A DNA stretch of 27,083 nt from a bacterium (GTDB taxonomy: Bacteria; Nitrospirota; Thermodesulfovibrionia; Thermodesulfovibrionales; BMS3Bbin05), in NCBI GenBank assembly GCA_050268805.1, contig JBLNHB010000343.1, positions 1 through 27,083 on the forward strand. The letters run 5' to 3'. A model generated the notes under the pieces. It worked only from the letters and a program-made list of their open reading frames with translations. It searched no databases and was not told where the DNA came from. How positions within the stretch are numbered: the stretch's first letter is position 1; every line of letters starts with the position of its first letter. The position numbers and the translations under genes are program-made. Of this stretch, positions 1-27,083 are shown piece by piece.

Positions 1-10
1 TCTCTCTTCT

Positions 11-1396
11 TTAACTGTCAAGCTCAAGTCCGTAATCCTTGATTTTCGTGAGCAATGTTTTATAGCTCACTCCCAGAATTTCCGCTGCCCTGGTCTTGTT
101 CCACCGCACCTCATTGAGAACTTTATTGATCCTCATCGTTTCAACTATTCTCTGGGCCTCCTTAACCGCATCTTCGAGCGTTCCGTTCATCGGCACGTTA
201 TCAAGCAGTGATTCCTGATCTTTCAGCTTGCTTAATGTGACATGCTCAGGAAGAATGACGGGCCCTTCACAGAGAATCACCGCTCTTTCTATGGTATTTT
301 CGAGCTCTCTGATATTCCCTTTCCAAGGATAAGCCATAAGAATATCGAGTGCTTCTCTTGCCAGAGCGAGGTTGCCTTTGGTTAATTCTTGGGAGTACTT
401 ATTCAGAAAGAATTCCACGAGGCTGGCAATGTCTTCACGTCTCTCACGAAGGGGCGGGATTACCACAGGGAAAACACTCAAGCGATAATATAAATCCTCT
501 CTGAACCTTTTCTGTACGACTTCCTCTTCAAGGTTCTTATTGCTCGCAGCAATAACGCGTATATCCACCTTTATCCGTTTCACTCCCCCAACCCGCTCGA
601 TCTCATTTTCCTGCAAAACTCTCAGAAGTTTGGCCTGCAGGGAAATATCGAGTTCACCGATCTCGTCAAGAAAGATCGTGCCCCTGTCCGCAAGCTCAAA
701 CTTTCCGATTTTCGTCGCTTCAGCACCAGTGAAGGAACCCTTTTCATGGCCGAAAAATTCTGATTCAATGAGTTCCCTCGGTATCGCAGCACAGTTAATG
801 GGGACAAAAGGGAAATCTCTCCTCGGACTCAGAAAATGAATTGCCCGGGCAAAGAGCTCTTTTCCCGTACCGCTCTCGCCGAGGAGCAGGACTGTTGTTT
901 TCCCCTGCGAAACTTTCTGAATTTTTTGTACGACCTCCTGGATTTGAGAAGACTTTCCGATGATAATCGGCATCCTGTACGTTGAGGAAAACTCATCCCT
1001 CAACAGCATGTTTTCACGGTATATTTTTTTGGTTTCCAAAGCCCGTTTTATCAAGAGCATCAGATGGTCGGTGTCGAAGGGTTTGGCAATAAAATCGCTT
1101 GCCCCCAGCTTCATCGCCGCAACCGCTGTTTCAATAGTTCCGAATGCGGTCATCACAATAACAGGAACCATAGAACTGTCCTCTTTGATAAACTTCAGCA
1201 CTGCTATGCCGTCCTGTTTGGGAAGTTTCAGGTCAGTCAGGACCAGATCAAAACGACCCTTCGAAAAGAGTTTACAGGCTTCTTCACCATCACGAGCAAC
1301 GGTAACGTCATAGCCCGCATCATGCAGGGTCTGCCTGAGCATATCAGCCATGGATTCCTTGTCTTCACAAATAAGAATATTGTCTCTTTCGGACAT
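11..1396 (-). CDS. Sigma54-dependent response regulator, NtrC/AtoC family (REC-AAA+-Fis HTH)
   Basis: Receiver (ILICEDK...LVLTDLKLP), Walker A GESGTGKE, GSFTGA sigma54-contact loop, Walker B FLDEIG, C-terminal HTH NKTRAAEILGVSYKTL. Start moved to ATG 1396 (MSERDN), which overlaps the mtnP stop as TGATG. Confidence 0.95.
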   Translation of the reverse strand: MSERDNILICEDKESMADMLRQTLHDAGYDVTVARDGEEACKLFSKGRFDLVLTDLKLPKQDGIAVLKFIKEDSSMVPVIVMTAFGTIETAVAAMKLGASDFIAKPFDTDHLMLLIKRALETKKIYRENMLLRDEFSSTYRMPIIIGKSSQIQEVVQKIQKVSQGKTTVLLLGESGTGKELFARAIHFLSPRRDFPFVPINCAAIPRELIESEFFGHEKGSFTGAEATKIGKFELADRGTIFLDEIGELDISLQAKLLRVLQENEIERVGGVKRIKVDIRVIAASNKNLEEEVVQKRFREDLYYRLSVFPVVIPPLRERREDIASLVEFFLNKYSQELTKGNLALAREALDILMAYPWKGNIRELENTIERAVILCEGPVILPEHVTLSKLKDQESLLDNVPMNGTLEDAVKEAQRIVETMRINKVLNEVRWNKTRAAEILGVSYKTLLTKIKDYGLELDS

Positions 1397-2181
1397 CACA
1401 TCCTCGCATTCTTCAATGCATCCCTGCAGGGGCATGCACGATCCTTCTGGAAAGAGGGCAGCGAGACAGTCAGCAAGGCATGAACATCTGCTGAAGCTTT
1501 CCTCATAGTTTCAAGGACTTCATCGACGGTCAGCTTTCCTATGGCCATTCCCGCAGCATAATTCGTAACAACGTATATGCCTGAATAGCAGAGTTCTGCT
1601 TCCCTCGCCAGGACTGCTTCGGGCATAGCAGTCATACCAATGACATCTGCTCCGAGAGAGCGATAAAAAGATATTTCCGCTGAGGTCTCAAGACGCGGTC
1701 CTTCCACGGCAACATAGGTTACTTTACCTATAATCTTCACTCCATGCTCTGTTGAAGAAGATATAAAAATGTCTCTCATATCCGAGCAGTAGGGATCGGT
1801 AAAATCGACATGGACGACATCATTTTCCTCAAAAAATGTGTTGACCCTGTTTTTTGTAAAGTCAAGAACTTGGTTGCCGATGGCAATACTTCCAGGCACC
1901 ATTTCATTTTGAATCCCACCAACCGCACTAATTGAAATTATCCTTTCTGCTCCGAATTGTTTCAATGCCCAGATATTTGCCCGGTAATTGACCCGGTGAG
2001 GCGGAATTGAATGATGCTGACCATGCCGGGGGAGAAATAAAACAGCATGACCTCCGACTCTGCATTTCACCAGTTCACCGGACGGCTTCCCAAAGGGAGT
2101 ATCTATTGAAAAACGCTCGACAGTTTCGAGTCCCTCCATTTCAGAGAATCCGCTTCCGGAGATGATGGCCAACATCCTCAT
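1396..2181 (-). CDS. mtnP: S-methyl-5'-thioadenosine/thioinosine phosphorylase (PNP/MTAP family)
   Basis: Motifs AIISGSG, FLPRHG-H-IPPH-VNYRANIWAL, EGPRLETSAEI, DVIGMT--PEA-LARE, VTNYAAG. GAGGG SD upstream. Confidence 0.88.
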   Translation of the reverse strand: MRMLAIISGSGFSEMEGLETVERFSIDTPFGKPSGELVKCRVGGHAVLFLPRHGQHHSIPPHRVNYRANIWALKQFGAERIISISAVGGIQNEMVPGSIAIGNQVLDFTKNRVNTFFEENDVVHVDFTDPYCSDMRDIFISSSTEHGVKIIGKVTYVAVEGPRLETSAEISFYRSLGADVIGMTAMPEAVLAREAELCYSGIYVVTNYAAGMAIGKLTVDEVLETMRKASADVHALLTVSLPSFQKDRACPCRDALKNARM

Positions 2182-2221
2182 TTCCCTCGCATGATTTTCG
2201 TTACACTTTTAAGTTAAAAAA

Positions 2222-2230
2222 ATTATATCA
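2222..2230 (-). promoter_or_regulatory. Extended -10 sigma70-type promoter (TGaTATAAT) for mtnP and the downstream regulator
   Basis: Minus strand reads TTGATATAAT about 40 nt upstream of the mtnP ATG. Confidence 0.55.
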
Positions 2231-2564
2231 AGAAATCACTCAATATTGCATTGCATTTCCCTGTATTCTGACTCCGGCACTGAAAGGAAACGTTTTTTTA
2301 TTTATGGTAGAATTTTTCCTATCGGTATGATTATACCAGAGCATTCACTTCCAGGAAATGCTGAAGCGTGCCGTTTGGAGGATCAGATGCGGAGACCAGG
2401 TGTATGACATCTCTGTATCTGGAGGATTGGAAAGTCGAGAGGGGTGTATTAGGTACCGAGGTGGGAGCCGGCATGAGGTAGCATTTGTGTTTTTTATAAC
2501 ACATTTTCCTTGAACTAACACATCTTTACCTTGATAACCTTCTTTCGTCAAAGACTTTTTCAAA

Positions 2565-2580
2565 TGGCATATAAATTGCT
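2565..2580 (+). promoter_or_regulatory. Sigma54 (-24/-12) promoter upstream of lpxC
   Basis: TGGCAT-ATAAA-TTGCT, with GG at 2566-2567 and GC at 2578-2579, exactly 10 nt apart. Matches the TGGCAC-N5-TTGCW consensus. Confidence 0.75.
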
Positions 2581-2594
2581 TGGACAAAACGATT

Positions 2595-3476
2595 ATGAAA
2601 AAACAGAGAACAATAAAAAATGATATAACCTTCCAGGGCATTGGTCTTCATTCAGGTAAAATGTGCACGGTAACATTGCGTCCGGCCAATGCCGATACAG
2701 GTATTGTTTTCTTCAGGACAGACAGAGGAATTATGATAAAATTGCACCCTGGTGCTGTTGTCGATACCGCATTTGCCACTACCATAGGCTACAATGGTAC
2801 AAGAATCAAAACCATTGAACACATATTATCTGCTCTTTCTGCCTTTGAGATTGACAATGTCTGCATAGATATTGAAGGCCCTGAGATACCGATTCTGGAT
2901 GGTAGTTCGTTCGAGCTTGCCGAGATTCTTTTAAAAGCAGGCATAGAACATCAAAATGCTTATAAAAAAGTCCTGGAAATACTCCACCCCTTTTCTGTTT
3001 CAGACGGATTGACATCCATTGAAATCCTTCCATACCAGGGGAGAAAATTTTCACAAACTATTGAATTTCATAATCAATTTCTGGGGAGGCAAGAATACAG
3101 TATTGATCTGACACCTGAGGCTTATATGCAGGAGATTGCTCCTGCACGTACATTTGGTTTTCTCAAAGATGTTGAAATGCTGAGGCAGAATGGACTTGCT
3201 AAAGGTGGATCGCTCGAAAATGCTGTTGTTATAGATGGAAACAGGGTTATAAATCCTTCAGGATTGCGTTATAAAGACGAATTTGTAAGACATAAAATAT
3301 TAGATTGCATTGGAGATATGTATTTATGTGGCATTTATATACAAGGACATATCATCAGCGAGCGTTCAGGACATTCAACAAACGTTAAGTTTTTAAAACA
3401 ACTCCTTCTCGCAGCAAGCACTTATAGAATCCAGCCTTACGAAGCTTCTCGTGGATTTATGCCTGCCCAAGCGTAA
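2595..3476 (+). CDS. lpxC: UDP-3-O-acyl-N-acetylglucosamine deacetylase
   Basis: KKQRTI, GIGLHSG, TIEHILSAL, EIPILDGSS, EIAPARTFGF, RHKILDCIGD, GH motifs. Start set at ATG 2595 (MKKQRT). Confidence 0.97.
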   Translation: MKKQRTIKNDITFQGIGLHSGKMCTVTLRPANADTGIVFFRTDRGIMIKLHPGAVVDTAFATTIGYNGTRIKTIEHILSALSAFEIDNVCIDIEGPEIPILDGSSFELAEILLKAGIEHQNAYKKVLEILHPFSVSDGLTSIEILPYQGRKFSQTIEFHNQFLGRQEYSIDLTPEAYMQEIAPARTFGFLKDVEMLRQNGLAKGGSLENAVVIDGNRVINPSGLRYKDEFVRHKILDCIGDMYLCGIYIQGHIISERSGHSTNVKFLKQLLLAASTYRIQPYEASRGFMPAQA

Positions 3477-3511
3477 AAAAGCTTGCTTTTTTGAAAAAAT
3501 CCCAGTATGAT

Positions 3512-3542
3512 AAGAAAAAGGCTGGAGGTTTCCCTCCAGCCT
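3512..3542 (-). terminator. Intrinsic terminator for the regulator and micropeptide transcript
   Basis: Perfect 10-bp stem AGGCTGGAGG/CCTCCAGCCT (3519-3542), GAAA loop on the minus strand, followed by TTTTCTT. Confidence 0.85.
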
Positions 3543-3564
3543 AAATCTAAAAACTGTTAAATCA

Positions 3565-3642
3565 CTATCTCTTTTTCTTTTTTGCGGCTTTCTTTACGGT
3601 TTTTTTCGCCGCCTTCTTCGTTGCCTTTTTCTTCGTCGCCAT
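3565..3642 (-). CDS. 25-aa Lys/Ala-rich basic micropeptide MATKKKATKKAAKKTVKKAAKKKKR (histone H1/Hc-like composition)
   Basis: ATG 3642, strong SD AAAGGGGGTGA ending 4 nt upstream, tandem stops TAG TGA, terminator just downstream. Too short for the ORF track. Confidence 0.75.
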   Translation of the reverse strand: MATKKKATKKAAKKTVKKAAKKKKR

Positions 3643-3658
3643 TGTTTCACCCCCTTTC

Positions 3659-3684
3659 ATCACCTGAACTCCGATTCAGGTGAT
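3659..3684. repeat. Perfect 10-bp stem-loop between the regulator stop and the micropeptide SD
   Basis: ATCACCTGAA-CTCCGA-TTCAGGTGAT. No U-tract follows it on the minus strand. Confidence 0.8.
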
Positions 3685-3690
3685 TCTTAT

Positions 3691-4239
3691 TTAGAGTCTT
3701 CCCAAAAGTAATATCTTTTTACTTTTGAGAATATCTTTTAACCGAAGGTCATCACTCTTCTTTCTCTCATTCATCTCAGCTTCCGTGACTGTAAAAGCAT
3801 TCATTCGTACCGAAAAGTTGTCTTCAATCTCCTTCAGACTCTTTTGGAGCGAACCGGAAGCGTTGATAACGAAGAGATCGACTGTATTATTTACAGGATG
3901 TCCTTCCGCATAAGGACCATAGATAAATGCTGACGTTGCTCCGGCAGCTCTGAGAACCGCTTTGAGGGCTCCGGGCAGGCCAAGCGATTTGGTTATGAGT
4001 TTTTTGAGATCAGGATACAGAGGGGATTTAATATTTGCTCTGAAGTACTTTAAATTTGCAACTCTTTCTGCAATGACAATTCCCATCTTTTCAAGATTGT
4101 CAAGCTCGCGTTTTACTCCGGATGGATTTTTTCGTAAGAGCTTTGCAATTTCTCGAACATAAAACTTCTCCTCCGGGCTATTCAGCAAAAGAGCTAAGAC
4201 ATCGGCTCTTATTGATGAGGAGAAAAGTTTCTTTAGCAT
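3691..4239 (-). CDS. Winged-helix (ArsR-like) regulator fused to a degenerate minimal nucleotidyltransferase (MNT)-like domain
   Basis: N-terminal LFSSSIRADVLALLL...YVREIAKLL...VKRELDNLEKMGIV wHTH. C-terminal FIYGPYAEG...NTVDLFVI resembles the MNT motif FGSxAxG...SDIDL. Confidence 0.75.
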   Translation of the reverse strand: MLKKLFSSSIRADVLALLLNSPEEKFYVREIAKLLRKNPSGVKRELDNLEKMGIVIAERVANLKYFRANIKSPLYPDLKKLITKSLGLPGALKAVLRAAGATSAFIYGPYAEGHPVNNTVDLFVINASGSLQKSLKEIEDNFSVRMNAFTVTEAEMNERKKSDDLRLKDILKSKKILLLGRL

Positions 4240-4257
4240 TTCTAATTACCTACATTA

Positions 4258-4286
4258 TTTATATACAAATAATTCATTTTTGTCAA
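4258..4286 (-). promoter_or_regulatory. Sigma70 promoter of the wHTH-MNT gene
   Basis: Minus strand TTGACA (4286-4281)-N17-TATAAA (4263-4258), about 20 nt upstream of ATG 4239. Confidence 0.75.
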
Positions 4287-4535
4287 CAAAAAAATTATAT
4301 CAATGAACATTTTTTTATTTTCTAAGAACGATAGTTCAAATTAAATCATGAATTCAATATAAATCCTCAACAAGATTTTCTAACAGGGTGTGTGGTATTG
4401 CTGAGCTATACCTTTAGATTCATCTAATGCGTACTGAACGATCCCGCATTTGATGAACCTCGAGAAAAGTATGCGTGAGGATTAGCCCATGATTCGTACT
4501 ATTGATAGCTGCATAACAAATGTCCTATTTAATGA

Positions 4536-4582
4536 GCAAGCAATTCATCCCTGTGCTCTTGGCACAGGGATGAATTGCTTGC
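4536..4582. repeat. 21-bp perfect inverted repeat with 5-nt loop, likely an IS200/IS605-type end hairpin or REP-like element
   Basis: GCAAGCAATTCATCCCTGTGC-TCTTG-GCACAGGGATGAATTGCTTGC, 22 nt upstream of the tnpA relic. Confidence 0.85.
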
Positions 4583-4604
4583 CTCAGTGTTCAGTGGAGT
4601 TATA

Positions 4605-4779
4605 ATGAGATGTACCTGAGCGTGAGAAAGAGATATGGTATTGGTGCCACAACATTTCGGAGTGTTACTACTATATACAATTGACGGTGAAATATCGGAA
4701 GGTGGTATTGGATAAGAGGGTTGAGAAAGCGATAGTGGAGTCGATGAAAGGATTCAATGAGAGGTATGCGATAGAGGTG
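4605..4779 (+). pseudogene. IS200/IS605-family Y1 (TnpA-like) transposase N-terminal fragment, frameshifted and truncated
   Basis: Frame 1 reads DVPEREKEIWYWCHNISECYYYIQLTVKYRKVVLDKRVEKAIVESMKGFNERYAIEV, resembling the IS200 TnpA (H..YH...VKYR..L) N-terminus. ATG 4605 with GGAG SD is out of frame. No HUH motif follows. Confidence 0.7.
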
Positions 4780-4843
4780 ACAAAGTATAAATGTCGCAAT
4801 GTTTACCCATACGGTTACATTTTACGCGGCGCAATACGAATTA

Positions 4844-4873
4844 TTGACAAAGGAATATGCTCAACGATAGTAT
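4844..4873 (+). promoter_or_regulatory. Sigma70 promoter of tRNA-Leu
   Basis: TTGACA (4844-4849)-N18-TAGTAT (4868-4873), about 40 nt upstream of the tRNA. Confidence 0.6.
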
Positions 4874-4913
4874 AGATTCATTATTGTCTCAAAATATCAT
4901 TGCTCTCTCACAT

Positions 4914-5000
4914 GCCGAAGTGGTGGAATTGGTAGACACGCAAGATTCAGGATCTTGTGGGGGAAACTCTGTGGGGGTTCGAATCCCCCCTTCGGCACCA
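4914..5000 (+). tRNA. tRNA-Leu(CAG), 87 nt, CCA encoded
   Basis: Acceptor GCCGAAG/CTTCGGC plus A-CCA; D-loop GGTAGAC; anticodon stem CAAGA/TCTTG with loop TTCAGGA; long variable arm; T-arm GGGGG-TTCGAAT-CCCCC. Confidence 0.98.
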
Positions 5001-5131
5001 ATCCGATAAGATATCAGATGCTGCGCGTGGCTCTCTCAGCCCGTTGCGCGGACCATCTACCTCTCTCCATGAGGTACCCGGCGCCGTGATTCGACGCTGA
5101 ATTCCGGAACAGCTAAAAAACAGGGGAATCC

Positions 5132-5140
5132 TGTTATAAT
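5132..5140 (+). promoter_or_regulatory. Extended -10 promoter (TGtTATAAT) for the ZIP transporter
   Basis: Perfect TGnTATAAT 76 nt upstream of ATG 5217. Confidence 0.65.
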
Positions 5141-5216
5141 GTGGAGGCCGTTTTTGCTGTTTTTCAGGGTGATGAACAGGACTACATTATTGATAACCGT
5201 GCTCTAGGAAGAAACC

Positions 5217-5966
5217 ATGTCCACTAACTGGCTCTATGCACTGGGAAGCGTTGTTCTGGTAAGCTTGGTATCACTCATAGGCATCGCCCTTATTCTGTTT
5301 CAGGAACAGAAACTGAACCGCACCATCTTTTTCCTCGTAAGTCTCGCCGCAGGGAGTCTCTTCGGCGATGCATTCATTCACCTGCTGCCAGAGGCATATA
5401 GGCATACTGATTTCACCATACATGCCTCTCTCTATACGCTTCTGGGGATTTTCCTATTTTTTGTTCTCGAGAAGTTCATCCGGTGGCGTCATGTCCATAC
5501 CCTCCATTTCAACAAATCAATCCATCCGATTGGTTATATGAATTTGATTGCAGACGGTATTCATAATTTTATCGACGGCATTATCATCGGCGCAGCATAC
5601 CTGGCGAGTTTGCCGGTCGGTATTGCGACCACCGTTGCCGTCATCCTCCACGAAATTCCGCAGGAGATCAGCGATTACGGAATTCTGCTCTATGCAGGGT
5701 TCAGCAAAACAAAGGCGCTCTTTTTCAATTTTTTCTCTGCCTCTCTTGCCGTGCTCGGAACCCTGATCTCTCTGTCTGCTGGCTCTGACCTCCCTGGTTT
5801 CTCAGCCGTCATGCTGCCGATCACGGCCGGGGGGTTCATATACATTGCCGGGTCTGACCTGCTTCCCGAGCTCCACAAAGAGGTCAAACCTTTGAAGTCT
5901 GTTCTTCAGCTGACCGCAATCCTTATCGGTATCGGCTTAATGTACCTGCTCACTGCTCTCGATTAG
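5217..5966 (+). CDS. ZIP family divalent metal (Zn/Fe/Mn) transporter
   Basis: Multiple hydrophobic segments, LAAGSLFGDAFIHLLPEA, His-rich loop HVHTLH, NLIADGIHNFIDG, LHEIPQEISD, IYIAGSDLLPEL. Confidence 0.93.
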   Translation: MSTNWLYALGSVVLVSLVSLIGIALILFQEQKLNRTIFFLVSLAAGSLFGDAFIHLLPEAYRHTDFTIHASLYTLLGIFLFFVLEKFIRWRHVHTLHFNKSIHPIGYMNLIADGIHNFIDGIIIGAAYLASLPVGIATTVAVILHEIPQEISDYGILLYAGFSKTKALFFNFFSASLAVLGTLISLSAGSDLPGFSAVMLPITAGGFIYIAGSDLLPELHKEVKPLKSVLQLTAILIGIGLMYLLTALD

Positions 5967-6059
5967 ACTGAAATTTTTCACTCGGTTTTTGCGATATTTC
6001 CGTTTTTCCGTTTTTGTGCTATAAATAGACTATCTGTCCATGTACTTCGGTCGCCTTGA

Positions 6060-7439
6060 ATGAAAGAATACGAAATCATCGTCATCGGCTCAGGAGCAGG
6101 CTCCATCATTGTTGAAGATGCCTTGTCTCAGGGGCTTTCCGTCGCCCTCGTTGATAAGGGTCCGCTGGGTGGAACCTGCCTGAACACCGGTTGAATTCCC
6201 TCGAAACTGCTGGTGTATCCGGCAGACAGAATTGCCGAGATTCAGGAGTCCCACAAGCTCGGTATAACGGCTGAAATCAGGCAGATCGATTTCGGAACGA
6301 TAATGGAGCGCATGAGGGAAAAAGTTGTGACCGGACAGGATCATGTCCGGCAGGCAATCCGCAACAACCGGAAACTCGATTTCTACGAAGGGGAAGCCCG
6401 TTTTACCGGCAATTACACCCTTGAGATCAACAGTGAGAAGATCAGGGGCAAAAAGATCTTCATTGTAGCAGGCGCACGACCCCTGATACCAAATATCAAA
6501 GGCATCGACAGAGTCCCCTATCTCACCAATGAAACTCTCCTTGCGCTCGATGAAAGGCCGAAGAGTCTGATTATCATCGGCGGAGGCGATGTGGCGGTTG
6601 AGTATGCACACTTTTTCGCGTCTGTGGGTACTGAGGTTACGGTTCTCCAGAGGAACAGGAGACTCGTCCCGATGGAAGAACCGGAAATATCCGACCTCCT
6701 AAAGAAAGTATTGCAGAGGCGCATGACCGTTCTTACCGATACGGAAGTGACCGAAGTAAAACGTGTGGGAGGTTTCTATGCCGCCGTGGGGAAAAAGATC
6801 TCAACAGGCGAAACGGTGGAGGCCACGGCTTCGGCGATTTTGCTGGCAGCCGGAAGAAAGTCGAATGCAGATACGCTCAACGTTGAGAATACCGGAGTGA
6901 AAACGGACGACAGGGGGTACATCAAGGTCGACGATTTTTTCGAAACATCCCAAAAAAACATATGGGCCTTTGGAGATATCCTGGGAATCTCTATGTTCAG
7001 GCATGTAGCCAACAGGCAGGCCTTGATCACGTGGCACAATGCGATGCACAAGGAAAAGATGAAAATGGATTTCCAGTCAGCCCCCCATGCCATTTTCACC
7101 AGTCCACAGATCGCTTCTGTCGGCCTGACAGAAGAGCAGGCCGTGAAACAGTTTAAGCCAGGCGAAATCCTCATCGGCAGATCCCGCTATTCCGATGTGG
7201 TCATGGGTGAGGCAATGGCGGTAAGCGATGGCTTTGCCAAAGCGCTCGTTGAAAAAAAAACCGGGAGGATTCTCGGTTTTCACATGATCGGCCCATCCTC
7301 GTCTGCCCTCATTCAGGAAGTCATCAATATGATCGCCATCGGCGGAGACGCGTGGGCGCTGGGCAGGGGCATGCACATCCATCCTGCGCTCCCTGAGTTG
7401 ATCATTTCGACGCTGAACAATCTTCATGAGGGGCATTGA
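6060..7439 (+). CDS. Class I pyridine nucleotide-disulfide oxidoreductase (mycothione reductase/dihydrolipoyl dehydrogenase-like), 459 aa, with in-frame TGA (candidate Sec45) in the redox motif
   Basis: Frame from ATG 6060 reads MKEYEIIVIGSGAG (FAD GxGxxG)...GGTCLNTG[TGA 6192-6194]IPSK, in frame with the 6213..7439 ORF. Downstream AGARP, GGGDVAVE, LAAGRKSN, IWAFGD, C-terminal HPALPE His/Glu dyad. Confidence 0.9.
6194..6233 (+). promoter_or_regulatory. Candidate bacterial SECIS element
   Basis: 7-bp stem CTGCTGG/CCGGCAG (6207-6225, one G-U) with loop TGTAT, starting 12 nt after the UGA. Additional lower stem AATTC/GAATT (6194-6198/6229-6233). Confidence 0.6.
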
Positions 7440-7441
7440 AC

Positions 7442-8539
7442 ATGAAACTTGCACTCATAGGACTTCCCAATTCCGGAAAGACAACTGTGTTTAATGCTCT
7501 CACCGGACTAAATCTCGAGACAACGCTCTACCCCACGACCGCCGGAGAACCCCACATTGGCATTGTCAAGGTGCCTGACGGGCGGGTCGATGAACTCTCT
7601 CGAATCTTCAAACCCAGAAAGACAACATACGCGACTGTTGAATATGTCGATTTTCTTGGTATTACGAAAGGGGATCTGGCACAGAACAGAAAGGTGTTCG
7701 ATGTGATCAAAGATGCCGATGCTCTCGTTCACATCATTCGGGGGTTCCATGATGATGCAATCTCCCACCCCGATGGATCTGTCGACCCGATCCGTGACGT
7801 GGAAACGGTCGAAACAGAATTGATCTTTTCCGACCTGGAGCTGGTTGAGAAAAGACTCCAGAGAATGGAAGAAGGGATCAAGAGGGGCAAAAAACCGGAC
7901 GAGTCCGAAAAGAGGGTATTGATGAAGTGCAGAGAATACCTCGAAAAAGAAATTCCCTTACGCTTGGCCGTATTCGACGCTGAAGAGCTCAGATCCATGA
8001 AGCATCTGCAGTTCATATCCATTCTGCCGGTGATCAACGGTGTCAATGTTGCTGAAAGCGACCTCACAAAGGCAGTTAGCTCCACCATTGCCGACAAGTT
8101 GCACAAGAGCCTCCAAAAGCACCCGCATCTCAATGTCGTACCACCGATCATTCTTTCCGGAAAGATTGAGATGGAGATTGCCCAGCTCCCGTCCGATGAG
8201 GCTGCCGAGTTCCTCAAGGACCTTGGTATCAGCGAACCTGCCAGGGACAGGCTCATCCGTGAATCCTACAGCTTGCTCGGCTTAGTTTCATTCTTTACCG
8301 TCGGTGAAGACGAGGTGAGAGCGTGGACCATCAGGAAAGGCACTTTCGCGCTCACTGCAGCGGGGAAAATCCATTCGGACATCGAGCGAGGTTTCATCAG
8401 GGCGGAGGTCATATCATACCCTGATTTTATCCGATCGGGGAGCATGGCAGCAGCAAAGCAGCACGGTCTGCTGCGGCTCGAGGGAAAAAATTACATTGTC
8501 CGGGATGGTGATATCATCAACTTCAGGTTCAACGTCTGA
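7442..8539 (+). CDS. ychF: Redox-regulated ATPase YchF (OBG family, TGS domain)
   Basis: GLPNSGKTT P-loop, YPTT, VKVPDGR, VDFLG, FFTVGEDEVRAW, AAGKIHSDIERGFIRAEV, EGKNYIVRDGDIINFRFNV. Start at ATG 7442 with GAGGG SD. Confidence 0.97.
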   Translation: MKLALIGLPNSGKTTVFNALTGLNLETTLYPTTAGEPHIGIVKVPDGRVDELSRIFKPRKTTYATVEYVDFLGITKGDLAQNRKVFDVIKDADALVHIIRGFHDDAISHPDGSVDPIRDVETVETELIFSDLELVEKRLQRMEEGIKRGKKPDESEKRVLMKCREYLEKEIPLRLAVFDAEELRSMKHLQFISILPVINGVNVAESDLTKAVSSTIADKLHKSLQKHPHLNVVPPIILSGKIEMEIAQLPSDEAAEFLKDLGISEPARDRLIRESYSLLGLVSFFTVGEDEVRAWTIRKGTFALTAAGKIHSDIERGFIRAEVISYPDFIRSGSMAAAKQHGLLRLEGKNYIVRDGDIINFRFNV

Positions 8540-9494
8540 AATGCGTCCATGCCTCATGAATGAGCAATTCAGGGCATTCCCGGTACCGGGGAGAAAAATG
8601 GAGTAAATGTAGATTCTTCACACCCGCATTCCCTGCGATCATACCCGCAATGCCCGCCGTCAGATGCCTCCTCTCCCGCGCCAGTTCGATTTCGTTGTCC
8701 GAAAAGTACGCTTCGATATAGAGGGTATCAGATCCCGAAATAAATTCCGTAATTGCGCCGATATTATCGTCTTCGGGTGATGAATCCATGATGTAGGAGA
8801 TTTTCTGCCCTCCCGTCATAGTGTAGAGATCGGACAGCTCAGAGACCTTCTTCTCTCCCCTGCCGGTATCAATGAGCGCCTCCGCGTCATACACACGGAT
8901 TGCTCTTTTGAGATCGGATAGCCAGGGTCCCACCGTAAACCCCTGTTCAATGAGTCTTGCTTTATTGATATTGATGTGCATCTTCTCCTCCAGGGAAAAT
9001 CCCAGAGTTTGTATATCGTGCTTGAGAACGATACCCTTGACGGTCAGGAGATCTGTGTCCAGCAAAATTACGGCTTGCTCACGGATTCCCTCATCCCTCC
9101 GGGCAAAACCCTCTTGAGCCCGGTACCTTACCTTTCTCACATTCTCCCTCCCGACCTCGTGGACAACCAGTTCGAGCGGATATTGGGAGAGAAGATTCCA
9201 CGTAAACCCCTTCAGTTTTCCTTCGATGCAGTCGACAATTCCTTCGGGTCCGTAGAGAGCAACCGGTTCAAGTCTTCGCAGAAGGGCGCGGATGATCGTG
9301 TCAAACCCGATAAAATGGTCAATATGCATATGACTGATGAAGACATGGGTGAGTTTCAGAAGCTCACGCTGAGAGAGCGGAGAGATGTCCCCGGCATCGA
9401 AGAGTAAACCGATCCCCTCTCTGAGTACCCGGACATACACAGCCGGGTCCTCAAAAGGGCTGTTCACCGGCTTATGATGAAAGGTCGGCTTCAT
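8529..9494 (-). CDS. rnz: Ribonuclease Z-like metallo-beta-lactamase
   Basis: LLFDAG, THVFISHMHIDH (HxHxDH), LYGPEG, LYIEAYF, RRHLTA, LLHFSPRY. Start at ATG 9494 with AAGGTGG SD. Confidence 0.85.
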   Translation of the reverse strand: MKPTFHHKPVNSPFEDPAVYVRVLREGIGLLFDAGDISPLSQRELLKLTHVFISHMHIDHFIGFDTIIRALLRRLEPVALYGPEGIVDCIEGKLKGFTWNLLSQYPLELVVHEVGRENVRKVRYRAQEGFARRDEGIREQAVILLDTDLLTVKGIVLKHDIQTLGFSLEEKMHININKARLIEQGFTVGPWLSDLKRAIRVYDAEALIDTGRGEKKVSELSDLYTMTGGQKISYIMDSSPEDDNIGAITEFISGSDTLYIEAYFSDNEIELARERRHLTAGIAGMIAGNAGVKNLHLLHFSPRYRECPELLIHEAWTHFRR

Positions 9495-9645
9495 GACCAC
9501 CTTTGTACTTCCTTTGATACCTATACCATCTCATGTGAGCATTCCCTTTTCAAACCTCCGGATCGGGGATACGTTCCTTCATCTTCGTCATGGAGGATTC
9601 GCGGACCACGACAAGAAAAATACCTTTCTAGTCTAACTCTTTTAT

Positions 9646-9654
9646 TGATATAAT
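9646..9654 (+). promoter_or_regulatory. Extended -10 promoter (TGaTATAAT) for the galT-glgA operon
   Basis: TTGATATAATT at 9645-9655, 56 nt upstream of ATG 9711. Confidence 0.6.
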
Positions 9655-9710
9655 TAACTTACTACAAAACCTCATTATGGTTCCGCCAATGTCTGAACTT
9701 GGGAGGATTC

Positions 9711-10709
9711 ATGCCAGAGCTGAGAAAAGACCCCGTTTCAGGGAGATGGGTCATCATATCCGTCGAACGTGGCAAGAGACCGACTGATTTTGTCCCTCTT
9801 CCGCATAAAAGAAAAACTTCAGGATTTTGCCCTTTTTGTCCCGGGAATGAACATACAACTCCGAACGAAATCCTCGTATTCCGCGACAATAAGAATGATC
9901 CGACGTCGAAATGGACCCTGCGCGTCGTACCAAATAAGTTTCCGGCTCTCCAGACCCATGGTGATCTCAGCAAGACCGGTGAGGGTATCTTTGATAGAAT
10001 GAACGGCATCGGTGCGCATGAGATCATTATCGAGACCCCCGACCACAGCCTTTCGCTTGCAACAATGCCGCAGAAGTCAGTCGAAGATGTTTTACAGGCA
10101 TACTTCCTCAGGATGACGGACCTCAAAAAGGACCCGCGGTTCAAATATGTGCTGATTTTTAAGAACGAAGGCGATATTGCAGGCGCACCGCTCGAGCATT
10201 CCCACAGCCAGATGATCGCCCTCCCCATTGTACCCAAATCAGTCATGGATGAAGAAGAATCAGCGAGAAGATATTTTGATGAAAAGGGTCGCTGCCTCTT
10301 CTGCGACGTCATTAGTCAGGAACTGAACGCCATGAAGAGAGTCATTCATCAAAACCATTCCTATATCGCGATCGCTCCCTTTGCACCCCGTGCCCCCTTT
10401 GAGACATGGATATTACCCAAACAGCACCAATCATCATTTATCTCTCCCCAGGCTCAGCTCGGTGACCTCGCGGAGATACTTCAGAGAATTTTAAGGCAGA
10501 TAGACCGTGTTCTGGGAATTCCCCCTTACAATTTCATGATCCACACTTCTCCCTTCAGTGATGAACAGAATCAATTCTACCACTGGCATATCGAGATCGT
10601 TCCAAAGTTGGCAAAAATAGCGGGATTTGAATGGGGGTCCGGGTTTTATATAAATCCTACTCCTCCCGAGGAAGCAGTCCAGTACATGAAAGAGGCTGTG
10701 CTCCCCTGA
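9711..10709 (+). CDS. galT: GalT-family nucleotidyltransferase (annotated as galactose-1-phosphate uridylyltransferase)
   Basis: MPELRKDPV...ERGKRP, CPFCPGNE Zn motif, RVVPNKFPAL, GAHEIIIETP, EHSHSQ catalytic HxH, GFEWGSG. GGGAGG SD. Confidence 0.9.
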   Translation: MPELRKDPVSGRWVIISVERGKRPTDFVPLPHKRKTSGFCPFCPGNEHTTPNEILVFRDNKNDPTSKWTLRVVPNKFPALQTHGDLSKTGEGIFDRMNGIGAHEIIIETPDHSLSLATMPQKSVEDVLQAYFLRMTDLKKDPRFKYVLIFKNEGDIAGAPLEHSHSQMIALPIVPKSVMDEEESARRYFDEKGRCLFCDVISQELNAMKRVIHQNHSYIAIAPFAPRAPFETWILPKQHQSSFISPQAQLGDLAEILQRILRQIDRVLGIPPYNFMIHTSPFSDEQNQFYHWHIEIVPKLAKIAGFEWGSGFYINPTPPEEAVQYMKEAVLP

Positions 10710-12142
10710 TGAACATTGTAATCGTTTCCCCCGAAGCAGTCCCCTTTGCCAAGACAGGTGGTCTTGCTGATGTTGCCGGTGCGCTCTTGCAGGGGCTGAG
10801 CAGGACAGGGCATGACGCTTTCTTATTTATGCCGCTGTATCGAGGTGTCCGGGGGAGCATCCGCCCGAAAGAGGCGGCACGGGGCCAGAAGATATTCATG
10901 GGAGAGCGGGCATATTACTTTGACATTCTCTCGCAGAGGAATGCCTTTTTCATTTCCAATGACTATTTCTTTGACCGTGATGGCCTCTATGGGGACTCAC
11001 GGGGCGATTTCCCCGATAATCCGGAGCGGTTCGCGTTCTTCTGCCTGTCTGTCTTGCATGCAACGAAAATTCTCGGGATAAAACCCGACATCTATCATCT
11101 CCATGACTGGCAGACAGCACTCCTCCCTCTGTACCGGAGAGAACTGTTTACTCCTGCGGACAATGCGGCTGCTGTTCTTACAATACACAATGTCGGCTAT
11201 CAGGGCATCTTCCCTCCTGAGACACTCCCCCGCTTGGGAATATCCGGAAAATTTTTCACCATTCACGGCATCGAGTTTCACGGAAATCTCAACCTGCTGA
11301 AAGCAGGCATTCTCTATTCCGATCGTGTGACCACGGTCAGCCCGACGTATGCGCATGAGATCACTTCCCCGGAGTATGGATTCGGATTGGAAGGATCGCT
11401 GAGATGGAAAGGCGTTACGGGTATCCTGAACGGAATTGACTATGACCTCTGGAATCCCGCGGATGACATCCATCTGAAAAGGAATTACACCATTCAGACT
11501 TTGCACGGGAGAGCAGCCTGCAAGGAAGAACTCCTTTCGGTCTGCCGCTTGCGGGACCGCTCCCTTCCCTTGATCGGAAGTATCGGCAGGATCATTGCTC
11601 AAAAGGGGTATGACCTTATTGCAGACTGCCTTGAGGATATCATCGGGCTGGGCGCCAACATCGTCATCCTCGGGAGAGGCGACCGGGACATCGAACAGGA
11701 ACTTCAGAGGGCTGCAGCCCGTTTTCGGGATCGAGTGCATGTGAGCACCCTTTTCAATGAACCACTTGCCAGGAAGATTTACGCCGGCTCGGACCTCTTT
11801 CTGATGCCATCGAGATATGAGCCCTGTGGTCTTGCCCAAATGATCGCGATGAGGTATGGATCGATTCCCATCGTCCGGAAGACCGGAGGCCTTGCAGACA
11901 CGGTCACGGATTTCAATAGCGGAAGTCCTGAGGGGACAGGTTTTCTTTTTCATGACGCAGACCGGAATGACCTCGTCGAGTGCATCAAGAGGGCGCTCTG
12001 CGTATGGAAGAACAAACGGGACTGGAACAGGCTTACCAGGAACGCTATGCGTTTGCGCTTTTCATGGGAACACTCAATCTCTCAGTATAGTGCTCTCTAT
12101 GGATCACTGGTGGGAAGACAGAGAAATGTACCTCAAGCATAA
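10709..12142 (+). CDS. glgA: Glycogen synthase (GT5)
   Basis: PFAKTGGLADV (KTGGL), HLHDWQT, LTIHN, TTVSPTYA, GILNGID, QKG, PSRYEPCGLAQM, TGGLADTV. ATG overlaps the galT TGA. Confidence 0.96.
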   Translation: MNIVIVSPEAVPFAKTGGLADVAGALLQGLSRTGHDAFLFMPLYRGVRGSIRPKEAARGQKIFMGERAYYFDILSQRNAFFISNDYFFDRDGLYGDSRGDFPDNPERFAFFCLSVLHATKILGIKPDIYHLHDWQTALLPLYRRELFTPADNAAAVLTIHNVGYQGIFPPETLPRLGISGKFFTIHGIEFHGNLNLLKAGILYSDRVTTVSPTYAHEITSPEYGFGLEGSLRWKGVTGILNGIDYDLWNPADDIHLKRNYTIQTLHGRAACKEELLSVCRLRDRSLPLIGSIGRIIAQKGYDLIADCLEDIIGLGANIVILGRGDRDIEQELQRAAARFRDRVHVSTLFNEPLARKIYAGSDLFLMPSRYEPCGLAQMIAMRYGSIPIVRKTGGLADTVTDFNSGSPEGTGFLFHDADRNDLVECIKRALCVWKNKRDWNRLTRNAMRLRFSWEHSISQYSALYGSLVGRQRNVPQA

Positions 12143-15100
12143 ATTAACCGTATTTCTGGCAGGTTTTCTCGCTGCTCTCCTAATCTTTGCAGCAGGGAGC
12201 ATGTATATTTTTGAAAAGTTTCAGGACGCCATCTCGATTATGAAACAGGTATCAACAGAACACAGGCAGCATGAGGTGCTCAAGGCCGCGATCGTGGATC
12301 TTGTGAGCGCTGCCAAAAACTGGGGATTCACCGGACAGCTCGAATACAAGAGAATGTACCGGGAACGGAGAAATGAGGTCATCACAACATTTGAATCACT
12401 CCGTGAAGTTACCAAGGACCGGGATGCATTGAACAGGATCGGTGAGGAATTCGACAGCATCGATCGGAGTGTCAAAGAACTCTTTTCCTATGGCCAGCCG
12501 GTCGGAAATCCCCCGGTTCTGTCCCTGATACGACAGCTCGATAACAAAACCGTCGGGATCATGGGTTCCATCGAGGAGTTCCACAATGCTTCTCTCTTTT
12601 CCCTCGACATGGTCTCTCTGAGGACCGAACGCATCAAGAACGCCATGTCAGCCTATCTCATCTCGACAATCGTTTTCCTCTTCGTCGCCTCGTTCTCCCT
12701 CCTCCTGTTGATCAGAAGAGTTGTTCACCGTCCCATGAATCTCCTCCTGACAGCGACCGAAAAAATCGCATTGGGTGATCTCGAATACCGGGTCTCCTAT
12801 GACCGTGAAGATGAATTCGGAATCCTCTCGAAAAGATTCAACGATATGATCGACAAGGTGCATGCATCAGAAACAAAGATCAAGGACAAGCTCAACGAGA
12901 CGGAAATCCTCCTCGACATCGCGAATCTGGTCAGCTCCTCCATCGACCTCTCGTCTGCGTTTACCGTTATCGCTGATATCATTCCCAAGCGAACGGTAAA
13001 GGACGGCACTGCTCTTTACCTCTACCATCCCCTGAAAAAGGACTTTAAGAGAGAAGCATACTCCAGGGACCATGCCGAGATATTTGCCGACTCAATACCT
13101 CCGGACGATACCGTTTCACGGGAAATCCTCATGCGCACGCAACCCGTATCCCTGTCGCGCGATCAGATTTCGTCGACAGGCTGTGTCAGGGGATTCACCG
13201 GGAGCCTGCTTGCTGTCCCGATTACTTCCGAGAACATGGTATCGGGTCTGTTGGTCACGGTTTCGCAATTGCAGGAAGAGATTCCCCAGGAGGAAATCAA
13301 TCTTTTTGTTCTCATCGCCCATACTATTGGAACGGCGCTGAAAAATTCCGAGCTCTATACGGCGGCAAAAACCCAGCTCAAACGGTTTTCGGCGCTCTAC
13401 GAACTGGCGCAGACCGTAACGAGCGCCCTGACCCTCGATGAACTTTTCAGGAAAGTATCCGCTGAAACGACCCGGTTGCTCAATGCGCGGGGCTGCATTA
13501 TCCGGATCCTTGATGGTGATGACCTCAAAGTCCAGTCAATGCACGGGCTCCCGGCGGGGATACAGAGAGAACTCGATCTCAAGATCGGGGACGGCATAGC
13601 CGGCATGGTCGCCAGAACCGGAAAATCCCTCCTCATCGAGGATGTTTCGGAACTTCCGGAAGAAATGAGACGGCCGCGGATCGATCTGAAGTCAGTCGTT
13701 ATCGTCCCTATGAAAATCGATGAGTCTGTCATCGGCACGATCGGACTGTTTGATAAAACAGATGCCAGGGGCACAGCCATCTCATTCAGTACCGAGGATC
13801 TCGAGACAACCGAAGGTTTTGCATCGATTACCGCCATCGGTTACGAAAAAATCATGAGCTATGACCGGGAACGGATGCGGGAACAGACTGCGCTAGAAGC
13901 CAAGAAGAGGATGGAAACACTTTTTGAGAGCGTTCGGGGAGGTATTCTCACGCTCAACCGGCAGGGTACCATCCTCCTTGCGAACAAATATGTCGAGAAC
14001 TGGATCGACCGGAAGCGGGAGGATATCATTGGAAAAAACAGCGTCGAGATATTTCACACCGCTGAGAATATGATCTGCCCTCACTGCGTATCTCAGGCGA
14101 CATTCCAGACTGGTGAAATCAATACCCTTACCCAGTCCCGCGGCATCAACTACGCGGAACTCTCCTCCTATCCTATCAGGGACGAATCCGGGAATATCAT
14201 CGAGGCTGTCGTCTTCATTCAGGATATTACCGATCGCGTTCTCTATCAGGAAGAAATCCTCAGTCTCTACAAGGAGGTCTCTCAGACAAAAGAGTACCTC
14301 GAAAGCCTGATTGATGATTCAGCGGACGCCATCATTACAACGGATCTTCAGGGAACCATTACCTCCTGGAACAGAGCGGCGGCGAGAATTTACGGCTTTT
14401 CCGAGGAAGAGGCACTGGGCACTTTTCTCCCCTTTGTACCCGACTTTCTCGTAGAAACAGAGAAAGCCTACATCGAGCGATTAAAGAAAGGAGAAACCAT
14501 CAAGGATCTCGAAACGGTCAGGATCAACAAAGAGGGAAAGATGTTCGAGATCAGCCTGACCCTCTCCCCGATCAAGGATACATCAGGAGAGATCATCGGC
14601 ATCAGCGGGATTTCGCGGGATATTTCCGAAAAGAAAAAGGTCGAAAAAGAATTGATCAGGAGAAACCAGGAGCTATCTCGGTTGTTCTTCATCAGTTCAG
14701 CGATGAGGGGAACTCTCGACCTGGAGAGGCTTCTTCGGATGATCCTCACGGCAGTCACTATGAGCGACGGCCTTGGATTTAACCGTGCCATCCTCTTCTT
14801 AGTTGACAAGGACAAGAACGTAATCAGGGGAGCCATGGGGGTGGGACCCTCTTCCGCTGAAGAAGCATGGCAGATATGGGACAAGCTCTCCATCGAGAAG
14901 AAAACGCTCCCTGATCTGCTCCAGGAAGTCGAGACCGGTCCGCTTAAAAAGGACTCTTTCCTCGATAAACTCGGGGTGGGCATGACCATTTCCCTCGATG
15001 AGGAAAGCACCTTAACACGCTCGGTCAAAGAGAAAATCCCGATCAATGTCAAGGATGTCCGAACTGAACCGCTGTCCGATGCCGTCCTCATCCAGCAGCT

Positions 15101-16313
15101 TGGTACCCAAGCATACGCGGTGATTCCTCTTGTCTCGCGGAACAACGTTCTCGGGGTCCTCTGGGTGGACAATTATTTCAACAGGAAACCAATCATCGAT
15201 GAGGACATCAGATTTCTGAGGGGATTTGCGGACCAGGTTGCTGCCGCTATCGAGGGGGCACGCCTCTTTGAGCAGGTCAAGCTCGCCGAGACGGAGCTCG
15301 AAAATATCTTTGAATCCATCTCCGACATGGTGTATTTCACCACCCGGGATTACGTCATTAAGAATATCAACAGAGCGGTTGCAGACCGACTGGGCAAGTC
15401 TCCCGAGGAGATCGTCGGAAAGAAATGTTACGAAGTCTTTCATGGTATGGACAAGCCCTGGACACAGTGTCCCCACCATAAGACCGTCGAAACCATGCAG
15501 GCATATGTCGAAGAGATTGAAGATCCCTACCTGGGCGGAACATTGCTCACTTCGAGCTCTCCGATTTTCAATACCCAGGGTGAATTTCTGGGCACTGTCC
15601 ATGTCGTGCGGGACGTCTCGGAACTGAAAAAACTCAGGGAAAAATTGGCAATGGCTGAGCGGATGGCAGCCCTCGGTGAGGTGGCCGCAAAGGTTGCCCA
15701 TGAAATCAGAAATCCTCTGGTTTCGATCGGAGGGTTCTCACGGAGACTCGAAAAGAAACTGGAGGGCAGCCTGAAAGAGTATGCCTCGGTAATCACCATG
15801 GAGGTCACCAGGCTTGAAGGAATTCTAAAGGACATCCTCGGATATGTCAGGGACATCAGACTCAAGAAGGAGATATCGATCGTCAATACCGTCATAGAAG
15901 ATGTCGTCTCCCTCATGTCCGATCAGATAAAGAAAAAAAAGCTGCGTATTATCAAAGAGTATTCCGGCGACATGAAGCACGTCGTGATCGACGGGGACCG
16001 GATCAAGGAAGGCCTTATTAATATCATCACGAATGCCGTTGATATCCTCCCCGAAAATGGCATGATAACGATCAGGACCTCTATGGAAGAAAAATATTCC
16101 GTGATCGAGATCGCAGACAATGGTCCAGGCATTGACAAGAAAGACCTTCCCTATATTTTTGACCCATTCTACACCACCAAGGTGAGCGGCACCGGTCTTG
16201 GCCTTGCCATAACCCACCGGATCATTGAACAGCACAAGGGCAGAATAGAGGTTACCAGCGCTCCCGGTGAGGGCGCTGCATTTAAAATATTCTTACCTGT
16301 AAAGGAGGACTAA
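12126..16313 (+). CDS. Membrane sensor histidine kinase: TM-periplasmic helical sensor-TM-HAMP-GAF-GAF-PAS-PAS-GAF-PAS-HisKA-HATPase, 1395 aa
   Basis: Two TM segments, HAMP (PMNLLLTATEKIALGDL...DEFGILSKRFNDM), H-box VAHEIRNPL, N-box INIITNA, DNGPGI, FDPFYTTK, GTGLGL. Start set at ATG 12126 (MYLKHK). Confidence 0.92.
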   Translation: MYLKHKLTVFLAGFLAALLIFAAGSMYIFEKFQDAISIMKQVSTEHRQHEVLKAAIVDLVSAAKNWGFTGQLEYKRMYRERRNEVITTFESLREVTKDRDALNRIGEEFDSIDRSVKELFSYGQPVGNPPVLSLIRQLDNKTVGIMGSIEEFHNASLFSLDMVSLRTERIKNAMSAYLISTIVFLFVASFSLLLLIRRVVHRPMNLLLTATEKIALGDLEYRVSYDREDEFGILSKRFNDMIDKVHASETKIKDKLNETEILLDIANLVSSSIDLSSAFTVIADIIPKRTVKDGTALYLYHPLKKDFKREAYSRDHAEIFADSIPPDDTVSREILMRTQPVSLSRDQISSTGCVRGFTGSLLAVPITSENMVSGLLVTVSQLQEEIPQEEINLFVLIAHTIGTALKNSELYTAAKTQLKRFSALYELAQTVTSALTLDELFRKVSAETTRLLNARGCIIRILDGDDLKVQSMHGLPAGIQRELDLKIGDGIAGMVARTGKSLLIEDVSELPEEMRRPRIDLKSVVIVPMKIDESVIGTIGLFDKTDARGTAISFSTEDLETTEGFASITAIGYEKIMSYDRERMREQTALEAKKRMETLFESVRGGILTLNRQGTILLANKYVENWIDRKREDIIGKNSVEIFHTAENMICPHCVSQATFQTGEINTLTQSRGINYAELSSYPIRDESGNIIEAVVFIQDITDRVLYQEEILSLYKEVSQTKEYLESLIDDSADAIITTDLQGTITSWNRAAARIYGFSEEEALGTFLPFVPDFLVETEKAYIERLKKGETIKDLETVRINKEGKMFEISLTLSPIKDTSGEIIGISGISRDISEKKKVEKELIRRNQELSRLFFISSAMRGTLDLERLLRMILTAVTMSDGLGFNRAILFLVDKDKNVIRGAMGVGPSSAEEAWQIWDKLSIEKKTLPDLLQEVETGPLKKDSFLDKLGVGMTISLDEESTLTRSVKEKIPINVKDVRTEPLSDAVLIQQLGTQAYAVIPLVSRNNVLGVLWVDNYFNRKPIIDEDIRFLRGFADQVAAAIEGARLFEQVKLAETELENIFESISDMVYFTTRDYVIKNINRAVADRLGKSPEEIVGKKCYEVFHGMDKPWTQCPHHKTVETMQAYVEEIEDPYLGGTLLTSSSPIFNTQGEFLGTVHVVRDVSELKKLREKLAMAERMAALGEVAAKVAHEIRNPLVSIGGFSRRLEKKLEGSLKEYASVITMEVTRLEGILKDILGYVRDIRLKKEISIVNTVIEDVVSLMSDQIKKKKLRIIKEYSGDMKHVVIDGDRIKEGLINIITNAVDILPENGMITIRTSMEEKYSVIEIADNGPGIDKKDLPYIFDPFYTTKVSGTGLGLAITHRIIEQHKGRIEVTSAPGEGAAFKIFLPVKED

Positions 16314-16317
16314 TGGT

Positions 16318-16665
16318 ATGAAAATCCTCATCGTAGATGATGATCCGGCAATACGTCTGCTCTACAAGGAGGAACTCGAGGATGAAGGATACGAGGTTGT
16401 GGTTGCAAGCTCGGGAGAGGAAGCGTTGAGGCTCTTTGATGCCGAGAACCCCGACATTGTAACTCTCGATATCCTCATGCCGGGCATGGACGGGATCCAG
16501 GTCTTGAGACACATGAAAGAGAAAAAACCTCGTCTCCCCATCATCATGTCAACGGCGTATGATTACCGGGACGACTTCGCAATTTGGGCCTCGGAAGCAT
16601 ACATCGTCAAGTCTGCTGATATGACCCAGCTCAAGGAAACCATCAAGAAACTGGCAGAGAAATAG
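16318..16665 (+). CDS. Single-domain response regulator receiver
   Basis: ILIVDDD, VTLDILMPG (phospho-Asp), MSTAY, YIVK. AAGGAGG SD. Confidence 0.95.
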   Translation: MKILIVDDDPAIRLLYKEELEDEGYEVVVASSGEEALRLFDAENPDIVTLDILMPGMDGIQVLRHMKEKKPRLPIIMSTAYDYRDDFAIWASEAYIVKSADMTQLKETIKKLAEK

Positions 16666-16667
16666 GA

Positions 16668-17909
16668 ATGCAGCTGAAAATACTCACGCCGCTCTACGGA
16701 GGTTTGAGCCTTGCAAAGGATGGACCAGTCTATTTCGTCAAAGGAACCATACCGGGCGAGACCGTGGAGGTGCTGGTAAAGGAGAGAAAAAAGGATTACC
16801 TCCTATCAGATACTGTTCGTGTACTTGCCCCCTCACCCTTCAGACAATCTCCCCCCTGTCCTTCTTTCGGCATATGTGGTGGCTGCCACTATCAATTCAT
16901 TGCTTATGAACGGCAGCTCACGATGAAGCAGGAGATTATCTACGACTGTCTCACGAGGATCGGTAAACTGGATAACATACCATTTGACAAAGCGCTCTCC
17001 GGCAACCCTTATCACTACCGTCACCGGGCCCAGCTCAAAGCCAGCCAGGGAAGGCTCGGCTTCTACCGGGAAAACAGCCATGACGTCATCGAGTTTGAAA
17101 CATGTCTTCTCCTGAGCAAACGGCTCAATGACTGCTGTTCGGCATTGAAAGAAGTCGGCATCCCACCTCACATGACCGACATTACGATTACTGTTGGGGA
17201 CAGCGTGATCGCGCATATCGGGGGAACGAAGATAGGGGATGACTATCTGAAATCGCTCCTTGACAAGGACATTATCCAGGGCATAACGACAGACAACGGG
17301 AGATCATTCGGTGCGGAATACACCACGTTTGAAGCACGGGGGTACCGGTACACGGTTTCCCCGCAGAGCTTTCTCCAGAGCAACTGGGAAATGAACAAAG
17401 CAGTGATCAAACTCTTGGGGGAGCACCTGCAGCCGGAATCCGGTGGTGGTAACGCTTCACGAGCATTTCCTCAGAAAGGCAATAAGCAACGCCTCCTCGA
17501 TGTTTTCGGCGGCGCAGGGAATTTTTCTCTTCCCCTTAGTGCTGACTTTCATACCATCACGGTTGTTGAAGAGAACCCTCACTCGATCAGAGATGGCAGG
17601 AGGAACGCGGTGCTCAATAACATCACCAACATCTCGTTTGCGCAGGAGGCTTTTGAAGAATTCAGCACATCCGCACGATACAGCACGGTGACTGTCGATC
17701 CCCCGAGAGTGGGCCTGAGCAGCAGATCGCTGAAAAAAATCAGATCCCTCGCTCCGGAAAGCCTCTTTTACATTTCCTGCAATCCGGCGACCTTGAGCAG
17801 GGATGCAGCCAAATTGAAAGATTTGTACCAACTCCGGACCGTGAGACTGATCGACATGTTTCCCCAGACATATCATTGTGAGATTTTCTGTCACTTTGGT
17901 TTACAATAA
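16668..17909 (+). CDS. rlmD: 23S rRNA (uracil-C5)-methyltransferase, RlmD/TrmA family
   Basis: TRAM N-terminus, CPSFGICGGC Fe-S motif, FLQSN, LLDVFGGAG, VDPPRVG, YISCNPATL, DMFPQTYHCE. Confidence 0.9.
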   Translation: MQLKILTPLYGGLSLAKDGPVYFVKGTIPGETVEVLVKERKKDYLLSDTVRVLAPSPFRQSPPCPSFGICGGCHYQFIAYERQLTMKQEIIYDCLTRIGKLDNIPFDKALSGNPYHYRHRAQLKASQGRLGFYRENSHDVIEFETCLLLSKRLNDCCSALKEVGIPPHMTDITITVGDSVIAHIGGTKIGDDYLKSLLDKDIIQGITTDNGRSFGAEYTTFEARGYRYTVSPQSFLQSNWEMNKAVIKLLGEHLQPESGGGNASRAFPQKGNKQRLLDVFGGAGNFSLPLSADFHTITVVEENPHSIRDGRRNAVLNNITNISFAQEAFEEFSTSARYSTVTVDPPRVGLSSRSLKKIRSLAPESLFYISCNPATLSRDAAKLKDLYQLRTVRLIDMFPQTYHCEIFCHFGLQ

Positions 17910-17914
17910 GACTC

Positions 17915-18409
17915 GTGATGGAGATCCATGATCAATCATCCAGACATGATGCAAGAATCAGCGGAGAGCTTGTCCTCTGTGACAGCGATGCTGCTTTCCG
18001 CGCCCACCGCACCCTCTTCAAATTCGGACGGGACCGATATGTTATCTGCAGATCCTCCCCCGTCACCTGCCTTGAAACCATGAAGACCAGTTCCGGAAAA
18101 CTCCACCTCGCGTGCCGGTGGAAGGGAATGCTCTCTGTCACCCTTTGGAGAGACCGTATTCAGGTCGGAGACGTCCTGCACGTCCTCAAGAGCGTCGGCA
18201 TGAGTGAACGCGACCTGAGCCCCTTCACGGGAGCTGAAATCGACGACCTTTTCCCTGCACTGTACTACGGGAAACATTTTGATGTTCTGAGAAAGGTCTG
18301 CAATCATGCAAAAAAAGTCGCTGAAGGCAGACTGCAATCGAAGGCGATAAGGATCGATTGTCACCTCGTTGCGGAGGATTCGCAGCAGATTGTGGCGAGC
18401 AGCCTTTGA
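17915..18409 (+). CDS. Hypothetical protein, 164 aa
   Basis: Fills the rlmD-ubiX gap on the operon strand, 5 nt after the rlmD stop. No motif recognised. Confidence 0.65.
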   Translation: MMEIHDQSSRHDARISGELVLCDSDAAFRAHRTLFKFGRDRYVICRSSPVTCLETMKTSSGKLHLACRWKGMLSVTLWRDRIQVGDVLHVLKSVGMSERDLSPFTGAEIDDLFPALYYGKHFDVLRKVCNHAKKVAEGRLQSKAIRIDCHLVAEDSQQIVASSL

Positions 18410-18485
18410 AGGTGCTGACAATCCCCGTGAGGGATGGGAATTCCATGGTTCCTAGAGACCAGATAGTTTAGGGGTTCGGCAGACC

Positions 18486-19073
18486 ATGAAACAGTTAATT
18501 CTCGGCATCACCGGGGCTAGCGGTTCCCTTTTCGGTCTCAGGCTCCTCAGGGAACTCGTAAAGAGTTCTCATGTCTTTATCACTGTATCGAGCGGCGCAT
18601 TGTCTATTATCAAAGATGAAGCGGGACTCGACCTGCAGGGCAATGCCCCGGAAGAGACCCTCAAGAACTATGCCGAATCAGACGCCATCACGGTGTACCA
18701 AGACACGAACCTGAACGCTCCGATTGCAAGCGGTTCTTTCAGAACTGACGGTATGTTCATTGTTCCCTGTTCCATGAAGACCCTTTCGTCCGTAGCGAAC
18801 GGCATGGCCAACAATCTTATTGAGCGAAGTGCCGATGTGACAATCAAGGAAGGAAGAAGACTCGTTCTCTCTCCGCGGGAAATGCCCCTGAGTGCCATTC
18901 ATCTGGAAAACATGCTGAAACTCTCCAGATTGGGAGTCACCATAGCACCGCCGGTCCCCGCGTTCTATCACAAGCCGCAATCAATGGATGATATCATTGC
19001 GTTCGTCGTGGGGAAGCTTTTGGACAGCATGGGGATACCGAATAACCTCTATTCCCGGTGGGAGGGGAACTAG
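18486..19073 (+). CDS. ubiX: Flavin prenyltransferase UbiX/Pad1
   Basis: LGITGASG, APIASGSF, VPCSMKTL, LIERSADVTIKE, PREMPLSAIHLENM, PPVPAFYHKP. Confidence 0.96.
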   Translation: MKQLILGITGASGSLFGLRLLRELVKSSHVFITVSSGALSIIKDEAGLDLQGNAPEETLKNYAESDAITVYQDTNLNAPIASGSFRTDGMFIVPCSMKTLSSVANGMANNLIERSADVTIKEGRRLVLSPREMPLSAIHLENMLKLSRLGVTIAPPVPAFYHKPQSMDDIIAFVVGKLLDSMGIPNNLYSRWEGN

Positions 19074-19313
19074 CTATTCTCTGATGTGTTTCATGATGCG
19101 CTCGTATTTCTCGAGACCGACACATTCTTTTGCAGCAGGGCACCACATCAGGCAGGATGCTTTCAGGTCACGTGAAATCTCGTGGCCGCAGTGTTTGCAT
19201 GCGGTTTCCGTCTCATCCGACCAGATCTCAACAGGCGCATCACAAAAATAACACCGTATCTCCTCGGGAAAGGGATTTCTGATCTCTTTGCTTCCTGGAC
19301 AGCTCTCTTTCAT
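19074..19313 (-). CDS. Small Cys-rich putative metal-binding protein, 79 aa, 8 Cys
   Basis: CPG...CYFC...EIWSDE...CKHCG...SCLMWC...ECVG pattern. Confidence 0.75.
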   Translation of the reverse strand: MKESCPGSKEIRNPFPEEIRCYFCDAPVEIWSDETETACKHCGHEISRDLKASCLMWCPAAKECVGLEKYERIMKHIRE

Positions 19314-19418
19314 GGTTCTATCTTACAACGAATCAGCCATAAAGGACATGATATAAATCATACCTACCGCCATCAATCGAGCCAGGAAGGATTCCTAGGA
19401 TGCAAGAGGGGAAATGAC

Positions 19419-19973
19419 TTATGACTTGTTTTTCTTCAGTTCATTGATAATGTTGGAAATCTGAAGGGCATCAGGCGCGTTCGGTGATAACTTCAGGTAT
19501 GTCTGAAAAGCCTTGATCGCCTGGTCGTTCTTCTTGAGATCAAAGGCAAGAACCACACCCAGATTCTTATGGGCATAGATATGATCCGGCTTTATCTGGA
19601 TCGCCTTCCGGTATTCTTCGACAGCCTTGCCCGGTTCCCCGAGGTTCCGGTAACAGGTCCCCATATCCACACGCACATCCACGTTTTTGGGGTCAAGTTC
19701 AAGGGCGACTCTGTAAGCATCAACAGCATCACGGAATCTGCCGGTATCCATGCCCATGTTTCCGAGTTTGATCCACGCTTCGATATTCTTTGGCTCCCGC
19801 GCCACAACCTCCTTCAGCATCTTCATTTCATTGTCGGAGGTCAGAGAACCGGGTACCGGACCCTGCCCTCCCAGGGGGGAAGAAGGCGGAGAATAAGGTG
19901 TGTCACCCTTTTCACTGCATGAGGTAACAAAAACGAGCGCCAATACAAGAAGAGCCAATGTAATTTTTTTCAT
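19419..19973 (-). CDS. TPR-repeat lipoprotein
   Basis: Signal MKKITLALLVLALVFVTS-C (lipobox), Pro/Ser linker, TPR repeats (AWIKLGN...A...Y..AL..DP, LG..Y..LG...A...Y.KAI...P). Confidence 0.88.
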   Translation of the reverse strand: MKKITLALLVLALVFVTSCSEKGDTPYSPPSSPLGGQGPVPGSLTSDNEMKMLKEVVAREPKNIEAWIKLGNMGMDTGRFRDAVDAYRVALELDPKNVDVRVDMGTCYRNLGEPGKAVEEYRKAIQIKPDHIYAHKNLGVVLAFDLKKNDQAIKAFQTYLKLSPNAPDALQISNIINELKKNKS

Positions 19974-20054
19974 AAACTATTTTAAAGAAATGTGCAGAAT
20001 TATCTCAAGATGAAAATTGCATTCCAAGAATGCCTTTCTGTTACAATGATGGTC

Positions 20055-20690
20055 ATGATCCATCTGATCATTTTTGATCTTGACGGAACTCTTGTCGATT
20101 CCTCTCAAGATATCACGAACGCGATCAATCATGCCGTTGCGGGAACCGGTCTTCCCCCCTATGCCCGGGAGCAGATAATTAAGCTTGTAGGTGAGGGTCT
20201 GACCAAATTGATAGAAAACATACTGCCGCCCGAGCTTGAACACAGAAAAGCCGAAATACTCCAGAAATTCCTCGATTATTATTCAGATCATATTGCCGAC
20301 AACACCCGCCCTTACCCATCTGTCTGTGAGACGCTGAAAAAATTGGGGAAATACAGGAAGGCAGTCCTTTCAAACAAGCATGAGCTCCTTTCGAAAAGAC
20401 TCATGGGTAAAATCAATATTATCAAATACTTTGACTATATAATAGGAAGTGATACTTTAAATGAGCGAAAGCCTTCCCCGAAAGCTATTCATTATCTGCT
20501 TGATACATTCTCGCTCCTGCCTGAGAATGCCATGATAGTCGGCGATAGCGAGCTTGATATCCGCGCCGGGAAAAATGCCCGCATCACGACCGTTGGGGTC
20601 ACCTATGGCTATAGACAATCCGAATCGCTGAAAGACGCCGATTATCTTATCAATGCCATGAGCGAATTAATCCCCCTTCTCGGCACATAA
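20055..20690 (+). CDS. gph: HAD-superfamily phosphatase, phosphoglycolate phosphatase-like
   Basis: IFDLDGTLVDS, VLSNK, RKPSP, MIVGDSELDI, GVTYGY. Start uncertain (ATG 20046, 20049 or 20055). Confidence 0.85.
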   Translation: MIHLIIFDLDGTLVDSSQDITNAINHAVAGTGLPPYAREQIIKLVGEGLTKLIENILPPELEHRKAEILQKFLDYYSDHIADNTRPYPSVCETLKKLGKYRKAVLSNKHELLSKRLMGKINIIKYFDYIIGSDTLNERKPSPKAIHYLLDTFSLLPENAMIVGDSELDIRAGKNARITTVGVTYGYRQSESLKDADYLINAMSELIPLLGT

Positions 20691-20848
20691 AAGCTTGGAA
20701 ATTGCTGTCGGCAGAACATCCTTACAGATTCCGCTGTGGCGCGGTCGGCGAACATCCCTTTGAACAAGGCTTCCGTTCTGAGACAGACAATCGCAACCTT
20801 CAAACTATAGAAGAAACAGCTGCTCTGCATATGGTATACTACTTTTCA

Positions 20849-21592
20849 ATGAAGGTGCTTTTCACTCGACCCGAAAGCCTGAAGGATGTCCCGTTCCGTT
20901 TCTGTCCGGGATGCGGCCACAGCATTCTCCACCGGATTGTCGCCGAATGCATCGACGAACTCTCCCTTCGGGAAAGAACGATCGGCATAGCTCCTGTGGG
21001 CTGCGCGGTCTTTGCCTACGACTATTTCAACTTTGACATCATCGAGTGCGCCCATGGACGACCTCCTGCAGTCGCAACGGCTCTGAAGAGGGTCATGCCG
21101 AACCGGATTGTTTTCTCATACCAGGGGGATGGGGACCTGGCAGCCATTGGTCTTGCGGAGATCATCCATGCTGCAAACAGAGGTGAAAATTTTACCGTCA
21201 TCTTTGTGAATAACGCAACCTACGGTATGACCGGCGGACAGATGGCGCCGACGACACTCCTTGAACAGAAAACAACAACAACTCCGAAGGGAAGAGACAA
21301 GGTCTCACACGGGTATCCAATGCCTGTGGCAGAAATCATGGCGACTTTGCCGTCGGTCGTCTACGTTGCAAGAACCTCCATCACGAACGCCAAGGAGATC
21401 CTTGCAACCAAGAGGCACATCAAGAAAGCTTTTCAGAATCAGGTCGAGGGAAAAGGCTTCAGTTTCGTCGAGGTGCTTTCACCATGCCCCACGGATTGGG
21501 GCGTCACCCCGACTGATGCACTTGCCTGGATCAATGGTTCTATGAAAAACACTTTTAAGCTCGGCATTTTAAAAGACATATCTTCAGGGTAG
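20849..21592 (+). CDS. 2-oxoacid:ferredoxin oxidoreductase beta (TPP-binding) subunit
   Basis: FCPGCGH, GIAPVGC, HGRPPAVATA, YQGDGD...VNN--YGMTGGQ TPP motif, EVLSPCPT. Start set at ATG 20849. Confidence 0.95.
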   Translation: MKVLFTRPESLKDVPFRFCPGCGHSILHRIVAECIDELSLRERTIGIAPVGCAVFAYDYFNFDIIECAHGRPPAVATALKRVMPNRIVFSYQGDGDLAAIGLAEIIHAANRGENFTVIFVNNATYGMTGGQMAPTTLLEQKTTTTPKGRDKVSHGYPMPVAEIMATLPSVVYVARTSITNAKEILATKRHIKKAFQNQVEGKGFSFVEVLSPCPTDWGVTPTDALAWINGSMKNTFKLGILKDISSG

Positions 21593-21601
21593 GAACCATC
21601 T

Positions 21602-22159
21602 TTGGAAATAAAGATCATCATCGCTGGATCCGGGGGACAGGGGATTCTCTTTCTCGGCAGGCTCATCTGTCAGGCTGCCATGATCGAGGGAAAACACGTC
21701 ACCTGGTTTCCATCGTACGGTGCGGAGATGCGCGGGGGCACGGCAAACTGCACCGTTGTAATTTCCGACGATTTTATCGGGTCCCCCGTTGTTCAGAATC
21801 CGGATGTCATGATTATTCTCAACCAGGCATCTTTGAACCGATTCCTGAATCGGATACGGGAAAAGGGGTCCCTCTTTTATGATTCCAGCCTCATCCCGGG
21901 TGTGGTTGAACGGGATACTGTTTCCCTTGTCCCGATTCCTTCAAGCCGTATCGCTGGTGAAATCGGGAATCCCCGTCTGTCGAATATGGTCCTCCTCGGA
22001 GCCTTCGTGAAACTGAGCCGCATTGTCTCGGAGGAAGACATCACCCGTGCCGTTTCCATAGTCGTTCCAGCGCAGAAATCATCGCTGATTGAAAAGAATA
22101 TTCTTGCAATCAATAAAGGGGCGGACTTTGCTGCACATCAGAAAAGCTGTTGTGGATGA
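21602..22159 (+). CDS. 2-oxoacid:ferredoxin oxidoreductase gamma subunit
   Basis: IAGSGGQG, PSYGAEMRGG, NMVLLGA, KN--A--KG. TTG start. Confidence 0.95.
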   Translation: MEIKIIIAGSGGQGILFLGRLICQAAMIEGKHVTWFPSYGAEMRGGTANCTVVISDDFIGSPVVQNPDVMIILNQASLNRFLNRIREKGSLFYDSSLIPGVVERDTVSLVPIPSSRIAGEIGNPRLSNMVLLGAFVKLSRIVSEEDITRAVSIVVPAQKSSLIEKNILAINKGADFAAHQKSCCG

Positions 22160-22583
22160 CATTAAGAACATTCACCGCTTCATTAACACGCACGCAAAAA
22201 AGGGACAGATGCTGCCCCGTTCCCTCAACGAACTCTATGAGCATATCAGGGATTTGTACTTGGCTCTTGAGAACGAGAACCTGCTCGGTGTTTGTGCCCT
22301 CCATTGCTTGTGGGAAGACCTGGCTGAGATCCGTTCTCTCGTCGTCACCGAAGAAGAAAGAACAAAGGGGATCGGAAAAAGGCTCGTCACCAAATGCATC
22401 GCTGAAGCCAAACAGCTCGGCATCAAGCGCGTTTTCGCGCTCACGTACGTCCCGGAGTTTTTCCATAAGATCGGCTTTAAGGATATCGACAAGTCGATTC
22501 TCCCCCAGAAGATCTGGGGAGACTGCCTGAAATGCCATAAATTCCCCGACTGTGACGAATTTGCCGTGATCAGGGAGATCTGA
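22128..22583 (+). CDS. argA: Short GNAT amino-acid N-acetyltransferase (ArgA-like)
   Basis: IRKA, MLPRSLNELYE-IRD, AEIRSL, KGIGK-LV, VFALTY-PEFF-K-GF, LPQKIWGDC-KC-KFP-CDE. Start set at TTG 22128 behind AAGGGG. Confidence 0.85.
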   Translation: MLHIRKAVVDDIKNIHRFINTHAKKGQMLPRSLNELYEHIRDLYLALENENLLGVCALHCLWEDLAEIRSLVVTEEERTKGIGKRLVTKCIAEAKQLGIKRVFALTYVPEFFHKIGFKDIDKSILPQKIWGDCLKCHKFPDCDEFAVIREI

Positions 22584-23118
22584 TCCCGCTTTCGCTGCTC
22601 GAGAAATCAACATTGATGATAACCCGTGAATTCTCACGGAGCTGCTCTATTTGTCTTCTCAGACGTTCGTTCACTTCCTTCTCGGTCAGGAACTTCAGGA
22701 TATCATCGCGGACATCGTCATATGCCTTGTTCCTGAAGTGTTCCTGATTGTCCTCAAAATATTTCCGAATATCCTTTTCCGCTATCCTGATTGCCGCCCG
22801 AATTTTCAAATCAATATACTGCTCTATTAATCCATCATCCGTCTCGCTCTCCATCCGGTACCGTTTTGCTTCATTGAGCAGAAGAATCCTGTTTATCATG
22901 GTCTCGAGAGTACCCTGGTATGTGATTTCCTCATTGATCTTTCTTAATTCTCCATATTTGCCCATAAGGTCTGACTGGGTGATCGCGAGATCATCCACAA
23001 ATGCCACAACACGGTCTATCACGACAGCCCGAACGGACTGGACAGAAAAGAGACACAGTACAAACAGAACGCCGGCCAGTTTAAAACGCCTGACCGATAC
23101 TGAAGTGAATTTCTCCAC
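22570..23118 (-). CDS. SurA N-terminal-domain-like periplasmic chaperone, no PPIase domain
   Basis: Signal peptide ending VRA, then VIDRVVAFVDDLAITQSDL (SurA-N), helical C-terminus LRENSRVII. GTG 23118 with GAGGGAG SD. Confidence 0.75.
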   Translation of the reverse strand: MEKFTSVSVRRFKLAGVLFVLCLFSVQSVRAVVIDRVVAFVDDLAITQSDLMGKYGELRKINEEITYQGTLETMINRILLLNEAKRYRMESETDDGLIEQYIDLKIRAAIRIAEKDIRKYFEDNQEHFRNKAYDDVRDDILKFLTEKEVNERLRRQIEQLRENSRVIINVDFSSSESGIRSP

Positions 23119-25795
23119 TGCTTTCTCCCTCTTCCCGGTCGAGTTTATATCCATAATCAACACGGAGCGGACCCACGGGTGTCATGTACCTCAGTCCAAG
23201 GCCTGTAGTATACTGATAGTCGCCGAGATTGATATCACTTGTCTTTATCCATACATTACCGGCATCGAGAAACATCACGAGTCCAAAACCCCAGCCGACA
23301 TCTGTCCTCAGCTCAATGTTATTCATGAGCATTGCATTGCCTCCGGTCGGTGTTCCATCAGAACCCTTCGGCCCGAGGGTATCCTGGGCATATCCCCGTA
23401 CGGTGTTCCGTCCGCCAAGGAAAAACCTCTCCACAATGGGAAGATCCGTAGTGTCATTGTATCCCCGCGCGAGCCCTCCCCTGAACGAAAGGGCAAGGGT
23501 GAGCGGCTTCAAGACGGCATGATAGTAATTAACATTGAATTCAGTTTTTGTAAAATCAGTTTCAGAAAAAATATACTGTGAGGCGACTTGAAAAAGCAAT
23601 CCGACAAGTACTCCCTTCTTTGGGTTGAACGGGTTGTCCCGAGAGTCATAAATGATCCCCGGACCGATCTTTGAAATATTGACCGTACCGGTATCTTCGG
23701 GCGTTAATACAGCATCCGGCTGGACATTATACGTGTTGACCACGGAGAATGAATAGAGCAGTTCTCCCCGGACCCTCTCCGAGAGATTTTCTGAAAAATT
23801 GGCAGTGGCAGATTTCTTCTTTGCCTTGTAGATCACCTCGCCGGTATCAATATTTTTTTCGGTCTTTCTCTCCTGAATGAGATTTATCCTCAGGCTGACC
23901 GGACCATACGCTCCGGTAGTATAGTACAGCCATGGCTCATAGGCACTCAGAATATATTTCTCGGAAATGGTGGTCAACTCAGTACGGAACTTCCCCTCCC
24001 TATTCATGCCGAAGAAATTCCTGTAACTGATATCAAAAAACCCGCGGTATTTCTCATAGTCTCCGTAGCCGACACCAAACTCCACAGCCCCTGCTTTGGA
24101 TTCCTTGACGTCCAGAACAACACTTCTTGCTGTGCCCCCCTCATCGATGGTATGGTATTTAATATCCGAAAAGAGCCCAAGCTTATAGAGTCGCTGGGTA
24201 TTCCGCTGCAAGAGCACATCACTGAAAGGCTCTCCTTTCTTATTTAACAGTTGCCGGGAGATTACCTGCGTTCTCACGGTGGCGTTCCCGCGAACCAGCG
24301 TGTAACCGAAGAGGTACTGATTCCCTTCCTCTATGTGAAACTCAAGAGAAACGCGATTCAGACCAAAGAGCTGCTTCACCTGAACATCCGCATCCAGGTA
24401 TCCCCGTTGTTTATATAGGTTGAGGATTGCAAGACGCGAGTCAGATATATCGATCTCATTGTATGGCATAAGCGGTTTCACTTTCACTACCCGGTAGATT
24501 TCGGCGGCTGGGAGAACGCTGTTTCCTCTCAGCACCACCTCCCGAATGAGAATCTGGGTCCCTTCATTTATTCGCAAGGAAAGGACCGCTTTTGTCTTTG
24601 ATTCATCATAGCTATAACTTACGTCCTCGACCTTTGCATCAAGGTATCCAAGCGCACTATAGAACTCCTGCACGGCCTCGACGTCTCGGTCGACCGCATC
24701 AGGATTGAAAGGGTCGCCCTCCTTGAGAGAGAGTATCCCCTTGATTCTCTCATCCCCAATCATGCCTCCCTCGAGAGTGATCGCATCGAGATACACCCGG
24801 GGACCTTCGTAGATAAAGAACGTGATTTCCGGGGAATCCGCCTGCGCATTGATGACGGGCGCTACCTGGGCAAATACAAAACCTGCCTGGTGATAGAGGT
24901 TCACGATTCTTGAAACAGCTTCTTCAATGAGCTCGGTCCTGATGGAACTGGCCTCCCAGAAAGACATTTCTTCCATCAGCCGGGAGTCAGAATAGTGAGA
25001 ATTCCCCTTGATGATGACCATGAGAATGCTCCCCAGAGCGACTTGAACCTCAAGAACTCCATCATCGAATGTATATGGGCCGATCCCCGGATCATAGTAG
25101 CCTTCCTCGCGGCAGACTTTTTTTATCTTCTCAAACCGCTCCTGCAGGACCGTCCGGTCAAAGATGTCTCCGGGAAATATATTCAGTTTCAGCGTGATTC
25201 TTTCAAGTTCAAAGGGATCTTCAATCCCGGTAATTACAACTTTCTTTACCAGGAGCGGCTTCCCCTCCTCTACCCTGAGCGTCAGTTGCACCGTGTGCTT
25301 CTCGTGATCATACCGCGCTGAACTCGTCACAGCGATGTCAGGATACCCCTTCTCTGCGATCGAACTTTTCAGCTTCGCCAGTGCATCGGGAAGCGCAGAT
25401 TCATAGAAGAATTGGCCTTCCTGGATGGAGAAAGCTTTCAGGATATCCTTCTTCCATAACGTTACCAATCCTTTAACCTTGATTGTGCTGATCACATACT
25501 TTTCTTTTACCTGAATGATGATTTTCGAAGGATCACGGTCATCCTGGATAACCACGACATCTTCAAAGCTCTCGGTGAGAAATACCCGCTTGATTCCCTG
25601 CCGGATACTTTCCCGATCGAGGGGAGCATTGACCTGCACGCCAAAGAGATCGCGGAATTCCTGTGTGCTCATTCTCGTGAGACCGGTCACCTCAATTTCT
25701 CTGATAATAACGTCCTCGGGACTTGCAGGAGCAATCTTAATGCAGAAGAGAAGTAAAAGGAATATCGGCCAGGCAATATATTTAATCATGCTCAT
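23081..25795 (-). CDS. bamA: Omp85-family outer membrane assembly factor (BamA/TamA-like) with about 7 POTRA repeats
   Basis: Signal peptide, repeated POTRA patterns (I.G...Y...GY...V.EG), ERFFLGG-NTVRGY lid-lock, C-terminal HFSIGQAF. Confidence 0.9.
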   Translation of the reverse strand: MSMIKYIAWPIFLLLLFCIKIAPASPEDVIIREIEVTGLTRMSTQEFRDLFGVQVNAPLDRESIRQGIKRVFLTESFEDVVVIQDDRDPSKIIIQVKEKYVISTIKVKGLVTLWKKDILKAFSIQEGQFFYESALPDALAKLKSSIAEKGYPDIAVTSSARYDHEKHTVQLTLRVEEGKPLLVKKVVITGIEDPFELERITLKLNIFPGDIFDRTVLQERFEKIKKVCREEGYYDPGIGPYTFDDGVLEVQVALGSILMVIIKGNSHYSDSRLMEEMSFWEASSIRTELIEEAVSRIVNLYHQAGFVFAQVAPVINAQADSPEITFFIYEGPRVYLDAITLEGGMIGDERIKGILSLKEGDPFNPDAVDRDVEAVQEFYSALGYLDAKVEDVSYSYDESKTKAVLSLRINEGTQILIREVVLRGNSVLPAAEIYRVVKVKPLMPYNEIDISDSRLAILNLYKQRGYLDADVQVKQLFGLNRVSLEFHIEEGNQYLFGYTLVRGNATVRTQVISRQLLNKKGEPFSDVLLQRNTQRLYKLGLFSDIKYHTIDEGGTARSVVLDVKESKAGAVEFGVGYGDYEKYRGFFDISYRNFFGMNREGKFRTELTTISEKYILSAYEPWLYYTTGAYGPVSLRINLIQERKTEKNIDTGEVIYKAKKKSATANFSENLSERVRGELLYSFSVVNTYNVQPDAVLTPEDTGTVNISKIGPGIIYDSRDNPFNPKKGVLVGLLFQVASQYIFSETDFTKTEFNVNYYHAVLKPLTLALSFRGGLARGYNDTTDLPIVERFFLGGRNTVRGYAQDTLGPKGSDGTPTGGNAMLMNNIELRTDVGWGFGLVMFLDAGNVWIKTSDINLGDYQYTTGLGLRYMTPVGPLRVDYGYKLDREEGESSGEIHFSIGQAF

Positions 25796-27083
25796 CTGAA
25801 CTCGAATCTGAACTTTATGTCACCTCCGAGAGATCCGGTCGACTCCTGAAACCCAACCAGGGAGGTGTTCTTATCAAGTTGATATTCAACCTTAATGACA
25901 TCTGCCTGATCGGTGCCGACCGTTGAAGAATAGGTCAGATAGAGCTTATCTCCGATCAATCGCTTGGCTACGGTAAACTTTGGACTGATGGATCCTGTCT
26001 TGTCCTGGATATAGGGCTCTACCTCAAACCGGTCAAAGCCGGTTATCGAAGTGAGCCTTTCCTCAACTGCATTCTGGTAAGCCGATGTAATGAAAGAAGT
26101 GGCTTCAGATGTTCCCATCTCGCCTTCGATTCCTTTCTTCTTTCCGCTTCCGACTTCTCCCACCGTAAGGAGCGAGAGTATGTCTGTCTGGTCAAGCGGC
26201 GGATCCGACAGGAGTGCCAGGTTGAACCGTTCAAGCTGTCCTTCAAGAGTTATTCTGATGTTATATCCCTTGACCACGGTGAGAGCCGAGATATCGTAGT
26301 AGGGATTTATCTTTTCCTGGTCGATGAAATCAGCGCTCGCGTGAATGATGTCGAATTTATTCTTCCGGAAATACACGGACCCCTTTTCCGTCTCAATTCT
26401 GCCGAATAAAATCGGCTTCGCGACTGTTCCTCTCAGGAGCAGGTCAAGCTTCAGGGAGGTCCTGGCAATGTTGTTATCGATAACGATGTTCTTGTCTCCA
26501 TCGACTTTTATATTCAGCTCTGTTTGCTGAAAGGGAGTCAGCGTTCCCTTCGGTTTCTCCTGCACTCTTGATTTCAGTATCTGAGCACCCCAGTCTATCC
26601 GCTCTGTATACCTCGCTTGAAGGATTGCAGCCTGCCCTACGAGCGTGTATTTTCCCTGGTCCCCCCGGTACACGAGATTTCCGCTCAGGGTCGTCATGAA
26701 TCCCCTCGTGAACTTAAAGGTAACATCATGCAGCTCGGTGTCAAGATAAAACTTATCGACCGTGAACCCTTTGACGTACCCGTATCCTCTCAGGCTCATG
26801 TCTCCGCCCCCGATTTTTCCGGAGAGATCCTCAATAACGAAGCGGTTGTCGTCAATGTACAGATAACTTTTCAGGTCGTACATCCGGTAGGGGAAATCCT
26901 TGATCCCGAGGGAAGCGTCCTGGAAGGTGATACCTCCATTGATCAGGGGCGTCTCCCATTGCCCCCGAATTGACAGGACGAATGATCCTTTCCCCTTGAT
27001 TGCCTCTATGGATTTGAAAAGCCTCTTCAAGGGGGCCAAAAATGTATCTCCGTCAATCATAAGATCGAGCCTCTGAAGCGGCA
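25792..27083 (-). CDS. tamB: TamB (DUF490) C-terminal part, 5' end outside the window
   Basis: Frame is open to the window edge. P-L-G-I, LTLEGQL..L.L.SDPPLDQ.DILSLL, GKRL-DKLYLTY, VEYQL, GGDIKFRFEF. Stop overlaps the bamA ATG (ATGA). Confidence 0.9.
   Translation of the reverse strand, partial: PLQRLDLMIDGDTFLAPLKRLFKSIEAIKGKGSFVLSIRGQWETPLINGGITFQDASLGIKDFPYRMYDLKSYLYIDDNRFVIEDLSGKIGGGDMSLRGYGYVKGFTVDKFYLDTELHDVTFKFTRGFMTTLSGNLVYRGDQGKYTLVGQAAILQARYTERIDWGAQILKSRVQEKPKGTLTPFQQTELNIKVDGDKNIVIDNNIARTSLKLDLLLRGTVAKPILFGRIETEKGSVYFRKNKFDIIHASADFIDQEKINPYYDISALTVVKGYNIRITLEGQLERFNLALLSDPPLDQTDILSLLTVGEVGSGKKKGIEGEMGTSEATSFITSAYQNAVEERLTSITGFDRFEVEPYIQDKTGSISPKFTVAKRLIGDKLYLTYSSTVGTDQADVIKVEYQLDKNTSLVGFQESTGSLGGDIKFRFEFR

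Follow-up and report, generated by a model that had tools for sequence, protein, structure and literature searches.

Organisation of the locus

The window, by which we mean the whole 27,083-nt stretch of DNA analysed here, carries on its minus strand a micro-ORF located between the gene for P0001, a winged-HTH protein with an MNT-like (nucleotidyltransferase-fold) domain, and the lpxC gene (Table 1). The micro-ORF starts with ATG at 3642-3640, its last codon lies at 3570-3568 and its TAG stop codon (3567-3565) is directly followed by a second in-frame stop, TGA, at 3564-3562. The remaining window encodes a sigma-54 response regulator, a nucleoside phosphorylase-family protein, a ZIP transporter, YchF, glycogen synthase, a large sensor kinase, BamA and TamB. 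Neither mobile nor defence genes were seen in the window.

Table 1. Coordinates of the micro-ORF, its neighbouring genes and the associated signals in the window
Feature	Coordinates	Strand	Details
lpxC	2580-3476	(+)	convergent with the micro-ORF
Intrinsic terminator	3508..3542	(-)	stem-loop 3542-3519 (GGCTGGAGG/CCTCCAGCC) and T-rich tail
Micro-ORF	3565..3642	(-)	25 codons and TAG; product MATKKKATKKAAKKTVKKAAKKKKR
Extended Shine-Dalgarno sequence, AAAGGGGGTGA	3647..3657	(-)	4 nt before the ATG
Intercistronic stem-loop	3659..3684	(-)	11 pairs, 4-nt loop, -15.2 kcal/mol
P0001 gene, winged HTH and MNT-like	3691..4239	(-)	182 aa; weak Shine-Dalgarno sequence
Sigma-70-type promoter	4258..4286	(-)	TTGACA 4286-4281, 17-nt spacer, TATAAA 4263-4258
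GAAC-N4-GTTC palindrome, GAACTATCGTTC	4326..4337	(-)	51 nt upstream of the -35 hexamer

The original prediction described a 25-aa Lys-rich product without acidic residues, and the translation bears this out. The peptide MATKKKATKKAAKKTVKKAAKKKKR contains 13 Lys, 1 Arg and no Asp or Glu, it displays a KKxx periodicity and its net charge is approximately +14. Calculated on the longest, GTG-started form, the Lys fraction is 0.44. The next highest value among the 369 window ORFs of at least 20 aa is 0.20, and the maximum reached in 200 block-shuffled windows was 0.30. The micro-ORF is not a chance ORF. We dropped a 32-aa reading starting from GTG at 3663 because this start lies inside the intercistronic hairpin and has no Shine-Dalgarno (SD) sequence. 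Tandem Repeats Finder reported nothing between positions 3400 and 3800.

Conservation of the micro-gene in Thermodesulfovibrionales

Using an alignment of 20 P0001 relatives, we scanned species-representative genomes and recovered 253 loci with a relative of P0001, the best 80 of which were compared. These loci belong to Nitrospirota/Thermodesulfovibrionales. Strict filtering for an ATG start, a K+R content of at least 40 % and 12-80 aa retrieved a Lys-rich ORF right behind the wHTH gene in 68 of the 80. The remaining 12, inspected by eye, all turned out to carry this gene: four start with GTG, and the other eight encode long forms (87-160 aa, approximately 33-39 % Lys). A uniform rule, in which we took an SD-like motif, the nearest start codon and a Lys content of at least 30 %, recovered the micro-gene in 81/81 copies, the window included. 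The arrangement noted at the outset, a Lys-rich ORF on the same strand behind a wHTH-MNT-like gene, is therefore kept in 80/80 loci, and the synteny check that had been proposed behind wHTH-MNT homologues turned up a conserved ORF with an SD sequence in every one.

The size varies widely: 69 of the 81 copies encode 14-29 aa and the other 12 encode 54-160 aa, one of these long copies ending at a contig edge. A cultured Thermodesulfovibrio is among the carriers of a long form. The N-terminus is conserved as MA..KK, with Ala as the second residue in 80/81 copies, and the commonest C-terminus is AKKK (56/80). Summed over the 80 loci, the products contain 1125 Lys, 747 Ala and 421 Thr residues, a single Glu and no Asp. 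The gene lpxC is located convergently downstream in 73/80 loci; the two stop codons lie a median of 141 nt apart, and 88 nt apart in the window. The tandem stops, which had been listed among the signs of translation, are present in the window copy (TAG, TGA), but they occur in no more than 3 of the 80 complete copies (79 loci and the window).

A quick IQ-TREE phylogeny of the wHTH protein with all 81 rows implies at least three changes between the long and the short state. The window copy groups with ten long-form loci (SH-aLRT 99), although its placement is uncertain because its branch is long (0.47). At one locus (L054) we noticed one further K-rich micro-ORF carrying the same SD sequence.

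Translation and termination signals

Against the canonical anti-SD tail, which may not be the 16S end of this genome, AAAGGGGGTGA is predicted to form a duplex of -20.6 kcal/mol, the strongest among the 23 window genes (the next best reaches -12.0). The SD 11-mer is identical in 70/81 copies and one base off in the other 11. It is located 4-9 nt from the start codon, which is ATG in 77 copies and GTG in four. The accessibility of this site is ambiguous, as the partition function gave a median unpaired probability of 0.45 with values above 0.5 in 34/81 copies.

The stem-loop between the two genes fills the space from the upstream stop codon (3693-3691) to the SD sequence, and no T-run follows it (3684-3659). 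A hairpin of -5 kcal/mol or lower is found at this place in 78/81 copies, its 3' end lying 0-4 nt ahead of the SD sequence, and the stem sequences differ between copies. Hairpin conservation was assessed by folding each sequence separately and comparing it with shuffles, which resulted in a median z of -2.9 and z below -2 in 64/81 copies. RNAalifold run on the intercistronic region of 80/81 copies (L025 was omitted for its long spacer) yielded no consensus structure, as hairpins of unequal length are not brought into register by MAFFT.

Downstream of the micro-ORF, the terminator-like hairpin (3542-3519) has 10 pairs, 7 of them G-C, and is followed by TTTTTCTT. The GGCTGGAG...CTCCAGCC stem with its T-run was found in 77 of 80 complete copies and the stem sequence itself is conserved; an alignment of 69 copies with 67 distinct rows shows 95.4 % pairing in the stem. 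The near-maximal SD, the stable non-terminating hairpin and the micro-ORF's own terminator, all three read from the window in the original prediction, are thus upheld, the first by the duplex energies and the other two by their presence in nearly all copies. Rfam searched in E-value mode over positions 3300-5300 of the window recovered nothing at the micro-ORF and only a tRNA elsewhere in the scanned stretch, and a search in gathering mode of 20 of the 80 loci gave no family at the micro-ORF.

Inverted repeat around the terminator

The last codons (..GAAGACCGCAAA..) of most short-form loci correspond exactly, over 10-20 nt, to the reverse complement of a motif located just beyond the T-run. 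The units of this inverted repeat are mirrored, as three loci have two units per side and L034 displays a compensatory change. In an alignment of all 68 short-form loci and the window, pairing reaches 87.8 % in the outer helix, and both partners have changed at 5 of its 12 pairs. As a control, the 3' partners were slid for the whole named structure, and 41-57 % of the cells then paired, a comparison to be read with the fact that the outer structure was drawn from the consensus, which favours its own pairing score. The outer helix is absent in the long forms and weak in the window copy. The hairpin of the long forms lies 3-11 nt past the stop codon in nine of the ten copies with a detected hairpin; in L025 the distance is 21 nt.

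One reading of this arrangement is that the antisense of the Lys codons would serve as the U-tract ending transcripts that run in the lpxC direction, with the outer helix bringing the tract to the stem. The lpxC strand has a terminator-like site of its own in only 2 of 74, and a test for complementary distribution of such sites and the outer repeat was not discriminating. In the window, lpxC has its own terminator-like hairpin at 3468-3485.

Evidence for a protein-coding gene

We compared 213 pairs of equal-length short forms and obtained a pN/pS of 0.28 in the named frame, compared with 0.66 and 2.34 when the frame was shifted. The frames contrast clearly, even if the absolute values remain rough owing to the ungapped comparison of the pairs. 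A single peptide is encoded by up to 7 different DNA sequences, which differ at 2-8 sites. The Lys codons of the micro-genes are AAG in 840 and AAA in 298 cases, compared with 911 and 773 in the adjacent wHTH genes. Long A-runs are sites of ribosome slippage, and the preference for AAG fits their avoidance; in part it is forced by the inverted repeat around the terminator. This repeat also constrains the last codons of most short forms, a constraint that explains some of the DNA conservation without any protein.

The claim that the micro-ORF is a real gene is strengthened by its conserved position, SD sequence, start codon, N-terminus and terminator together with the frame-specific excess of synonymous change. 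Judging from these features, we regard the micro-ORF with high confidence as a protein-coding gene, and the same signals and their conservation indicate that it is probably translated.

Relationship to Hc2 and other Lys-rich proteins

Neither the 25-aa peptide nor the other short forms had a match among Pfam, NCBIfam or PADLOC models. Regarding the 12 longer positional orthologues, 10 match Pfam PF07382 (HC2) at E<=1 and two have no match. Five of the 12 reach the 40-bit gathering cut-off of HC2 (40.1-48.6 bits) and five match below it. The family at this locus therefore overlaps HC2, with the caveat that HC2 is a low-complexity family, so that the long forms may match it through composition as much as through descent. 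In NCBIfam, the models for Hc2 and for the Burkholderia H1-like proteins also pick up the long forms, although with 26-38 bits, well short of the cut-offs of 80 or 135 bits. For NF038052 in particular, the equivalog cut-off is 135 bits, and the short forms have no match to this model. The 25-aa form is not assignable to HC2 by model. In composition it agrees with the HC2 pattern of short Lys-rich repeats, spaced by Ala, Thr or Val and nearly free of acidic residues. Of the proposed likeness to Hc2 and histone H1, the part concerning the longer orthologues stands, but it does not extend to a model match for the 25-aa peptide itself.

A database search with a 103-aa form returned 22 relatives, every one carrying PF07382. 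Where the source names them, they are HU, topoisomerase I, Ku and a phasin-type polyhydroxyalkanoate regulator. Repeats of the PF07382 type thus usually appear to be tails on DNA-binding proteins. One relative of the long forms joins the K-rich region to PF00829.

Other searches recovered no further relatives. Five long forms were absent from a set of 15 billion proteins by exact look-up; five short forms were absent too, which carries little weight as the set lists nothing below 30 aa. A phmmer search with the 54-aa L001 form against 1.84 billion representatives gave 0 hits and is uninformative because the query is low-complexity. The 103-aa L021 form compared with 1760 candidates of 30-55 aa matched none at E<=1. 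We did not find a stand-alone Lys-rich micro-peptide or nucleoid micro-protein gene described in open-access papers and bioRxiv, nor such a gene in the literature on Thermodesulfovibrio from the same sources.

Short and long forms share the SD sequence, the hairpin, the MAT.KK start and the position, and are therefore taken as forms of one gene. By its sequence, the micro-gene is a member of the shortest class in a length-plastic, Lys/Ala/Thr-rich family distributed across the order, and the longer members of this family look like chlamydial Hc2 and histone-H1 tails in their sequence.

The upstream wHTH-MNT-like gene and its promoter

P0001 contains an ArsR-type winged HTH (Pfam HTH_5, E 2.8e-05). 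Residues 3-181 match PADLOC PDC-M05A (PDLC04368) with E 3.8e-34 over profile positions 8-191 of 201, and the nearest ESM Atlas clusters carry PF01909/PF18765. The label wHTH-MNT, which the upstream gene had been given from sequence, holds in view of these matches. We recovered 929 relatives of P0001, the best named ones from Nitrospirota/Thermodesulfovibrionales. The catalytic motif of MNT proteins is G[SG]...D-x-[DE]. Aligned by eye to this motif as commonly given, P0001 reads G108-P109 ... D121-L122-F123, in which the second carboxylate is absent, and L122 and F123 are nearly invariant across the alignment of 20 relatives. In the PDB, sequence searches using the wHTH-MNT profile or its C-terminal 95 aa gave chance-level matches only. 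PDC-M05 is described in a 2026 survey as a nucleotidyltransferase with a HEPN protein in a toxin-antitoxin-like layout (PMC12988326). No HEPN partner was identified next to P0001, as ORFs of at least 90 aa are absent in 3477-3690 and 4240-5216, and the other window genes examined belong, where matched by Pfam, to housekeeping families, none of them HEPN.

The TTGACA of the promoter upstream of P0001 is preceded by a T-run. In an alignment of 71 copies (70 loci and the window; 46 rows viewed), TTTTTTTGTTGACAAA...TATAA(A/T) is conserved upstream of the gene. A promoter scan missed the TATAAA of the window because it demanded T at position 6 of the -10 hexamer. Upstream of the -35 hexamer, GTTC half-sites are located near -22, -43, -60 and -81 in most of 75 copies (74 loci and the window) and the GAAC-N4-GTTC palindrome is present in 38/75; the phased array with its palindrome could represent an operator. 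For an internal promoter, we searched the last 120 nt of the wHTH gene and found no conserved run at third codon positions. A bicistronic mRNA is likeliest, because the promoter is conserved, no signal of a second promoter was detected and the hairpin fills the intercistronic space. The lack of room and of a signal for a separate promoter also points to co-expression of the micro-gene with the regulator.

Proposed function and alternative explanations

On balance, by analogy with its relatives, the product is probably an abundant polycationic peptide resembling Hc2 and H1 tails, co-transcribed with a regulator and binding DNA or another polyanion. In this model, the wHTH-MNT-like gene and the micro-ORF would form, in this order, a two-gene operon read from the conserved sigma-70-type promoter, and transcription would end at the strong terminator facing the convergent lpxC. 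The SD duplex of P0001 is predicted at merely -4.2 kcal/mol; with this weak ribosome-binding site on the regulator cistron and an 11-nt SD behind a stem-loop on the next, the micro-ORF cistron would be read by ribosomes far more than that of the regulator and the peptide is expected in large excess. The peptide would act as an unstructured polycation on polyanions without sequence specificity, most probably on chromosomal DNA, where it would neutralise charge and compact or bridge the DNA in the manner of Hc2, H1 tails and the Lys-rich tails of HU and topoisomerase I. Its amount could be set by the wHTH protein through the GTTC-repeat region of the operon's own promoter, and this regulation is conjecture. 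Composition and relatives suggest nucleic-acid condensation. Abundance, DNA binding and autoregulation are inferred, as are translation and co-transcription. Peptides of 14-25 residues may be too short for compacting DNA alone at physiological salt.

Several other explanations were weighed. It is unlikely that the peptide is a ribosome- or RNA-associated micro-protein, either an accessory tiny basic ribosomal protein or a hibernation-type factor on rRNA or other RNA. Its size and charge fall within the range of the smallest basic ribosomal proteins, the SD is very strong and conserved across the order, and the relative with PF00829 pairs a K-rich region with that domain. However, the product ranges from 14 to 160 aa at a single locus, with at least three changes of length class on the wHTH tree, and this speaks against binding at a fixed rRNA site. 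The sequence, low-complexity and repeat-like, lacks the fixed residues that a defined rRNA pocket would be expected to need, no ribosomal-protein model of Pfam or NCBIfam matches it, and the micro-gene lies outside any ribosomal gene cluster. Ribosome binding, which the original prediction offered as an option, found no support. The probability is slightly lower still for a toxin-like or effector partner, that is, a growth-arresting polycation repressed or neutralised by the wHTH-MNT-like protein. HEPN-MNT modules encode their toxin in the gene behind the nucleotidyltransferase, and Hc1/Hc2-type proteins made in excess condense DNA and halt growth. The locus has the same gene order, a regulator/nucleotidyltransferase and then a small partner, with no HEPN gene beside P0001, and the PDC-M05A profile matched by P0001 is part of a toxin-antitoxin-like pair (PMC12988326). 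On the other hand, the context is stable and housekeeping, with the conserved convergent lpxC and a window free of mobile and defence genes, unlike mobile islands of toxin-antitoxin or defence genes; by eye, the MNT motif seems to have lost its second carboxylate (D121-L122-F123), and of the hydroxylated residues the peptide contains only Thr, not the Tyr or Ser that are modified by known MNTs.

We give little credence to the peptide as a counter-ion or organiser of another polyanion such as polyphosphate granules. AlgP of Pseudomonas has an H1-like tail of KPAA repeats, associates with polyphosphate granules and spaces them (PMC9239181), and the peptide has the composition of this tail type; yet the window contains no polyphosphate gene, and AlgP needs a long repeat domain, whereas the short forms have 3-5 repeats. 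Very improbable is the reading without any protein, in which the ORF would be incidental to a purine-rich RNA or DNA element within a bidirectional terminator or an inverted repeat that lpxC shares. The outer helix, with its paired substitutions and its pairing above the slid controls, favours such an element. It leaves unexplained the invariant SD 4-9 nt from an ATG or GTG, the MA..KK start and the frame-specific excess of synonymous change; moreover, the long forms and the window copy lack that helix and Rfam has no match. We dropped a leader peptide or attenuator because nothing follows on the same strand, the terminator being succeeded by convergent lpxC in the window and in 73/80 loci. 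A link to lpxC and lipid A was also dropped as unsupported, the genes being convergent and the peptide having no signal sequence.

Returning to the reading of a DNA-binding polycation, it can be extended to a more specific and doubtful scenario. The locus might be a domesticated module derived from HEPN-MNT, in which the nuclease toxin was replaced by a 'bacterial protamine', a stand-alone polylysine-like peptide of at least 14 residues that compacts the nucleoid reversibly, the degenerate wHTH-MNT protein sets its dose through the phased GTTC and GAAC-N4-GTTC sites at the operon promoter, and gain or loss of repeats tunes its length. If this were true, the catalytically degenerate wHTH-MNT protein would sense a signal. 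Within this scenario, the quasi-palindrome around the terminator might aid the gain and loss of repeats between lineages.

Lys-rich proteins of the H1/Hc2 type are known from a few bacteria, where they either measure 100-240 residues or form the tail of a folded domain. At this locus, the same chemistry would occur as a free-standing product of 14-29 residues, whose gene is conserved along with a regulator, a ribosome-binding site and a terminator across an order. If made at the level that the signals suggest, the peptide might rank among the main chromatin or polyanion counter-ions of these sulfate-reducing Nitrospirota. The length series from 14 to 160 residues at one locus would offer a natural test of the minimal nucleoid-binding polycation, and synteny can reveal conserved micro-genes that are missed by gene callers.

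Comparison with known systems

The smallest basic ribosomal proteins are of the bTHX, bL36 and bS22 type. They share with the peptide a length of approximately 25 aa, a strongly positive charge and strong signals for translation, but the peptide is low-complexity, highly variable in length and not encoded in a ribosomal operon. Protamines are Arg-rich, eukaryotic and sperm-specific, and protamines and polyamines are charge-neutralising condensers of DNA. Like the peptide, they are very small, very basic and sequence-unspecific; in contrast to protamines, the peptide is Lys-rich and bacterial, and there is no homology. With the HEPN-MNT and PDC-M05 systems, the locus shares a full-length PDC-M05A relative followed by a small gene on the same strand. 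It differs in that the partner is not HEPN, the MNT motif appears to lack a second carboxylate and the locus keeps its synteny and looks housekeeping-like instead of mobile.

Chlamydial Hc2 (hctB; PF07382, NF038052) and the Hc2-like proteins of Bordetella/Burkholderia (NF038053) likewise consist of short Lys/Ala/Thr-rich repeats with almost no acidic residues. Chlamydial Hc2 is described as a protein of 165-237 aa built of Lys-rich pentamers, which varies in length by repeat number and has a 36-aa element of five pentamers and a hexamer (PMC2848022). Variation in length through repeat number is common to Hc2 and the micro-gene family. In contrast to Hc2, the window peptide has 25 aa and most orthologues 14-29 aa, approximately a tenth of the Hc2 size, the 36-aa element is missing from the micro-gene product, and the micro-gene occurs in a different phylum with a fixed wHTH-MNT-like operon partner and no known developmental cycle. 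The C-terminal tail of histone H1, the KPAA repeats of AlgP and the tails of HU, topoisomerase I and Ku have the same composition as the peptide, and by analogy they presumably share its action, that of a disordered polycation on DNA or polyphosphate. H1-like tails sit on a folded domain, whereas the repeat of the micro-gene makes up the whole gene product, down to 14 residues.

Inverted repeat around the terminator

In the short-form loci among L002-L080 (relatives carrying the wHTH gene and the lysine-rich micro-ORF), the terminator T-run is directly followed by the motif TTTGCGGTCTTC, whose reverse complement (10-20 nt) forms the final codons of the micro-ORF. The two arms could be paired as an outer helix around the terminator; in alignment A2, whose 69 copies give 67 distinct rows, 87.8% of this helix is paired. 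The counterpart of this helix in the window is weak. We noticed a compensatory change in the repeat at L034, and in L036, L045 and L074 the number of units is equal on either side, so that the repeat is mirrored. The repeat is possibly the outer helix of a bidirectional terminator held in common with lpxC; it is also possible that it is a quasi-palindrome driving gain and loss of repeats. A terminator-like site between lpxC and the shared hairpin was present in only 2 of 74 copies; the window has a terminator-like hairpin of lpxC's own, which overlaps the lpxC stop codon.

A C/A-rich motif (..CACATGCACACACGAT..) is also conserved in many of the short-form loci; it lies in the 3′ UTR, past the stop codon and ahead of the terminator, at roughly columns 40-75 of A2. 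The window spacer at 3543-3564 is unlike this motif.

Coordinates of features at the micro-ORF operon and in related loci
Feature	Position	Strand	Where
Outer helix	A2 columns 17-28 paired with 133-144		short-form loci among L002-L080
Window counterpart of outer helix	3585-3577 with 3518-3510		window
lpxC terminator-like hairpin	3468-3485	plus	window
MNT-motif positions	3875-3886 (residues 119-122); 3913-3918 (G108-P109)		P0001
GAAC-N4-GTTC palindrome	4326-4337	minus	window, upstream of operon promoter
tRNA-Leu(CAG)	4914-5000	plus	window, inside the ~1 kb gap upstream of operon
Second micro-ORF	about 1820-1746 (locus coordinates)	minus	L054

Region upstream of the operon promoter

In most of the 75 copies examined (the window and 74 loci), GTTC half-sites are phased at about -22, -43, -60 and -81 upstream of the operon promoter; in the window they lie at about -22/-43 from the -35 box. 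The GAAC-N4-GTTC palindrome was found in 38 of the 75 copies. Together, half-sites and palindrome are likely to represent an operator array, which might be bound by a repressor of the LexA type or by the operon's own wHTH protein. The operon is preceded by a gap of ~1 kb (4240-5216) of low G+C (0.38), which contains a tRNA gene and no ORF of at least 90 aa.

Additional copies and paired loci

L054 carries a second lysine-rich micro-ORF, MACKPGHKEPKKTAKKTAAKKKKK, which is divergent from the wHTH gene, lies ~1.2 kb upstream of it and is preceded by an SD motif identical to that of the main micro-ORF. This was the only extra copy in the window and the best 80 of 253 loci, so some genomes may hold paralogues of the micro-ORF. 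Three assemblies have two wHTH and micro-ORF loci each on separate contigs (L039/L047, L022/L055 and L026/L060); either paralogy or the mixing of genomes in a bin might account for these pairs.

Start and MNT-like domain of the wHTH gene

The upstream alignment showed that in eight loci (L008, L018, L021, L023, L028, L033, L035 and L046) only about 5-10 nt separate the -10 box from the wHTH start codon, with no SD before that start. Because the -10 box is so near an SD-less start codon, the regulator may be translated from a leaderless mRNA in these loci. The micro-ORF of the same loci retains a maximal SD, unlike the wHTH gene. The MNT motif is G-S...D-x-D/E, and at its place the MNT-like domain of P0001, the wHTH protein of the window, reads G-P...D-L-F. 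Since L122 and F123 are almost invariant across the P0001 family, its MNT-like enzyme may be inactive.

Follow-up and report, generated by a model that had tools for sequence, protein, structure and literature searches.

A candidate selenocysteine form of a class-I flavoprotein disulfide reductase, with a CxxxxU redox motif, in a Nitrospirota bacterium

The window analysed here, a stretch of 27 083 nt from a Nitrospirota bacterium, contains on its forward strand a gene for a flavin-dependent disulfide reductase (6060–7439) that is interrupted by one in-frame TGA at the position of an active-site cysteine. The question raised by this locus is whether the TGA is a stop that has inactivated the gene, an artefact of sequencing or assembly, or a codon read as selenocysteine (Sec). 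Our answer is that 6060–7439 is, with a good degree of confidence, a single intact selenoprotein gene in which UGA-45 is decoded as Sec. That the wider family contains genuine Sec forms is a separate matter and stands on firmer ground.

The reading frame and its redox centre

The ORF comprises 459 sense codons followed by a terminal TGA (7437–7439), and its sole internal stop is the TGA at codon 45. The sequence-only reading had placed this TGA exactly on the second cysteine of the family motif GGTCxNxGCIPSK, with Cys40 encoded by TGC, 44 codons of intact FAD-binding fold ahead of it and 414 uninterrupted codons behind it, and our own reading of the ORF agrees in each of these respects. The features to which we refer below are as follows.

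6060–7439, + strand: class-I flavoprotein disulfide reductase, mycothione-reductase/NF004947-like (ORF, Pfam, NCBIfam and structure alignment)
6087–6104, + strand: GSGAGS, residues 10–15, the GxGxxG dinucleotide-binding motif (FAD), 5′ of the UGA
6177–6179, + strand: Cys40, TGC, the first (interchange, substrate-side) redox residue
6192–6194, + strand: codon 45, TGA, proposed Sec at the second (flavin-proximal, charge-transfer) redox position
6207–6225, + strand: candidate bacterial SECIS hairpin, CUGCUGG / loop UGUAU / CCGGCAG, 7 bp including one G-U
6579–6665, + strand: GGGDVA (residues 174–179), NAD(P)H-binding, then the Arg-rich strand end LQRNRRL (residues 196–202)
7374–7397, + strand: HIHPALPE, residues 439–446, in the dimerisation domain (Pyr_redox_dim match, homology)
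7442–8539, + strand: ychF-type GTPase/ATPase (YchF-GTPase_C and MMR_HSR1 domain matches)

The product has the features of a class-I flavoprotein disulfide reductase, namely the GxGxxG motif, a full-length Pyr_redox_2 domain (PF07992, E-value 2.6e-52) that extends over residues 4–321 and so crosses the TGA, and a dimerisation domain (PF02852, Pyr_redox_dim, E-value 3.4e-23) with the HPxxxE signature. A PF00070 match lies at residues 170–236, and His441 and Glu446 are by homology the acid–base pair that serves the active site of the partner subunit. The first cysteine of the CxxxxC helix is present, and the second redox residue is there only if the UGA is Sec, in which case the motif at residues 37–49 reads GGTCLNTG-U-IPSK. 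When the product is aligned with the mycothione reductase structure 8qcj, U45 falls on the second cysteine of GGTCLNVGCIPTK. The chemistry of flavoprotein disulfide reductases hinges on a thiolate–flavin charge-transfer pair, and it is the second cysteine that acts as the flavin-proximal charge-transfer thiol in both glutathione reductase (Cys58/Cys63) and E. coli Lpd (Cys44/Cys49). Given this known role, the description of the TGA position as flavin-proximal that was offered from the sequence is accurate, and the mycothione reductase structures place U45 accordingly.

Recurrence of the TGA and a hairpin shared by the Sec relatives

The host genome is an active Sec user. The machinery on which the proposal depends, selA, selB, selC and selD, is all present: selA scores 608 bits and is adjoined by a tRNA-Sec gene (ARAGORN; Rfam, 69 bits), selB scores 370 bits, and selD has an in-frame TGA of its own. 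At least six other TGA-containing selenoprotein genes occur in the genome, among them four fdhA (formate dehydrogenase alpha) genes and one peroxiredoxin-like gene with one in-frame TGA each. The hairpins 3′ of the UGA in the other selenoprotein genes have stems of 4–8 bp, with an apical loop that begins at about 24–31 nt from the UGA. All five relatives that were tested also carry selA.

A scan of one genome per GTDB species (596 Gb) with the pattern G-T-C-[LIVMF]-N-x-G-TGA-[LIVMF]-P-[ST]-K returned 34 matching loci, against an estimated 0.14 or so expected by chance. All but one of these (33 of 34) are full-length, at about 459 codons, and contain that one TGA alone; in the odd one, a Nitrososphaeraceae contig, a stop follows after 84 codons. 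Twenty-five are NF004947-like orthologues from Nitrospirota, 51–62 % identical to the product of 6060–7439. One of these orthologues, L044, narrowly passes the NF004947 cut-off (598 bits) and appears in the public protein collection only as a truncated product of 391 residues, which bears out the expectation that automated pipelines would cut such genes short. A further eight loci belong to NF004992 ('FAD-containing oxidoreductase') and come from Binatia, SAR324, Syntrophobacteraceae, Acidobacteriota and Planctomycetota. Like the gene studied here, these are full-length ORFs in which the TGA occupies the same column (GGTCVNTG-U-IPTK) and is followed by a hairpin, but they are only about 30 % identical to it, form a separate clade in which all members are Sec forms, and have other hairpin sequences. 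In a sample of 401 genomes from the phylum, 25 of about 79 close matches contain one TGA; among the genomes listed, the TGA forms other than the present copy are all in a single family (f25), in which Sec and Cys forms are intermixed. In the alignment as a whole, codon 45 is Cys in 38 Cys-type homologues and TGA in 43 others.

The Nitrospirota Sec relatives share a hairpin. Each of the 23 distinct Sec sequences from Nitrospirota contains UCUAUCC-GGC-GGAUAGA, which begins at a distance of 22 nt from the U of the UGA. Six of its stem pairs are invariant or nearly so, the one exception being a CA at pair 29–33, and the basal pair covaries (UA in 19, CG in three, UG in one). The hairpin lies on the codons for the peptide Y-P-A-D-R, and Cys forms that contain this peptide spell it with a variety of synonymous codons and in no case form the hairpin; a Sec form (L071) and its close Cys sister (L081), for example, differ synonymously in four of the five YPADR codons. 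Uninterrupted stems of 7 bp or more are found in 23 of 32 Sec forms versus 1 of 35 Cys forms, and the local folding energies of the two groups differ (p = 8e-7). A conserved and covarying hairpin that is absent from Cys forms is the signature expected of a bacterial SECIS and shows that the relatives are, as a family, real selenoprotein genes. That there is a family of class-I flavoprotein disulfide reductases in which Sec occupies the flavin-proximal position is thus very well supported. One point raised from the sequence had been that Cys at this column in all close homologues, with no further TGA cases, would speak for a nonsense mutation or an assembly error. The homologues, many with a TGA at the exact column and with the Sec-specific hairpin, dispose of this for the family, in which there are 33 further TGA genes, but the nearest relative of the 6060–7439 copy does have Cys.

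Origin and integrity of the 6060–7439 copy

The shared Nitrospirota hairpin is absent from this copy, where the codons in question are GUG UAU CCG GCA GAC AGA. There is instead a hairpin of its own, CTGCTGG-TGTAT-CCGGCAG at 6207–6225, as had been noticed from the sequence. It begins 12 nt beyond the UGA. Counting from the U of that codon, the loop opens at nt 23, within 1 nt of where the loop lies in this genome's SelD SECIS (nt 24). Its folding energy of −11.4 kcal mol−1 is below that of 34 of the 35 Cys forms; the Cys gene that is its sister in the tree (L024) has no hairpin at this place (−5.1 kcal mol−1). When the region was recoded synonymously according to the codon usage of the genome, an equal or lower minimum free energy was obtained in 8.7 % of trials (p 0.087), and 3.7 % produced an uninterrupted stem of 7 bp or longer (p 0.037, for a measure picked after the data had been seen), so that this hairpin, of modest significance, lends support without settling the matter. 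The fold of the whole 69 nt 3′ of the UGA is not unusual (z = −0.5), and an Rfam scan of 6100–6400 matched no RNA family.

In the tree, the 6060–7439 copy pairs with a Cys-type gene from a sister genus in its own family (SH-aLRT 97), a join of two long branches that is flagged as possibly artefactual, and all other homologues found in the order of the host have Cys as well. The TGA of this copy is thus lineage-specific, and a nonsense mutation would look alike. Searches of the protein and metagenome collections yielded no relative that is more than 70 % identical and shares this TGA: the best match to the product in the protein database is 63 % identical, a query with the N-terminal fragment gave nothing above about 84 % identity over half its length and nothing near-identical, and the best match in the JGI metagenomes is 64 % identical over a fragment. 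The same genome also encodes a Cys paralogue (C362:4633–5994; 51 % identity). A Cys sister, the lack of the shared hairpin and the presence of a separate one together leave three readings: Cys was converted to Sec independently in this lineage and a new SECIS arose with it, an existing SECIS was remodelled, or the codon underwent a nonsense mutation.

The last of these supposes that a recent change of TGC or TGT to TGA inactivated the copy, that the hairpin is a coincidence and that the C362 paralogue or other reductases cover for the loss. It would account readily for Cys in the tree sister and in every homologue from the order, for the missing family hairpin and for a local hairpin that reaches only p ~0.04–0.09, and the paralogue could indeed stand in for a dead gene. 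A random stop, however, would have had to strike the one codon in 459 that is the recurrent Sec site of the family, in a gene that has no other defects; the product keeps 82 of the 85 near-invariant columns of the family, with three conservative exceptions, and all 11 of those that lie 5′ of the UGA. The allele, moreover, occurs in several samples from different studies, the 7 bp hairpin is at the spacing of the genome's own SelD SECIS, and the genome actively uses Sec. We regard a nonsense mutation as unlikely, though it is the most serious of the competing explanations.

An error of sequencing or assembly, with TGC or TGT as the true codon, has to be considered in a metagenome-assembled genome that is fragmented (377 contigs) and whose local depth in the sequencing runs is low. 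Positions 6158–6228 contain 41 possible 31-mers, 29 of which span the TGA, and the three that were sampled are all present in four runs from two studies. Logan contigs of four runs were also compared over the region; in a run of another study (X6) two contigs span 6192–6194, one near-identical to the window and one about 92 % identical, and the differences listed for them include none at the TGA. The TGA-bearing stretch is thus seen in runs of other studies, which speaks in favour on the point for which the sequence-only reading had called for a check of the reads. Both of these contigs have T for C at 6179, which turns the Cys40 codon from TGC into TGT and is synonymous. Among the differences listed, variants of related strains in 7181–7434 fall at third codon positions in 15 of 18 cases and those 5′ of the TGA are synonymous in three of four. 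The recovery of the allele in several runs and studies, the columns kept and the predominance of third-position variants make an assembly error unlikely and give no sign of decay; we put such an error among the very improbable explanations.

It could also be supposed that the UGA is read by some other route, either by near-cognate insertion of Trp or Cys or in a reassigned code. The open frame is compatible with this and nothing favours it specifically, whereas TGA serves as a normal stop in the genome and closes the present gene as well (7437–7439), the amino acid that homologues have at this column is Cys without exception, and the Sec machinery is complete. We consider this route the least credible of all.

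Decoding of UGA-45 as Sec is the reading that we prefer, and for this copy we infer the insertion itself from the sequence analysis. The copy seems to have acquired its Sec form separately from its relatives. On a wider view, replacement of the flavin-proximal Cys by Sec may have arisen at least three times, in the main Nitrospirota clade, in the NF004992 clade and, with a new SECIS, in the 6060–7439 lineage, a proposal for which we see the chances as evenly balanced. Were it true, it would point to a recurrent selective advantage of a selenolate–flavin redox pair and to an uncatalogued type of flavin–selenium active site, of which 6060–7439 would be a young Cys-to-Sec conversion; this copy may then show the birth of a new SECIS inside a coding region.

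Family, proposed chemistry and known systems

The top NCBIfam model for the product is NF004947 'dihydrolipoyl dehydrogenase' (PRK06292.2-5), at 563 bits against a cut-off of 592, and by these scores the product is a divergent relative of NF004947 that lies below the scoring cut-off of the model. The mycothione reductase models TIGR03452 and NF005884 give 372.6 and 407.5 bits against cut-offs of 635.65 and 501, respectively. The nearest solved structures are nevertheless mycothione reductases (Mtr; PDB 8qcj, 9lc9 and 8rx5; E-value 3e-80 for 8qcj), and the segment LQRNRRL aligns with GRSQRLLR of mycothione reductase. This Arg-rich nucleotide site looks to be of the NADPH rather than the NADH type, which suggests a preference for NADPH. 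The initial label of mycothione-reductase/LpdA-like enzyme is therefore apt in its first half, with an NADPH-type site, and weak in its second, since the NF004947 score is below the cut-off.

Two other assignments were tried and rejected. For mercuric reductase the score is 341 bits where 454 would be required, and the C-terminal Cys pair is absent. A dihydrolipoyl dehydrogenase (E3) function is disfavoured by the sub-cut-off score, the Arg-rich NADPH-type site and the lack of adjacent 2-oxoacid dehydrogenase genes. The Arg-rich site and the likeness to mycothione reductase together suggest that the enzyme uses NADPH to reduce a small substrate of the disulfide type. That substrate probably differs from that of Mtr, the host being a Nitrospirota bacterium; the likeliest candidates are a low-molecular-weight disulfide and a sulfur, selenium or oxidant species.

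Neighbouring genes gave no clue to the substrate, either at this locus or at the Nitrospirota orthologues. The ychF gene starts 2 nt after the reductase stop codon and is thus probably co-transcribed with it, a ZIP metal transporter gene lies upstream, and a promoter/terminator consensus scan 5′ of 6060 found nothing. The ZIP, YchF and MBL neighbours of this gene were not found beside homologues elsewhere; the conserved neighbours at the Nitrospirota loci are an unannotated convergent ORF, TypA/BipA and an HtrA-like protease, and these suggest no redox partner.

We propose that the ribosome decodes UGA-45 as Sec by means of the host SelA, SelB, SelD and tRNA-Sec together with the short hairpin 12 nt 3′ of the UGA, and that the product would be a homodimeric, FAD-containing and probably NADPH-dependent enzyme of the glutathione-reductase/mycothione-reductase class. 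In its redox centre a Cys40–Sec45 selenenylsulfide would replace the usual disulfide, and by analogy the standard class-I cycle would carry over to it. NADPH would reduce the FAD, and the reduced flavin would open the S–Se bond through Sec45 to form a selenolate–flavin charge-transfer state. Cys40 would then attack the disulfide-type substrate, and the Sec45 selenolate would resolve the mixed disulfide with the help of His441′ and Glu446′ of the partner subunit.

As read here, the product is a Sec form of a thiol oxidoreductase of a known general type. A review of May 2026 tabulates 119 prokaryotic selenoprotein families (PMC13188914), and the flavoenzymes among them are a single-Cys CoA-disulfide reductase/NADH oxidase (TIGR03385, UGxP), a type III sulfide:quinone reductase subtype and a metal-binding 'putative mercuric reductase' UxxU protein. 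A CxxxxU class-I reductase is absent from these 119 families as well as from older surveys and deep-Sep, the main text of BSepDB, likewise of 2026 (111 families; PMC13326102), makes no mention of one, and none of the NCBIfam selenoprotein models matched. Within these sources the CxxxxU class-I reductase is thus uncatalogued. Genes of this kind are stored truncated or dropped, so that selenoprotein counts for Nitrospirota, Binatia, SAR324 and others come out too low. A natural selenolate beside the flavin would also provide a ready-made Sec/Cys comparison, since some Cys sisters are about 86 % identical as judged by branch length, and such a comparison could test whether selenium speeds up resolution of the mixed disulfide, shifts the redox potential or confers resistance to over-oxidation.

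Compared with the Cys-type NF004947 orthologues and Mtr, the product has the same fold and length, the GxGxxG motif, GGTCxNxG[C/U]IP[ST]K, an Arg-rich NADPH site and the HPALPE pair, with 51–63 % identity to NF004947-like proteins, and it differs from them in having the proposed Sec in place of the flavin-proximal Cys. The mammalian-type high-Mr TrxR carries its Sec in a mobile C-terminal GCUG motif, and its flavin-side pair is Cys/Cys. TrxR and the 6060–7439 product have in common the class-I scaffold, an N-terminal CxxxxC-type pair beside the FAD and the participation of Sec in a selenenylsulfide, but in the product the Sec would lie within the flavin-side pair and the C-terminus (…TLNNLHEGH) is without GCUG; the TGR model, which has a cut-off of 476 bits, gives 171. 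In the CoA-disulfide reductase/NADH oxidase of TIGR03385 (UGxP; Geobacter metallireducens), likewise an FAD/NAD(P)H oxidoreductase, the Cys adjacent to the flavin is also replaced by Sec (PMC13188914, Table 1), although that enzyme matches the 6060–7439 product only weakly (70 bits against a cut-off of 579) and is of the single-cysteine class, without the CxxxxC disulfide or the interchange partner that Cys40 would provide here.

Selenoprotein genes of the genome, and Cys-type paralogues here and at other loci

Besides the window gene (the disulfide reductase at 6060-7439, with TGA at the flavin-proximal Cys column), the same genome contains six selenoprotein genes, and in each of the six a single in-frame TGA is followed by a hairpin. 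The window gene also has a Cys-type paralogue in this genome that clusters with the order-level Cys forms.

C145:384-3536, C145:5046-8213, C98:9922-12759, C140:58-1110, C332:2881-3798 and C315:5082-5426 (contigs of G000), formate dehydrogenase alpha (four), selD (one) and peroxiredoxin-like (one)
G000:C362:4633-5994, Cys-type paralogue, 51% identity

Some Nitrospirota loci (L045, L070 and L087) carry, only a few kb away from their Sec-type gene, a Cys-type paralogue that belongs to the Lpd-like clade of about 33% identity.

Surroundings of the window gene

A short direct repeat, CCGTTTTT, present twice at 6000-6015, precedes an extended -10-like element (TGnTATAAT), TGCTATAAA, at 6017-6025, some 35 nt 5' of the ATG at 6060. 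This element was not called by a consensus promoter scan in which the -35 hexamer was obligatory. Farther along the window, a glycogen synthase-like gene (10631-12142) lies upstream of a gene for a very large histidine kinase (11856-16313; 1485 aa, HAMP-GAF-PAS-GAF).

Other matches and a second reductase subfamily

The degenerate redox-motif pattern with TGA at the second Cys also matched an archaeal (Nitrososphaeraceae) contig at L047:3730-3765, where the frame spans only 84 codons; a broken gene, a frameshift or mis-binning of the contig is the probable explanation, and the match was left out of the Sec-form count. Two homologues in relatives' genomes (G019:C6:9067-10428 and G399:C108:11636-13006) each carry one in-frame TAG rather than TGA.

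TGA also occupies the identical flavin-proximal column in a second, more remote reductase subfamily, NF004992 ('FAD-containing oxidoreductase'), at the following loci.

L048, L049, L051, L052, L058, L061, L064 and L065, NF004992 TGA forms

Their hosts are Binatia, SAR324, Syntrophobacteraceae, Acidobacteriota and Planctomycetota, and in the tree these forms make up an all-Sec clade.
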